Below, piece after piece: positions 1 to 50,865 of a DNA stretch of 50,865 bases (the stretch's first letter is position 1; each line of letters begins with the position of its first letter). This stretch comes from Escherichia phage vB_EcoS_swan01: the sequence record NC_048202.1. One strand, 5' to 3'. The position numbers were made by a program, and so were the translations under genes. The notes under the pieces were generated by a model that did not search any database, was not told the DNA's origin, and was given only the letters and a program-made list of their open reading frames with translations.

Positions 1-127
1 CAAAAAGCATCAACCTTGCCCACACTGCGGCGGTAAGGATCGTTTTAGATGGACTGATAAGCTAAATGAAGAGGGCGACGGCGGCGCGATCTGCAACGTG
101 TGCGGCAACGACACGGGGATCGGTTGG
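1..127. repeat. terminal direct repeat, identical to 50739..50865
   Basis: exact 127-bp duplication of window start and end. Confidence 0.9.
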
Positions 128-817
128 TTAATGAAATTAACTGGCGAACCTTACAGCGAGGCCATCAACATTTTGGGCCGCTTCCTCGGAAAAGTGCCAC
201 AAGATTACAGGATCAGAGCAAACAAACGCGCTTCGCGTTCTTCTGGTTACTCGTTCGGGAAACAGGCAAGTCATGAATGTTGCGAAAAAGTGATGGAAAA
301 AACATTAAAATTCGATCGCACACCTTTAAGCGTTTATGAGGGGATATATCCGCCGGAAGATTGTCATTATGATTGCGGCGTCAAGGATGGTCGATACATT
401 CACGCGCTACCTTGTCACCTGGTGCATGATGACGGGCTGGATGATGAAATGTGTAACGTGCTTTTCATTGATGAGGATGGAAAGGATTGGTTTTTAGCTC
501 GCGACTACACGCGCGGATCTGTTGTTAAAACAGGTAGTACAGATAAGACGATCTATTTGTGCCTTGATTGGGTTGATTCTCAGCATGTTCATTTATCAAC
601 TGGTCAAGAGGTGTGGGCCTGTTTTACTCCTTCAAATCTTGAAATGGTTGCGCATAGATATAAAGGAGAAAGAAGAATGCGCGTAGTCTGCCGGAAAGAT
701 GATCGTGATGTGATAATCGCGGCAGAGGAAAGAGGGCTTGACATAATGATGCCTGTTAACGATAATTTTAAACAGGGAGTAGAAAGAAAACTCTACAAGC
801 CCGAATCACTGCTATAA
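2..817 (+). CDS. primase-like protein, C-terminal part (continues from 50626..50865 across the terminal duplication)
   Basis: Frame is continuous with the ORF starting at ATG 50626 when 1-127 is superimposed on 50739-50865; N-terminus carries a CPHCGG...CNVCGN zinc-ribbon typical of primase Zn-binding domains; followed by hairpin plus T-run terminator. Confidence 0.6.
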   Translation, partial: KKHQPCPHCGGKDRFRWTDKLNEEGDGGAICNVCGNDTGIGWLMKLTGEPYSEAINILGRFLGKVPQDYRIRANKRASRSSGYSFGKQASHECCEKVMEKTLKFDRTPLSVYEGIYPPEDCHYDCGVKDGRYIHALPCHLVHDDGLDDEMCNVLFIDEDGKDWFLARDYTRGSVVKTGSTDKTIYLCLDWVDSQHVHLSTGQEVWACFTPSNLEMVAHRYKGERRMRVVCRKDDRDVIIAAEERGLDIMMPVNDNFKQGVERKLYKPESLL

Positions 818-833
818 AACTCCGCTAGTATTG

Positions 834-858
834 CCCCGCTTATGCGGGGTTTTTTTTT
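834..858 (+). terminator. rho-independent terminator
   Basis: ccccgc-ttat-gcgggg stem-loop followed by T9. Confidence 0.7.
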
Positions 859-889
859 GCACTTGGAAATGCTATTATCTGCATTGTCA

Positions 890-909
890 TTAGCAAAAAG
901 TGCTATTTA
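890..909 (-). promoter_or_regulatory. conserved phage motif copy, inverted relative to the downstream tail fiber gene
   Basis: TTAGCAAAAAGTGCTATTTA on + strand directly abutting the AGGAGG RBS of the tail fiber gene; no -10-like hexamer at the canonical spacing on either strand. Confidence 0.5.
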
Positions 910-923
910 GGAGGATTTTACAA

Positions 924-2903
924 ATGGCGATTTACAGACAAGGCCAAGCGTCTATGGACGCGCAAGGTTATGTAACTGGTTACGGTACAAAATGGCGTGA
1001 GCAATTAACATTGATTCGCCCAGGCGCAACTATTTTCTTTCTTGCTCAACCTTTGCAAGCTGCTGTGATTACAGAAGTGATTAGCGATACAAGCATTCGC
1101 GCAATTACTACTGGCGGCGCGGTAGTCCAGAAGACAAATTACCTGATCTTGCTTCATGACTCGTTAACGGTTGACGGTCTTGCGCAAGACGTAGCGGAAA
1201 CGCTGCGTTATTACCAGGGGAAGGAATCGGAGTTTGCTGGATTTATTGAGATCATCAAGGATTTTGATTGGGATAAGCTACAGAAGATCCAGGAAGACGT
1301 AAAGACAAATGCTGACGCAGCAGCAGCAAGCCAGCAGGCAGCTAAAACCAGCGAGAATAACGCGAAGACAAGCGCAACAAATGCAGCGAATAGCAAGAAA
1401 GGTGCTGATACTGCAAAGGCTGCCGCTGAATCCGCGCGCGACGCTGCAAACACTGCAAAGACTGGCGCTGAAGCAGCAAAGTCTGGCGCTGAATCCGCTC
1501 GTGACGCTGCGAACACTGCAAAGGCAGGAGCTGAAAGTGCGCGAGATCAAGCGGAGGAATACGCAAAGCAGGCGGCAGAACCTTACAAGGACTTATTGCA
1601 ACCGTTGCCGGACGTGTGGATACCATTTAATGACTCCCTGGATATGATTACCGGATTCTCGCCGTCATACAAAAAGATTGTTATAGGTGACGATGAGATC
1701 ACGATGCCAGGTGACAAGATAGTTAAGTTTAAACGAGCATCAACCGCTACTTACATTAATAAGTCTGGGGTGCTTACTAATGCTGCTATTGATGAACCTA
1801 GATTTGAAAAGGATGGTCTGCTCATTGAGGGGCAAAGAACAAACCTTCTTATAAATAGTACCAATCCTTCAAAATGGAACAAGTCATCAAATATGATCTT
1901 AGATAGATCAGGTGTAGATGATTTCGGATTCCAGTACGCAAAATTTACATTAAAACCAGAAATGGTAGGACAAACTTCAGCGATTAACATAGTAACCGTT
2001 TCCGGCAGTAGAGGTTTTGATGTAACAGGAAATGAAAAGTATGTAACCATATCATGCAGGGCGCAAAGTGGGACTCCAAATTTAAGATGCCGATTACGAT
2101 TTGAAAACTACGATGGATCTGCTTATGCATTTTTGGGTGATGCTTACGTAAATCTGACAGATTTATCAATTGAAAAAACTGGCGGCGCTGCAAATCGTAT
2201 TACTGCAAGGGCTGTTAAAGATGAAGCAAGCAAATGGATTTTCTTTGAGGCAACAATTAAAGCGCTTGATACAGAAAATATGATCGGTGCAATGGTGCAG
2301 TATGCACCAGCAAAAGATGGAGGGGGCACTGGTGCAGATGATTATATTTATATTGCTACCCCTCAAGTTGAAGGAGGTGTGTGCGCTTCATCGTTTATTA
2401 TTACAGAAGCGACTCCAGTAACACGGGCAAGCGATATGGTGACAATCCCAATCAAGAATAACCTTTATAATCTTCCTTTTACTGTTCTTTGTGAGGTACA
2501 TAAGAACTGGTATATAACGCCAAATGCTGCGCCTCGTGTTTTCGATACTGGAGGTCATCAATCTGGTGCGGCAATTATTCTTGCTTTCGGATCTGCTGAT
2601 GGCGATAATGATGGATTCCCTTATTGCGATATAGGTAAATCAAACAGAAGGGTTAACGAGAATGCGAAACTAAAAAAGATGATCATAGGAATGAGAGTAA
2701 AGAGTGATTACAATACTTGTTGTGTAAGTAATGCCAGAATATCAAGCGAAACAAAAACGGAATGGAGATATATAGTATCAACGGCTACTATAAGGATTGG
2801 CGGACAAACAAGTACAGGCGAACGCCATCTTTTCGGTCACGTTAGAAACTTCCGTATATGGCACAAGGCACTAACAGATCATCAATTGGGGGAAATTGTA
2901 TAA
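924..2903 (+). CDS. tail fiber protein
   Basis: 660-aa ORF with Ala-rich coiled-coil repeats (AESARDAANTAK x2) and a beta-rich C-terminal half; strong RBS; ATG at 924 inside track ORF 900..2903. Confidence 0.7.
   Translation: MAIYRQGQASMDAQGYVTGYGTKWREQLTLIRPGATIFFLAQPLQAAVITEVISDTSIRAITTGGAVVQKTNYLILLHDSLTVDGLAQDVAETLRYYQGKESEFAGFIEIIKDFDWDKLQKIQEDVKTNADAAAASQQAAKTSENNAKTSATNAANSKKGADTAKAAAESARDAANTAKTGAEAAKSGAESARDAANTAKAGAESARDQAEEYAKQAAEPYKDLLQPLPDVWIPFNDSLDMITGFSPSYKKIVIGDDEITMPGDKIVKFKRASTATYINKSGVLTNAAIDEPRFEKDGLLIEGQRTNLLINSTNPSKWNKSSNMILDRSGVDDFGFQYAKFTLKPEMVGQTSAINIVTVSGSRGFDVTGNEKYVTISCRAQSGTPNLRCRLRFENYDGSAYAFLGDAYVNLTDLSIEKTGGAANRITARAVKDEASKWIFFEATIKALDTENMIGAMVQYAPAKDGGGTGADDYIYIATPQVEGGVCASSFIITEATPVTRASDMVTIPIKNNLYNLPFTVLCEVHKNWYITPNAAPRVFDTGGHQSGAAIILAFGSADGDNDGFPYCDIGKSNRRVNENAKLKKMIIGMRVKSDYNTCCVSNARISSETKTEWRYIVSTATIRIGGQTSTGERHLFGHVRNFRIWHKALTDHQLGEIV
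1425..1523 (+). repeat. in-frame tandem coding repeat within tail fiber gene
   Basis: two near-identical ~36-bp units gctgaatccgc(g/t)cg(c/t)gacgctgc(a/g)aacactgcaaag separated by 27 bp. Confidence 0.6.
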
Positions 2904-3181
2904 TGCGTGATTTAACACTGAAATTTGTAGACAAGGCGGAGTTTTCCGCCTTTCTGGAAGAAATTGAATGGAACGAAAACGAATCCATTCAGGATGCAAT
3001 CCTGCTCGATGTAATCGGCAATACTTACACAGTAATTGCACGATCTGACGATGGCGATGAGATTGCGCGAAAGAACGACGGCTATTTCGTCAATGTGCGA
3101 ATCATTGATGATAAGTTTGATGCCGTAATTTTTAATGGATACGTGGCTGAGTTAGATCAGCCTATTAGAGAATGGGCTTAA
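2903..3181 (+). CDS. hypothetical protein
   Basis: ATG overlaps tail fiber stop (TAATG); 92 aa. Confidence 0.5.
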   Translation: MRDLTLKFVDKAEFSAFLEEIEWNENESIQDAILLDVIGNTYTVIARSDDGDEIARKNDGYFVNVRIIDDKFDAVIFNGYVAELDQPIREWA

Positions 3182-3193
3182 GGAGTTAGGAAA

Positions 3194-3868
3194 ATGGCTA
3201 CAGTCACTGTTATACCTAGTGATATAACGAAGCTGAAAAGTGATGTTTCGACACTAAAACAGGATGTCGCAGGAAAAGCATCAACTACTGATGTTGACAA
3301 TAAGTTGAAGCTGTATCTAAAACAAACTGATCTATCATCCGAGTTGGGTAGCGGAAGGTATAGTGGGAGTTTTTACCCCCTAACTGGTAACGATGCATTT
3401 TATTTATTTAATCTTAACACAACCGCTCAATCAGCAAACTTATGGCTTGATCCAAATGCTGGAGTTTCGCAAGTTTTACGCTCCACTTCCTCTTCTCGTT
3501 ATAAGCGCAGCGTAGAATCGGTTATTGATGAATATGCGGATCTGATGCTTGAAATTCGTCCTGTTTGGTATCGGTCAACTTGTGAAAGCGACCGTAAAGA
3601 TTGGGGATGGTACGGGCTAATCGCGGAAGAGGTTGGAGAAATTGCGCCGGAGTACGTTCACTGGCGACCGCTGCAAGAAGGAGAAGATCCTGCCATTGCT
3701 TCAAGTAATGGCATGGTGGCGGAAGGCGTTATGTATGACCGCCTCACTGTTCCACTGATTCACCACGTTAAGAAACTGAAAGCGGAAAACGATGAGATGA
3801 GAAAAGAAATTGACGAGCTAAAAGCGGTTGTAGAGGCACTGGTAAACAAACCAACCACGTTAGACTAA
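3194..3868 (+). CDS. tail fiber-like protein with C-terminal intramolecular chaperone (peptidase S74-like) domain
   Basis: SSSRYKRSVESV...WGWYGLIAEEV motif resembles the autoproteolytic chaperone domain of endosialidase/L-shaped tail fibers, plus a C-terminal coiled coil; RBS AGGAG. Confidence 0.55.
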   Translation: MATVTVIPSDITKLKSDVSTLKQDVAGKASTTDVDNKLKLYLKQTDLSSELGSGRYSGSFYPLTGNDAFYLFNLNTTAQSANLWLDPNAGVSQVLRSTSSSRYKRSVESVIDEYADLMLEIRPVWYRSTCESDRKDWGWYGLIAEEVGEIAPEYVHWRPLQEGEDPAIASSNGMVAEGVMYDRLTVPLIHHVKKLKAENDEMRKEIDELKAVVEALVNKPTTLD

Positions 3869-3896
3869 AAAAGCCCCGCATATGCGGGGCTTTTTG
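3866..3896. terminator. bidirectional rho-independent terminator between convergent genes
   Basis: gccccgca-tat-tgcggggc hairpin flanked by A-run and T-run. Confidence 0.7.
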
Positions 3897-3899
3897 TTA

Positions 3900-4352
3900 T
3901 TAGAATGGTATATCATCGTCAAAGTCAATCGGCGGCTGATTGCTTTGCTGCGGCTGCTGTTGAGTATTTTGTTGCTGTTGCTGTTGTGGTTGCCCCCATC
4001 CTCCTTGCGTTCGCTGCTGATATTGTTGCTGGCTTTCACCTCTCTGGCTAAATAGCAAGTTTGCAAATCCGCCAGGTTGCACGGTACTGTAAATCTTTCC
4101 GTTGTATTCTCGCGTTTCAACTCGCAAGGTATCGCAGGAAACAGAAATAACCTTGCCCACCTGGAACGCCTCAGCATACCAACCATTCAGGCCGTCTGTT
4201 TTCGCGTTAAAGAAAAACACATAGTTTGTATACTGCCAATTTCCTTCTCGGTCTTTGTATCGTTCGGAAAGCTCAATAACATATAGCGTGCTGCCGTTAG
4301 GCATTTGCTTTACTTTTGGCTCTTTTCGAATCTCACCTGTAATAACGTGCAT
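3900..4352 (-). CDS. ssb: single-stranded DNA-binding protein
   Basis: OB-fold-like core, Gln/Gly-rich linker and acidic C-terminal tail ending DFDDDIPF; start at MHVITGE with AGGAG RBS. Confidence 0.85.
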   Translation of the reverse strand: MHVITGEIRKEPKVKQMPNGSTLYVIELSERYKDREGNWQYTNYVFFFNAKTDGLNGWYAEAFQVGKVISVSCDTLRVETREYNGKIYSTVQPGGFANLLFSQRGESQQQYQQRTQGGWGQPQQQQQQNTQQQPQQSNQPPIDFDDDIPF

Positions 4353-4395
4353 TTTGTTTTCTCCTATGACAAAAGGGGCGCAAGCGCCCCGTTTA

Positions 4396-5052
<657 letters not shown>

Positions 5053-5310
5053 TTATTCCTTCTCGCTTTCAAGCATTTTAATAAATTCTTCTGTTGATTC
5101 AGCAACCAACCTCTCGCGCTCTTTGTTTCCCTTGCTCATCGTTGCAACAAGGATAACGTTGTCAATGGATGCAACCACGTCCTTGATGTAAGTCTTCATT
5201 TCTTCCGACTCTTTAATGTTCATCGGCTTAATAAATTCTTTCATTGCAATGGTTACTCGATCAATGAATCGTTCTAAATGCAATAATGTGGCATTGTCTT
5301 TGTCTGTCAT
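5053..5310 (-). CDS. hypothetical protein
   Basis: 85-aa ORF tightly packed between exonuclease and Erf. Confidence 0.5.
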   Translation of the reverse strand: MTDKDNATLLHLERFIDRVTIAMKEFIKPMNIKESEEMKTYIKDVVASIDNVILVATMSKGNKERERLVAESTEEFIKMLESEKE

Positions 5311-5385
5311 TTCTCATTCTCCCGTTATCTGGCTGTCGAATTATATCACCAACCATTATAAAAGTTTAGCTATTTGTTTAGTTTG

Positions 5386-6441
5386 TTATAGATACTGCCT
5401 GAATTGAGCGCGTACCCAATCAGGAGTATCAAGATCAATTTCCGGTTGCCCGTTTGCATACGAAGGCCATTCGTCTAACTGCTGGCAAACGTTGAACTTG
5501 TTGATCACGCTCATGTACTGGATTCGCCCGATCTTCAATTGCTCAATATTCATTCGGAAAGCAAGCGGCAAGTAAGGCTCTTTCTTCTCCTGCGCAAGCA
5601 ATCTTACAATTACTGGCCTTTCCTCGTCTGGATACGCCTTTTTGAATAAGTCATGTTGCAAAGCCATTTTAAGATAATAGCCGTGATTGTAAGCCAGGCG
5701 CTGGAAGTCAACCGGATTTGCGCTAACCGTTGTTTTGTAGTCAGTGATAATCACCGCTTCTGGATAGGTTACTTCTTCATAAATCGGCCTGCCTTTTTCG
5801 TCGTAACCGTTAATGATTGTTGCCTTTACATCCTTGTTTACGTCAACGTGATCAAGACGCACTTTTACTTTTACGCCGTTGATGATCCCAAATATTGACA
5901 TTTCACGCTGCGCGGTTGGGCTGTTCATGCAAGCGTTATGCTCCGGTATGGCCTCAAGTACGCGCCGCATCGCTACACAGGCATCATAATCTTTAGCGTC
6001 TATTAACTGCACTCCGTCCGCTGCGGCCTGGCATTCTGCCATCATTTCGATAAGCCACCACACATTGAGATCCTCGCCGCACTTGTACAGCATTTCCAGT
6101 AATTCAGGGTATTGTTTACCCGTTGTACCTTTCAGGCCAAAAGATTTCAGCTTTGATGCTAACGCCGTTTGACTAGTGATCAGGTCTTTAAAATCATCCT
6201 GCGACGGTGCGCGGCGATATGTTTTTTCGAATAGCTCCTTGCTTTCAAAGTTGGTATGCGACTGCGTACCGAAAACAAGTGCTTTAGTTTCCTGGCGCGG
6301 CTTGTACTTCCAGTACGCCGGGCAAGTGCTGTAAATCTCAGCTAGGCTGGAACCGCTGACATATTCAGCCGTCCACGCGTTAGGATCATGATAAAGCTCG
6401 TTGCTCATTTCTTCGCTAGTGTAGGCGTTAAAATCACTCAT
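5386..6441 (-). CDS. recombination exonuclease (PD-(D/E)XK-type)
   Basis: 351-aa ORF with D...DYK nuclease-like motif (VIITDYKTT); first gene of the leftward recombination operon. Confidence 0.55.
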   Translation of the reverse strand: MSDFNAYTSEEMSNELYHDPNAWTAEYVSGSSLAEIYSTCPAYWKYKPRQETKALVFGTQSHTNFESKELFEKTYRRAPSQDDFKDLITSQTALASKLKSFGLKGTTGKQYPELLEMLYKCGEDLNVWWLIEMMAECQAAADGVQLIDAKDYDACVAMRRVLEAIPEHNACMNSPTAQREMSIFGIINGVKVKVRLDHVDVNKDVKATIINGYDEKGRPIYEEVTYPEAVIITDYKTTVSANPVDFQRLAYNHGYYLKMALQHDLFKKAYPDEERPVIVRLLAQEKKEPYLPLAFRMNIEQLKIGRIQYMSVINKFNVCQQLDEWPSYANGQPEIDLDTPDWVRAQFRQYL

Positions 6442-6471
6442 CTTTAATGCTCCTTGTTGCTTTATGCGTGC

Positions 6472-6499
6472 ATTGTAGCCATTTGGTTGATTTAGTCAA
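6472..6499 (-). promoter_or_regulatory. sigma70-like promoter (TTGACT-N16-TACAAT) for the exonuclease/Erf/SSB operon
   Basis: near-consensus -35 and -10 hexamers read on the minus strand about 30 nt upstream of the exonuclease start. Confidence 0.5.
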
Positions 6500-6639
6500 T
6501 AGCTGTTTTGTTTTTTCTGTTTTCTAAACGTTCTCATATGGCAAGAAAACAGATTTGACTCATAAGTTAATGATTAATGTGTGTTATTTTTCTTGTTCCC
6601 ATGTTCTCTCAGATACGCCGGATTATATACATACACATG

Positions 6640-6800
6640 AATGATGGCACATACAGATACTCAGAAAGAAAAATCACCACAAACAACCAAAACCACAAGA
6701 AACGCAGATAACAAGAAAAAACAAATATACATACATAAATAAATAAACTATTGATTTTATATGTATATATCTATTTTATTGATTGTTTATTGATCTTATG
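6640..6800. repeat. AT/CA-rich intergenic element, related to the one at ~36790-36960
   Basis: shared strings such as cacaaacaacc...aacaa(a)aag and ataaataaataa; TTATTGAT repeats; sits in a ~500-bp non-coding strand-switch region. Confidence 0.5.
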
Positions 6801-6866
6801 TTGTCTAAATTTTGCGCTAAATTTACGCCGTCTTAAATTCGATAACACCGGAAAACAAAAAATAAC

Positions 6867-6911
6867 AAATAGCACTTTTTGCTAAACGCGATGCCCAAGA
6901 TCGTGTATAGT
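6867..6911 (+). promoter_or_regulatory. motif promoter-like element (AAATAGCACTTTTTGCTAAA, ~21 nt spacer, TATAGT)
   Basis: conserved motif plus -10-like hexamer about 30 nt upstream of the lipoprotein gene ATG. Confidence 0.55.
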
Positions 6912-6942
6912 TGCATCCAACAACAACTAAGGAGTATTGAAG

Positions 6943-7212
6943 ATGAAAAAGTTAATCGCAGTTATCGCCACTGTAGCCGCTCTGACAGGATGCGCAGCGT
7001 CGCCTACTGGCAACTTCAAGGAGATCGATTGCACGGCAAAATTTAACGTTAAAACATTCCCTGTTAACGGATTCCATGAAGTCAAAATTAATGCAGTCCG
7101 CGAAAACAGATTCAGCCAAAAGCAATACAGGTTGAGCGTTGACAATAAAGAAGTTAAATTTATCAACCGTTGGCAAAATGAAAGTAAATTTATTGATTTG
7201 AGGTGTAATTAA
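6943..7212 (+). CDS. lipoprotein, candidate superinfection-exclusion protein (Cor/Llp-like)
   Basis: signal peptide with lipobox LTGC, about 89 aa, AAGGAG RBS. Confidence 0.55.
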   Translation: MKKLIAVIATVAALTGCAASPTGNFKEIDCTAKFNVKTFPVNGFHEVKINAVRENRFSQKQYRLSVDNKEVKFINRWQNESKFIDLRCN

Positions 7213-7490
7213 TGGCGCAATATGGTTATGCAATATATGACGATCGAGGAAGGGAAGTTACAGGACTTTTAACGCCTGTTTTCTTCCTTGATAAATTCAC
7301 TCAGCCATCAGGTAGCAAGACTTACCAAAACAGGCCGCCAGGTAAATCATTGAAAGCAATATATGTTGGCATGAATTCCTGGCGTGGTGGCGACCCTGGC
7401 GCACCAAACTTAGGGGTGAGTGGCGACACCGTTACATGGAGTGGGCTTTCTGGATCTGATTCAAGATATATATATACTTTTTGGGGGTGA
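7212..7490 (+). CDS. hypothetical protein
   Basis: ATG overlaps upstream stop (TAATG). Confidence 0.45.
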   Translation: MAQYGYAIYDDRGREVTGLLTPVFFLDKFTQPSGSKTYQNRPPGKSLKAIYVGMNSWRGGDPGAPNLGVSGDTVTWSGLSGSDSRYIYTFWG

Positions 7491-7492
7491 TA

Positions 7493-8107
7493 ATGTACGG
7501 GATGAGTATAAAAAAATCAGACGGATCGTTATGGTTAAGTCCAGATTTCACTCCAGTTAATCTAATTGATCGGGCTGTAATATCTGCTAATACCGGAACC
7601 GTTTTTACTTCGTCAATTCCTGTTGATAGGGTATGTTTTTTCTTTGTTAGATTGACCGCTAAATCATACATATCATTCACGCAATTTAACAATGGTGGAA
7701 GGCACGCAATAAGACTTGATAGATCTGATAATCAGGGTGAGGTTATTGTTTATGCTTTTAGTAATATGGTTACTCCACCAGGTAGTCACGGCATAGCGTT
7801 TTATAATGCTCATGGTGAAATGGTTTATCATGGAAAAATGAGGCCGCTAGATGCAAAGCAAGTAGGCGTAAGCGGGATCGCATTTGATGTTAACATGGGC
7901 TATCCTTGCGCCATAATGCCATCACTGACAGCATTAAACTCTGTTCCTAATCCGGCTTTAGGTGGATTCATGATTTTTGAGTCTCAAGCTGCCGCGTATG
8001 GTAACGGGATCTACTCTTTTTCTAGGCAGGTTGCACAAACTCCTGGACCTGTTGGTATTTACACCGCTTCATCTGTTTTGGTTATAAATGCATCACACTA
8101 TGATTAA
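7493..8107 (+). CDS. hypothetical protein
   Basis: 204-aa ORF, GGGGTGA RBS, ends at a bidirectional terminator. Confidence 0.5.
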   Translation: MYGMSIKKSDGSLWLSPDFTPVNLIDRAVISANTGTVFTSSIPVDRVCFFFVRLTAKSYISFTQFNNGGRHAIRLDRSDNQGEVIVYAFSNMVTPPGSHGIAFYNAHGEMVYHGKMRPLDAKQVGVSGIAFDVNMGYPCAIMPSLTALNSVPNPALGGFMIFESQAAAYGNGIYSFSRQVAQTPGPVGIYTASSVLVINASHYD

Positions 8108-8111
8108 AATT

Positions 8112-8138
8112 AAAGGGGGCTATGCCCCCTTTTTTTTT
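8112..8138. terminator. bidirectional rho-independent terminator
   Basis: gggggc-tat-gccccc hairpin flanked by A- and T-runs between convergent genes. Confidence 0.7.
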
Positions 8139-11100
8139 ACCAGCTTCCGGTAATCCTTCCGACTTCAACCCTCAATACTCCGTTTGCATCTTTTACCTTC
8201 AATCCCTCATTGGTGAATTTAGTAGCTCCTTCTCCTGGCGTTGATCCGTAATTCTCAAAGATTCCGTTTTTATCAAGCCTCCATCCTTGCTGGTTTTGAA
8301 CAAAGTTGTTTGACTGAATCACATTACCAATCATCGCATTAGTGATTGAACCGTTCTTCACCAAAAGACTATTAATGAAAACCTGATTATTCTCAACCAC
8401 GAAAGGCAAAGTAAAAGTCCCTCCAGTAGAGCTAGTCATAATGGCGAACCTGTTAGCATCAAACAAAATTTGCGAGATAAGGCCGGATGAACCCTGCGAA
8501 AGCTGCATCACCATTCCTGCGCTGTATTGCTGGCCTTTGTAAGTAAGGCCAAGTTTCATAGCGTATTTAGCGCCAACTGAATCAACGCTCGCCCAAGAAT
8601 CCAACTTTTCAACCAATGCAGATTCAACGTCGCCAAATCGTGCTGTTAATGCCTGGTCAGCCTGAACCCTTGCCTCTGTCTCATTGGCGATCGCCTGTTT
8701 CACTTCTGAGATGTTAGCCTCGACTTCTGTTTTGATAACTCCGTCAAGGTCGTTTATCTCTTTCGTGAACTTAGCGTCAAGCTGCTGAACGGCCTGAGCG
8801 CGCGCTTCTGACTCGTTAGTGATTGTCTGCCTTACATCGCTAATGCTTGCAGAAGTATCCTTGCGCACGCCGTCGATTTCTTTTGTGAATTTAGAATCAA
8901 GCTGCTGAATTTGAGTCGCTCGCGTCTCTGATTCAGTGGCAATTGCCTCCTGCACTGTCTTGATGCTTGATGTTATCTCGCCATCAATTGAAGCCCTTAA
9001 CTCTTCGATTTGAGTTACGCGCGCTTCTGTTTCATTGGCGATAAGCTCAAGAGCATGACCATATTCAGCCTTACGCTTTCCGTTTTGTACTCGCGTCCAC
9101 TTCACATCAGCATCGTTTGCCAATGCGTTCTGGATGATTGATTGCGCCTGGTCTTTGATTTTGTTGGCACTGTCTATGGCGTTCTCTTTGATTTCTTGAC
9201 CAGCTTCTGTATCAAAAATCTTGTCCAGAATGTCGCCCAAAACAGATTCAACGTCATCTGACGCCATGCCACGAACAAAGTCAGTCCAGCTTGAAACGTT
9301 GCCTATTCTGTCAACGCTGCGGATTCTATACCATACAACTTGCCCCGCTGGTAACGTGCTATGCCAATACTCATATTGAGGATATGGAATCAGCGTAAGC
9401 AAACTTGAGTTTTCCACCGTTCCGTCTGGCGATTGGTGAAGCTCAATGTAAGCCGTATCGCCTGATCCTTCCGGCATACCCCATTTGACACGAATGCCAA
9501 AAACTTCATTATCAGAAGCAGTAAGGTTTATCGGTGCTCCTGGCTCGCCAACTTTACCTGTCAGAGTAGCAGTAACAATCTTTGACCACGGGGAAGTGTT
9601 ACCGCTTGCAGAAACAGATCTCACCCTTACTTGGTAGTTGCCAGAATAAATTCCTTCTACCTCTATCTCTTTGTTAGCGGTCTGCGGCGTATTCAGCCAG
9701 TTACCATCACCTTTTCGCCACTGCATTTCATAAAGCGATGCGTAAGGAACCTTATCCCATGAAACAACCATAGTCTCAACGCTAACACCCTGCACGACGC
9801 GAGAATAAGATGAGATCTTAACGTTCTCAGGCGCTGCCATCACGTCAGGCTGAACAATTGAAGTAGGTCTGTCATCAATGTTTACTCCATAATCAATCTC
9901 GTCGTATTTGTTCGGATCGTACTCTACAGCCGTGATTGAATAGGTAAACTCGTTTTCGTCATCACCCTTGCTGATGGTTGTCACAACGTATTGCTGCAAC
10001 GCAAGATCAGTACGGTCAATCGCAAAAACAGTATCAGGCTTAACATCAAAACCAAATCCAATATTTAACTCAATGGTTTTTCCGTCTGCGCTAACCTTTG
10101 AGATCGTGCGCTTAACTGGCTTGCCGTCCGGCTTGTTGATGATAATAAAATCACCAGGGCGAGCATCAACCTTAAACGGAACGAAAACCTGCAGCCCTGA
10201 AACTTCCATTACTCGGCCCGATAGGTTTAACGTTAGGTTGCTACTCTGAAAATTATCAGCGATAGCAATAACATCACCTATTGATGGAATCATCCCCTCT
10301 AGTCCGGTAGCAAAGTTTACAGTAGTGCTTCTAAGGTTTGTTTTCAAAACCCAACGACCGCGACGATTCGCTTCGCTCCTGCGCGTGCACCCGATCGCTG
10401 TAATGCTTGTTGGGTTGTATCCAAATCGTAATGCCGCCTCAGTATCAAAAACCCCCTCTACGTCCTGCTGATACATGTTTTGTTCGTCGTCAAACGTCAC
10501 GTTACACTGCGTGTACATGCTTTTTTCGCTTGCGTTTGTGTACTGAAAATCACCGTTGATGACGTTTTCATTAGTAAACACGTATGATGGATCGCGCGGC
10601 TTATCAATCACGATTGATAAGCTCTCACCATTCCAAAAACTCATTCCGCGAAAGATTGAGCAAATGTCACGGATTAGCTGATAAGCCTCAACTTGATTCT
10701 GAATCACCACATCGCATAGGTAGCGAGGCTCAGTGCCGCCTTTACCGTCTGGAACTTTCTGATCGCAGTAAACGCCAGCCTCGTATAAGCTCCACTTGTC
10801 GATCTGTATTCCTAACTCTCGCTGATCAAGTCCATAACGCTGATTTGTCACCAGATCATAAAGAACCCAAGCAGGATTATTTGACCACGCTTTTTTAAAA
10901 GTCCCATCCCATGACCCGTGATATTCTCTTGATATTGGATCATAGTTGCTTGGCACATTAATAATCTTCCATTTCTTTTTTATAGAAATGTTAGGGATTT
11001 GCGTAGGAAACAATTCGCTGTCAAATTCTACGAATACAAGTCCAGTCAGAGGATAGCGGAATTTTGCATCAACAACCTCAGCGTAACTTTGCAGCTTGAT

Positions 11101-11715
11101 TTTATCAGTCACCTTTGAAGATGTGCTGTCTGGAGTCAGTCGCTTTACTCGGATTAAAACGCGCTCATCAAACTTAGGAAGATCAATCCTTCTGCTGCGG
11201 TCGTATCCTGATCTTGTCTTGCCGTCAATTACATCTCTCATAACCTCGCTATAAGAACCGCCATCAACAGCCATATCTACGGCATACTCAACCCTTACGC
11301 CAACAAGATCGCCGTTATCCTCTGTTTTAATGCCTACTGGCATCAGGATCTTTATTCTTACCGCAGATAGATTTTTATTTGTAACAGAAATAACATAAGG
11401 ATTGTCTCCGGTAATATCTCTGGCAACTGTAACCTCACTTGATGTGTCAGTAAAACCCTGGATGTAATCTTGCGTCTGCGTGCCTGGTCGATATTCAGCC
11501 GTAACTCCCTCGTAGTTAACAGTGCCATCGCTGGCAATAACCGGAACATCATCAAGATAAAGATCACGCAACGTAAAATCTGGATCGCACTCGCCATCAG
11601 ATACAGCCAGCAAAACTTTAATCTTGTTTATCGAGATCAGGTTATCTTCCATCTCTTTTGGCACGTAGGGCTTTTGACCGCCTCCCTTACTGCCGCTTAT
11701 CATATATTTAGCCAT
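8137..11715 (-). CDS. tail tip / host specificity protein (lambda J-like)
   Basis: about 1190 aa; N-terminus GSKGGGQKPYVPKEMEDNL resembles the lambda J N-terminus; last gene of the tail module. Confidence 0.75.
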   Translation of the reverse strand: MAKYMISGSKGGGQKPYVPKEMEDNLISINKIKVLLAVSDGECDPDFTLRDLYLDDVPVIASDGTVNYEGVTAEYRPGTQTQDYIQGFTDTSSEVTVARDITGDNPYVISVTNKNLSAVRIKILMPVGIKTEDNGDLVGVRVEYAVDMAVDGGSYSEVMRDVIDGKTRSGYDRSRRIDLPKFDERVLIRVKRLTPDSTSSKVTDKIKLQSYAEVVDAKFRYPLTGLVFVEFDSELFPTQIPNISIKKKWKIINVPSNYDPISREYHGSWDGTFKKAWSNNPAWVLYDLVTNQRYGLDQRELGIQIDKWSLYEAGVYCDQKVPDGKGGTEPRYLCDVVIQNQVEAYQLIRDICSIFRGMSFWNGESLSIVIDKPRDPSYVFTNENVINGDFQYTNASEKSMYTQCNVTFDDEQNMYQQDVEGVFDTEAALRFGYNPTSITAIGCTRRSEANRRGRWVLKTNLRSTTVNFATGLEGMIPSIGDVIAIADNFQSSNLTLNLSGRVMEVSGLQVFVPFKVDARPGDFIIINKPDGKPVKRTISKVSADGKTIELNIGFGFDVKPDTVFAIDRTDLALQQYVVTTISKGDDENEFTYSITAVEYDPNKYDEIDYGVNIDDRPTSIVQPDVMAAPENVKISSYSRVVQGVSVETMVVSWDKVPYASLYEMQWRKGDGNWLNTPQTANKEIEVEGIYSGNYQVRVRSVSASGNTSPWSKIVTATLTGKVGEPGAPINLTASDNEVFGIRVKWGMPEGSGDTAYIELHQSPDGTVENSSLLTLIPYPQYEYWHSTLPAGQVVWYRIRSVDRIGNVSSWTDFVRGMASDDVESVLGDILDKIFDTEAGQEIKENAIDSANKIKDQAQSIIQNALANDADVKWTRVQNGKRKAEYGHALELIANETEARVTQIEELRASIDGEITSSIKTVQEAIATESETRATQIQQLDSKFTKEIDGVRKDTSASISDVRQTITNESEARAQAVQQLDAKFTKEINDLDGVIKTEVEANISEVKQAIANETEARVQADQALTARFGDVESALVEKLDSWASVDSVGAKYAMKLGLTYKGQQYSAGMVMQLSQGSSGLISQILFDANRFAIMTSSTGGTFTLPFVVENNQVFINSLLVKNGSITNAMIGNVIQSNNFVQNQQGWRLDKNGIFENYGSTPGEGATKFTNEGLKVKDANGVLRVEVGRITGSW

Positions 11716-11762
11716 GACTTTTAACCTTTTGTGCTGTTTCTTGGTTTGCACATTATAAAGGC

Positions 11763-11797
11763 ACAAAAAAACCCGCGCAAGGCGGGTATTTTTTTAT
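11763..11797. terminator. hairpin with flanking A/T runs
   Basis: cccgc-gcaag-gcggg stem-loop between the I-like and J-like genes. Confidence 0.5.
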
Positions 11798-12390
11798 GCT
11801 TTGTCTTCTGCGTAGCTGCCAGCCGACCAGATTGCTCCGCCTACTGTCCTATATCCATATGGCAAAGGAACCGGATAACCTGCCGCCGTGGTATTTACAG
11901 CACCGCCGAAAGCGTAAGAAGGCTTGTTTTCTGCTGATTGGCTTTGCAGTTTCATTCCTCCCTGCTGCGGTGAGATCATTTGCATTACACCGCCCAACGC
12001 GATAGCCCCACCCATCATAAATGCGGAAGATGCAAAAGCGCCCATAGCCGCCAGGCTTGCACCACCAGTAAAGAACGCAGTAGCCATAATTACAGCACCA
12101 AAAACAACATTGAACAGGCCGCCGGACTTAGAACCAGTTGGAACGGGAACTATTCGAACCTCTCGCGCGCACTTCCATGATTTTTCATCATGCTGACTAA
12201 CGTTTTTTCCATCAACAAATACAGCATACTTCATTCGCGATCCTACTTCGCTTTGCATGTAGTCTTTGAACCCATCAACCTGGGAAGATAACGCTCGTAT
12301 TGCTTCGGGGTATGAGTCAACCGCCATTTTGTGAAAGACGCCAAATCTACGCCCCAGGGAACCAGATAGTTTAATTACTTTCAATGTCAT
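11794..12390 (-). CDS. tail assembly protein (lambda I-like)
   Basis: about 198 aa with Gly/Ala-rich hydrophobic C-terminal half; position between K-like and J-like genes. Confidence 0.6.
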   Translation of the reverse strand: MTLKVIKLSGSLGRRFGVFHKMAVDSYPEAIRALSSQVDGFKDYMQSEVGSRMKYAVFVDGKNVSQHDEKSWKCAREVRIVPVPTGSKSGGLFNVVFGAVIMATAFFTGGASLAAMGAFASSAFMMGGAIALGGVMQMISPQQGGMKLQSQSAENKPSYAFGGAVNTTAAGYPVPLPYGYRTVGGAIWSAGSYAEDKA

Positions 12391-13102
12391 ATTTCAGATC
12401 CTTATGTCGGCAAATTTTTACAGTGTGCTCCTGATACCATCCAGAATACAAGTCAATGCGAGATAGCTTTCCAAACGCATGATGTAATAGCTGATTGTTA
12501 CCCAAATAAATCCCCGCATGATTCCAGACTGGCGATGATAGCTGCATAATCACCATATCACCAGGTTTTGGAGGCTCGTTAGTTTCAATAAATCCCTCTT
12601 TCAAATAATTATCCTGGTAAAGATTTTCACCATATTCTGACTTCCACCACTCGTAAGGTTTTCGGAAGTCATTCAATACTACTCCGTGCTGTTTATGCCA
12701 TGCCATGATAAGACCCCAGCAATCGAACGACCCCAGCGACCACGGGCGACCGATAAGCGGCCTCTCCTGCGGCTCGACAATTCTCATATCACCTTCGGGC
12801 CATGAAACTATAATCCACGATACACCCATTTCATCGCACATACATGAGTCGTGCGCGCTCGGTATCGTGCTAGCACCATCCCCGCAATGGGAATGCACCA
12901 CCGCGATTAATTCGCCTTTGTCGAGCGATTCAGCGTATTCTACGGCGTCCATTTCAAAATGATTTTCTGGATCGTCATGCACGTTGGTTATGCGGTGATA
13001 TTTCTGTACCCGTGACTTTTGAGTTATGACGCCGCAAGCCTCTTTAGGGTATTCCTCTTTAACGTGCTGCATTATTTCAAGTTTAATTTTTGCACTAATC
13101 AT
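12371..13102 (-). CDS. tail assembly protein (lambda K-like, JAMM/MPN plus NlpC/P60-like)
   Basis: HSHxxxxxSxxD JAMM-like motif (VVHSHCGDGASTIPSAHD) and a Cys/His C-terminal domain; ATGA overlap with the L-like gene. Confidence 0.7.
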   Translation of the reverse strand: MISAKIKLEIMQHVKEEYPKEACGVITQKSRVQKYHRITNVHDDPENHFEMDAVEYAESLDKGELIAVVHSHCGDGASTIPSAHDSCMCDEMGVSWIIVSWPEGDMRIVEPQERPLIGRPWSLGSFDCWGLIMAWHKQHGVVLNDFRKPYEWWKSEYGENLYQDNYLKEGFIETNEPPKPGDMVIMQLSSPVWNHAGIYLGNNQLLHHAFGKLSRIDLYSGWYQEHTVKICRHKDLKYDIESN

Positions 13103-13863
13103 TATTGATTCCTCCGTAGCAGTGAAGCAACCGCGCAACCGCCGAAATCCAATTCGTTTTGCTGACCGAACCTCAATTTGCAAGCCGTTACAGTTCCGGC
13201 GCAATAGTCTTGTGATGGATCTGTTACTGGCTTATTGTCTTTATCGAACATTGCCGATCCGTTATAAGAGCAACCCTTTCCGCTCCTGTACCACCCCCTT
13301 TGCGCCCAATAGCAAACGCTTTGAGTGATGCGCGGCGGGATCATTAATCCATCCATATCGTAAGGCGATGTTAGATCAAATTTCGCTATCTCTCTATTGT
13401 ACTGGCTTGGGCGCTCAATGTAATAAACCAATTTTCTGTAAGCGCCATCTTTGATTGCTCCGCCTTCTCCGATAAATTCCTTTGCCGTTATCCAGAAAGT
13501 CACCTTTGCTTGCATCATGCCATTGTAATTTCTGATCATGGCGCTCACCCTGCTGTCAAGGTTTGACACTATAAGCTGAGGCTTATCTGCCCTGCCGTTA
13601 CTTGTGAAGTTAATCCCGCTCACACCGAAAGGCCGCGCTCCGTAAACATCACCCTGAAAAATAATATCTTTCGGCGGCAAGATTCCGGTTTGCTGCGCTT
13701 GCATTAATTCTTCGGCAGTATAAGAGATGTTCTCATTGTGAAATCGGTAAATATTTGCTCCGAACTTCGTCCCGTCAATCTCTACAAGCGTTATAATTTC
13801 GCCTGGGTACAAACTTTGTAGGCAGTTCTCAAATTCAACTCTACCTGATTCTTTATTAGCCAT
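13102..13863 (-). CDS. minor tail protein (lambda L-like)
   Basis: 253 aa with C-terminal cysteine cluster; conserved position. Confidence 0.65.
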   Translation of the reverse strand: MANKESGRVEFENCLQSLYPGEIITLVEIDGTKFGANIYRFHNENISYTAEELMQAQQTGILPPKDIIFQGDVYGARPFGVSGINFTSNGRADKPQLIVSNLDSRVSAMIRNYNGMMQAKVTFWITAKEFIGEGGAIKDGAYRKLVYYIERPSQYNREIAKFDLTSPYDMDGLMIPPRITQSVCYWAQRGWYRSGKGCSYNGSAMFDKDNKPVTDPSQDYCAGTVTACKLRFGQQNELDFGGCAVASLLRRNQ

Positions 13864-13896
13864 TTTCTACCTCCTTTTTGCTCATTGTAACATCAA

Positions 13897-13926
13897 GAAA
13901 AAAGCCGCACAAAGGCGGCTTTAAAT
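13897..13926 (-). terminator. hairpin plus T-run (possible attenuator between M-like and L-like genes)
   Basis: agccgc-acaaag-gcggct followed by T-run on the minus strand. Confidence 0.4.
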
Positions 13927-14282
13927 TACTGCATTGATGTAAATTGTTCCGTAAAAGTGGCTTTTACTTCCTGAACGGTTGGCGACAATGGAGTAAGGCC
14001 GACGCTACCGCTTTTCACCCTAAACAATCCAGGGCTTCCATCTGGCATGATCCACAAGAAAGGTTTTAGCCTGTGCTCATTCAGGAACTTGACAACATCT
14101 CTGTAATCAAGCCCAGCGTAAACAATGCTGAACTCTCGCCGGATTGTGTTAAAACCTCCAGATGCTACCTGTGTGTATCCGTTACCGAATGCAATCTCTC
14201 GATCGTTATTCGATGACGTCATGGCCCCGCCACCATTCTGAACCTGCGTACACCACTTAAACTGATCCAGCTTCATTATCAA
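13926..14282 (-). CDS. minor tail protein (lambda M-like)
   Basis: 118 aa, ATGA overlap with the tape measure stop. Confidence 0.55.
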   Translation of the reverse strand: MIMKLDQFKWCTQVQNGGGAMTSSNNDREIAFGNGYTQVASGGFNTIRREFSIVYAGLDYRDVVKFLNEHRLKPFLWIMPDGSPGLFRVKSGSVGLTPLSPTVQEVKATFTEQFTSMQ

Positions 14283-16960
14283 CCTCGCTTGCTCATAACA
14301 AATTCGTAAACCTCGCCGCCCTGCATACAGGAACGTTTAATCATATCAGTAAAGATCATCTTAACACCAGTTTCGATGCCCTTCGGATCGTTTCCGTTAG
14401 TGATGCTAACATCAATCCCGCCGATGTTAAATTGAGGTGCTCCACCAGTTACAGCGCCACCGCCAGTATAGCCGGAACTACCAACAACGCCGCCGTTAGC
14501 ATAGCCTCGCATCATGCGGTACAAGTTTCCTACCCCAATACGCTGCGTCGCCTCCTTCGTCATGACAAATTCACCTTTATGGACAATTCCGGCTGGCTCA
14601 TACTTCCCGCCGTCGCCAGTGTATCCACCGCCAGCAAATCCGCCAATATTCTTAAGCAAGCTCCCCATCGTCCAGGTTTGACCACCCATCAGGCCAGATA
14701 ACGCATTAAAGACGACCATTTTCGTGATCATCTGAATAATCATTTTGATGATAGCCGTCGAGAAGTCTTTAAAGTTTGCCTTGCCAGTAGCTATAAAATT
14801 CGCTAATTGGTTTGTAAGGCCGTTTAACGCCTCGCTTGCGATCTGCTGAACATTGCCATAGGCATTGTTTGCATCTTCCGCGAATAGCTCCCATGCGTTC
14901 TTTGCTCCGGCTAACCAGTTGCCTTGCGCCTCGTCTTGTGCCTGGTAATACAGCTTAAGTTTCGTCTCCATTTGCTGAAAAACTTCGTCGCTAACGCTTC
15001 CGCCTTGCGCCTCGTAGTCGGTGCGCAGCTTGCGTAACTCTAGCTCACGCTCGATCTGCTTTTCAGTGTAGCCAAGTTGCTTAAGGCCAATCGCATCAAT
15101 AGCAGCCTCAGTTTCACGGATAAACTTAAGACTATCTTGCTCCAGCTTGTTTTTGCGCTCCTGCAAAACAATCTGATCCCCTAGCTCAGCTTTTTGTCTT
15201 GCCATTTCAAGAACGGCCTTTTGCTCGTTTAGTAGCGCCTGTTCCGCTCCGGTCAATTTACGCTTGCTCTGCGCATTCTCCAGGATCTCGATCTGCTTTT
15301 CGATGCTCCATAAAGATTTACGCTGGCGAGAAATAACATCGTTAACAGTGCGATGCTCTTTAAGAGTTTCCAGTTGCGCCTTTAAAACGTACAACTCTTT
15401 ATCAAGCTGCTCAGTAGGGCCGCGAACTATTCCCCCTTTAGCCTCTTTCTTTTTCTGCTCCTGCTTCTTGATTTCCTCAAGCTCTTTGCGCCTAAACTCC
15501 ACGTTTTCAGCCGCGCGCTTTTTCAGTTCTTCATCAGCCGAACGCGCCACATTTTTCTGATCCTCAATGGCTTTGTTTAAAGCCTCCTGTGCTGCGCGCA
15601 CTCTGTTTAAGGCCAGGTTTTCTTTGTCGATTCGCTCCGCTCGTTCCGCCATGTCCTTATTCGCATCTTTTACGACCTTTCCAATGTCTTCATAAGTGTT
15701 AAGTGCAAACTTAAGCATAGGGTTAACATAGCCAAGCTCCTTACCTAACAGGCCGCCGGACGGGGAAGCGTAATCACGCTTCGCTTTCAAAACCTCATAC
15801 CACGAATCGCCCAACTCAAGGACTTTGTTTTTGTGGTTTGCAATTTCGTTATTCAAGCTGACAAAGCTAGACGCGCCCTTGTACTCGTTGACTTTCTTTT
15901 TTGCGTCATCATAAGTCATGCCAACGTCAACCAGTTTTTTAATCGCCTCGCTCGCGCCGTCTTTCGTGGTGATGTAAGCCTTTGCCAGATCTTCGGCGCT
16001 TTCGCCTGTCTTGTCGGAAAGCTCCTGGATTCCGGTAGCAATCTTTTCGGCAAAATCACCAGTCAAGCCTGTTGTTTCCTGAACGGTTTTTTTAATTGCC
16101 TCAAACTCTGTCTGTGCTTTGTAGGCATTATATGCAGCAATTGCCAGCGTGCCGGAAAGCAAGCCAAACGCCACGTTTACCGGATTCAGGAAAGATAGCA
16201 ACGCTTTTAAAGCATTGGATGCACCACCAAAAGAATCCTTGATCTGTCCACCCTGCTGGACTGCGACCAACCAAACTGGCATACCAGAAGCAAGTGAAGT
16301 CACCACGTCTGTGATCTGCATTGGCAATTGCGCCATTGCTTGTTTGTATTGGCCTGTAGAAATCCCAAGTTTCTGGATCTGCTTTTCCTGCTCTTTCAGC
16401 CTTGCGATGTAAGGTGCTGCCTCCTGGCTAACTCCAAGCTGTGCCGCTTTCATTTCCAGCAATTCAGACTTGCTTTTTCCTGCTGCTTCTTCCTGCTCAC
16501 GCAAAGCCTGGACGAATTTTTTAGCCTCTTCCGCTGCACGCGCCTTGTTCTTTGATTCCTCAAGCGCCGCGCGGCCTTCCTCTGTCATCGCTTTTTTGGT
16601 TGCGATCAGCTTGTTTTGCTGCGTCTCAAGAATTGCCCCAAGCTCAAAAAAAGTCTGATCAGGAACAACGCCCTTTTTCCATAGCGCATCAAGCTGTGTC
16701 GCTGCCTTTCGCAGCTTATCCATCTTTGATGCAGTGGGATCAATTGACTCCTGGATTTTCTTAAATTCTGCTTTCTGGCGCGCCAGTTCTTCGGCAAGCT
16801 GTTTTGCTTGCTGTCGGGCCACAACCTCAGAATCAACAAATTCATTAACGCTTTTTTTTGCGTCGTCGTTTGCCTTCTTGAATTGCTGCAATGATTTAAC
16901 AGCATTGTTGACCTGCGACACGTCAACGCCTAGCGTTAGGCCAGCGTATTTTTCAGCCAT
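14279..16960 (-). CDS. tail tape measure protein
   Basis: 893 aa, long coiled-coil-rich N-terminus, Gly-rich C-terminus; located after the G/G-T chaperones. Confidence 0.85.
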   Translation of the reverse strand: MAEKYAGLTLGVDVSQVNNAVKSLQQFKKANDDAKKSVNEFVDSEVVARQQAKQLAEELARQKAEFKKIQESIDPTASKMDKLRKAATQLDALWKKGVVPDQTFFELGAILETQQNKLIATKKAMTEEGRAALEESKNKARAAEEAKKFVQALREQEEAAGKSKSELLEMKAAQLGVSQEAAPYIARLKEQEKQIQKLGISTGQYKQAMAQLPMQITDVVTSLASGMPVWLVAVQQGGQIKDSFGGASNALKALLSFLNPVNVAFGLLSGTLAIAAYNAYKAQTEFEAIKKTVQETTGLTGDFAEKIATGIQELSDKTGESAEDLAKAYITTKDGASEAIKKLVDVGMTYDDAKKKVNEYKGASSFVSLNNEIANHKNKVLELGDSWYEVLKAKRDYASPSGGLLGKELGYVNPMLKFALNTYEDIGKVVKDANKDMAERAERIDKENLALNRVRAAQEALNKAIEDQKNVARSADEELKKRAAENVEFRRKELEEIKKQEQKKKEAKGGIVRGPTEQLDKELYVLKAQLETLKEHRTVNDVISRQRKSLWSIEKQIEILENAQSKRKLTGAEQALLNEQKAVLEMARQKAELGDQIVLQERKNKLEQDSLKFIRETEAAIDAIGLKQLGYTEKQIERELELRKLRTDYEAQGGSVSDEVFQQMETKLKLYYQAQDEAQGNWLAGAKNAWELFAEDANNAYGNVQQIASEALNGLTNQLANFIATGKANFKDFSTAIIKMIIQMITKMVVFNALSGLMGGQTWTMGSLLKNIGGFAGGGYTGDGGKYEPAGIVHKGEFVMTKEATQRIGVGNLYRMMRGYANGGVVGSSGYTGGGAVTGGAPQFNIGGIDVSITNGNDPKGIETGVKMIFTDMIKRSCMQGGEVYEFVMSKRG

Positions 16961-16984
16961 TTTAAAACCTCCAGATATTAAAAA

Positions 16985-17000
16985 AGCGCCTCGCGGCGCT
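16985..17000 (-). other. GC hairpin between G-T stop and tape measure RBS
   Basis: agcgcc-tcgc-ggcgct inverted repeat followed by T5 on the minus strand. Confidence 0.4.
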
Positions 17001-17634
17001 TATGTTTTGTTTGAATGAATCATTTCTAGCGCCTTTTGTTCCATGATGCGCAAATCATTTAGCGCCATCTCCCGATCCTCAATCTTGTAAATGTCAAAAA
17101 GCATAGGCAAAACGTTATAGTCGAACCCATACACACTGCCGCTAGTCGATCTCCATTGCGTCTGCATAGCGCAAAACAGATCCCAAGATTGAAACATTGA
17201 TTCATCAAAAATTACCTCCGGCGGCTCCTCCCCTTCGTAGTCTGAACGGGATAGGCCGACGGCCTCTAATTGTGCGTCAGTTGGCGGCTTGAGGTAAAAC
17301 AGGTAAACCGCCCGCTTTAGTTTTTTACCCGCTGCCCCGCAAGCGCTTTCATATAATGACCAGTCAGCGATAATGACGCAGACGGGTAATAATCCAGCAA
17401 TTTAGCAACGTTTTCCTCGTTAAATTCATCTTCCAGATCCCAACCGGAAGCAAGGAAGGTGATCATTTCTACGTCGCTCATCGGCTTTTCTGCCGTGTAT
17501 CGTTCGTGAATTTCGCTTGCCTTCTTGTGGCGCACGGTAAAAACAATAACTTGCTCATCACCATTTGGAAGCACGAAAGAAACAGGCAGCTTAAAATCAG
17601 GCAGTGGGCCTAACGTTAGTTTCATCTTTGCCAT
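17000..17634 (-). CDS. tail assembly chaperone G-T fusion, made by -1 programmed frameshift
   Basis: slippery heptamer A_AAA_AAC at the 3' end of the G ORF (+ strand 17320-17326 reads gtttttt); the -1 frame runs open to the stop at 17000 and joins the track ORF 17000..17197. Confidence 0.6.
17317..17634 (-). CDS. tail assembly chaperone (lambda G-like)
   Basis: 105 aa, between major tail protein and tape measure, acidic C-terminus. Confidence 0.65.
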   Translation of the reverse strand: MAKMKLTLGPLPDFKLPVSFVLPNGDEQVIVFTVRHKKASEIHERYTAEKPMSDVEMITFLASGWDLEDEFNEENVAKLLDYYPSASLSLTGHYMKALAGQRVKN

Positions 17635-17646
17635 CTTAAGATCTCC

Positions 17647-17692
17647 TTATAGCACTTTTTGTTAAAAGTGGAATTAATTTATTTGATAGATT
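17647..17692 (+). promoter_or_regulatory. motif copy inverted relative to the late genes (TATAGCACTTTTTGTTAAAA, 22 nt, TAGATT)
   Basis: conserved motif with a -10-like hexamer at canonical spacing, but pointing antisense to the tail genes; in gene sense the motif directly abuts the AAGGAG RBS of the G gene. Confidence 0.45.
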
Positions 17693-17705
17693 GATTTTAC
17701 AGGAA

Positions 17706-17735
17706 TGAAAAAAGGGGCGCAACGCCCCTTGTTTT
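17706..17735. terminator. bidirectional rho-independent terminator after the major tail gene
   Basis: ggggcg-caa-cgcccc stem flanked by A6 and T-rich runs. Confidence 0.7.
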
Positions 17736-18396
17736 ACTTAACGTCGGAAGGTAAGAACGTGAATCGGCCTTTCAGAGATACAGAAAGGGAAACAGTTTCC
17801 ATTTCGTTCATAGTTGTTTGCGGAATGTCATTAAAAGACAATACGCCAGCCCAGCAACGCATCTCTTTAGCTTTCGGCACGTACATACGCAAAGCGGTTA
17901 CGTCGCCGGATTCCTCAGCCTCGCGCAAGATCGGATAAATCGGATTATCATATTCATGCGCGAAAGTATAGGTAAGAGAAACGGCGCTCTTGTAGGTCGG
18001 CAACTGCTGTTCCTGGTCATCAGCCAAACACTGATAAGTGTAATACTGTTGCTCGCCGCCGTCCTGAGCAAGATCCTGTACGCAAGGAACCTCTACCCAA
18101 GATTTCACCTCTCGGAAAGTTGCTGTATTAGAACCAGCCGGAAATACGTTTTGATCGGTTGTGTCTACACCTTCAAGAGTTACGCTTGCGTTATCAGATA
18201 CTTCTTTTACCCGCAACACACGACTAACCAGTTTACCCCAGGAAGACGTTTCAATCAGAACATAAGCACCTTTTTTGATCTGCTGTGAATTACTAACAGT
18301 AAAAACCGGATCTTTAGCGTTTGAAATATCAGTAGCGCTAATTGGCTCACCCATATTAACGCCGATGAAAATTTGAGAACCATTAGGCAAGTGCAT
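17734..18396 (-). CDS. major tail protein
   Basis: 220 aa; position upstream of G/G-T; followed by a strong terminator. Confidence 0.65.
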   Translation of the reverse strand: MHLPNGSQIFIGVNMGEPISATDISNAKDPVFTVSNSQQIKKGAYVLIETSSWGKLVSRVLRVKEVSDNASVTLEGVDTTDQNVFPAGSNTATFREVKSWVEVPCVQDLAQDGGEQQYYTYQCLADDQEQQLPTYKSAVSLTYTFAHEYDNPIYPILREAEESGDVTALRMYVPKAKEMRCWAGVLSFNDIPQTTMNEMETVSLSVSLKGRFTFLPSDVK

Positions 18397-18398
18397 GA

Positions 18399-18800
18399 TT
18401 ATTCCTCCTTTGTGTCAAGCCTAACACTGAAACGGATCGGTAAGAACCAACCTGTTTCACTTTTTAGTAATGTGTGGACCTTTGCCCCATCGCTAATATA
18501 GCCAGTTTCAAACATTCTACCATCATAGAAAAATCTCGCAATCTCTTTAGCCAGCAAACGCGCTTTATCAGTGCCGCCGCCAGGAGGCATAACAATTCCA
18601 ACCTGAACCAATCCGATATAAGAAACGCATTTTCTATCAAGAGATATGCGATCTGTGTCGGCTTCCATGTAGTCAAATTTTAACCACATCGAACCATCAC
18701 CAGGCGGAACAAAATCAACGTTTTCATAGGCGATCTTGAATCGTGATTCATATTCCGCCGCCAGCGCCTTTCTTGCCGCTAACATTAAATCATAGTGCAT
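18399..18800 (-). CDS. tail terminator protein (lambda U-like)
   Basis: 133 aa, immediately upstream of the major tail gene. Confidence 0.45.
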   Translation of the reverse strand: MHYDLMLAARKALAAEYESRFKIAYENVDFVPPGDGSMWLKFDYMEADTDRISLDRKCVSYIGLVQVGIVMPPGGGTDKARLLAKEIARFFYDGRMFETGYISDGAKVHTLLKSETGWFLPIRFSVRLDTKEE

Positions 18801-19233
18801 TTTTTGCCCTCGAATCCTTTATTGCCTTAGTCATATAGGATCGCAGCTTTACCGCCACGATTCCCAGCACGCCGGACGGCGCTTGTTTTGAATGCCCGTA
18901 TTCAAGCGCATTGGCGTAAATAAGCATGTTTGAAAAATAGATTGACCGCACCGCGCCACCGCCCCGCATGATTGCATATATTGCTCGCTTGCCTTCTGCA
19001 ATGGTTTTACTACCATCGCGATCGTATTGATTGAGAGCATATAGCGGCGGCTTGTTTGCTGTTACCTGCCAGTTAGCTTTATATCGGCCCGTATCAACTG
19101 GCGAACGCTTTACAAGATCCTCGTGGACGTTTGTCGCGAACATTTCAACGCAATCAACAAGGCCGCTGCTTACTGAATCAATCCACCTGCTTATATCACC
19201 GTGAAATTCCCTGATCTTATAATTATCCGCCAT
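18790..19233 (-). CDS. tail completion / neck protein (HK97 gp10-like)
   Basis: about 147 aa; position in the head-tail joining module. Confidence 0.45.
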   Translation of the reverse strand: MADNYKIREFHGDISRWIDSVSSGLVDCVEMFATNVHEDLVKRSPVDTGRYKANWQVTANKPPLYALNQYDRDGSKTIAEGKRAIYAIMRGGGAVRSIYFSNMLIYANALEYGHSKQAPSGVLGIVAVKLRSYMTKAIKDSRAKNAL

Positions 19234-19606
19234 GCACTGCAATCCTCCTTAATATCGGACGATAAGCTGCCGTGATGTTAGTCTGTCTGACTGGTCTTGC
19301 TTCAACGACAACATAACGATCGCCATCAATTTCAATCTGATAACCATTTTTGATCTCAGTTTCATTGGTGAATACCCCCAACTTGTCGGTTACTCGGATC
19401 GTTTCACCGTCAACCTCTCTAGTCCTCGGAGATCTAACAAGCCCCTTTATCATCACTGAAATCTCAGGCTTGGTAACTTCCTCTCCGCCGATAATATCAA
19501 CCCCTCCCTGCTGCGTGATGCACTTAAACATACCGTTAGCGTCGCTGAAAAAGTTAATCCCAGCCGTAGCCATTCTTGCAATCTCATTGTAGTTCATCGG
19601 CAACAT
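19223..19606 (-). CDS. head-tail joining protein
   Basis: 127 aa, position only. Confidence 0.4.
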
Positions 19607-20013
19607 CTCCGGCGCAATCCAGTTACAAGTCCAAAGCCGCCACCGTGCTTACGGTTTAACACTTCGTACATTTTGCCCCACGGCGTTTGTCGGATCTGCT
19701 TTCCGCTTGTATCGGAAGAAATTCGATCAAACGTCTGACTAAACTCACCAGTCAGAGTGAACGATGCAACGCGGCGGGAATAGCTTTCTACGCTTTCACC
19801 TTCCTGTTTCATTGCCCCGTCTAAGGTCATAAGGTGAAGAGTGTAAAGCGCAACCGCTTTCTGGTATGAGTTTTTAAACCGTTTTTTGCAAACAAATTCT
19901 TTAGCAAGCTCAATCCATGCCACAATTAAATCGGGATCAACCTGCTGCATTGGTGGGGCCAACTTTACGATTTGCTGAACGATTTCAGCGTCTGTGTAAA
20001 ATTCATCTACCAT
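19594..20013 (-). CDS. head-tail connector/adaptor protein
   Basis: about 139 aa starting at MVDEFYTD with GGAG RBS; position only. Confidence 0.4.
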
Positions 20014-20059
20014 TTTGTTTTCTCCAGATATGACAAGGGGCGCATAAGCGCCCCAATTA

Positions 20060-20326
20060 TTAATATTCTCCGCCATCCTCTAGCTCTTTGCGGCTCTTGC
20101 CCTCTGTAGGATCTTTTTTGCGCTTCTTCTCCGCTTTCTCCTTGATTTGCTCGTTAATTTCGGAATTGTCTTTAACTTCCACATCGCAGCGAGCGATCAG
20201 GTATTCAATTGCGGAATCATTAATACGATCAGATTCAATTTCAATCTCATCACCAGGGTGATAACGCTTACCGTCCATAATAATCATGCAAACGCCAGTT
20301 ACTTTAAGTTTTAAAGTTTTGCTCAT
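20060..20326 (-). CDS. hypothetical protein
   Basis: 88 aa, Lys/Glu-rich C-terminus. Confidence 0.45.
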
Positions 20327-20341
20327 TTTGTGTACTCCGTA

Positions 20342-20374
20342 AATAAAAAAAAAGGGGAACCCTTAAGGCTCCCC
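20342..20374 (-). terminator. strong rho-independent terminator after the capsid gene
   Basis: ggggagcc-ttaa-gggttcccc hairpin followed by T9+ on the minus strand. Confidence 0.75.
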
Positions 20375-20385
20375 ATGTTATCTAA

Positions 20386-21357
20386 TTAAACTGACTTTTT
20401 CAAGCCAGTAATAAGCACCATCGTAAACGGACGGTAAATCGTAAGGCCAGTACACTTGGAAGTGCAAGGAACCTTGAAATGAAGGTCTTTTGGCTGCGCC
20501 GGAAGCATGTTAAACGCTTCTGGAATCTCAATGCTCATGTTCATTGGATCTTTTTCGTAAACCAAGCAACCTTTCGTACCTTTGCCGTCAATATCCTCAA
20601 GCTCTGCGATAGAGTCGATAGTGATTCCGCCGTTTTGCTTCTGGAAGTATTCAAGATAACTTTCAGTGGTATTTTCCATTCGAACCGTCAAGACTTTACG
20701 CATGGACGGCGGGATCAGGATGTTAGTCGCGCGGTGCTGACCTTTTGTTACTTCCTCGATAGTCTCGATTGCAGCCTCCAGTTCATCGCTTGCCACATCA
20801 GGGAACTTGGTGTTTCCATCCTTGCTCATCCATCCTTTAGAAACAATTTTCGTAAGGTTAGGGTGATCGAAAACGGAAACGATCTTATGAGGCTTGGAAC
20901 CTTTGAACACCAGGAAGTTAATCAACTGATCATGCGCATTTTGCGCAGCGTTAGCCTTGCGAGTTGACAGGCTCTTGCCAGTTCGCTGACCTGCTTTAAT
21001 CTCATCAATGGAGATCAGAAAAGCGTTACCCAGGCGGAACACCTTGCCAAATTCAGAAGTCATCAGCGCGTCCACGGTCGGCAGATCGTCGGTGTAGTCG
21101 GCGATAATTTTCGCGTAGCCAACCTTATCAAAAGTCTGATACTCAAAAGTCTTATCAGTATCAGAAAGCTCGTTTGTTACAGGGAATACGCGAAGTGCGG
21201 AACCTGCCGGATACTCTTTCTCGTATGCGGTAGAGCGGATCTTGTGTAGCTCTTGAGCGGTCCAAATACCCATATCAGAAGCATCACCCTTAACGCCCTG
21301 AATCTGCAAATGATTTGCTACAATAGTAGCATCTAATTCATCGTATTTTTTAGCCAT
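20386..21357 (-). CDS. major capsid protein (putative)
   Basis: about 323 aa starting at MAKKYDELD with GGAGG RBS; bracketed by a hairpin upstream and a strong terminator downstream; position between decoration-like and neck genes. Confidence 0.6.
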   Translation of the reverse strand: MAKKYDELDATIVANHLQIQGVKGDASDMGIWTAQELHKIRSTAYEKEYPAGSALRVFPVTNELSDTDKTFEYQTFDKVGYAKIIADYTDDLPTVDALMTSEFGKVFRLGNAFLISIDEIKAGQRTGKSLSTRKANAAQNAHDQLINFLVFKGSKPHKIVSVFDHPNLTKIVSKGWMSKDGNTKFPDVASDELEAAIETIEEVTKGQHRATNILIPPSMRKVLTVRMENTTESYLEYFQKQNGGITIDSIAELEDIDGKGTKGCLVYEKDPMNMSIEIPEAFNMLPAQPKDLHFKVPCTSKCTGLTIYRPFTMVLITGLKKSV

Positions 21358-21400
21358 TTTGTTTCCTCCATAAAAGGCCGTTAAATGTAACGGCCTAGAT

Positions 21401-21445
21401 GATAGCACTTTTTGTTAAAGCGTCAAAGCGTTTTTATGTTATTCA
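21401..21445 (+). promoter_or_regulatory. motif copy inverted relative to the late genes (GATAGCACTTTTTGTTAAAG)
   Basis: conserved motif; a weak sigma70-like arrangement TTGTTA-N17-TATGTT points antisense into 21439..22452; in gene sense the motif precedes a hairpin and the capsid gene RBS. Confidence 0.4.
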
Positions 21446-22452
21446 GGATCGGTAATGGTTAGTCTTTGCTGACCTTTAACGCCAGAACCATCCGCAGCGG
21501 TCCAGATAACATCAACTTCGCCAGCGGCACTGGTAGTTACCAGTCCAGTGCTAGGATCTACGGATGCAAAATCACCATTTGACAACGACCAAGATCCGGA
21601 TTTATTGGTAGCATCTTCTGGAGCAACGACAACGCTCGCCTGAACGGTTTCACCAACAATTGCAGAATTTTTCTCAAGGCTTACGGTTGCACTAGCGACG
21701 CTAACAACAGCTTTTTCGAATTGATAAACAATCGCGGCCTTAGTCTTGCTTGCATCGTTAGCCGTCCAATTTACGTTTACACTACCGAATGCATCACCAC
21801 CAACAGGAGTTAGAATACCGGTATCGGCATCAATAGTCGCAATGTTTACAGCATCAACAGACCAAACACCAGTTTTATCGGTGGCGTTGCCAGGCTCTAC
21901 TGTGATACTGCATTTTACAGGAGCATTGTTTGGCTGCGGACTATCCTTGTCAGTGTTAATTGTTGCAGACTCTACCAGCACCACATGAGGCGGAGGGGGT
22001 GGAACGATTAGAGCATTTTGCTTCACCTGAACCTCAATAATGTGACCGTCTTCGTGCTTAACAAAGCCACCAGCAAAGGTCCAGCCAACATAATCATCTA
22101 CGCCAGTTACTACTCCTCCAACACCGATTTTTAGTTTTGAGAATGATTTCGGGGCTTCACTAAGAGAAGTAAGCGCCCACACCCGACCGTGAGAAACGAC
22201 GTTACACACCTCTCCGTCGAGAATTTTACCGCTCAGGTGCTCATATTGGGAACGAAAAGCGATGCCGTAAGGAGTTTCACCATCAGAAAGCGCCGTCACA
22301 ACCCTCATTCCATCCACTATTCCGACAACCCGAACCGCTGATCCAAACTCAATATCACCTTGAGCAACACAAGCGCCATCAATGTTATAGGTTGAAGTAT
22401 CAGAGAGATTGCCAGGACATGCATAGTGCATCATTAAATTTTCATAAGCCAT
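21439..22452 (-). CDS. structural protein with Ig-like C-terminal domains (capsid decoration candidate)
   Basis: N-terminal ~150 aa paralogous to 22512..22991; C-terminal half has tandem Ig-like (Big_2-type) repeats. Confidence 0.5.
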   Translation of the reverse strand: MAYENLMMHYACPGNLSDTSTYNIDGACVAQGDIEFGSAVRVVGIVDGMRVVTALSDGETPYGIAFRSQYEHLSGKILDGEVCNVVSHGRVWALTSLSEAPKSFSKLKIGVGGVVTGVDDYVGWTFAGGFVKHEDGHIIEVQVKQNALIVPPPPPHVVLVESATINTDKDSPQPNNAPVKCSITVEPGNATDKTGVWSVDAVNIATIDADTGILTPVGGDAFGSVNVNWTANDASKTKAAIVYQFEKAVVSVASATVSLEKNSAIVGETVQASVVVAPEDATNKSGSWSLSNGDFASVDPSTGLVTTSAAGEVDVIWTAADGSGVKGQQRLTITDPE

Positions 22453-22464
22453 AATAATTTCTCC

Positions 22465-22496
22465 ATAAAAAAAGGACCATCCTTTTGGATGGTCCC
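22465..22496 (-). terminator. rho-independent terminator
   Basis: ggaccatcc-tttt-ggatggtcc hairpin followed by T-run on the minus strand. Confidence 0.65.
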
Positions 22497-22511
22497 AATA
22501 TTAAACTCTAA

Positions 22512-22991
22512 TTACAGTTGCTGCAACTGAACTTCTACAAGATTAATATCTTTATATTTGACAAATCCGCCAGCGTAGGTCCAGTTAGTAGTGATTGTGC
22601 CGTCTGATTTTTCATGACCATCAACATCAAGTTTAACGGCAGTGCCGAAGACTGGTGCTGTGCTGGACTTTGAACGAATCCAAACTCTGCCAGATGTCAT
22701 TACGTTGATTGCGCTTCCTTCTTCATAAACCATCTGTCCTTGAGAGTTAACAGTTTGCCAGTGAGAACGAATTGCCACACCGTAAGGATATTTTTCTGTT
22801 TCCATGCTCTTAATAAGTTTATGACCTTCAACCGCTTGCACTGCGACAACCTGCACGGCAGTACCAACAAGAATTTCCCCACCTTCACTAACGACGCAAG
22901 CGCCGTCAATGTTGTATTTAGAAGTGTCGGCAACCATGCCAGGTAGTGCGATCGCCATAGTGTCAAAATAACTTGCTCCAATTTTAGCCAT
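22512..22991 (-). CDS. structural protein, paralog of the N-terminal domain of 21439..22452
   Basis: shared motifs DTS(K/T)YNIDGACV, YG(V/I)A(I/F)RS, GRVW and AGGFVK. Confidence 0.5.
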   Translation of the reverse strand: MAKIGASYFDTMAIALPGMVADTSKYNIDGACVVSEGGEILVGTAVQVVAVQAVEGHKLIKSMETEKYPYGVAIRSHWQTVNSQGQMVYEEGSAINVMTSGRVWIRSKSSTAPVFGTAVKLDVDGHEKSDGTITTNWTYAGGFVKYKDINLVEVQLQQL

Positions 22992-23003
22992 TTTAATTAC
23001 TCC

Positions 23004-24119
23004 TTATTTCAGTTTCTCAAAACGAGCGTTAGGATTCAGCTTAGAACCTGCGTCATCCTGTTTTTCATTAGCGAAAGAGTCACCTTTAATGCTCTTACGC
23101 TGTGCCGCCATTTTATCAGAGTTTTTGGCGATGTCGAAAGCTGTTTCGATATAGGCATCAGTTTTATCGGAAACGTCATTGCCCATAACTTCTTTGATGT
23201 ATGCAACCTTGATTGCTTTCGCATCCAGGCCGTCGCACTTGATGCCTAACTCTTTAGCGTCTGCTACTAATTGAGCATGTTGCGCGGCATCTTCTTTGGC
23301 TTTCTTGACTGCGGCATCAATCTGATCCTGAATGCCATCTACTTTGGTTTGCAGTGCATCTCGCTCAGCTTCCAGGCCGTCCGCCTTTTCTTTCTGTGCT
23401 TTGGCATCAGCTTTCAGTGATTCAATGTGATCCGCAACTGCTTTTGGCACGTCAAACTCTACAGCGCCATCCAGTTTAATTTTTACAGTCATGATTTGAT
23501 CCTCTTTGTTGTTAATAACATCGTCACTATACGGAAAATCTTGCTGGCTATCAAGGTTTAATTTTGCAATGCCAGCTCGACCTCGGAAAACTAACGCGAT
23601 GTGGTTTACCTTGATTTCAGTCTGGATTGCATCAAACTTAACCCAATCAGGAGAATCAGGTTTCCAGTCTTCGCTAACATCCTCATCGAAAACGTACTCA
23701 CCAGTTTTATTATTGCCCCAACCTGGTTTATCAATATCAACCGATGTATAACCAACTGAAATCTCCGCCGTGTCTCGCTTCTTCGCGCTTTCGATTGCTC
23801 GTTTTGAGTAAATGCTTAACGGAACCTCTACGCCGATCCCGTTCGGCACACCAGCGCCAGCACAAGAACCAACTACAACCTTTTCGGCGTTTTCTGGCGT
23901 TACCGTGACGTGACCAACCGTGACCGGCTTCCCTGCAAAGGTGGCGAGCGAGTCGGCCTTGAATACTTCTGACGCAGGGCGAAATTCTCGGCGCTCACCG
24001 AAAGGAGTCTGATAGACTTGTAAACCAATTCGCGCCACGATAGGGCGATCAACTAAAAACCCGTTATCATCAAAGTGCGCCTTTACTTTGGCGCTATCAA
24101 ATCTTTGTTTTGCCTTCAT
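23004..24119 (-). CDS. scaffolding-like protein
   Basis: 371 aa with a long C-terminal coiled-coil (KADAKAQKEKADGLEAERDALQTKVDG); position between MuF-like and capsid-region genes. Confidence 0.45.
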   Translation of the reverse strand: MKAKQRFDSAKVKAHFDDNGFLVDRPIVARIGLQVYQTPFGERREFRPASEVFKADSLATFAGKPVTVGHVTVTPENAEKVVVGSCAGAGVPNGIGVEVPLSIYSKRAIESAKKRDTAEISVGYTSVDIDKPGWGNNKTGEYVFDEDVSEDWKPDSPDWVKFDAIQTEIKVNHIALVFRGRAGIAKLNLDSQQDFPYSDDVINNKEDQIMTVKIKLDGAVEFDVPKAVADHIESLKADAKAQKEKADGLEAERDALQTKVDGIQDQIDAAVKKAKEDAAQHAQLVADAKELGIKCDGLDAKAIKVAYIKEVMGNDVSDKTDAYIETAFDIAKNSDKMAAQRKSIKGDSFANEKQDDAGSKLNPNARFEKLK

Positions 24120-24129
24120 TTAATACCTC

Positions 24130-24885
24130 TTAACTGTTCCAATCTGGTATGGCCCAACAACGACAACCGAAAGGCTCACCAGGAAAATCATGTTCAGAAT
24201 CTAGCGCAATGCGCTTACCTTCCCATTGTACATGCTGCAATCGCTCTCTGTCATCAAGCATACCATGCCAAAAATAATGAGTTACTTTTGAATCATAAAG
24301 ACGCTGGCGCATGAGTCTACTATTCCAAGCGCCTATGATGTTTTCCGCCCTTGTCTTACCCCAAGAGCTATACACTGCGAACCTCTTACCAGCCAATTCA
24401 TTAACCTGGCTATCTCTCATTCCGCGAAAGTTTGCCAATCTAATATTGGTTGACCAGTCAGACACGATGTTTCCAAATAGCTTTTGAAGAGATGCGATCG
24501 TCATGTCATGCCATTGACCGTATAGCGTCCTATACCAACTCTCATTCGCATTGGCCCCAATAGCCATAAGGATGATAACGGCTGAATTTGACTTGCCTCC
24601 CGTTGATTTGGCTACGTTAATAAATTGCTTCGCGTTGAATTTATAAACAGCAAGACCGATAGCCGGAAGTGATGCGGCGATGCCAGCTATTAGCTTTAAC
24701 GCGAAGCTACTAATCTCATCCTCTGCGGCGTTGATTTCTTCGGTGTCCGCGTCAAATTTCATTTCCTTTGTTTTGCTGCGCATCAGCACAACAAGATCCC
24801 TTATCGCCTCCTGAATTGAGCGGCGCAATTGCCGCTCGCTTGCTTCAGGAAAGCGCCATTGTTTAACGACGCCTTTCACTATCAT
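24130..24885 (-). CDS. head morphogenesis protein (Mu F / SPP1 gp7-like)
   Basis: C-terminal W/H-rich motif ending PFGCRCW; immediately downstream of the portal gene. Confidence 0.65.
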   Translation of the reverse strand: MIVKGVVKQWRFPEASERQLRRSIQEAIRDLVVLMRSKTKEMKFDADTEEINAAEDEISSFALKLIAGIAASLPAIGLAVYKFNAKQFINVAKSTGGKSNSAVIILMAIGANANESWYRTLYGQWHDMTIASLQKLFGNIVSDWSTNIRLANFRGMRDSQVNELAGKRFAVYSSWGKTRAENIIGAWNSRLMRQRLYDSKVTHYFWHGMLDDRERLQHVQWEGKRIALDSEHDFPGEPFGCRCWAIPDWNS

Positions 24886-26174
24886 TGATTGCTACCCTCT
24901 GTTGTTCCTGGCTCCGGCTCTACGTCTTGCTCAGGTAATTTAATGTCATTGCCGTCTTTTAGTTTAACGTTAGGCGCAATGGCTCGCAATGTGTCGCGCG
25001 CCTCTTCTGCATCCATGAATTGACCGTCAATAGCCTTACTCAAAGAATCAATGTTCTTGTTCAAGATTTCGGCCTGGTCCTTTTCGCTTGGAACGCTTAA
25101 CGGCGCAAACTGAATGCTCCATTCTTCCTCTTGAATAAGGAACGGGATCAGAAATTCAAGGATTGGTTTGTATTCTTCCTTTCGCTTTCGGTCGATCAGC
25201 TTGTAGAAGGTTTCAAGCGCCGTGTTTTGGCTAGCGCTAACACCGCCAACGTTCTTGTTTTTGAGGATGATTTCATGGATGCCGGAAAGAGATACAATGC
25301 GATCCATCTTCTTTTCCAAGAACGAATCGACGGCAGAAATATCAGAATTTAAAACATCATATTCCTCATCTTCCGCATCAATGCCGATCGCACGGCCTAC
25401 GCCACCCTCATCATCAACTTGAGCAAGTCGCAAACGTGCGGCACTAACACCATCATCATCATCACAAAGATCAGCAAGACCTTTAACTTTCCATACCGCC
25501 TGTTGCTTACGTCGCAACAATTGAGTTGCTAAGTTTTCGCAGTAGTTATAATCACAAATAGCCTCAACAAGTCTCTTATTCAGGATCGACTCACCCCACC
25601 CATCATTTGATTGACGCCGCTGATTTGGTAGCCGCTCACCGTCGATAATACAGACTCGCGAATAGTGAACCTGGTATTCTGGCAAGTCGACACCAGGTGA
25701 AATGGTGTAAATTAATGGCTCACCATATCTTACCTTGCGTGGATTAGTTTCGCGCTTTTCTACCCTAACCTGAAAGCGATCGTAAACGCGAACATCTTCA
25801 AGGATTGCACCAGGCGCTACAGGTGACTTTAACGACCTGCCATCCTGGACGATTGCCACGATTGCAGCGCCACCAAAAAGACGCGACCAGCAAAGCGCAT
25901 CAATGATTTTATCGTTTAGTCGCTTCTCATCCCACAAAGATCTAAAACTTTCCTCATCTTCCACGCCATCAATATTAAATCCAGGCGTCACCATTTCTTC
26001 TGGAACAACGTCGATGATTCGTTTTGCTAGGCCGTCACGAATGTAAAAATCAGCGTGCGTGGTGTATTCGAACCCCTGCATAAAGAAAGGCAACTCTACA
26101 CGCCCATTGCCCTTACTACCCTTGAAAATCTCGTTGTATCCATCGGCCTTAACTAGCCTTGTTTTTTCGCTCAT
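24882..26174 (-). CDS. portal protein
   Basis: about 430 aa, acidic C-terminus, located directly after the large terminase gene. Confidence 0.65.
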   Translation of the reverse strand: MSEKTRLVKADGYNEIFKGSKGNGRVELPFFMQGFEYTTHADFYIRDGLAKRIIDVVPEEMVTPGFNIDGVEDEESFRSLWDEKRLNDKIIDALCWSRLFGGAAIVAIVQDGRSLKSPVAPGAILEDVRVYDRFQVRVEKRETNPRKVRYGEPLIYTISPGVDLPEYQVHYSRVCIIDGERLPNQRRQSNDGWGESILNKRLVEAICDYNYCENLATQLLRRKQQAVWKVKGLADLCDDDDGVSAARLRLAQVDDEGGVGRAIGIDAEDEEYDVLNSDISAVDSFLEKKMDRIVSLSGIHEIILKNKNVGGVSASQNTALETFYKLIDRKRKEEYKPILEFLIPFLIQEEEWSIQFAPLSVPSEKDQAEILNKNIDSLSKAIDGQFMDAEEARDTLRAIAPNVKLKDGNDIKLPEQDVEPEPGTTEGSNQ

Positions 26175-26189
26175 CGTCAAATCTCCATA

Positions 26190-26218
26190 ATAAAAAAGGC
26201 TGGAAAAATCCAGCCTTG
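26190..26218 (-). terminator. hairpin plus T-run between TerL and portal genes
   Basis: aggctgga-aaaat-tccagcct followed by T6 on the minus strand. Confidence 0.5.
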
Positions 26219-26229
26219 ATTATATAACT

Positions 26230-26250
26230 TTTTAGCAATTAGTGCTATTT
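26230..26250 (-). promoter_or_regulatory. motif copy with atypical downstream context
   Basis: AAATAGCACTAATTGCTAAAA on the minus strand overlapping the TerL stop (TAG); TATAAT lies only 8 nt after TTGCTA and a terminator hairpin follows. Confidence 0.4.
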
Positions 26251-27813
26251 ATTGCGTAGACCAGCCAGCTTTTTCATCCTTGCTACCGGATCATCAGCCA
26301 AGTTCATTTCGACGTTAACAGCATCAACTATATTATCGACAATATCATCATGGGGATGAGAATCGTCAAAAGTGAACGCTGCAACCTCTGCCAGTATCTC
26401 AGGTAACATGGGATGACTTTCTGGCAGTGCCACACGTCCGGCCCTCATTACTGGCGCGGCGTCCATTGCTCGCGTTACCTTGTCATTGCTTCGCTGAACG
26501 GGATTTATATCAATCGGGATCTTCTTTTTGGCCCCCTGAATCAAACCCGTGCCGCTGGCCTTATCCTCAATGTGGATACGTCGCAAGCTGCCACACTCCT
26601 TATTGCGCTTCCAGCACTGATTAACGAAGGCAATAAAATTTAATTCAAGATCCGGCGCTTCCCACTTTCCGCGAATGCCATCAATGAAGTAAACGCGATT
26701 CTTATACATCCCCCAATAACAAAAAACTGAATAGTCGTTAAGCTCTCCGGCCTTCTGCGCGGTATCACCAGTAATAAATGTGTATTCAAAGCGATCCGGT
26801 TTAGGAAGTGCGCATTTTTCGCCGCTGCCGTAATACTGGAACCACTCTGTTTTAAACACGTTGCCGCCAAGCGCGATGGGTTGCTGTTGGTACTGACTGG
26901 CGAACGTATAAGGATCTGCATTGCGCAATGCAAGCAATTCCTCCGCGCTTTCCTTTGCAGGCCAAAATGAATAATGAGCAACGCCATCTATCATCACTGG
27001 CTTACTTGACAACACATCACGATCAAATTCAGGCTTCAACCAATCAGGAAGCGTTTCGCGGTATTCTTTCGTAACCAGCGCCGGAATACTCACAACTTTA
27101 AACTCAATACCACCCATCCCGCCATTAAGCATAAACCAGGTGGAATCATTAACGTGTAGTCGCTGTTGCACCATAACAATCGGCGTAGTGTCTTTCATTC
27201 GACGCGATCGCACTGTGTTTTTTAACCGCATGTGGATCGCCTCACGCTTGACCTTAGAAAGCATATCATCCGGCTTGTCTGGATCGTCCAGAACCAGCAT
27301 ACCAGTAAAACCATCGTCCATATAGCCGCCACGCAAACCTGTTACCTGTCCGCCAATAGAACGTGAGTTAACTTGCAATTTAACCTTGCCGCCATCCGTA
27401 ACTATGAGATCTTTTGCGCTCGCCTTTGCCAGTTTTCCTGGCCATAGCTCTTGCCACTCAGGAGAACCGATAATCTCCTTTATCCTGTTGCTGTTTTGCT
27501 GGACAAGTCCATCACTAAACGAAAGGTTAAGGTTTCTCACCTTCCGACTTTTCAATGACGCGTAGGGTGACATGTGGATCGAGAAAATCTCAGTCTTACC
27601 GCTACCTGGCGTAATGTTGAAAATCACATTCTGCGACTCTCCATTGATGATCTTCTCTACCTCACTGCACAATAAGCTAAAATGCCAGTTGCTCTGGAAT
27701 TTTTGCCCCTGCAATAACTGAAACCAGATTCTGATCATCTTTTCGAATGAATGCTCACTGATTTCTTTAATGGCTCGCTTTTGCGCCGCCGTCAAATCTT
27801 CCCATATGATCAT
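26245..27813 (-). CDS. terminase large subunit
   Basis: 522 aa; Walker A-like ITPGSGKTE and Walker B-like LVLDDPD; C-terminal nuclease-like region; follows TerS. Confidence 0.8.
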   Translation of the reverse strand: MIIWEDLTAAQKRAIKEISEHSFEKMIRIWFQLLQGQKFQSNWHFSLLCSEVEKIINGESQNVIFNITPGSGKTEIFSIHMSPYASLKSRKVRNLNLSFSDGLVQQNSNRIKEIIGSPEWQELWPGKLAKASAKDLIVTDGGKVKLQVNSRSIGGQVTGLRGGYMDDGFTGMLVLDDPDKPDDMLSKVKREAIHMRLKNTVRSRRMKDTTPIVMVQQRLHVNDSTWFMLNGGMGGIEFKVVSIPALVTKEYRETLPDWLKPEFDRDVLSSKPVMIDGVAHYSFWPAKESAEELLALRNADPYTFASQYQQQPIALGGNVFKTEWFQYYGSGEKCALPKPDRFEYTFITGDTAQKAGELNDYSVFCYWGMYKNRVYFIDGIRGKWEAPDLELNFIAFVNQCWKRNKECGSLRRIHIEDKASGTGLIQGAKKKIPIDINPVQRSNDKVTRAMDAAPVMRAGRVALPESHPMLPEILAEVAAFTFDDSHPHDDIVDNIVDAVNVEMNLADDPVARMKKLAGLRNK

Positions 27814-28340
27814 TAAAGTTGCTCCAGAATATCAATAACAGCCTCTTTCACCTCATCGGCAGTTACTGCGTCAATGCTTGCATTAGCTGCCGCGCTAGCT
27901 TCAACGCTCACTGTTGCTGGCTTCTCTACGCCGATCTCTTTACCGATAAATCCAGCATTAATCATGTTATTTGCCGCAAGCTGGAATTTTTGCTCGTAAA
28001 TTACTTTATCAACAAACTCCATCACATCGCAGAATCCAGGCTCTTTACGCCATTTGCTTACGGCAGCCTCAGTCACGCCGAGATACAAGCTGAATCCGTT
28101 AACCGTGAAAACGCGAGGCTTGTAAACTCTGCTCTCGTACACGTCACCCTGAAAGGAAGCAGTTTCAGCCGCCTGGATGTGATTCTCTTCGGCCCAAGTG
28201 AAATAGCGGATCGCCATATCAAAAACCTGTTCCGGCGTGTACTTGTGGCGGTTGTTTAGCGTGACAATATCGCCATAAGTTTTATTATATAACTCTTTGA
28301 AATTTAATGCCTTTACAGCAGGCTCAACATTTTTAGCCAT
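27813..28340 (-). CDS. terminase small subunit (putative)
   Basis: about 176 aa directly upstream of TerL with ATGA-type overlap; AAAGGAGG RBS. Confidence 0.55.
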   Translation of the reverse strand: MAKNVEPAVKALNFKELYNKTYGDIVTLNNRHKYTPEQVFDMAIRYFTWAEENHIQAAETASFQGDVYESRVYKPRVFTVNGFSLYLGVTEAAVSKWRKEPGFCDVMEFVDKVIYEQKFQLAANNMINAGFIGKEIGVEKPATVSVEASAAANASIDAVTADEVKEAVIDILEQL

Positions 28341-28390
28341 TATTAATCCTCCTTTGGTTAGATGCCTGATTATACCAGACAACGGGCAAT

Positions 28391-28420
28391 AAAAAACCCG
28401 CCGTGCGGCGGGTAATTTTT
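28391..28420. terminator. bidirectional rho-independent terminator
   Basis: cccgccg-tg-cggcggg hairpin flanked by A6 and T5. Confidence 0.65.
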
Positions 28421-28643
28421 AAGCTGTATATTTTACTTTTCCATCTTTGGCTCGAATGGAATTTAGGATCTTGCTGCCGATCATCAGGTATTGACCACGT
28501 ACAAGCCATTTCTTTTGTTTTTCGCTCCAGATTGCAGAAGCGTACCAACCTTTATTAATCACGAACTTATAAGCAAAGCGCATGACAACGGAAAAGATAA
28601 TGATAGCCATGATAAAACCAATGCAGAAAGATAATGCGATCAT
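28419..28643 (-). CDS. small membrane protein
   Basis: 74 aa with a strongly hydrophobic N-terminal segment. Confidence 0.45.
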   Translation of the reverse strand: MIALSFCIGFIMAIIIFSVVMRFAYKFVINKGWYASAIWSEKQKKWLVRGQYLMIGSKILNSIRAKDGKVKYTA

Positions 28644-28825
28644 TGTAAAGCCCTCACAAGATTAATTGAAAATTGATGTGTTTCAGGATTAGCGCCCGAT
28701 TGCTCTTTTGCTTTTGCTACTGCTTCCAGTTCATCAAGAGCATCAACTACGCATTCATATTCCTGTTTGCATGATTGGCAGTTACGCCCCATTCGCCGGA
28801 TCGTCATCTTCACTTTGTAATTCAT
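28640..28825 (-). CDS. hypothetical protein (Cys-rich)
   Basis: start chosen at MNYKVKM within track ORF 28640..28921; CxxC...C motif. Confidence 0.35.
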   Translation of the reverse strand: MNYKVKMTIRRMGRNCQSCKQEYECVVDALDELEAVAKAKEQSGANPETHQFSINLVRALQ

Positions 28826-29015
28826 CAGCGACAACCTCACGCTTAATGCTGGTAATGTTGTGAATCGGATAAGCAACATTGCCGATAGAAATGCAAGTTT
28901 CGTCACCGCCAAGCTGATCACTTGTCGCTTCTACTGTAAAGCTGTTAACAAAGCTATTGTAGAAAGGATGAATAACGGTATCACGGAAAGAAACGGTTAA
29001 TTTGTATTTAATCAT
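28782..29015 (-). CDS. hypothetical protein
   Basis: 77-aa ORF with acidic C-terminus. Confidence 0.4.
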   Translation of the reverse strand: MIKYKLTVSFRDTVIHPFYNSFVNSFTVEATSDQLGGDETCISIGNVAYPIHNITSIKREVVADELQSEDDDPANGA

Positions 29016-29149
29016 TTTGGATCTCCATTAAAAAAGGCGATACGTCTTACGGATTATTTTGCATTGCAAAAACCTCCTGCATATCGCCGTTGTTGTGTGA
29101 CTATCGCGTCACGCGTTCGGACAAAGCCGCTCTTATGTAAACGACGCCA

Positions 29150-29177
29150 TGCTAACCAATCAGGAAAGAGTTGTCAA
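29150..29177 (-). promoter_or_regulatory. sigma70-like promoter candidate (TTGACA-N17-TAGCAT)
   Basis: consensus -35 with acceptable -10, read on the minus strand in a 160-bp intergenic gap. Confidence 0.35.
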
Positions 29178-29408
29178 TCATTCCCTGTCGAAAGCGTTCC
29201 CCCAACGTCCGCGCAAGTAACCACATAGCCAAATGAATTGAGTGATCGTCAACATTGGCGCGATTGGCTGGTAGTGTTCTGCAATGATGCCCTTCATTAC
29301 TTCATCAACATACTTCCCGCGCTTTTCCACATCCGCTTTCATTGCCTCGCCGCACTTTTTAGCCTGGCGTTTAGCTGCGTTGAATTGCGCCTCGTTCATG
29401 CCGAACAT
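29178..29408 (-). CDS. hypothetical protein
   Basis: start at MFGMNEAQ with GGGGAGAGGA RBS inside track ORF 29178..29429. Confidence 0.5.
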   Translation of the reverse strand: MFGMNEAQFNAAKRQAKKCGEAMKADVEKRGKYVDEVMKGIIAEHYQPIAPMLTITQFIWLCGYLRGRWGNAFDRE

Positions 29409-29536
29409 CAGTATCCTCTCCCCTTCCATTCTTCCGCAAGTTTGAAATAGTTCATAGCTTCTTCTACATCTCCGCGCTCAAGTGCTTCCTCCTGCTTCTC
29501 TTTGCACCATTGCGAGGGTTGTTTGTACTCATCCAT
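29408..29536 (-). CDS. small hypothetical protein (42 aa, below the ORF-track cutoff)
   Basis: ATG with AAGGTGA RBS; stop overlaps the next start (TGATG coupling). Confidence 0.35.
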   Translation of the reverse strand: MDEYKQPSQWCKEKQEEALERGDVEEAMNYFKLAEEWKGRGY

Positions 29537-29606
29537 TAAATCACCTTACCAGAAAAATAGCTCGTTAGAATGCGATTTAGGCGCTCTAACGGCTATGCGT
29601 TTTTAA

Positions 29607-29921
29607 TTAAAAACCGTCGAGAATCTCTCGAAAGTTGTTTAGCGTCTTAACTTTGGCCTTATCCCACGTTACAGATCCTGCATCTTCCCACGGGGAACCA
29701 GGGCCGTGATTTGTCATATCATCAATCAAGCAAGAGATCTCATCAATAACAACATCTTTTAAATGCTCGCGGTACTCAATATCTTCTACAGGCTCAAAAG
29801 CCTGAATGACACCGCCTAAAACCTGTTGCTGTGCCTTTGCCTTGTCCAAATCATCATGGATGAAACGATGCTCTTTCTTGTTCTCGTTAGTTCCGATTTG
29901 GTAGTAGTGAATATAAATCAT
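29607..29921 (-). CDS. hypothetical protein
   Basis: 104-aa ORF in a tightly packed leftward operon. Confidence 0.5.
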   Translation of the reverse strand: MIYIHYYQIGTNENKKEHRFIHDDLDKAKAQQQVLGGVIQAFEPVEDIEYREHLKDVVIDEISCLIDDMTNHGPGSPWEDAGSVTWDKAKVKTLNNFREILDGF

Positions 29922-30151
29922 AAACCTGATTCCTCCATAGTCTCGTTTATGCGCTTCCAGTCTTCAATAGCTTTCTGGATGTATCCAGCCTCGTTGCGCC
30001 ATGCGGCAGTTTCTGCCGCTCGCGTTGGTGCTGGTGTAAGTTGACGGCAAATCTGATCCGCAACTTCACCCATAGCGCCTTCCATACCAAAGCCAGAAAT
30101 GTAGCGCATCACTTGATATGCTTGCTTCTCTGAAAGGTTAATCGTGATCAT
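29918..30151 (-). CDS. hypothetical protein
   Basis: start at MITINLSEKQ; overlapping stop/start with neighbours. Confidence 0.45.
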   Translation of the reverse strand: MITINLSEKQAYQVMRYISGFGMEGAMGEVADQICRQLTPAPTRAAETAAWRNEAGYIQKAIEDWKRINETMEESGL

Positions 30152-30360
30152 TCTTCTACTACCTCGCATTCGTCATGGTTAACACTAATATTGTCGCCAG
30201 CCTTGATAAACTCGCTGTTGCGCGGCGCAATAACACAATAAGATCCGTCACTGAAATGTCCGTCAACTTCCAGCACATCACCAACAACCAAGCCACATTG
30301 CTCAAGAGTGATTGATCCGTCGCCGTTGATAGTGTCGATTTTGGTGATTTTGATTTTCAT
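30148..30360 (-). CDS. hypothetical protein
   Basis: 70 aa; first gene downstream of the motif promoter at 30393..30438. Confidence 0.5.
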   Translation of the reverse strand: MKIKITKIDTINGDGSITLEQCGLVVGDVLEVDGHFSDGSYCVIAPRNSEFIKAGDNISVNHDECEVVEE

Positions 30361-30392
30361 TGCGCTTTCCTCTGTTTCGCTTCAATAAGGGC

Positions 30393-30438
30393 ACTTTACC
30401 AAATGCCCTTGCGGAAGTTTTAACAAAAAGTGCTATTA
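30393..30438 (-). promoter_or_regulatory. motif promoter-like element (AATAGCACTTTTTGTTAAAA, 22 nt, TAAAGT)
   Basis: conserved motif immediately after the stop of 30436..30726, with -10-like hexamer at canonical spacing inside an inverted repeat. Confidence 0.55.
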
Positions 30439-30726
30439 ACTCAGATAGTAAAGCTCATCGCGCGCGAAGCCGTCAAAATCTCGCTGTGTCAGCGGTCGAT
30501 CCTCTCGCGCCGCTTCCTCTATCATGTTGATCAAAAAATCGTTCATCACCCCTAGTCCGCCATCCGGCATATAGCAAGCTGCGAAAGCTCGCGCCCATGA
30601 ACGAGTATTTTTGAATCCGGCGCGCTTCATTGTGATTGGCGAGTGTTTAGAGTCGTTCCACTTGTTACACTGCGCGATGTTTTCAAAAGCGTTAACCAGT
30701 AGTTTGCGGTAAGTTTTGTTTGCCAT
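30436..30726 (-). CDS. hypothetical protein
   Basis: 96-aa ORF. Confidence 0.5.
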   Translation of the reverse strand: MANKTYRKLLVNAFENIAQCNKWNDSKHSPITMKRAGFKNTRSWARAFAACYMPDGGLGVMNDFLINMIEEAAREDRPLTQRDFDGFARDELYYLS

Positions 30727-30737
30727 TTCATATCCCC

Positions 30738-30920
30738 TTATTTTTGTTTAAGCCCCATCAGCATCTTGCGCACACCATCCTTTTTCCCGTCAGAGTAGCC
30801 AGCAATTGAACCAGCAGCAAACATCATCAAGTTGCCCCAAAAGGCCATAATGCCCTCATAGTTAATGGTTAAATGGCTGCCTAAAAGGATCAGAAAAAGA
30901 ATAATAACACCAGTTTTCAT
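30738..30920 (-). CDS. small membrane protein
   Basis: start at MKTGVIILFLILL with GAGGTGA RBS; two hydrophobic segments. Confidence 0.5.
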   Translation of the reverse strand: MKTGVIILFLILLGSHLTINYEGIMAFWGNLMMFAAGSIAGYSDGKKDGVRKMLMGLKQK

Positions 30921-30927
30921 TTTCACC

Positions 30928-31176
30928 TCAGTAACAATCATTAACGTGAATCAGCACGGAAAAACGACACTTGCGTAAGCGGTGGCGCTTCTTGACGTAC
31001 ATATAAGCATCGCTGTAATACTTAAATTCAGTGGCAATGATGCCGAAAAAGTCGTCTGTAACATAGTGCCAATTGCCGCCTAAGCTGCGTCGCTGCACAT
31101 GATAAGTAGAACAGTCGCGGCAAAATACGATCCGGTATTCCGGCTTAAACAGTCGTTTCAATGCGTTAAAAACCAT
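30928..31176 (-). CDS. hypothetical protein (Cys-containing)
   Basis: 82-aa ORF. Confidence 0.45.
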   Translation of the reverse strand: MVFNALKRLFKPEYRIVFCRDCSTYHVQRRSLGGNWHYVTDDFFGIIATEFKYYSDAYMYVKKRHRLRKCRFSVLIHVNDCY

Positions 31177-31275
31177 AGTAGCGCCCTCATGCTATAAAGA
31201 AAAAGTAGCATTGATAATACCGCAATCATTGCGGAATGAAAATCAAAAGGTGGCTTAGGATTCGTTGCGTTATTG

Positions 31276-31677
31276 TTATTTCCCAGCATTGCGCGCAATC
31301 CCCTTATACATGCCGTAAAAATCATCGCCAGGCTTTTTGAACTTGATCGCATTTCGCGCAAGTCGGCGCATACGTCGCGCATCGTATCTCGCTCTCTGAA
31401 ATGGTGTTTTCATTGCCTTAACATGACGACCGAGATGATCGCTGATTCTCTTAAGCTCAATCAAAACTCCTTGAGTCGCCACTACGCAATAATTATCAAA
31501 GCCAATACGGCGAGTAATGATATAGCCATTATTGATGCGCGGACGGCAAAAGTCACCACTAACACCACGATAAATACTATCCACCGCAACAACCTGGCCC
31601 TTGCTAACGCCACAATATTTATCTGCCCAGGTTACGCGAAATTTTGTTCCAACGCGAATGTCGTTTAACTCCACCAT
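31276..31677 (-). CDS. hypothetical protein
   Basis: start at MVELNDIRVG with GAGAGGAAAC RBS, about 30 nt downstream of the motif promoter. Confidence 0.55.
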   Translation of the reverse strand: MVELNDIRVGTKFRVTWADKYCGVSKGQVVAVDSIYRGVSGDFCRPRINNGYIITRRIGFDNYCVVATQGVLIELKRISDHLGRHVKAMKTPFQRARYDARRMRRLARNAIKFKKPGDDFYGMYKGIARNAGK

Positions 31678-31707
31678 GATTGTTTCCTCTCGTTGATTGG
31701 TGTTTGC

Positions 31708-31753
31708 ATTATAGCGAGGCATTGCGCCCCGCGTTTAGCAATTCGTGCTATTT
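31708..31753 (-). promoter_or_regulatory. motif promoter-like element (AAATAGCACGAATTGCTAA, 22 nt, TATAAT)
   Basis: motif overlaps the TAG stop of the kinase gene; perfect TATAAT at canonical spacing. Confidence 0.6.
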
Positions 31754-32338
31754 AATCTGTGTGTGCTTCCATTTGACAGCATTGACGATCTCGTTTACAG
31801 CCAGTTCCGGCTTTCCGTCCTGCAAGTGGAAGTCATAGTGATGGATTCGATAGTGATAACCGCTCAGGTCAATGTAGTCTCTCGAATCGCCAGCAAACGT
31901 GAAGCCGTCGCGATGCAATCGGCAAATATGCACCTCATGCCCTGCCTTAACAAGCGGCTTGACTTCTTCGGGGAATCCTCCATCGCTGATCACAACCGCT
32001 AAATCTCGGTACATCTCGTGAATCTCTTCAACCATTCGACGCCCGAAATAGTGATCCCCAAAGACTGGCTTCATTACATCCTCGCTAATCCAGATCATGA
32101 ATTGTCGAGGTGACTTGCCGCCTAAGATAACTTGAGGCTTTTCTTTTTGCTCTCGGTCGTTGTACAGGTCAATAAACTCATCATATCGAGTCGGGCCAAG
32201 CATGGAAAACGCAATATCGAACATCGGCTGTTTGAATGACGCCTTAACCGCTGGGTAACGATGGCCCGTTAGGTAAGCTGCAATAGTGTCCTTCCCGCAA
32301 CCTGGCGGCCCATTAAGGATGATAATGTCTCGTTTCAT
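31748..32338 (-). CDS. P-loop kinase (dNMP kinase-like)
   Basis: N-terminal Walker A GPPGCGKDT; about 196 aa. Confidence 0.55.
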   Translation of the reverse strand: MKRDIIILNGPPGCGKDTIAAYLTGHRYPAVKASFKQPMFDIAFSMLGPTRYDEFIDLYNDREQKEKPQVILGGKSPRQFMIWISEDVMKPVFGDHYFGRRMVEEIHEMYRDLAVVISDGGFPEEVKPLVKAGHEVHICRLHRDGFTFAGDSRDYIDLSGYHYRIHHYDFHLQDGKPELAVNEIVNAVKWKHTQIK

Positions 32339-32340
32339 GA

Positions 32341-32490
32341 TTAATGATCTCCATAGCGAAAAATCGCATTAAATTTTTTCCCGCGCTTCTTGTCTTCGTT
32401 GCGCTTCTTGCGTTGCTTTTTCACAAGCTCCACATGCTCATCGTACCCGCGACGCTTCTTTTTGGTAATGATTTTTTCAAAGTTACGCAT
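32341..32490 (-). CDS. small basic protein (49 aa, below the ORF-track cutoff)
   Basis: ATG with AGGGGGAGA RBS; Lys/Arg-rich; stop 2 nt before the kinase ATG. Confidence 0.5.
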   Translation of the reverse strand: MRNFEKIITKKKRRGYDEHVELVKKQRKKRNEDKKRGKKFNAIFRYGDH

Positions 32491-32549
32491 CGTCTCCCCC
32501 TTTAGGTTTTCTCAACATGGCGCACTGCATGAATGCGCCATAGCAAGAA

Positions 32550-32735
32550 TCACCACTCAAATTTCTGTTTGTCTCTGATGATCTCGTAAATTGCTAACCA
32601 CACCCAAACAAACCAGAAAGCGAGAACGATTTTATCGTCCTTGTCTGTCGCGCCAGAATATTTCACAAACGCGCGGAACGTGAATAAGCCTGAAATGTAA
32701 AGAAAAACAACCAAAAAAGCAAGTAACAAAATCAT
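32550..32735 (-). CDS. small membrane protein
   Basis: 61 aa with two hydrophobic helices. Confidence 0.5.
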   Translation of the reverse strand: MILLLAFLVVFLYISGLFTFRAFVKYSGATDKDDKIVLAFWFVWVWLAIYEIIRDKQKFEW

Positions 32736-32995
32736 TTATTTTCTCCCTCTACTACCAGAGTGTAAAGCAGAACAGGCTCTACCATGTCGCGGCGGCGCGG
32801 CTCTCGTGGCGAATCGGGCCATGCGCATTTCCCGTTTGACACAATATGGCCTACCAGGTCACTAATTTTTGATATTCCATCTCGACGGATAACGTTGTAC
32901 CCAATATCCTTGCCGTCAATAGAATGGATAGCAAAGAAGCTAGGCGCGCCGTCGATAATGTCTACAGCTTTAAAAAACTCGATCTTGTTAGCCAT
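32732..32995 (-). CDS. hypothetical protein
   Basis: 87-aa ORF downstream of the motif promoter at 33027..33073. Confidence 0.5.
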   Translation of the reverse strand: MANKIEFFKAVDIIDGAPSFFAIHSIDGKDIGYNVIRRDGISKISDLVGHIVSNGKCAWPDSPREPRRRDMVEPVLLYTLVVEGENK

Positions 32996-33026
32996 GATTT
33001 AATCCTCGTTTGTTGTTGATGGGCTT

Positions 33027-33073
33027 ACTATACAGCAAGCCCGATGATCTGTTTTTTGCAAAAAGTGCTATTT
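33027..33073 (-). promoter_or_regulatory. motif promoter-like element (AAATAGCACTTTTTGCAAAAAA, then TATAGT)
   Basis: motif overlaps the TAG stop of the small ORF 33068..33229; -10-like hexamer inside an inverted repeat; leader CATCAACAACAAACGAGGA. Confidence 0.55.
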
Positions 33074-33229
33074 ACGAACGCATAACGCTGTTACATCCTT
33101 CCCACTATCTGACATGTGGAGAATAACTTGCTTTCGCGCTTCCTGGCATCTTGATTCGCCGTGGAACTCCTGCGACTCAATAGCTGCGGAGTTGTAACTT
33201 GTGACAAAGATTAAAAGCAACCAAGTCAT
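33068..33229 (-). CDS. small hypothetical protein (53 aa, below the ORF-track cutoff)
   Basis: ATG overlaps the stop of the HAD-like gene (ATGA); GGAG RBS; hydrophobic N-terminus; stop TAG lies inside the conserved motif. Confidence 0.45.
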   Translation of the reverse strand: MTWLLLIFVTSYNSAAIESQEFHGESRCQEARKQVILHMSDSGKDVTALCVRK

Positions 33230-33765
33230 TTTAAACACTCCACGCCGTGAGATTTCAGGTGAGCGTGTGGCTTGTCGTATTCCGTGACCTGATAGGTTGT
33301 GATTCCCAGGCTGCGGAAGTGCTTAACAACGTTCGGCGAATCGTCAAAGGCGCAAACAATATTGTCCAGGCCAATAGCGCGCAATGCTTCTTCTTTAATA
33401 ACCGTATCCTTTCGGTTGTCCTCCTGGCGGCGCATGATGATTTCGTCAAACTTCACGCCGTTCTCATTCAACCATTTGCATGTTTCATAGCGCACTTCGT
33501 CGCTGCGTCCGGTCAAGATGACGATGGCAAATCCCGACACCCACAAACCGTTAATAACCGCGATCGTGCTTTTAATCGGTGAATCTCCGGCGGCGGCCCT
33601 GTTAAATTCGCTCCACGATTCCGTAAGGTGTAAGTTTTCAGTTGGCAGCAAATGCAAACGATGCGATCCGTCCGATAGTGTGCCGTCCAGGTCAACGATA
33701 ACAATCGGCTTGCTGGTGATTAATTCGTACTTCTTGCCCCATAGTTCGAAAGTGTATTTTTTCAT
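33226..33765 (-). CDS. HAD-superfamily phosphatase-like protein
   Basis: VIVDLDGTLSDGSHR contains the DxDGT motif of HAD hydrolases (as in PNK 3'-phosphatase or nucleotidase domains). Confidence 0.55.
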   Translation of the reverse strand: MKKYTFELWGKKYELITSKPIVIVDLDGTLSDGSHRLHLLPTENLHLTESWSEFNRAAAGDSPIKSTIAVINGLWVSGFAIVILTGRSDEVRYETCKWLNENGVKFDEIIMRRQEDNRKDTVIKEEALRAIGLDNIVCAFDDSPNVVKHFRSLGITTYQVTEYDKPHAHLKSHGVECLK

Positions 33766-33776
33766 TATAAAACCTA

Positions 33777-33998
33777 TCAATTAAAATGGATTTGCTTGTA
33801 TTCTATTTCATCTGCCAGATCATTTAACTTATCTGCCAGCTTGCGCACTTGGTCAACGGTAAGTATCGACCTAAAATCCGGCCTACGCCCACCCTCAAAC
33901 GTGCCATCAATAAAAACTCGATCGCCAAACTTGTATACATCAATCGCGTCGCCGTGGTTATCAGTAAACCTGTGCTTGACGCGCTTATTTGTTTTCAT
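33777..33998 (-). CDS. hypothetical protein
   Basis: 73-aa ORF. Confidence 0.45.
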   Translation of the reverse strand: MKTNKRVKHRFTDNHGDAIDVYKFGDRVFIDGTFEGGRRPDFRSILTVDQVRKLADKLNDLADEIEYKQIHFN

Positions 33999-34230
33999 CT
34001 TTCACTTCCTCAAATTCCGCGTCTGTAATCTGCTCAAACTCGGCAACTACGTTTTCAAACGCAACGATCTCAGTTCCATTCTCGCCGTTAAGGTAAAACT
34101 TGTATCCGTTGTTGCAGTGAACATGATAAGAGTGACCATCTCTTGTGTCCTTCTTGCCCTGGTACACCTTGCCAGGCGTGAAGAATGGTCTATTGCTCTT
34201 AACGCAAAGAAAATTGTTTTCAATGATCAT
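33985..34230 (-). CDS. small protein, member of a paralogous family
   Basis: aligns by eye with 34227..34448 (LCVxxN...F.PG.xY...FYLNGExGT...AEFE). Confidence 0.5.
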   Translation of the reverse strand: MIIENNFLCVKSNRPFFTPGKVYQGKKDTRDGHSYHVHCNNGYKFYLNGENGTEIVAFENVVAEFEQITDAEFEEVKDENK

Positions 34231-34448
34231 TGTTTCACTTCCTCAAATTCAGCCATTACCATAGCGTGTGCCATAACCTTAGTGCCTTCGCCGCCGTTCA
34301 GGAACATGCGATGCCCCTTACTATTGCTCACGTAAAAAGATCCGGTTGATGTTTTCAGTTTTTGCGCCGTATAGATTTCGCCAGGCTTGAACATACCAGA
34401 GCAAGCATAGTTAACGGAAACGCATTTCATCTTCTTTTTAATGTACAT
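34227..34448 (-). CDS. small protein, member of a paralogous family
   Basis: start at MYIKKKMKCV with AAGGAG RBS; paralog of 33985..34230. Confidence 0.5.
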   Translation of the reverse strand: MYIKKKMKCVSVNYACSGMFKPGEIYTAQKLKTSTGSFYVSNSKGHRMFLNGGEGTKVMAHAMVMAEFEEVKQ

Positions 34449-34477
34449 CGTTTTATCTCCTTCGTTGAAAGTAGGGC

Positions 34478-34524
34478 CATTATACCTGGCCCCACATTTG
34501 AGTTTTAACAATTCGTGCTATTTA
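34478..34524 (-). promoter_or_regulatory. motif promoter-like element (AAATAGCACGAATTGTTAAAA, ~21 nt, TATAAT)
   Basis: motif directly follows the TAA stop of 34522..35415; perfect TATAAT within an inverted repeat; about 30-nt leader to the next ATG. Confidence 0.6.
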
Positions 34525-35415
34525 CACTTTGACCTTCCACTTAACCATCGTTCCGCGCTTAATGCTGATCTCACCTGCAATCGTCCGGTTTTTATAGCCG
34601 CCGTAGTGAAGCAGAAGGATAACAACGTCATCATGAATCTCGATCGTCTTTGGCGTAGCCGTTACTTCATACCAGGTGCCGTCATCAAGCCGGACTCCTT
34701 TTAGAGTGGCTGCAACTGGCATATCTTCAATTGCGCCCTGCGTTACGATTTCTTGATTTGCAAATGCGCTCTTGTCAATGCGCCAGCCTCCAGGCGCTTT
34801 CATTTCGGCAGCCGCTTTGTGGATCTCATCGCCAATGATTTTTTGAATTGACGTCTTACCGCCGCCGAATGGAGTTTCTCCAAACAAGTGTTTTGTAATG
34901 TCTTCCACGTAGTACACTTTATCCTCTTCGTTGTGCGGATTGTATCTATTGTGACCGTTGACAAAGAAATCAACTTTCAACCCTGATTTCGTACCATCGC
35001 TATAAACGCCATTTTCGCGCGATGTGTAGCGAATCGTTGACTTACCAGTCGTGCGGAACGTGATCGGATACTTGATATTGTCCAGACTTAAGCACCACAG
35101 CTTTTTATAGTCGCATGTTTTCATCTCGACCATCGGAATCTCTGCGCGTTCCGGTGAGCGCACTGGCAACACCTGGCCTTTATATGGCTTGTAGTGGAAG
35201 CTGGTATATCCTGGCATTGCATAGCCATAGTCTTTAAGTGCGTTGTACTGCGTATTGTGCGCATCAATAAAGTGTTCAATCTCCATTGTTGATGGGCTTA
35301 GTTTGTCGCTATTCATATCAACCTTATGGCATGTTTTTTCATCGGTAAAAATGTAATGACCAATGCCGCGAGATTCGAAGGTGATCGGGAATTTAATGTC
35401 AGCAAGTTTTAACAT
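34522..35415 (-). CDS. hypothetical protein with internal repeat
   Basis: 297 aa; two similar segments (IKFPITFESRG... and IKYPITFRTTG...). Confidence 0.5.
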   Translation of the reverse strand: MLKLADIKFPITFESRGIGHYIFTDEKTCHKVDMNSDKLSPSTMEIEHFIDAHNTQYNALKDYGYAMPGYTSFHYKPYKGQVLPVRSPERAEIPMVEMKTCDYKKLWCLSLDNIKYPITFRTTGKSTIRYTSRENGVYSDGTKSGLKVDFFVNGHNRYNPHNEEDKVYYVEDITKHLFGETPFGGGKTSIQKIIGDEIHKAAAEMKAPGGWRIDKSAFANQEIVTQGAIEDMPVAATLKGVRLDDGTWYEVTATPKTIEIHDDVVILLLHYGGYKNRTIAGEISIKRGTMVKWKVKV

Positions 35416-35430
35416 GGTGATTTCTCCTAA

Positions 35431-35613
35431 TTACTTAATTCTAACTTCAACGTCAATATCTGCGTTAGGGGCGAATAGCTGCGCCTTGCCATTTACACGA
35501 ATTGTAAGAATGTTCTCTTTGCGGCAGTTATCCAGCACTAGGCGATATTTGCCAGCAAACTTAACCATCATTCCCGGCTTGACTTCTCTCATTTTGATGA
35601 TCTTATCCATCAT
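35431..35613 (-). CDS. hypothetical protein
   Basis: 60 aa, AAAGGGG RBS; preceded by a ~200-nt untranslated GC-rich leader. Confidence 0.45.
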   Translation of the reverse strand: MMDKIIKMREVKPGMMVKFAGKYRLVLDNCRKENILTIRVNGKAQLFAPNADIDVEVRIK

Positions 35614-35815
35614 TAACCCCTTTCACATAAATAACCGTTTAATCTTTGGTGACGGGCTTCACTTCGTCGGTAGCCTCAGTTCAGTGACCTATCTAGCGTT
35701 CTGCCTGGTGGCGAGTGTGATAGTTCTGGCCTCACGGTTGGGAATCCTGACACTTCGATCAAGCCCCTGCGTCGCTCCTCTCCCGCAGCAATCCTTGCCG
35801 CCCGTCTATGTGTGT
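35614..35815 (-). ncRNA. candidate structured 5' leader / noncoding RNA
   Basis: about 200 nt between a motif promoter and the next RBS with no credible ORF; GC-rich with long-range complementarity (GACGGGC...GCCCGUC). Confidence 0.3.
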
Positions 35816-35861
35816 ATTATGCCTGGTTATCGTTTTTGAGTTTTAACAAAAAGTGCTATTT
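35816..35861 (-). promoter_or_regulatory. motif promoter-like element (AAAATAGCACTTTTTGTTAAAA, 22 nt, CATAAT)
   Basis: motif overlaps the TAG stop of the lipoprotein gene; -10-like hexamer at canonical spacing. Confidence 0.6.
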
Positions 35862-36128
35862 TGTCTCGACGGTCATATGTTCTGTCTTCGTGCCTTTGCC
35901 ATTGCTTTTCGACACTTCCCAGCTAGTCGTGCCCTTACAGTTGGTGAAGTAAACAGTGCGATCGTCATAGAATCGGTAAACGGTGCAACCGTCAGCGGTG
36001 AATAGCTCCCTTACGCTGTAGTCATCGCCAGGGTTAGCCATCTGCACATTGCCAACATGCGCGCCATCTTCTTTGCATCCGGTCAGGAATGCCATTGCCG
36101 CCAAAACGCTGATTAATGCCTTTTTCAT
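35856..36128 (-). CDS. lipoprotein
   Basis: start at MKKALISVLAAMAFLTGC (signal peptide plus lipobox); ATGA overlap with the upstream gene. Confidence 0.55.
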   Translation of the reverse strand: MKKALISVLAAMAFLTGCKEDGAHVGNVQMANPGDDYSVRELFTADGCTVYRFYDDRTVYFTNCKGTTSWEVSKSNGKGTKTEHMTVETK

Positions 36129-36589
36129 TGCTCTTCCTCTTTGATGATTTCGCGGATCATATCCTGGTAGCGGCTTACGCCCTCGCAAGCCCCAGCCAGT
36201 TTATCCCCTTCCAGGTCCACGATGTTCGGGATTGCTGCCAGTATGCGATCGGCAAACTTTTTGATCGCCCTTGCCTTGATGGCTGGCAATTCTTCTGGTG
36301 TGATGATTTTCCTTTTCGATTCGCGGACCATGCGGAAAACGTAAAATTTATCATCTTCCGTTTCCTCTACCTTGATACTTACCCGACCTGCGGCCCTTAC
36401 TTCTGGAACGCGGTTGATAATGGTCCGGCTGTAGGATGAACTGCGCGTGATCTTGTAGCAGTCGTCACCGCTTAACATTCCGGCCAGGTCAATTAGTGAC
36501 ATTTTATACTCTTCAATATCGCCACTAGCCAGGCGGCGACCAAGCTCGCGAAGCCAATCGCAATAGTCCTTAGTGGTCTTCTGTTCCAT
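36125..36589 (-). CDS. hypothetical protein (first gene of a leftward operon)
   Basis: start at MEQKTTKDY with GGAGGAAAGGA RBS, about 30 nt downstream of a consensus sigma70 promoter. Confidence 0.55.
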   Translation of the reverse strand: MEQKTTKDYCDWLRELGRRLASGDIEEYKMSLIDLAGMLSGDDCYKITRSSSYSRTIINRVPEVRAAGRVSIKVEETEDDKFYVFRMVRESKRKIITPEELPAIKARAIKKFADRILAAIPNIVDLEGDKLAGACEGVSRYQDMIREIIKEEEQ

Positions 36590-36620
36590 TTCCTTTCCTC
36601 CAGTTGTTGACTGTTGGCGC

Positions 36621-36649
36621 ATTATAAAAGCTATTTGGTGCGTGTCAAT
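36621..36649 (-). promoter_or_regulatory. consensus sigma70 promoter (TTGACA-N17-TATAAT)
   Basis: perfect -35 and -10 hexamers with 17-bp spacer read on the minus strand, upstream of gene 36125..36589. Confidence 0.65.
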
Positions 36650-36789
36650 GTTTTTGTTGTATTCAAAACGTTACCAATATCGAAAAACTACAAAATCATG
36701 CGCAAGTTATTGATTTCAGGGCTGTTATTTTTCTGTTCACGCTGTTAACGCAATCCGCCGGAAAAAGTATATATACATATGCAATCCGC

Positions 36790-36960
36790 CGCGCGCGCAA
36801 CTATCCATATATACCCACACACAACCACACCATAACCAACAAAAAGCACTGTAACAGTGAGAACAAAAAGAAAACATTATAGATATATATAAATAAATAA
36901 TCTTTATTTTCAATGTATTATAGAGGGATTTTTTTGTTTTTTTCGTTTTCGCTACACCGG
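36790..36960. repeat. AT/CA-rich intergenic element, related to the one at ~6640-6800
   Basis: shared strings ccacacacaaccacacc...aacaaaaag and ataaataaataa; direct repeat gcaatccgccg x2; inside a 660-bp non-coding region. Confidence 0.5.
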
Positions 36961-37083
36961 AAAACCGCGCGGAAACACGCCGCCTGAAATCGGTAACAGG
37001 GGTGAACAAAAGACAACAACCGCTGACAGCCAGGCGGAAAAGTGAGGCAAGAGGGGAAGGTTTCACTATCTCCCCTGCAACCA

Positions 37084-37180
37084 ATGATTAAACGTGATTA
37101 CTTTTCTCATCAAATTTGCAAAGGCAATCATCATTTTGACGTGATTTGATTACGAATGATTACTTTTGATTATTTCGATC
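37084..37180. repeat. iteron-like direct and inverted repeats of ATGATT/TGATTAC
   Basis: at least 5 copies of (A)TGATTAC(TTTT) within ~100 bp just upstream of the first rightward motif promoter. Confidence 0.5.
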
Positions 37181-37201
37181 ACAATCCTGGTGCTAACCGT
37201 C

Positions 37202-37247
37202 AAATAGCACTTTTTGTTAAAAATCAGGCCGCCTGATCGGGTACATT
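37202..37247 (+). promoter_or_regulatory. motif promoter-like element (AAATAGCACTTTTTGTTAAAA, 22 nt, TACATT)
   Basis: first promoter of the rightward small-gene block; leader CATCGAAACGAACC precedes the RBS. Confidence 0.6.
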
Positions 37248-37282
37248 ACACACATCGAAACGAACCGCTCAGGAGATAGTAA

Positions 37283-37555
37283 ATGAACATCAGCAAAACC
37301 ACTTTCAATTTCGCTAAGCGTCACGGTCTGGAACTGACTGTTGAAGATTTTGGCGATGTTCTGCAACTCTGCATTTGGGAAGCAGATAACGATTGCGAGT
37401 GGCTTTGCTCTTATCGTATCAACTACGATTGCTTGACCTGGCACGGCAATATCTATCTGCCGCAAGAAGTGAAAGAAGAATTGCCAGCGACTATCAACAA
37501 CGAAGTTTTCTTGCGCCAGGTGCTGAAATTTATCAGTAAGGAGATCAAAAAATAA
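37283..37555 (+). CDS. hypothetical protein
   Basis: 90 aa, AGGAGA RBS. Confidence 0.55.
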   Translation: MNISKTTFNFAKRHGLELTVEDFGDVLQLCIWEADNDCEWLCSYRINYDCLTWHGNIYLPQEVKEELPATINNEVFLRQVLKFISKEIKK

Positions 37556-37821
37556 TGGCGGTGATTACCGAAAATGATTTGGATCTGGCGGAGGCGTTTT
37601 GCAGGGCCGCCAGGGCTAACCTGGATGTGACCACTAAATTTCTTCCGGCGCGACCACTCTTTTCGTGTGCGCCCGTGAATAAACCGACTCGCGTAATGAT
37701 CGTGATTGAAGGTGATGGCCTGTACGCTGAAAAGACGTTCCACATCAGCAACATTAAGGGCCGTGCTGATTTTATCAATGATGTTTGCTTATTGCAGGAG
37801 AAGAAAAAATGTTGGATGTGA
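37555..37821 (+). CDS. hypothetical protein
   Basis: TAATG overlap with upstream gene. Confidence 0.5.
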   Translation: MAVITENDLDLAEAFCRAARANLDVTTKFLPARPLFSCAPVNKPTRVMIVIEGDGLYAEKTFHISNIKGRADFINDVCLLQEKKKCWM

Positions 37822-38018
37822 TCAAGAAAGCACATGAGATGGGTATGGATGTTTTAATCACTGACGCGCGACGCTATAACCGCTCAATGCCTGAAAATAT
37901 GGTTGTAGTCATCGTGCATAATCTTAAGTTTGAATGCCGCGCAATTTTTGAGAAGCAGGATAAAGAGTCTCAACGCTGTTTTATCAACGAAGTTTGCGAT
38001 CTGTATGGGAGGATCTGA
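37809..38018 (+). CDS. hypothetical protein
   Basis: start at MLDVIKK with AGGAGA RBS. Confidence 0.45.
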   Translation: MLDVIKKAHEMGMDVLITDARRYNRSMPENMVVVIVHNLKFECRAIFEKQDKESQRCFINEVCDLYGRI

Positions 38019-38019
38019 A

Positions 38020-38232
38020 ATGTTCAAGAAATTGTTATGGCTGTACCGCTCCAGGCGCAACAAGGGATATTGCAGGGGCACGGAAAGGAATCTTGACCGC
38101 GCTTATAAATACTGCCTGTTGTTGCTCGCCAGTCTGCCGGAAAACAGGAAGGAATATATTGCGCTGCGAGAAATAACAATGCGGATATATAGTTACCGCA
38201 ATAAACTATACGTCTTTAAATCTTTACGATAA
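38020..38232 (+). CDS. hypothetical protein
   Basis: start at MFKKLLW with GGGAGGA RBS. Confidence 0.45.
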   Translation: MFKKLLWLYRSRRNKGYCRGTERNLDRAYKYCLLLLASLPENRKEYIALREITMRIYSYRNKLYVFKSLR

Positions 38233-38244
38233 GGAGTAATAACC

Positions 38245-38508
38245 ATGAAAATTAATGCACCTATTCCAGTTAAGCGCAAAGCACGTTTGCTAAATAACGG
38301 ATGTTACGCCCTGCGGCCCGCATTTAAGGATCGCACATTTCCGGTTATCGTTAACGTGTCTCACGTAAGCCGTAGCGGAAACCTGGTATTCGTTAAAGGT
38401 GAAGATCTGACGGCACTTGGATTCTATGGCGGTGTTCACGGCGAACCGCTCGGATTCTGGCTTGTAAATCCGTTAACTGGAGAGCGTGAAATCGAATTTC
38501 TGGACTAA
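38245..38508 (+). CDS. hypothetical protein
   Basis: 87 aa, AAGGAG RBS. Confidence 0.55.
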   Translation: MKINAPIPVKRKARLLNNGCYALRPAFKDRTFPVIVNVSHVSRSGNLVFVKGEDLTALGFYGGVHGEPLGFWLVNPLTGEREIEFLD

Positions 38509-38552
38509 ATAGCACTTTTTGTTAAAAACGATGCGCTGCTGATTGGTATAGT
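38507..38552 (+). promoter_or_regulatory. motif promoter-like element (AAATAGCACTTTTTGTTAAAA, 22 nt, TATAGT)
   Basis: motif starts inside the TAA stop of 38245..38508; -10-like hexamer inside an inverted repeat. Confidence 0.6.
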
Positions 38553-38583
38553 AAGCGCATCGACAACAAACGAGGATTTAAAG

Positions 38584-38781
38584 ATGGAAAATCAGGTTGA
38601 TGTTAAAGTTGTTAAGCGCGACAAGTCTCACGAAAAAGGTTTGTTTAAGAAAGGTGCTGAAATCACCATTGACCTTGATGATATGGAGGCGTACCACTCA
38701 GGGCTAACTTGGAATGTTCGCAAATGTGAAAACGGCCTGTTCAAGTTAAATGGCTTTGAAACATACATGGAGATCATCTAA
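38584..38781 (+). CDS. small protein (possible member of the small paralog family)
   Basis: 65 aa. Confidence 0.5.
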   Translation: MENQVDVKVVKRDKSHEKGLFKKGAEITIDLDDMEAYHSGLTWNVRKCENGLFKLNGFETYMEII

Positions 38782-38993
38782 TGGCAAAGCAATTAAAACT
38801 TAAATGCGTAGAAACTTATAACTCAACTTGGAGATTTACGCGCGGAAAAGAATACCCGCTAATGGGAAATCTCAAAGAAGATCCTCATGTAATTTCAGAT
38901 AATGGCCTTCACCTTTATTTAATGGAATACAACGATGGCTATATTGGTGCTGGTGTTCCAGGCCATAAATTTAAGATGAAAAATAAGAAATGA
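38781..38993 (+). CDS. small protein, member of a paralogous family
   Basis: LKCVETYNSTWRFTRGKEY...LHLYLMEYNDG resembles 34227..34448 and 33985..34230. Confidence 0.5.
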   Translation: MAKQLKLKCVETYNSTWRFTRGKEYPLMGNLKEDPHVISDNGLHLYLMEYNDGYIGAGVPGHKFKMKNKK

Positions 38994-39101
38994 GGCTATT
39001 TATTTTCAAAAATGCCTGGATGGTAGCGGTTGCAAATGACCATTACGGCGGCGACGGAAAAAGAGCACGACGCCATTCATATTTCAATTGAGGATATTTA
39101 A

Positions 39102-39329
39102 ATGAAAGCAAAAGTTTTAAACATTATGTCAACTATTGACGCTCATCACCGCGTGGCTGTAAAACTTGATAAGTCTTGTGGAATTAGCCAAATCACTATC
39201 ACCGAGGGCAAAGGCGGCTATCTTATCGGTATCCATCCAGGCGGTAAGGTGCGCAAATACAATAAAGATCAGTTAAAAGAATTACTGGAAGAAAACGCTT
39301 TCTATATTCAAAGTTGGCGTGCTCTTTAA
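39102..39329 (+). CDS. hypothetical protein
   Basis: 75 aa, followed by a terminator. Confidence 0.5.
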   Translation: MKAKVLNIMSTIDAHHRVAVKLDKSCGISQITITEGKGGYLIGIHPGGKVRKYNKDQLKELLEENAFYIQSWRAL

Positions 39330-39334
39330 TTAAT

Positions 39335-39358
39335 ATGGCGGCGTTTTGCCGCCTTTTA
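39335..39358 (+). terminator. rho-independent terminator
   Basis: ggcggcg-tttt-gccgcc hairpin plus T-run. Confidence 0.65.
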
Positions 39359-39370
39359 AATGAGGTGGAA

Positions 39371-39487
39371 ATGATAGATAAGGCTATTGATTTCTTTTTT
39401 TATTCGATTATTGGCGCGGTTGGCTTTTTGGTTACTGCTGCTGGCCTGGCTATTATATTGGCTGTTATTAAGGGGATTATGCGATGA
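39371..39487 (+). CDS. small hydrophobic protein (38 aa, below the ORF-track cutoff)
   Basis: ATG with GAGGTGG RBS; predicted single transmembrane helix; stop overlaps the next ATG (ATGA). Confidence 0.45.
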   Translation: MIDKAIDFFFYSIIGAVGFLVTAAGLAIILAVIKGIMR

Positions 39488-39708
39488 GTCAAGACGGATT
39501 TTTTGAGCGCCTTCAAATGGCAGAAGATGCCGGACTAAATAAAGAGGCGGCGCTTGAAGTGGCATATAAAATTAAGAGTCTTGATGAGGCTTTAGGTGAT
39601 ATGGATATGGATCTTGAATCAAGCGCAATATTTGCAGATCCCACTATGATTGTTAATGATTGTGGATGCGATTTCGATCCTGGTTGTCCGCGCTGTTTTC
39701 CGTTTTGA
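39484..39708 (+). CDS. hypothetical protein
   Basis: 74 aa, acidic, C-terminal CGCDFDPGCPRC. Confidence 0.5.
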   Translation: MSQDGFFERLQMAEDAGLNKEAALEVAYKIKSLDEALGDMDMDLESSAIFADPTMIVNDCGCDFDPGCPRCFPF

Positions 39709-39718
39709 GGTAATGACG

Positions 39719-40429
39719 ATGTATAAAGGTTTAATATTCTCCCTATTTGATGGATCTGGTAAAGCAGTTAAAGATTGGGCTGATAATGGCTATAAGTGCA
39801 TTTGCTTTAATGCTGACGGCGGCGATCACGGTGATTACCAGTCAGTGCGCATACAGCATGAGAATATCGAATACGTTAACGTCTGGATTGATGATGCTTT
39901 TTATGTTAAGGCAATCAATAATGAGTGGGGCAATCCTGATTTTATTATGGCGTTCCCTCCTTGCACCGACCTTGCAAATAGCGGATCTCGCCATTGGGCC
40001 AAAAAACGCCTTGAGAATCCATCGTTCCAGGATGAGGCCGCCGACACTTGCAGAATCGCGGCTGATATAGCTGATTATTTCGGTGTTCCTTACATGATCG
40101 AAAATCCGGTTGGCAAGTTGTCAACGTTATGGCGTAAGCCTGATTATACGTTCCATCCGTGCGATTACGCTGGCTATCTGCCGGAAGATGATAAACATCC
40201 CGACTTCCCTGATATTATTCCGGCGCGTGATCGCTATTTTAAGAAAACGTGCCTCTGGACTGGCAACGGCTTTGTTATTCCTCCGCGCGCTTTAATCCTG
40301 CCGAAAGAGGAAGACAAAGATAATCCAGGCTGGGCCAAAACTGGCGGCAAGTCATCGCGCACAAAGATGATCCGCTCCCTCACTCCGCGCGGATTTGCTC
40401 GCGCCGTCTTTGAGTCAAACTCAAAATAG
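39719..40429 (+). CDS. DNA (cytosine-5) methyltransferase-like protein (putative)
   Basis: motif I-like LFDGSG, motif IV-like FPPCTD...SG and motif VI-like ENPVG in the canonical order; start could also be ATG 39713. Confidence 0.45.
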   Translation: MYKGLIFSLFDGSGKAVKDWADNGYKCICFNADGGDHGDYQSVRIQHENIEYVNVWIDDAFYVKAINNEWGNPDFIMAFPPCTDLANSGSRHWAKKRLENPSFQDEAADTCRIAADIADYFGVPYMIENPVGKLSTLWRKPDYTFHPCDYAGYLPEDDKHPDFPDIIPARDRYFKKTCLWTGNGFVIPPRALILPKEEDKDNPGWAKTGGKSSRTKMIRSLTPRGFARAVFESNSK

Positions 40430-40469
40430 CACTTTTTGTTAAAAGCCAGGTGTAAAAACCTGGCATAAT
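40424..40469 (+). promoter_or_regulatory. motif promoter-like element (AAATAGCACTTTTTGTTAAAA, 22 nt, CATAAT)
   Basis: TAG stop of the upstream gene lies at motif positions 4-6; inverted repeat in the spacer; leader CATCGAACAAACAAAGGAG. Confidence 0.6.
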
Positions 40470-40498
40470 CACATCGAACAAACAAAGGAGATCTGATC

Positions 40499-40885
40499 AT
40501 GAATGTTATCTGTAATGAAACCAACGTATTGATGAAAGGCCGTTTTAAAACGGTTTATCAGAAGATTGCAGGAAGTGATGATGTGATCGAGGTGGAAGAG
40601 TTCCAGGTTAAGACGCTTGTTAAGGGTAGCCGCTGGCTTCCAGCAAACCGAGATGATTACCGCGCCATTAACACAAAAACCGTTCTTTGCACGTTTGTAG
40701 ATCATAACATGCCGTGCAAAAAGCACTTTAAGCAGGGCAAGCGATACCAGATCGAGAAAGGGCGACCGCTTGGAAGCGTTGCGGGTTATGTTTTTGATGA
40801 GTGCGGCGACCGCTGGAACCTGTACCGTGAAGAGGTCGGATTCTCTGCTGGCGGCTGTTATCTGTTTGAGGGCAAATATCTGTGA
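40499..40885 (+). CDS. hypothetical protein
   Basis: 128 aa. Confidence 0.5.
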   Translation: MNVICNETNVLMKGRFKTVYQKIAGSDDVIEVEEFQVKTLVKGSRWLPANRDDYRAINTKTVLCTFVDHNMPCKKHFKQGKRYQIEKGRPLGSVAGYVFDECGDRWNLYREEVGFSAGGCYLFEGKYL

Positions 40886-41103
40886 TAAACAGTGAAAACC
40901 GTTACAAAGTAACGCATTCTACCACAAAGACTTTCAAGCCTGGCGATATAGTCAGGCCCATCAAAAAAACTGCGGTAGGTTGGCTGATTGGTTTTTCATA
41001 TCATAAGGCGCTTTACTTTACGTTTAAGGATGGGATTACAGGAGAATGCTACAGCGACCGCCAGCCTGATCGACTTCTGGTTGCAATAGAGCGGATCAAA
41101 TAG
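40882..41103 (+). CDS. small protein (possible member of the small paralog family)
   Basis: 73 aa; TFKPGDIV motif resembles MFKPGEIY of 34227..34448. Confidence 0.5.
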   Translation: MINSENRYKVTHSTTKTFKPGDIVRPIKKTAVGWLIGFSYHKALYFTFKDGITGECYSDRQPDRLLVAIERIK

Positions 41104-41143
41104 CACTTTTTGACAAAACGGGGTAGTATTGGGACGTTAAAAT
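41098..41143 (+). promoter_or_regulatory. motif promoter-like element (AAATAGCACTTTTTGACAAAA, 22 nt, TAAAAT)
   Basis: variant with TTGACA in place of TTGTTA; TAG stop embedded; precedes the 526-aa P-loop protein gene. Confidence 0.55.
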
Positions 41144-41171
41144 TTACGGCCCACAAAGGAGAAGCTAACGA

Positions 41172-42752
41172 ATGTTTTCATTAGAAACGAACAAATTAAC
41201 TCCACAACAAATAATCGCTATGGCTGAAAGCCAGAACCTCTCACCAGTTCGCGTATCAATTCAGGCTAACGGCTATCGCCAGTCGTCCAGCTTTTGGGGC
41301 GACGTAAAGGATGTGAATAGCGGTCACGATCGCTACCCCGTTATTTCTCTTGGTAATGATATTGATGTTGTCGGCAAGTTATCACGCAGCATTGCGCGAT
41401 CCGTTCAATTCCCTGAATCATCGGCTTACATGCACTTTATCGGCTGCATTTCTGCCGCTATGCTTGGACGCTTTACGGTTGACTATCACGGAACCGATCA
41501 GCCGACTGCGCTTTACGTCGTTACAAGCCAGCCGCCGTCAACTGGTAAATCTGCGATCAACAGCATGGCTATTGCTCCGATGATTGCGGAAGTTGAGAAG
41601 ATCAACGAGCAACGCCGCAAGGAAAGAAAGAAAATACAGGCAAAGCTGGCAGGTCTTGCAAAGGAGATGAAAAGCGAAAGATCCGGCGCTGATATGGAAT
41701 CTCTATACCAGGAAAAAGAGGATCTGGAGGAAAAGCTGGAAAAAATGTGTGATATAACTTTTCCTGTTTCAGATACAACTCCAGAAGGCTTGGCGAAAAT
41801 CAACAACAAGCAAGGTAACTTTGCCGTAATATCTGATGAAGCAACAAGTATTAACAGTCTGTTAGGCTTGACCTATGCAAATAGCGAAAGGAAGACTAAC
41901 AGTGAGTTAGTGCTTAAGGCGTGGGATAATGGTCACGTATCAATTGCCCGTGCTAATGCTGACAATAATATGAGTTTTCGCGCGCTTGGATGTATGAGCG
42001 TCATAGCCCAGGATGAAACGATAAGCGGAATCATGGACGCTGGATCGCGAGGCATCGGTGTTAGTGAGCGTTTTTTGTTGGTCCGCGAGGAATCATTCTT
42101 AGGCCGTCGCTCATTCATTGATGAAAATGGTGATTCTACCTATGAGGCGGTGGATTCTGAATTGAAAGCCCAATATTATCAATTGGTGCATAACATCATG
42201 AGCGAATCAAATATATCGCTGAAAATAAGCCGTTCAGCTATGCGAGTGCTCAACATTGCTCGCCAGGATATGGAACCGCATCTTGCAGACGGAGGAAAGT
42301 ATTCTCATACAATGTTACGCGGTGCGCTGGGTAAAATGGATAAACAGGTGATCAGGCTTGCTTCCGTCCTGCATGTTATCCGTAACTGGTTTAATCCTGC
42401 CGGATACCCGCAGAAGTCGAAAGAGATCGACGTGGAAACAATGCAAGAGGCGTTGATCATGTTTCAGGAATTGAGCAAAACATACATTAGCGCCGCCAAT
42501 GCTTCTGGTTATGCTGGTGATGATGCTGAAATGGGTAAATTGATTGAATTGATCACGAGGCACGGCAAGGCTAATAAAGGGATTCTGAATATCCGCGCCC
42601 TGTACGAATCAGCGAGAAAGGTAAAACCTTTCGTTGGTCAGGCTGGCGTAATGAAAAGGATAGAAGGGCACTTACTGCCAATGCTGGAAGAAAGAAATTA
42701 TGTTTGTGTGATTAATGGTGTTATTTTTGTCAATCCAATACTGCTGGGATGA
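41172..42752 (+). CDS. P-loop NTPase, replication-associated (putative)
   Basis: 526 aa; Walker A-like SQPPSTGKSA; no further family assignment possible by eye. Confidence 0.5.
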   Translation: MFSLETNKLTPQQIIAMAESQNLSPVRVSIQANGYRQSSSFWGDVKDVNSGHDRYPVISLGNDIDVVGKLSRSIARSVQFPESSAYMHFIGCISAAMLGRFTVDYHGTDQPTALYVVTSQPPSTGKSAINSMAIAPMIAEVEKINEQRRKERKKIQAKLAGLAKEMKSERSGADMESLYQEKEDLEEKLEKMCDITFPVSDTTPEGLAKINNKQGNFAVISDEATSINSLLGLTYANSERKTNSELVLKAWDNGHVSIARANADNNMSFRALGCMSVIAQDETISGIMDAGSRGIGVSERFLLVREESFLGRRSFIDENGDSTYEAVDSELKAQYYQLVHNIMSESNISLKISRSAMRVLNIARQDMEPHLADGGKYSHTMLRGALGKMDKQVIRLASVLHVIRNWFNPAGYPQKSKEIDVETMQEALIMFQELSKTYISAANASGYAGDDAEMGKLIELITRHGKANKGILNIRALYESARKVKPFVGQAGVMKRIEGHLLPMLEERNYVCVINGVIFVNPILLG

Positions 42753-43144
42753 TTATGTTTTTGCTTGATCTGTATAAATGGTGTGAGTCATACGACTGGT
42801 TTAACAGGCAGCACATAGCCAAATTTATCTATCAGCATAGAGAATGTGAGCGGCTCGCACGGGCCGCCGGACTTACTCCGCGAATGTTCGCCAGCCTTGC
42901 ATCTAAGGAATTTTGCGCAAGAATGATGACGGCTGGCTATATAGATGGGGTATGCGGTAAATACTGGTCCAAAGGATCGTCAAAGCGGCCTTTCGGATTC
43001 GAATTTTATAGCCTGGATGGTATGCGCAACGACTGGATCAGGGATATGGCTAGAATAGTGGAGATGGGCGATGATGAATTGTTCCAGGCAAAAGCTAATA
43101 GACAAGATCTTGAAGCACTGCGCCGTAAATTCAATATCACATGA
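42749..43144 (+). CDS. hypothetical protein
   Basis: 131 aa, ATGA overlap with upstream gene. Confidence 0.5.
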   Translation: MIMFLLDLYKWCESYDWFNRQHIAKFIYQHRECERLARAAGLTPRMFASLASKEFCARMMTAGYIDGVCGKYWSKGSSKRPFGFEFYSLDGMRNDWIRDMARIVEMGDDELFQAKANRQDLEALRRKFNIT

Positions 43145-43265
43145 TGATTTTATTCATGCTTTACTTACGCTACTTTATTCAGATATGCGAGCTTTTAGCA
43201 CCACTGAACATGTTTTATGCAATGATGATGGTGTGTTATTGGTTACAGTAAAGCGTATGGAATAG
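43071..43265 (+). CDS. hypothetical protein (uncertain start, overlaps upstream gene)
   Basis: its TAG stop is embedded in the conserved motif as for other genes, but the ORF overlaps 42749..43144 by 74 nt. Confidence 0.3.
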   Translation: MMNCSRQKLIDKILKHCAVNSISHDDFIHALLTLLYSDMRAFSTTEHVLCNDDGVLLVTVKRME

Positions 43266-43305
43266 CATTTTTTGTTAAAACTCCCGACCTTGTGTCGGGT
43301 ATATT
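43260..43305 (+). promoter_or_regulatory. motif promoter-like element (GAATAGCATTTTTTGTTAAAA, 22 nt, TATATT)
   Basis: hairpin cccgac-cttgtg-tcggg in the spacer; leader CATCGAAACGAACC. Confidence 0.55.
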
Positions 43306-43342
43306 TGTTTCATCGAAACGAACCAACCAAAAAGGAAAAATT

Positions 43343-43567
43343 ATGTACAGCAAGTTTTTAGTAGTTCGCGTATACAATCATGCAAATGGATCTTCTTCTG
43401 AAATCCCGACAGTTTACGATAAGGATTCAGGCTGGAGTGAGCAATCGGCGGTTGAAAATGAGCGCAAGATTGCAGAAATGTACGGCGACACTTGCAGCAT
43501 TGAAGTAAGGCAGTACGACGAATCGAACAAGCCAACAAACGAAACTCATATGTGGCCCGACGCATAA
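43343..43567 (+). CDS. hypothetical protein
   Basis: start at MYSKFLV with AAAAAGGAAA RBS. Confidence 0.5.
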   Translation: MYSKFLVVRVYNHANGSSSEIPTVYDKDSGWSEQSAVENERKIAEMYGDTCSIEVRQYDESNKPTNETHMWPDA

Positions 43568-43570
43568 AAA

Positions 43571-43598
43571 TAAAGGAGGCATTAAGCCTCCTTTTTCT
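43571..43598. terminator. bidirectional rho-independent terminator
   Basis: aggaggc-attaa-gcctcct hairpin plus T-run; overlaps the 3' end of the spanin gene. Confidence 0.6.
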
Positions 43599-43974
43599 TT
43601 TCTCTCCAGTAAAGACAAATCAGCACAATTAACACAACCACGCATATGATTACCGGATCGTACCATCTGCCGTTATTACCCTGCACGACATGAATTTTGT
43701 CTGCCTTGATGGTATTGGCCTGAATGGTTGATGTTGTGAAATCCTTCTTGCTGGACGTGTCCACCTTGTCAACCGCAGATTCCTTTATTGTGGTTTCCTG
43801 TTTTGTGCTGGCGTCCTGCTTTGCTGTAATGCCAACTGTCTGCTTCACGTTCTCCGCTCCAGCCTGTGCTGTGATTTCCGGCTTACTGCCGATTAATCCG
43901 GTCAGTGGCGTAACGCTTGAACATCCAGACAAGATCACCGCCATTGCGATTGGTGTAAGTAAAAAATTCTTCAT
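43582..43974 (-). CDS. unimolecular spanin (lipoprotein with C-terminal transmembrane anchor)
   Basis: N-terminal lipoprotein signal [18 protein letters not shown] and C-terminal TM helix VIICVVVLIVLICLYW, the architecture of T1 gp11-type u-spanins; immediately after the endolysin gene. Confidence 0.6.
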   Translation of the reverse strand: MKNFLLTPIAMAVILSGCSSVTPLTGLIGSKPEITAQAGAENVKQTVGITAKQDASTKQETTIKESAVDKVDTSSKKDFTTSTIQANTIKADKIHVVQGNNGRWYDPVIICVVVLIVLICLYWREKKKEA

Positions 43975-44465
43975 CATTTCAGATCCATTGTGCAATATTT
44001 GTATTCGACCTTGCGCCTGTTAAGTAATCCTTTAGACTTCTCGCGCTTTCCTGTTTTTGGGTTATGGTAATAAGTCCAACGATAAAGCTGATCGCAAGCC
44101 TCGTTTAATTTCCCCTGGTTGATGAGTTTCAGCATTGTTGAATTTCTGAAAGCCCCCACACCTGCATTGTAAGTGAATGAGTACATTGCTGCACGCATAC
44201 TATCAGGAATATCAACCTTAACTTTCTTGTCAACTTCCTTTTTAGCAACCTGGATATGCTTAGCCAACAAAGCATCACACTCTTTTTTAGTGTACGTTTT
44301 CCCCAGGATAACATCTGGTCCGGTGATTCCTGCGCAAACCGTCCATACTCCAGCAATATCTTTGTATGGCTTGTATCTTACCCCTTCGATCTCTTCAAGA
44401 AGTGGAGAAGTCAAGGCAACCGCAACGCCAAAGGCCGCAGCCGCTACCCTGTTCTTTATGCTCAT
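43974..44465 (-). CDS. SAR endolysin (GH24 lysozyme)
   Basis: N-terminal signal-anchor-release segment [17 protein letters not shown] followed by T4-lysozyme-like catalytic region ([22 protein letters not shown]). Confidence 0.8.
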
Positions 44466-44680
44466 TACTTGCCCCTGATTTCAATAGCTTTTTGAATATC
44501 ACCTTTTTCGATCGCTTCGTGGAATTTTTTACTATCACGCCAGCGAAGGTAAGCGCCCCATGCACCGAATGCAGCCATTAAAACAAAGCTGGCAATAGCA
44601 ATGGTTAACTGCCCTGTAGCGGCGCTTGCGATAGATGAACCGCCAGATCCAGCGGTAGCTGCGTTAATAAAATCTTTCAT
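44465..44680 (-). CDS. holin (pinholin-like)
   Basis: 71 aa, two hydrophobic helices and charged C-terminus; precedes a SAR endolysin. Confidence 0.6.
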
Positions 44681-44703
44681 TTTTATTCTCCATATTAATT
44701 AAA

Positions 44704-44717
44704 GTCAATATATTGAC
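44704..44717. promoter_or_regulatory. perfect 14-bp palindrome GTCAATATATTGAC upstream of the holin gene (operator-like)
   Basis: exact inverted repeat about 25-40 nt upstream of the holin start. Confidence 0.4.
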
Positions 44718-44825
44718 CGAATGATAAACGTACATGGTAAAAAATTAAACAAAAAAAAGAGGCGACAAACGCCGCCCCTTTGCAAGTTTTTGATTTAATT
44801 TGTCATTGATTTAAATAAAAATTCA

Positions 44826-45941
44826 TCAATTCATCATTTCTGGATAGTGAACAAATCGCCCAACCTCTCCATGCTCTTTGTCGTAAATGATAACCGCCGC
44901 ACGGCGTCGAGATCTCCAGCCACCTCGCGCGGCGTATGCGTCTTTTGCCGCCAGGGTGCTATGCACCTCAACGATGCCAAGCGACGTTTCTGTCACGGTC
45001 TGGTGATGCCAGTGCCCTACGTGCGCATACATCGTTTTTGAGTTTCCGAAGTCCTCCCGCCAATCTGACGCGCACATCATTAGCAAAGTCTCCGGTTTAC
45101 GCACTGTGTGCCCGTGATGGTACGCAAGGAAAGTTTTTCCGTATTGCGTGTGGTGCACAACGCGAGGTGAAACATCAACGTAAACGCGCGGCTCGTTTTC
45201 ATATGCTGCCGCCATTGCTGCGCGCAGCCAAATCATTCCTGATTGGTCATGATTGCCCTCTACGATCTGGACTTCAACATGTTTATGCTTTAACAACATT
45301 TTATTGATTGCGCGTCGCATTGCACGGATGGCAACGTAAACCAATTTTGCATATCGACTATCTTGATCCAGTACGTGACCGCTTGCAGGTGTAACCGCCT
45401 CCAGGCCGTCGCTATGCAGCATATCGCCACCAATCAGGATGACAGCCTTTTCGCTATCCGGTGCGCACATTAAAGCATAGTCGATAAAGTTATTCATAAC
45501 GCGCTCTGCCGTGGCAGTATCCCAATTTTCGCCGCATTCGTGCTTATGGGCCATAGCTCCTAAGTGCATGTCAAAGATCGGATACAAGGAAAGCGTTTCG
45601 TTATAGTCGCGCTCCTGTAATGGAACCGGATCTAATCGCGGCACTTCCTCGCTAAATGCCTCCATTGCTGCGAGCATTAATGCTTCTAATTGCTCTTTAT
45701 CCTTGCTGGTTTTAGTCCACTTTAGGATTATGTTGCCTTCTTTGTCAGTCATTACTGACTCACCATGAACTCCAAAACCAGGCGCTCCAATGGTGGATAC
45801 CTGGCCTTGCTTTGCAAGTCGCGCCGCGCGACGCTCGACGCTTCTCACATTCATTCCGTACTCTTGAGCGATCTGTTTATATGTCTTACCCGCCGCCCGT
45901 TCGATCTTGAATTGCTCATCTGTAATTTTTACATTTTTCAT
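44826..45941 (-). CDS. calcineurin-like metallophosphatase with N-terminal HTH-like domain
   Basis: GDMLHSD and GNHD metallophosphoesterase motifs; N-terminal TYKQIAQEYGMNVRSVERR helix-turn-helix-like segment; start at MKNVKIT with AGGTGG RBS. Confidence 0.6.
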   Translation of the reverse strand: MKNVKITDEQFKIERAAGKTYKQIAQEYGMNVRSVERRAARLAKQGQVSTIGAPGFGVHGESVMTDKEGNIILKWTKTSKDKEQLEALMLAAMEAFSEEVPRLDPVPLQERDYNETLSLYPIFDMHLGAMAHKHECGENWDTATAERVMNNFIDYALMCAPDSEKAVILIGGDMLHSDGLEAVTPASGHVLDQDSRYAKLVYVAIRAMRRAINKMLLKHKHVEVQIVEGNHDQSGMIWLRAAMAAAYENEPRVYVDVSPRVVHHTQYGKTFLAYHHGHTVRKPETLLMMCASDWREDFGNSKTMYAHVGHWHHQTVTETSLGIVEVHSTLAAKDAYAARGGWRSRRRAAVIIYDKEHGEVGRFVHYPEMMN

Positions 45942-46035
45942 TCTGCCACCTATCTCATCACTATATGGTACATAACTGTAACAGCGATGATAACGGGTAA
46001 CGGTAGAACAAACAAGCGCCACATGATAACTATCC

Positions 46036-46278
46036 TCATTTATAATATTTGCGAGGCTCTCGGATTTTAGCCATTGCCTCTTTGAAATCAATTTTTGTTG
46101 GAACTGCTGGAACTCTTACCATTTTTCGCGGCCTTTCCTTGAGGAAAGTCATCTTATCGCCGCTAATTATGCTCACATCTGCAATATCAAAGTATTGCGC
46201 GATCTTCTTTATATCGTCGGCTATTCCGCATTCTTTAGCGTGATTCCATACCGCCTCTCTACCTTGCTCAACCTTCAT
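46036..46278 (-). CDS. hypothetical protein
   Basis: start at MKVEQGREAV inside track ORF 46036..46299. Confidence 0.45.
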   Translation of the reverse strand: MKVEQGREAVWNHAKECGIADDIKKIAQYFDIADVSIISGDKMTFLKERPRKMVRVPAVPTKIDFKEAMAKIREPRKYYK

Positions 46279-46453
46279 GCTTATAATATGCCTCAGCAAA
46301 TTCTAATGGGTAGTGACCATATGCAACGCGAAGTAGAATCATTGCAGCGCCCCAATCAAGCTGCATATTGTTTTTCGTTCCACCTTTTACCGCATCGCGT
46401 GCTGTTTGTTGCGCCTGGTCAAATGCTTTCTTGCTGTATACTACCATTTTCAT
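46268..46453 (-). CDS. hypothetical protein
   Basis: 61 aa; leader CATCGAAACGAACGTGAGGAAATGAAA from the motif promoter. Confidence 0.5.
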   Translation of the reverse strand: MKMVVYSKKAFDQAQQTARDAVKGGTKNNMQLDWGAAMILLRVAYGHYPLEFAEAYYKHEG

Positions 46454-46479
46454 TTCCTCACGTTCGTTTCGATGAAATA

Positions 46480-46525
46480 ATTATGCCCGACAAAATGCCG
46501 GGCGTTTTAACAAAAAGTGCTATTA
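46480..46525 (-). promoter_or_regulatory. motif promoter-like element (AATAGCACTTTTTGTTAAAA, 22 nt, CATAAT)
   Basis: follows the stop of 46523..46780; inverted repeat in the spacer; conserved leader. Confidence 0.6.
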
Positions 46526-46780
46526 GTGGATCATTCCGTTCTGAAAATTCCACGAATCGACAAACTCTTGCATGTCATTTCTTATTTGTTCGTGCCATTT
46601 TTCAAGAGGTAGTTTTCTTGTATCCTCAAAGCTCATATCTAATGCGCTTGAAAATTCCCACGGATCGCAATCAATCATCTTTTTCACGTTAGGGTTTTTA
46701 TCAAGTGCATCGCACACCATAGCGCGAAATAACAACCACTCGCCAGTTTCATTTAAATAAACGCTTCTCTCTTTTTTCAT
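46523..46780 (-). CDS. hypothetical protein
   Basis: 85 aa. Confidence 0.5.
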   Translation of the reverse strand: MKKERSVYLNETGEWLLFRAMVCDALDKNPNVKKMIDCDPWEFSSALDMSFEDTRKLPLEKWHEQIRNDMQEFVDSWNFQNGMIH

Positions 46781-46784
46781 CGTG

Positions 46785-47510
46785 TTAGCTCCGTTTGCGC
46801 GCGCGGCGTTCGGTTACAGAAGGGCAAATATCGCTGATCTTAACGTATCGCGTTTTCTGCTCTTCGCCTTCTTTAAGTTTACGCATGACAAAAATCACGC
46901 TCCCCTTATTGTTGCCCTGTACAGGCTCGCCAGTCAATCCAGACACAAAGGCGATTCTTCCGGTGCGGGAATATTCCACTCCCCCCTCTTCGTAAACCTC
47001 GCCAGTGATCCAGATGATTTCAGCCGCGTTTTTCTGCGCCTCATAAAACCATGCTGTAGAGTTGTCGGATGGCAACAAAACATCAATTTGGTTGTTGTGC
47101 TCCATTTGCTCAATTGCTTTCTTGATAAATGGAGTTGGGTTGCTGTACGGCGGGTTAAGCCATACGTGCTTGTTGCTACCCCACCAACGCTTTAAGCAGT
47201 TTGTTTCCTTGCTATAGAACTTCTCGCAAACTGCGTTTTCATGGCTTGCTGCCGCGTCGAGATCGTATTCACCAAATTCTGATTCCATCCACTCCACGAT
47301 CTCTTGAGGCGTGCTCCACATATCGCGCACAACGTCCGGCGTAGTGCTTCCAGCGTATCGGTTGCCGCTTACCTTATAATATTGATTTGGCTTTACTGCC
47401 TGGTAATGGCCTCCAGTTGCAAGGGCATTCCCTATAAATGTTTCTCTCTCCAACTGCTCAAAGCTAACGAATGCGTCATGGGTGTCTTTATCTAAAATAT
47501 CTTTAGCCAT
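46785..47510 (-). CDS. DNA N6-adenine methyltransferase (phage Dam-type)
   Basis: DLDAAAS and NPPY motifs in the order typical of phage Dam-family MTases; 241 aa. Confidence 0.7.
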   Translation of the reverse strand: MAKDILDKDTHDAFVSFEQLERETFIGNALATGGHYQAVKPNQYYKVSGNRYAGSTTPDVVRDMWSTPQEIVEWMESEFGEYDLDAAASHENAVCEKFYSKETNCLKRWWGSNKHVWLNPPYSNPTPFIKKAIEQMEHNNQIDVLLPSDNSTAWFYEAQKNAAEIIWITGEVYEEGGVEYSRTGRIAFVSGLTGEPVQGNNKGSVIFVMRKLKEGEEQKTRYVKISDICPSVTERRARKRS

Positions 47511-47549
47511 TTCATTTCTCCGCTATTAAAAGCTATCTCGTGTTATTGA

Positions 47550-47595
47550 ATTATGGCGCAATCCATCGCGCCAGTTTTAACAAAAAGTGCTATTT
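47550..47595 (-). promoter_or_regulatory. motif promoter-like element (AAATAGCACTTTTTGTTAAAA, 22 nt, CATAAT)
   Basis: TAG stop of the VRR-NUC gene embedded in the motif; drives the Dam gene. Confidence 0.6.
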
Positions 47596-48009
47596 AAGCA
47601 TGTATTCAATAGCTAACTTAAACTGATTAAATCCGTAGGCGACCGCAGCGAATCCTCCTAAACTGCGAACGCGACGCAAAAAAGCCTTTTGTTCATCGCT
47701 GACTGGTGATGCTTTCCCCTTGCCTGATTTATTAACTCGTTTGATCTCAATCGCTGCAAAGGGGTATTTTCCGTTTGAACCAATCAGGATGATGAAATCG
47801 CTTACCCCCTTAACCAAGCCGGACTGCTGATCAATCATCGCCGTTACTTTCGACTTCTCATTCTCGTTTACCGTATGCCACGCTAGCAAATAAGGATGAG
47901 CATAAGTCAACCACTGAAAGCTATCTATCTGGTGATTAACTTCCTTTCTCGTGTCGGTTGGATCTCTTTCGTAAAACTCAAGATAATCTCCTTTATCAGT
48001 TATAGCCAT
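47590..48009 (-). CDS. VRR-NUC domain nuclease (putative)
   Basis: 139 aa; D...E.K motif (DFIIL...AIEIK) characteristic of PD-(D/E)XK VRR-NUC domains; follows the helicase gene. Confidence 0.55.
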   Translation of the reverse strand: MAITDKGDYLEFYERDPTDTRKEVNHQIDSFQWLTYAHPYLLAWHTVNENEKSKVTAMIDQQSGLVKGVSDFIILIGSNGKYPFAAIEIKRVNKSGKGKASPVSDEQKAFLRRVRSLGGFAAVAYGFNQFKLAIEYMLK

Positions 48010-50006
48010 TAAACAAACTCCCGTTTTGCAATGTTATCCTCACCTTTGCCGTTTTTGCGATGCGTTACGCGTACAGGCGGCATGATGTGATGAGCGTATG
48101 ACATTATTTTACGAGCATTTCTATAGCTCGCCACCATACCAGCAATCTTGCGATCCGGTATGTGCTGCAATGCTATTTTTCTCCATATCGTCCGGCAAAT
48201 GTTGCTTTCTGACTCAGGGAAAAATCTTTCGTATGCCTTGAACGTGTCGCCGTTGGCCTCAAGCTCATAGCAAAAAATAATTCCTTTCTGGTTTTTCGTC
48301 ATATCAACGCGGAAAGATTTAACGTTGCACCAATCGTTTTTGGTGTAGTGCTTACCGCTTAACTTCTCGTTAGGATCGACAAGAGAAATATCGCAACAAC
48401 GGCATACTCTCGCCACTACGTCGTTTTTTGTTCCGCAACCGCGCTTGATTATCTTTTTCGTTCTCTGATCTACCTGGTCCTCGCAAATTCTGTAAGTCCA
48501 AAAATGCTCACATCGCTTCCCGTTATCGTCTACGTGCATACATCGGCGAGCGTAAAAGCTGTTTAGCGTTCCACATATCGGACAAGTCTTAGGCTCTTTC
48601 CCGTTTGTAAATCTCTTTTGGAATTGCGCTTGCTCAAGGATTGGATCGAAATACAAATCACCTAACTCATCCATAGTACCTGCAAAATCCAATACAAGAT
48701 GATCTTTTTTCTTGAATCCCTGCTCAATGTGCCATTGCTTAAGCAGTCGCATGCCGCGCCCCAAAAGCTGGATAAGCAATGTTAGAGATCCTATCTTTCT
48801 CAGTATTACAGAAGTATCCCAAAACGGAACGTTAACGCCAGTGGTAAGCGCCTGTACCTGGAAGATGTATTTTACTTTTCCCTCGTATGCCTCCCTCAGC
48901 CACTCTTTACGCTGATTATCTCCAGTCTTGCCAGTTATGATCCTGTATTCAACGCCTGGCGGCAGTGCGGCGGCAGCCTCCTTGCAGTGCCTTTCCCCTG
49001 CGCATGTAACTAAAACTCCGTTCCTGTCTTTGCATATCTCATGGACTTTAGCCATGATTTTCTGTGTCATTGTTGCGTCTTGATGGATCTTTTCTTCCAT
49101 CTTGCGCAATGTTTTAGCGTCAAAGTCTGAAACGCCATCCTCGCTACTGGCTTCGAACTCTGAAAGGTCATAACCCAGGTCGCCTACGTCGCCGAAGTTT
49201 GTTGGCACTACCGAACCGAATTTGATTAAGTAGTTTGTGTCTATGTTAGTCACCTGCTCACGCCAGAATCCATTTTTGTTCTTATCTTCAACCAGTATTG
49301 GAACCACGCCGCGAAACTCAGATCCAGTCATGCCGAATATTCGCAATTCGTGCCCGTATGCCTCGCGACACCTACGCATCATTTCCATGATTATTACGGT
49401 GTACTGTGTGCGCCCTGTTCCGAACATTGGATCGCCATTGGAATCAAATTGCTGTTCTTCTCCAATCAGTACAGGCAAATCCTTCTTAGTGGTCATCTGC
49501 TGGTAAGATTCATTATTTTCTATCGCGTCCGCGAGATCCTCCCAATCCACCTGGTGACATTCATCAATACCGATAACGTGCGGAACATAATCACCTAACG
49601 ACTTAAACAATCCGTTTACTACAGTGCCCTCAGAACCGACTACGATCGGAAAGTATGCGCTTTTTGTTTTCAGTCCGGCGCAATAGATTGAGTTTGGCAC
49701 GCCAAGATTGCTGATCTCTTCCGAATCCTGATCAACAATTTCAGCCTGGCGAGCAAGGACCATCATTTTCAATCCCATTTTGCGGCATTGCGCCGCAACC
49801 ATCGCAAACATCAATGTTTTGCCAGCCGATACAGAAGCCTTAACAAAGAAAGGATGCTCATAGTTTTTCATGCGCTTTGCGATCTCTGCATACGCAACGC
49901 ACTGATAAGGATAAGGCACTATATTGCCAACCGTGAATCGCTCTTGGATGCTTTTTATTACTGCCTCGCCTAATGCTGATATTTGTTTTTCGATATTTGG
50001 AATCAT
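48009..50006 (-). CDS. SF2 DNA helicase (DEAD/DEAH-like) with C-terminal Cys-rich domain
   Basis: Walker A VSAGKT, DECH box, and multiple CxxC pairs in the C-terminus. Confidence 0.8.
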   Translation of the reverse strand: MIPNIEKQISALGEAVIKSIQERFTVGNIVPYPYQCVAYAEIAKRMKNYEHPFFVKASVSAGKTLMFAMVAAQCRKMGLKMMVLARQAEIVDQDSEEISNLGVPNSIYCAGLKTKSAYFPIVVGSEGTVVNGLFKSLGDYVPHVIGIDECHQVDWEDLADAIENNESYQQMTTKKDLPVLIGEEQQFDSNGDPMFGTGRTQYTVIIMEMMRRCREAYGHELRIFGMTGSEFRGVVPILVEDKNKNGFWREQVTNIDTNYLIKFGSVVPTNFGDVGDLGYDLSEFEASSEDGVSDFDAKTLRKMEEKIHQDATMTQKIMAKVHEICKDRNGVLVTCAGERHCKEAAAALPPGVEYRIITGKTGDNQRKEWLREAYEGKVKYIFQVQALTTGVNVPFWDTSVILRKIGSLTLLIQLLGRGMRLLKQWHIEQGFKKKDHLVLDFAGTMDELGDLYFDPILEQAQFQKRFTNGKEPKTCPICGTLNSFYARRCMHVDDNGKRCEHFWTYRICEDQVDQRTKKIIKRGCGTKNDVVARVCRCCDISLVDPNEKLSGKHYTKNDWCNVKSFRVDMTKNQKGIIFCYELEANGDTFKAYERFFPESESNICRTIWRKIALQHIPDRKIAGMVASYRNARKIMSYAHHIMPPVRVTHRKNGKGEDNIAKREFV

Positions 50007-50038
50007 CTTAAACCTTTAAAAAATGCCATTTGGAGTAT

Positions 50039-50082
50039 ATAATAGACTCATTACAATAAACTGTTTTAACAAAAAATGCTAT
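50039..50082 (-). promoter_or_regulatory. motif promoter-like element (ATAGCATTTTTTGTTAAAA, 22 nt, TATTAT) in a divergent region
   Basis: drives the helicase gene; on the opposite strand the motif abuts the GAGGTGA RBS of the HTH gene. Confidence 0.55.
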
Positions 50083-50093
50083 GAGGTGACTAG

Positions 50094-50570
50094 ATGAAAG
50101 ATGCACGAATTGCAGTATCTACGGGTGAGATCGACAAGCGCACTATTAACGGTAACAACGGAACGCGACGAGGTAAAGACAAAAAACCACGAAAACACCG
50201 AACCGGATTTCTTATCCTGCGAGATGAGGTAAAAGCAAGCCTGAAATCTCGCCTTGACATTCTGATCGAGTATTACGGCGGCGTTCCTGCTATGGCTCGA
50301 CGTCTGCGCGTATCTCAGCAAGTCGTTAACCAGTGGCGAAAGCGTGGTATGATTTCAGCCGCTGGAGCACAAAAGGTGCATAACGACTACAAATATAATG
50401 GATGCAAAGGATACCGCGCATCATTTTGTCGTCCAGATCTGCGGTTTGATTCTAACGGTAAGCCTCTTACTACCCGTTGCGACAAATACGATATGTTGCG
50501 CGTAGTCAAAAATTCAGACTACGAACCAGGCGGACGATTCTACAAAGGTGATAACAGCACGAATAGCTAA
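50094..50570 (+). CDS. HTH DNA-binding protein (Cro/YdaS-like, putative transcriptional regulator)
   Basis: GGVPAMARRLRVSQQVVNQWRKRG helix-turn-helix segment; basic N-terminus; followed by a terminator. Confidence 0.55.
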   Translation: MKDARIAVSTGEIDKRTINGNNGTRRGKDKKPRKHRTGFLILRDEVKASLKSRLDILIEYYGGVPAMARRLRVSQQVVNQWRKRGMISAAGAQKVHNDYKYNGCKGYRASFCRPDLRFDSNGKPLTTRCDKYDMLRVVKNSDYEPGGRFYKGDNSTNS

Positions 50571-50577
50571 TGATAAG

Positions 50578-50613
50578 GCCCAGCGAAATGATAATATTTG
50601 CTGGGCTTTTTTA
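50578..50613 (+). terminator. rho-independent terminator (large loop)
   Basis: gcccagc...gctgggc inverted repeat followed by T6. Confidence 0.5.
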
Positions 50614-50625
50614 TTGAGGTTTGCC

Positions 50626-50865
50626 ATGAATACTGAAAACTTTATGACCTATCAGAAAGAAGATGTTTTGCCATATATGAAGGGGTTATGGCGTGAAGCA
50701 CTACAAAGCATTTGCGGACTGCATAGCGATGTTTTCAACAAAAAGCATCAACCTTGCCCACACTGCGGCGGTAAGGATCGTTTTAGATGGACTGATAAGC
50801 TAAATGAAGAGGGCGACGGCGGCGCGATCTGCAACGTGTGCGGCAACGACACGGGGATCGGTTGG
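50626..50865 (+). CDS. primase-like protein, N-terminal part (continues at 2..817 across the terminal duplication)
   Basis: ATG at 50626; zinc-ribbon CPHCGGKDRFRW...CNVCGNDTGIGW; ORF runs off the window end into the 127-bp duplicated segment. Confidence 0.6.
   Translation, partial: MNTENFMTYQKEDVLPYMKGLWREALQSICGLHSDVFNKKHQPCPHCGGKDRFRWTDKLNEEGDGGAICNVCGNDTGIGW
50739..50865. repeat. terminal direct repeat, identical to 1..127
   Basis: exact 127-bp duplication of window start and end. Confidence 0.9.

Follow-up and report, generated by a model that had tools for sequence, protein, structure and literature searches.

A T1-type lysis cassette in Escherichia phage vB_EcoS_swan01 and the palindrome upstream of its holin gene

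Three short, overlapping genes of Escherichia phage vB_EcoS_swan01 raise two questions: whether they make up a lysis cassette of a known type, and whether the perfect 14-bp palindrome in front of them is an operator that controls the timing of lysis, as a sequence-only reading of the same DNA had proposed. The window is the whole stretch of DNA that was analyzed (NC_048202.1, 50,865 nucleotides) and comes from a T1-like siphophage (Drexlerviridae, Warwickvirus). In our reading, with a probability of roughly 0.9, the locus is the canonical lysis module, working in three steps, of a T1-like coliphage of this genus. The palindrome probably arose by accident within a lineage, around a TTGAC box that is conserved, and is not likely to be an operator.

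Layout and relatives of the cassette

The minus strand carries all three lysis genes, and the region under study extends from 43582, the final base of the spanin stop codon, to 44717, the outer end of the palindrome. The features of the locus and its borders are listed here in the direction of transcription.

44756–44781, minus strand: intrinsic terminator (11-pair stem and T-run) that closes the upstream phosphoesterase/exonuclease gene and insulates the lysis cassette
44721–44726, minus strand: TATCAT, the -10-like hexamer of a candidate promoter, P1, just past the terminator T-run; the sister haplotype reads TATTAT
44704–44717, either strand: perfect 14-bp palindrome GTCAATATATTGAC, -37 to -24 from the holin ATG
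44703–44708, minus strand: TTGACT box (-35-like) that makes up the palindrome's right arm and is conserved at some 28 nt upstream of the holin ATG
44688–44691, minus strand: GGAG Shine-Dalgarno motif, read from the sequence 7 nt ahead of the holin ATG
44465–44680, minus strand: holin gene of the T1 gp13 family, 71 aa (PHROG 2877, identity to T1 gp13, hydropathy)
43974–44465, minus strand: SAR endolysin gene of the GH24/T4-lysozyme type, 163 aa (3hde, PF00959, identity to T1 gp12)
43582–43977, minus strand: unimolecular spanin gene of the T1 gp11 family, 131 aa (PHROG 1804, identity to gp11, hydropathy, Cys positions)
43572–43594, found on both strands: intrinsic terminator for both directions, which also serves the convergent plus-strand gene

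The three genes claimed between 43582 and 44717 are present, and their compact, overlapping arrangement is read directly at the junctions: the holin stop and the endolysin start overlap by one base (TAATG), and the first ATG of the spanin overlaps the endolysin stop (ATGA). The two overlaps would couple the three genes translationally. Upstream of the holin lies an intergenic spacer of 145 bp, and a strong intrinsic terminator stands on either side of the unit as a whole. The upstream one (-16.6 kcal/mol, z = -3.9) is conserved in position in all relatives; the stem of the downstream one (-16.8 kcal/mol, z = -4.8) holds the last spanin codons (KEA-stop), and T1 has an annotated terminator at the equivalent place. 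A search of known RNA families over 43400–44900 gave sub-threshold matches on the terminators only.

The profile matches to PHROG and Pfam place the gene cassette far above chance, and close relatives are abundant. Over 1501 bp, the lysis region is 99.4% identical to phage tinuso, and some 60 other Warwickvirus genomes are likewise matched, nucleotide identity across the region being 97–99.4% for tinuso, tonn, JK16, JLBYU01, FritzSarasin, and others. The encoded proteins are identical or near-identical, and the records of these phages already label the genes as holin, endolysin, and (putative unimolecular) spanin. The cassette is an ordinary module, which reviews describe and which GenBank genomes nearly identical to this one already have annotated.

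The same gene order is found in T1 (genes 13-12-11, for holin, endolysin, and the u-spanin gp11), with proteins of 71, 162, and 133 aa as compared with 71, 163, and 131 aa here and identities of 55%, 67%, and 47%, respectively. Further points of likeness are the LSGC lipobox, the C-terminal helix, and the KKEA end of the spanin, the overlapping junctions, the overlap of a terminator with the spanin stop, and the neighbor that converges on the cassette. T1 differs in that an HNH endonuclease gene and a small SH3/DUF7244 gene (gene 14) lie between exonuclease and holin (PMC13164509), where the window has only the 145-bp spacer. The gene-level reading agrees with the published lysis modules of the T1 family, in which T1gp11-family cassettes consist of a pinholin, a SAR endolysin, and a unimolecular spanin (PMC6139136, PMC13164509, PMC11447400). 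Compared with phage 21, the window has a one-piece spanin instead of Rz/Rz1 and is without late control of the Q/pR' type.

Endolysin, spanin, and holin

The claim of a SAR endolysin is borne out by an alignment with the crystallized R21 of phage 21 that runs over the full length and includes the SAR segment (PDB 3hde, E = 7e-47, residues 2–159). The PDB matches 3hde and 3hdf (R21) and 4zpu (RrrD) range from 7e-47 to 7e-45, accompanied by profile matches to Pfam PF00959 Phage_lysozyme (5e-39) and PHROG (4.3e-55). The catalytic triad, which is that of R21, reads E27-x8-D36-x5-T42 (44340–44387) and is invariant in T1 gp12 (67% identity). The SAR segment spans approximately aa 7–23 (44397–44447); residues 2–23 align with residues 4–25 of R21 in the full-length crystal form, and the hydrophobic core is short and Ala/Gly-rich, as in R21. 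Its 15-residue core scores +2.3 kcal/mol, compared with +0.35 for R21, and the linker from the SAR segment to the catalytic Glu is 6 residues shorter than in R21. An A-V-A motif at aa 15–17 might be called cleavable by signal-peptide predictors; homology to R21 suggests that the N-terminus stays uncleaved and that the enzyme is released from the membrane on depolarization.

The spanin (MMKNF at its start) had been described as a lipoprotein with a C-terminal transmembrane anchor of the T1 gp11 type, and this description is upheld by three properties. It has 47% identity to T1 gp11 over the full length, where the family is defined by at least 40% identity over at least 40% of the length (Kongari et al. 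2018). Its lipobox, LSGC at aa 16–19 (43921–43932; Cys19, Ser at position +2), is the same as that of T1 gp11, which has been tested experimentally (PMC6139136). Its C-terminal membrane helix, at approximately aa 108–124 (43606–43656), has the sequence VIICVVVLIVLICLY, with a mean KD of 2.46 and -5.2 kcal/mol for a 15-residue window, and is followed by a short basic tail, REKKKEA. Cys is confined to position 19 (lipobox) and to positions 112 and 121 (TMD), leaving none in the periplasmic part. PHROG 1804 ("Rz-like spanin") is matched at 1.2e-46, and the NCBIfam search gave sub-threshold matches only. Within the family, complementation of the lambda Rz/Rz1 defect in outer-membrane disruption has been demonstrated for T1 gp11 alone (PMC6139136). 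As far as the tools tell, the endolysin has no cleavable signal peptide and the spanin does not lack its C-terminal helix, the two points on which the sequence-only reading had staked itself.

The holin is recognized by a match to PHROG 2877 (3.8e-32) and by 55% identity to T1 gp13; the NCBIfam search found no model for it. Of the "two-helix, pinholin-like" holin proposed before, one helix is clear (aa 25–45, 44546–44608, followed by a charged C-tail), and its aa 25–43 are comparable to TMD2 of the phage 21 holin S21. The second segment (aa 4–22, 44615–44671) is just weakly hydrophobic, Gly/Ala/Ser/Thr-rich, and SAR-like, and leaves the two-helix description only half visible. "Pinholin-like" is reasonable as an analogy, given the size of 71 aa and the two-segment hydropathy pattern shared with S21, and it fails as a statement of membership: BLASTP found no alignment with S21, PF04971 (Phage_holin_2_1) is not matched by this holin, whereas S21 itself matches it at 8.6e-36, and Met1 is the single start, the next Met being Met35, which leaves no dual-start antiholin. 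On the first two of these results, sequence homology to S21 was rejected. The holins of Tlsvirus relatives do have M1...M7 (cf. PMC11447400).

It is possible, though less likely, that the holin is a single-pass protein (N-out, C-in) whose Gly/Ala/Ser-rich N-terminus stays periplasmic, and not a two-helix pinholin. The T1 GenBank record says of gp13 that it "contains single transmembrane domain", the two segments here are separated by two residues (GQ) alone, and the N-terminal segment is clearly unfavorable on the Wimley-White octanol scale (+5.7 kcal/mol, as against -0.7 for S21 TMD1); the missing homology to S21 and its Pfam family points the same way. On the biological scale its +7.8 kcal/mol is also unfavorable, but TMD1 of S21, experimentally established as a SAR segment, comes out nearly equal there (+6.4) and in KD (0.64, compared with 0.70 here), and the aa 4–22 segment with its GG core is conserved across the family. 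Moreover, S21 in its final activated topology likewise has its N-terminus out and a single TMD left in the membrane, which makes the two models functionally convergent. The SAR endolysin that pinholins require (PMC6139136) is always found as the partner of this gene, and here the adjacent overlapping gene is indeed the R21 homolog.

Taken as a canonical module, the cassette would act in three steps. The 71-aa gp13-type holin would build up in the inner membrane, trigger at a programmed time, and depolarize the membrane, presumably as the pinholin that the literature takes this family to encode. No T1-family holin is known to form pinholes. The R21-type endolysin would meanwhile be exported by Sec, and its N-terminal SAR segment, weakly hydrophobic, would keep it inactive in the membrane; depolarization would free it into the periplasm, where it would refold to an active muramidase (E27/D36/T42) and degrade the murein. 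The gp11-type spanin would be anchored to the outer membrane through the lipid on Cys19 and to the inner one by way of its C-terminal helix and, once the murein mesh is gone, would destroy the outer membrane, presumably by fusion with the inner membrane.

The TTGAC box and the promoter candidates

Within the 145-bp spacer, one half of the palindrome is a conserved element. TTGAC(A/T) occurs at -27 to -31 in 18 of 27 diverged lineage representatives, where about 0.01 would be expected per sequence, and in 13 of these 18 it lies exactly at -28, the spacer that follows the box being not conserved in sequence. The box is absent in T1, in Webervirus-like phages, and in other lineages. T1, which lacks it at -28, has an inverted repeat of its own in the upstream region, TCAAAT-aa-ATTTGA within a promoter-like site TTGTGT-17-TAAAAT. 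We propose that selection acts on one half of the palindrome only, the box some 28 nt ahead of the ATG, whose role is most likely that of a sigma-70 -35-type contact or another signal in the 5' leader.

Two promoter arrangements come into question at the holin. TATCAT is a candidate -10 of P1, as judged from the sequence: TTTAAT-17-TATCAT scores 8.4 as a promoter, and the diverged relatives that we inspected have a TAnnAT hexamer at the corresponding position. A GGAG/GAGG-type Shine-Dalgarno precedes the holin in most relatives inspected. In the other arrangement, which we consider doubtful, the conserved box would be the -35 of a genuine sigma-70 promoter, its -10 (nAnnAT) closing with the AT of the holin ATG, or else a sigma-dependent pause or RNA polymerase docking site. 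Such a promoter would fire about 8 nt into the ORF and give holin-less transcripts for endolysin and spanin; a pause or docking site would tune the holin:endolysin ratio. The position of the box, held while the spacer sequence varies, speaks for this, as does the finding that TTGACW-18-nAnnAT is the top PWM match in most box-bearing lineages and is also found by consensus scan. In the window, TTGACT-18-AAAAAT is the top PWM match of the holin upstream region, and a GGGG Shine-Dalgarno-like sequence of its own precedes the endolysin ATG. However, the start codon overlaps with the best -10 partner of the box, so that transcription would start inside the holin ORF; two of the six -10 matches are supplied by the ATG itself, and an A at -3 is common anyway. 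Tlsvirus-type lineages, furthermore, have the box at -30/-31 and no A2/T6 hexamer at a workable spacing, and T1, Webervirus-like, and other lineages do without it.

As a genome-wide motif TTGACW was rejected, with TTGACWTTT at chance level, and the 63 TTGAC[AT] sites in the genome show no general association with starts. The sites at 738 (plus strand) and at 4451, 6499, and 36648 (minus strand) look like ordinary sigma-70 promoters. A divergent plus-strand promoter from the other TTGAC of the palindrome was discarded for want of a usable -10, as read from the sequence.

The repeated regulatory motif that is recognizable in this phage is the 21-nt direct repeat of TLS and T1, aaATAGCACnnnTTGnTAAAA (PMC11447400), which is missing from the holin upstream region. 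The repeat-type promoter ATAGCAC...TTGnTAAAA, standard in this phage, is absent upstream of the holin. Few other gene blocks in the genome lack a promoter of this type in front, as the lysis cassette does.

The palindrome: operator or accident

The palindrome had been placed about 25–40 nt upstream of the holin start, and at -37 to -24 from the ATG that position is correct. Its interpretation as an operator found no support, given its chance frequency, its single copy, its breakage in 4 of 10 Warwickvirus genomes, and a left arm found in 2 of 18 diverged lineages. We regard it as very improbable that a dimeric DNA-binding protein of phage or host sits on both arms and represses or times lysis transcription. 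The setting is suggestive: a perfect palindrome inside the 145-bp intergenic region, between the terminator and the holin ribosome-binding site, which overlaps the expected transcription start if TATCAT is the -10, with an upstream gene whose product has a weak, sub-threshold HTH-like N-terminus. Against this, the palindrome is not statistically unusual: the window contains six perfect 14-bp palindromes, compared with 4.1 +/- 2.0 in 100 dinucleotide shuffles, 24 of which reach six. The genome contains no second copy, and allowing up to 3 mismatches gives none beyond chance. Where the window has the perfect palindrome, a Warwickvirus sub-lineage (FritzSarasin, JLBYU26, mar001J1, and PeterMerian, 4 of 10 genomes) carries GTTAATATATTGAC, an uncompensated C->T at 44715 in the left arm that breaks the symmetry, and one of these genomes has a 100% identical holin. 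Of the 18 diverged lineages in which TTGAC, the right arm, is retained, two have GTCAA of the left arm upstream, both with a different spacing, and the palindrome has no resemblance to the real repeated regulatory motif of the phage, a different sequence present in 19 copies. An IHF-like core (TCAAnnnnTTG) in the left arm and center was dropped as a candidate, since relatives do not conserve it; the IHF consensus is WATCAANNNNTTR.

More improbable still is an action in RNA, as a 5' hairpin that stabilizes the lysis mRNA or an sdi-like structure choosing between two holin starts: the C->U of the variant haplotype would still permit a G-U pair, and TLS has an inverted repeat upstream of a dual-start holin (PMC11447400), but the hairpin has just -2.1 kcal/mol (0 kcal/mol in the variant, which does not fold), the minimum-energy fold of the 61-nt leader bypasses it (z-score 0.01), no common fold is apparent in the leaders of 22 relatives, each folded separately, and the holin has its single start; on these grounds the candidate was rejected. 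Seen as an accident of lineage, the palindrome would not be a functional unit at all, its left half being a chance complement to the box that is restricted to part of one genus.

For the lysis genes themselves, this analysis means little beyond correct annotation, and we advise against keeping the palindrome among regulatory candidates. What it brings forward is the TTGACW box, footprinted across diverged T1-like phages at a near-fixed distance from the holin start, together with a cassette that has no repeat-type promoter, which bears on how T1-like phages time lysis. We suggest, quite tentatively and as an unlikely reading, that the box, which most Tempevirinae and Braunvirinae-like lineages keep about 28 nt upstream of the holin start, is devoted to the timing of lysis; it might, for example, be a second sigma-70 promoter that overlaps the start codon, or a sigma-dependent pause site, and uncouple the synthesis of endolysin and spanin from that of the holin. 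If true, this would be a layer of control not yet described for T1-like phages.

The lysis cassette and its flanks

A lysis cassette of holin, endolysin and spanin had been claimed from the sequence alone. This was borne out by the open reading frames and their overlaps, by PHROG and Pfam matches, and by homologues in T1, where genes 13, 12 and 11 lie in the same order with 55, 67 and 47% identity to the window holin, endolysin and spanin, respectively. The region contains:

44826-46022, minus strand: phosphoesterase/"DNA repair exonuclease" gene upstream of the holin, 398 aa, stop at 44826
44681-44825: intergenic spacer 5' of the holin, 145 bp
44781-44756, minus strand: strong intrinsic terminator upstream of the cassette (-16.6 kcal/mol, z -3.9)
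44704-44717: perfect 14-bp palindrome GTCAATATATTGAC, -37 to -24 from the holin ATG
44680..44465, minus strand: holin ORF, 71 aa
44465..43974, minus strand: endolysin ORF, 163 aa
43977..43582, minus strand: spanin ORF, 131 aa
43572-43594, both strands: strong bidirectional terminator hairpin downstream of the cassette (-16.8 kcal/mol, z -4.8)
43343-43567, plus strand: small convergent gene downstream of the cassette

The cassette is thus a unit bracketed by both strong intrinsic terminators. Holin and endolysin overlap by one base (TAATG), and endolysin and spanin by four (ATGA). The spanin begins with two adjacent ATGs (MMKNF; 43972-43977, minus strand); its overlap with the endolysin stop involves the first of these alone. 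T1 gp11, by contrast, begins MKLKK. The spanin's final codons, AAG GAG GCT TAA (K-E-A-stop; 43582-43594, minus strand), make up the 5' side of the stem in the bidirectional terminator. Given that the C-terminal KKEA is invariant between the window phage and T1, and that the T1 terminator likewise overlaps the gene end, these bases may be under a dual coding and terminator constraint.

Megablast of 43400-44900 returned Escherichia phage tinuso (99.4% identity, 100% coverage) and about 60 further genomes at 97-99% identity. These relatives belong to the Drexlerviridae, Tempevirinae, genus Warwickvirus, and their records already label the genes holin, endolysin, and "Rz-like spanin", "putative unimolecular spanin" or "u-spanin". 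As far as the genes go, the sequence-only reading is right, and it was known before. T1 carries an SH3/DUF7244 gene (gene 14) between exonuclease and pinholin, and a standalone gene of this type was recently reported as widespread in Drexlerviridae lysis modules (PMC13164509). It is absent in the window's genus, where no gene separates phosphoesterase and holin. The mechanical ORF of the phosphoesterase runs on upstream as far as a TTG (46091), and the product's residues about 43-74 hold a sub-threshold helix-turn-helix-like stretch (Sigma70_r4_2, E=0.0017; HTH_28, E=0.007).

The three lysis proteins

The endolysin matches Pfam Phage_lysozyme (5e-39), and its best solved structures are 3hde (E=7e-47), 4zpu (RrrD) and 3hdf, the first being the full-length, membrane form of R21, the endolysin of phage 21. 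The N-terminal segment of R21 is an experimentally established signal-anchor-release (SAR) domain; since the alignment to R21 spans residues 2 to 159, it covers this segment. This homology supports the proposed SAR endolysin. The E-x8-D-x5-T triad (E27/D36/T42) is invariant with T1 gp12. The N-terminal core is short and Ala/Gly-rich, with hydrophobicity below even that of R21, and is joined to the catalytic Glu by a linker six residues shorter than R21's. A predictor might propose cleavage at the A-V-A motif of residues 15-17; R21 has a comparable A-I-A motif and was crystallised full-length with the N-terminal segment present (3hde).

The spanin fits the unimolecular T1 gp11 type, as suggested. 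Under the standard +2 rule Ser at this position implies outer-membrane sorting; the spanin has Ser at +2, and its predicted destination is therefore the outer membrane. The C-terminal transmembrane helix, on which the sequence-only reading had made the assignment depend, is predicted at about 108-124 and strongly hydrophobic (-5.2 kcal/mol over 15 residues, KD mean 2.46), followed by the tail REKKKEA. The protein matches PHROG 1804 "Rz-like spanin" (1.2e-46), and its 47% identity to gp11 over the full length places it in the T1gp11 family by the published 40%/40% criterion. Its N-terminal lipobox, LSGC, is that of T1 gp11, where it has been mutated experimentally (PMC6139136). The protein has no periplasmic Cys, a trait that every u-spanin is reported to share (PMC6139136).

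The holin matches PHROG 2877 "holin" (3.8e-32) and no family above threshold in Pfam or NCBIfam. Just one helix is unambiguous (aa 25-45), and the C-tail is charged (net +3); GQ is the sole spacer between this helix and an N-terminal segment (aa 4-22) that is 79% Gly/Ala/Ser/Thr. We compared this segment with TMD1 of the phage 21 pinholin S21, a proven SAR helix, using the S21 sequence from the phage 21 record.

Hydrophobicity of holin aa 4-22 and S21 TMD1
Kyte-Doolittle mean: 0.70 vs 0.64
Biological-scale sum: +7.8 vs +6.4 kcal/mol
Wimley-White octanol scale: +5.7 vs -0.7 kcal/mol

Membership of the S21 family was rejected, as BLASTP gave no alignment between the window holin and S21, and the holin has no match to PF04971, the family to which S21 belongs. 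T1-family holins (class II) are called pinholins on bioinformatic grounds (PMC6139136, PMC11447400, PMC13164509), and the GenBank note on the T1 holin reads "single transmembrane domain". We retain the description pinholin-like but do not place the holin in the S21 family; that the holin works like a pinholin is the likeliest reading (probability about 0.6-0.7). Unlike the holins of Tlsvirus relatives, which have M1...M7 (PMC11447400), that of the window phage offers one start only.

Palindrome and TTGACW box upstream of the holin

The palindrome is present as described, but its suggested role as an operator is not supported, and four tests speak against a functional dyad. Perfect palindromes of 14 bp number six in the window; dinucleotide shuffles give 4.1±2.0, and 24/100 of them reach six. 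There are no further copies in the window, and three-mismatch matches are at chance level. Four of ten Warwickvirus genomes (FritzSarasin, JLBYU26, mar001J1, PeterMerian) carry GTTAATATATTGAC in its place with no compensating change, and the PeterMerian holin is 100% identical despite it. Folded as RNA, the palindrome gives a hairpin of -2.1 kcal/mol, against 0 for the variant; the leader in full shows no more structure than its shuffled versions (z=0.01), and no common fold was apparent in the leaders of 22 relatives, each folded separately.

Three perfect 16-bp palindromes in the window are longer: CCCCGCATATGCGGGG, TGCATTGCGCAATGCA and GTTTTTAATTAAAAAC (3874-3889, 26917-26932, 29599-29614), that at 3874-3889 resembling a terminator stem. 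Unrelated short inverted repeats, sporadic and of unfixed spacing, occur close to the holin promoter region in other lineages, such as TCAAAT-aa-ATTTGA within a TTGTGT-17-TAAAAT site in T1 (L003, 4821-4834) and GTCAA-N7/8-TTGAC upstream of the holin in L026 and L019.

What is conserved is a TTGAC(A/T) box, which forms the palindrome's right arm (44708..44703). A collection of 92 holin loci from IMG/VR and GenBank phages, with 67 distinct upstream regions, was reduced to 27 representatives whose upstream regions have little residual similarity (8-mer Jaccard <0.30). The box starts at -27 to -31 in 18 of these, and at exactly -28 in thirteen, against a background expectation of about 0.01 per sequence; a complementary GTCAA lies upstream in just 2 of the 18, at differing spacings. 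It is absent from T1/Tunavirus, the Klebsiella (Webervirus-like) group and a few others. Right behind the T-run of the terminator, 12-20 nt upstream of the box, comes a -10-like TAnnAT (TATCAT in the window, 44726..44721; TATTAT in the sister haplotype). A simple PWM scan ranks TTGACW-18-nAnnAT, whose AT is the first bases of the holin ATG, as the top sigma-70-like site in most box-bearing lineages; window scores are 9.9 for TTGACT-18-AAAAAT and 8.4 for TTTAAT-17-TATCAT. If a promoter, TTGACW-18-nAnnAT would start inside the holin ORF, and in the Tlsvirus group the spacing leaves no usable -10. We regard the conserved box, at its near-fixed distance from the holin start, as the one mildly new item.

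Direct repeats in the window

A 21-nt direct repeat, aaATAGCACnnnTTGnTAAAA, was described for TLS as of unknown function (PMC11447400). The T1/TLS repeat ATAGCACnnnTTGnTAAAA has 19 matches in the window against 2.7 expected (0/100 shuffles reach 19), all oriented along transcription:

Plus strand: 6869-6887, 17649-17667, 21402-21420, 37204-37222, 38509-38527, 40426-40444, 41100-41118, 43262-43280
Minus strand: 888-906, 26230-26248, 30418-30436, 31733-31751, 33053-33071, 34503-34521, 35841-35859, 46505-46523, 47575-47593, 50064-50082
Minus strand, with 3 mismatches: 11719-11737

A GC-rich inverted repeat, varying in sequence by site, often lies between direct repeat and -10 hexamer, partly over the latter (e.g., cgCCCGGCattttGTCGGGCATAAT). 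Examples 20-30 nt downstream of repeats are at 46504-46480 (minus), 40445-40470 (plus), 47574-47550 (minus) and 43281-43305 (plus); the inverted repeat may act as a promoter spacer that is structured or bound by protein.

Most copies of the direct repeat are followed after about 18-19 nt by a (C/T)ATAAT-like hexamer, then a ribosome-binding site (SD) and ATG, and the repeat resembles a standard promoter module of this phage. The holin has no copy in front of it; the closest on the minus strand is at 46523..46505. The phage's recognisable repeated control element is therefore a sequence other than the palindrome, and the lysis cassette lies outside that regime.
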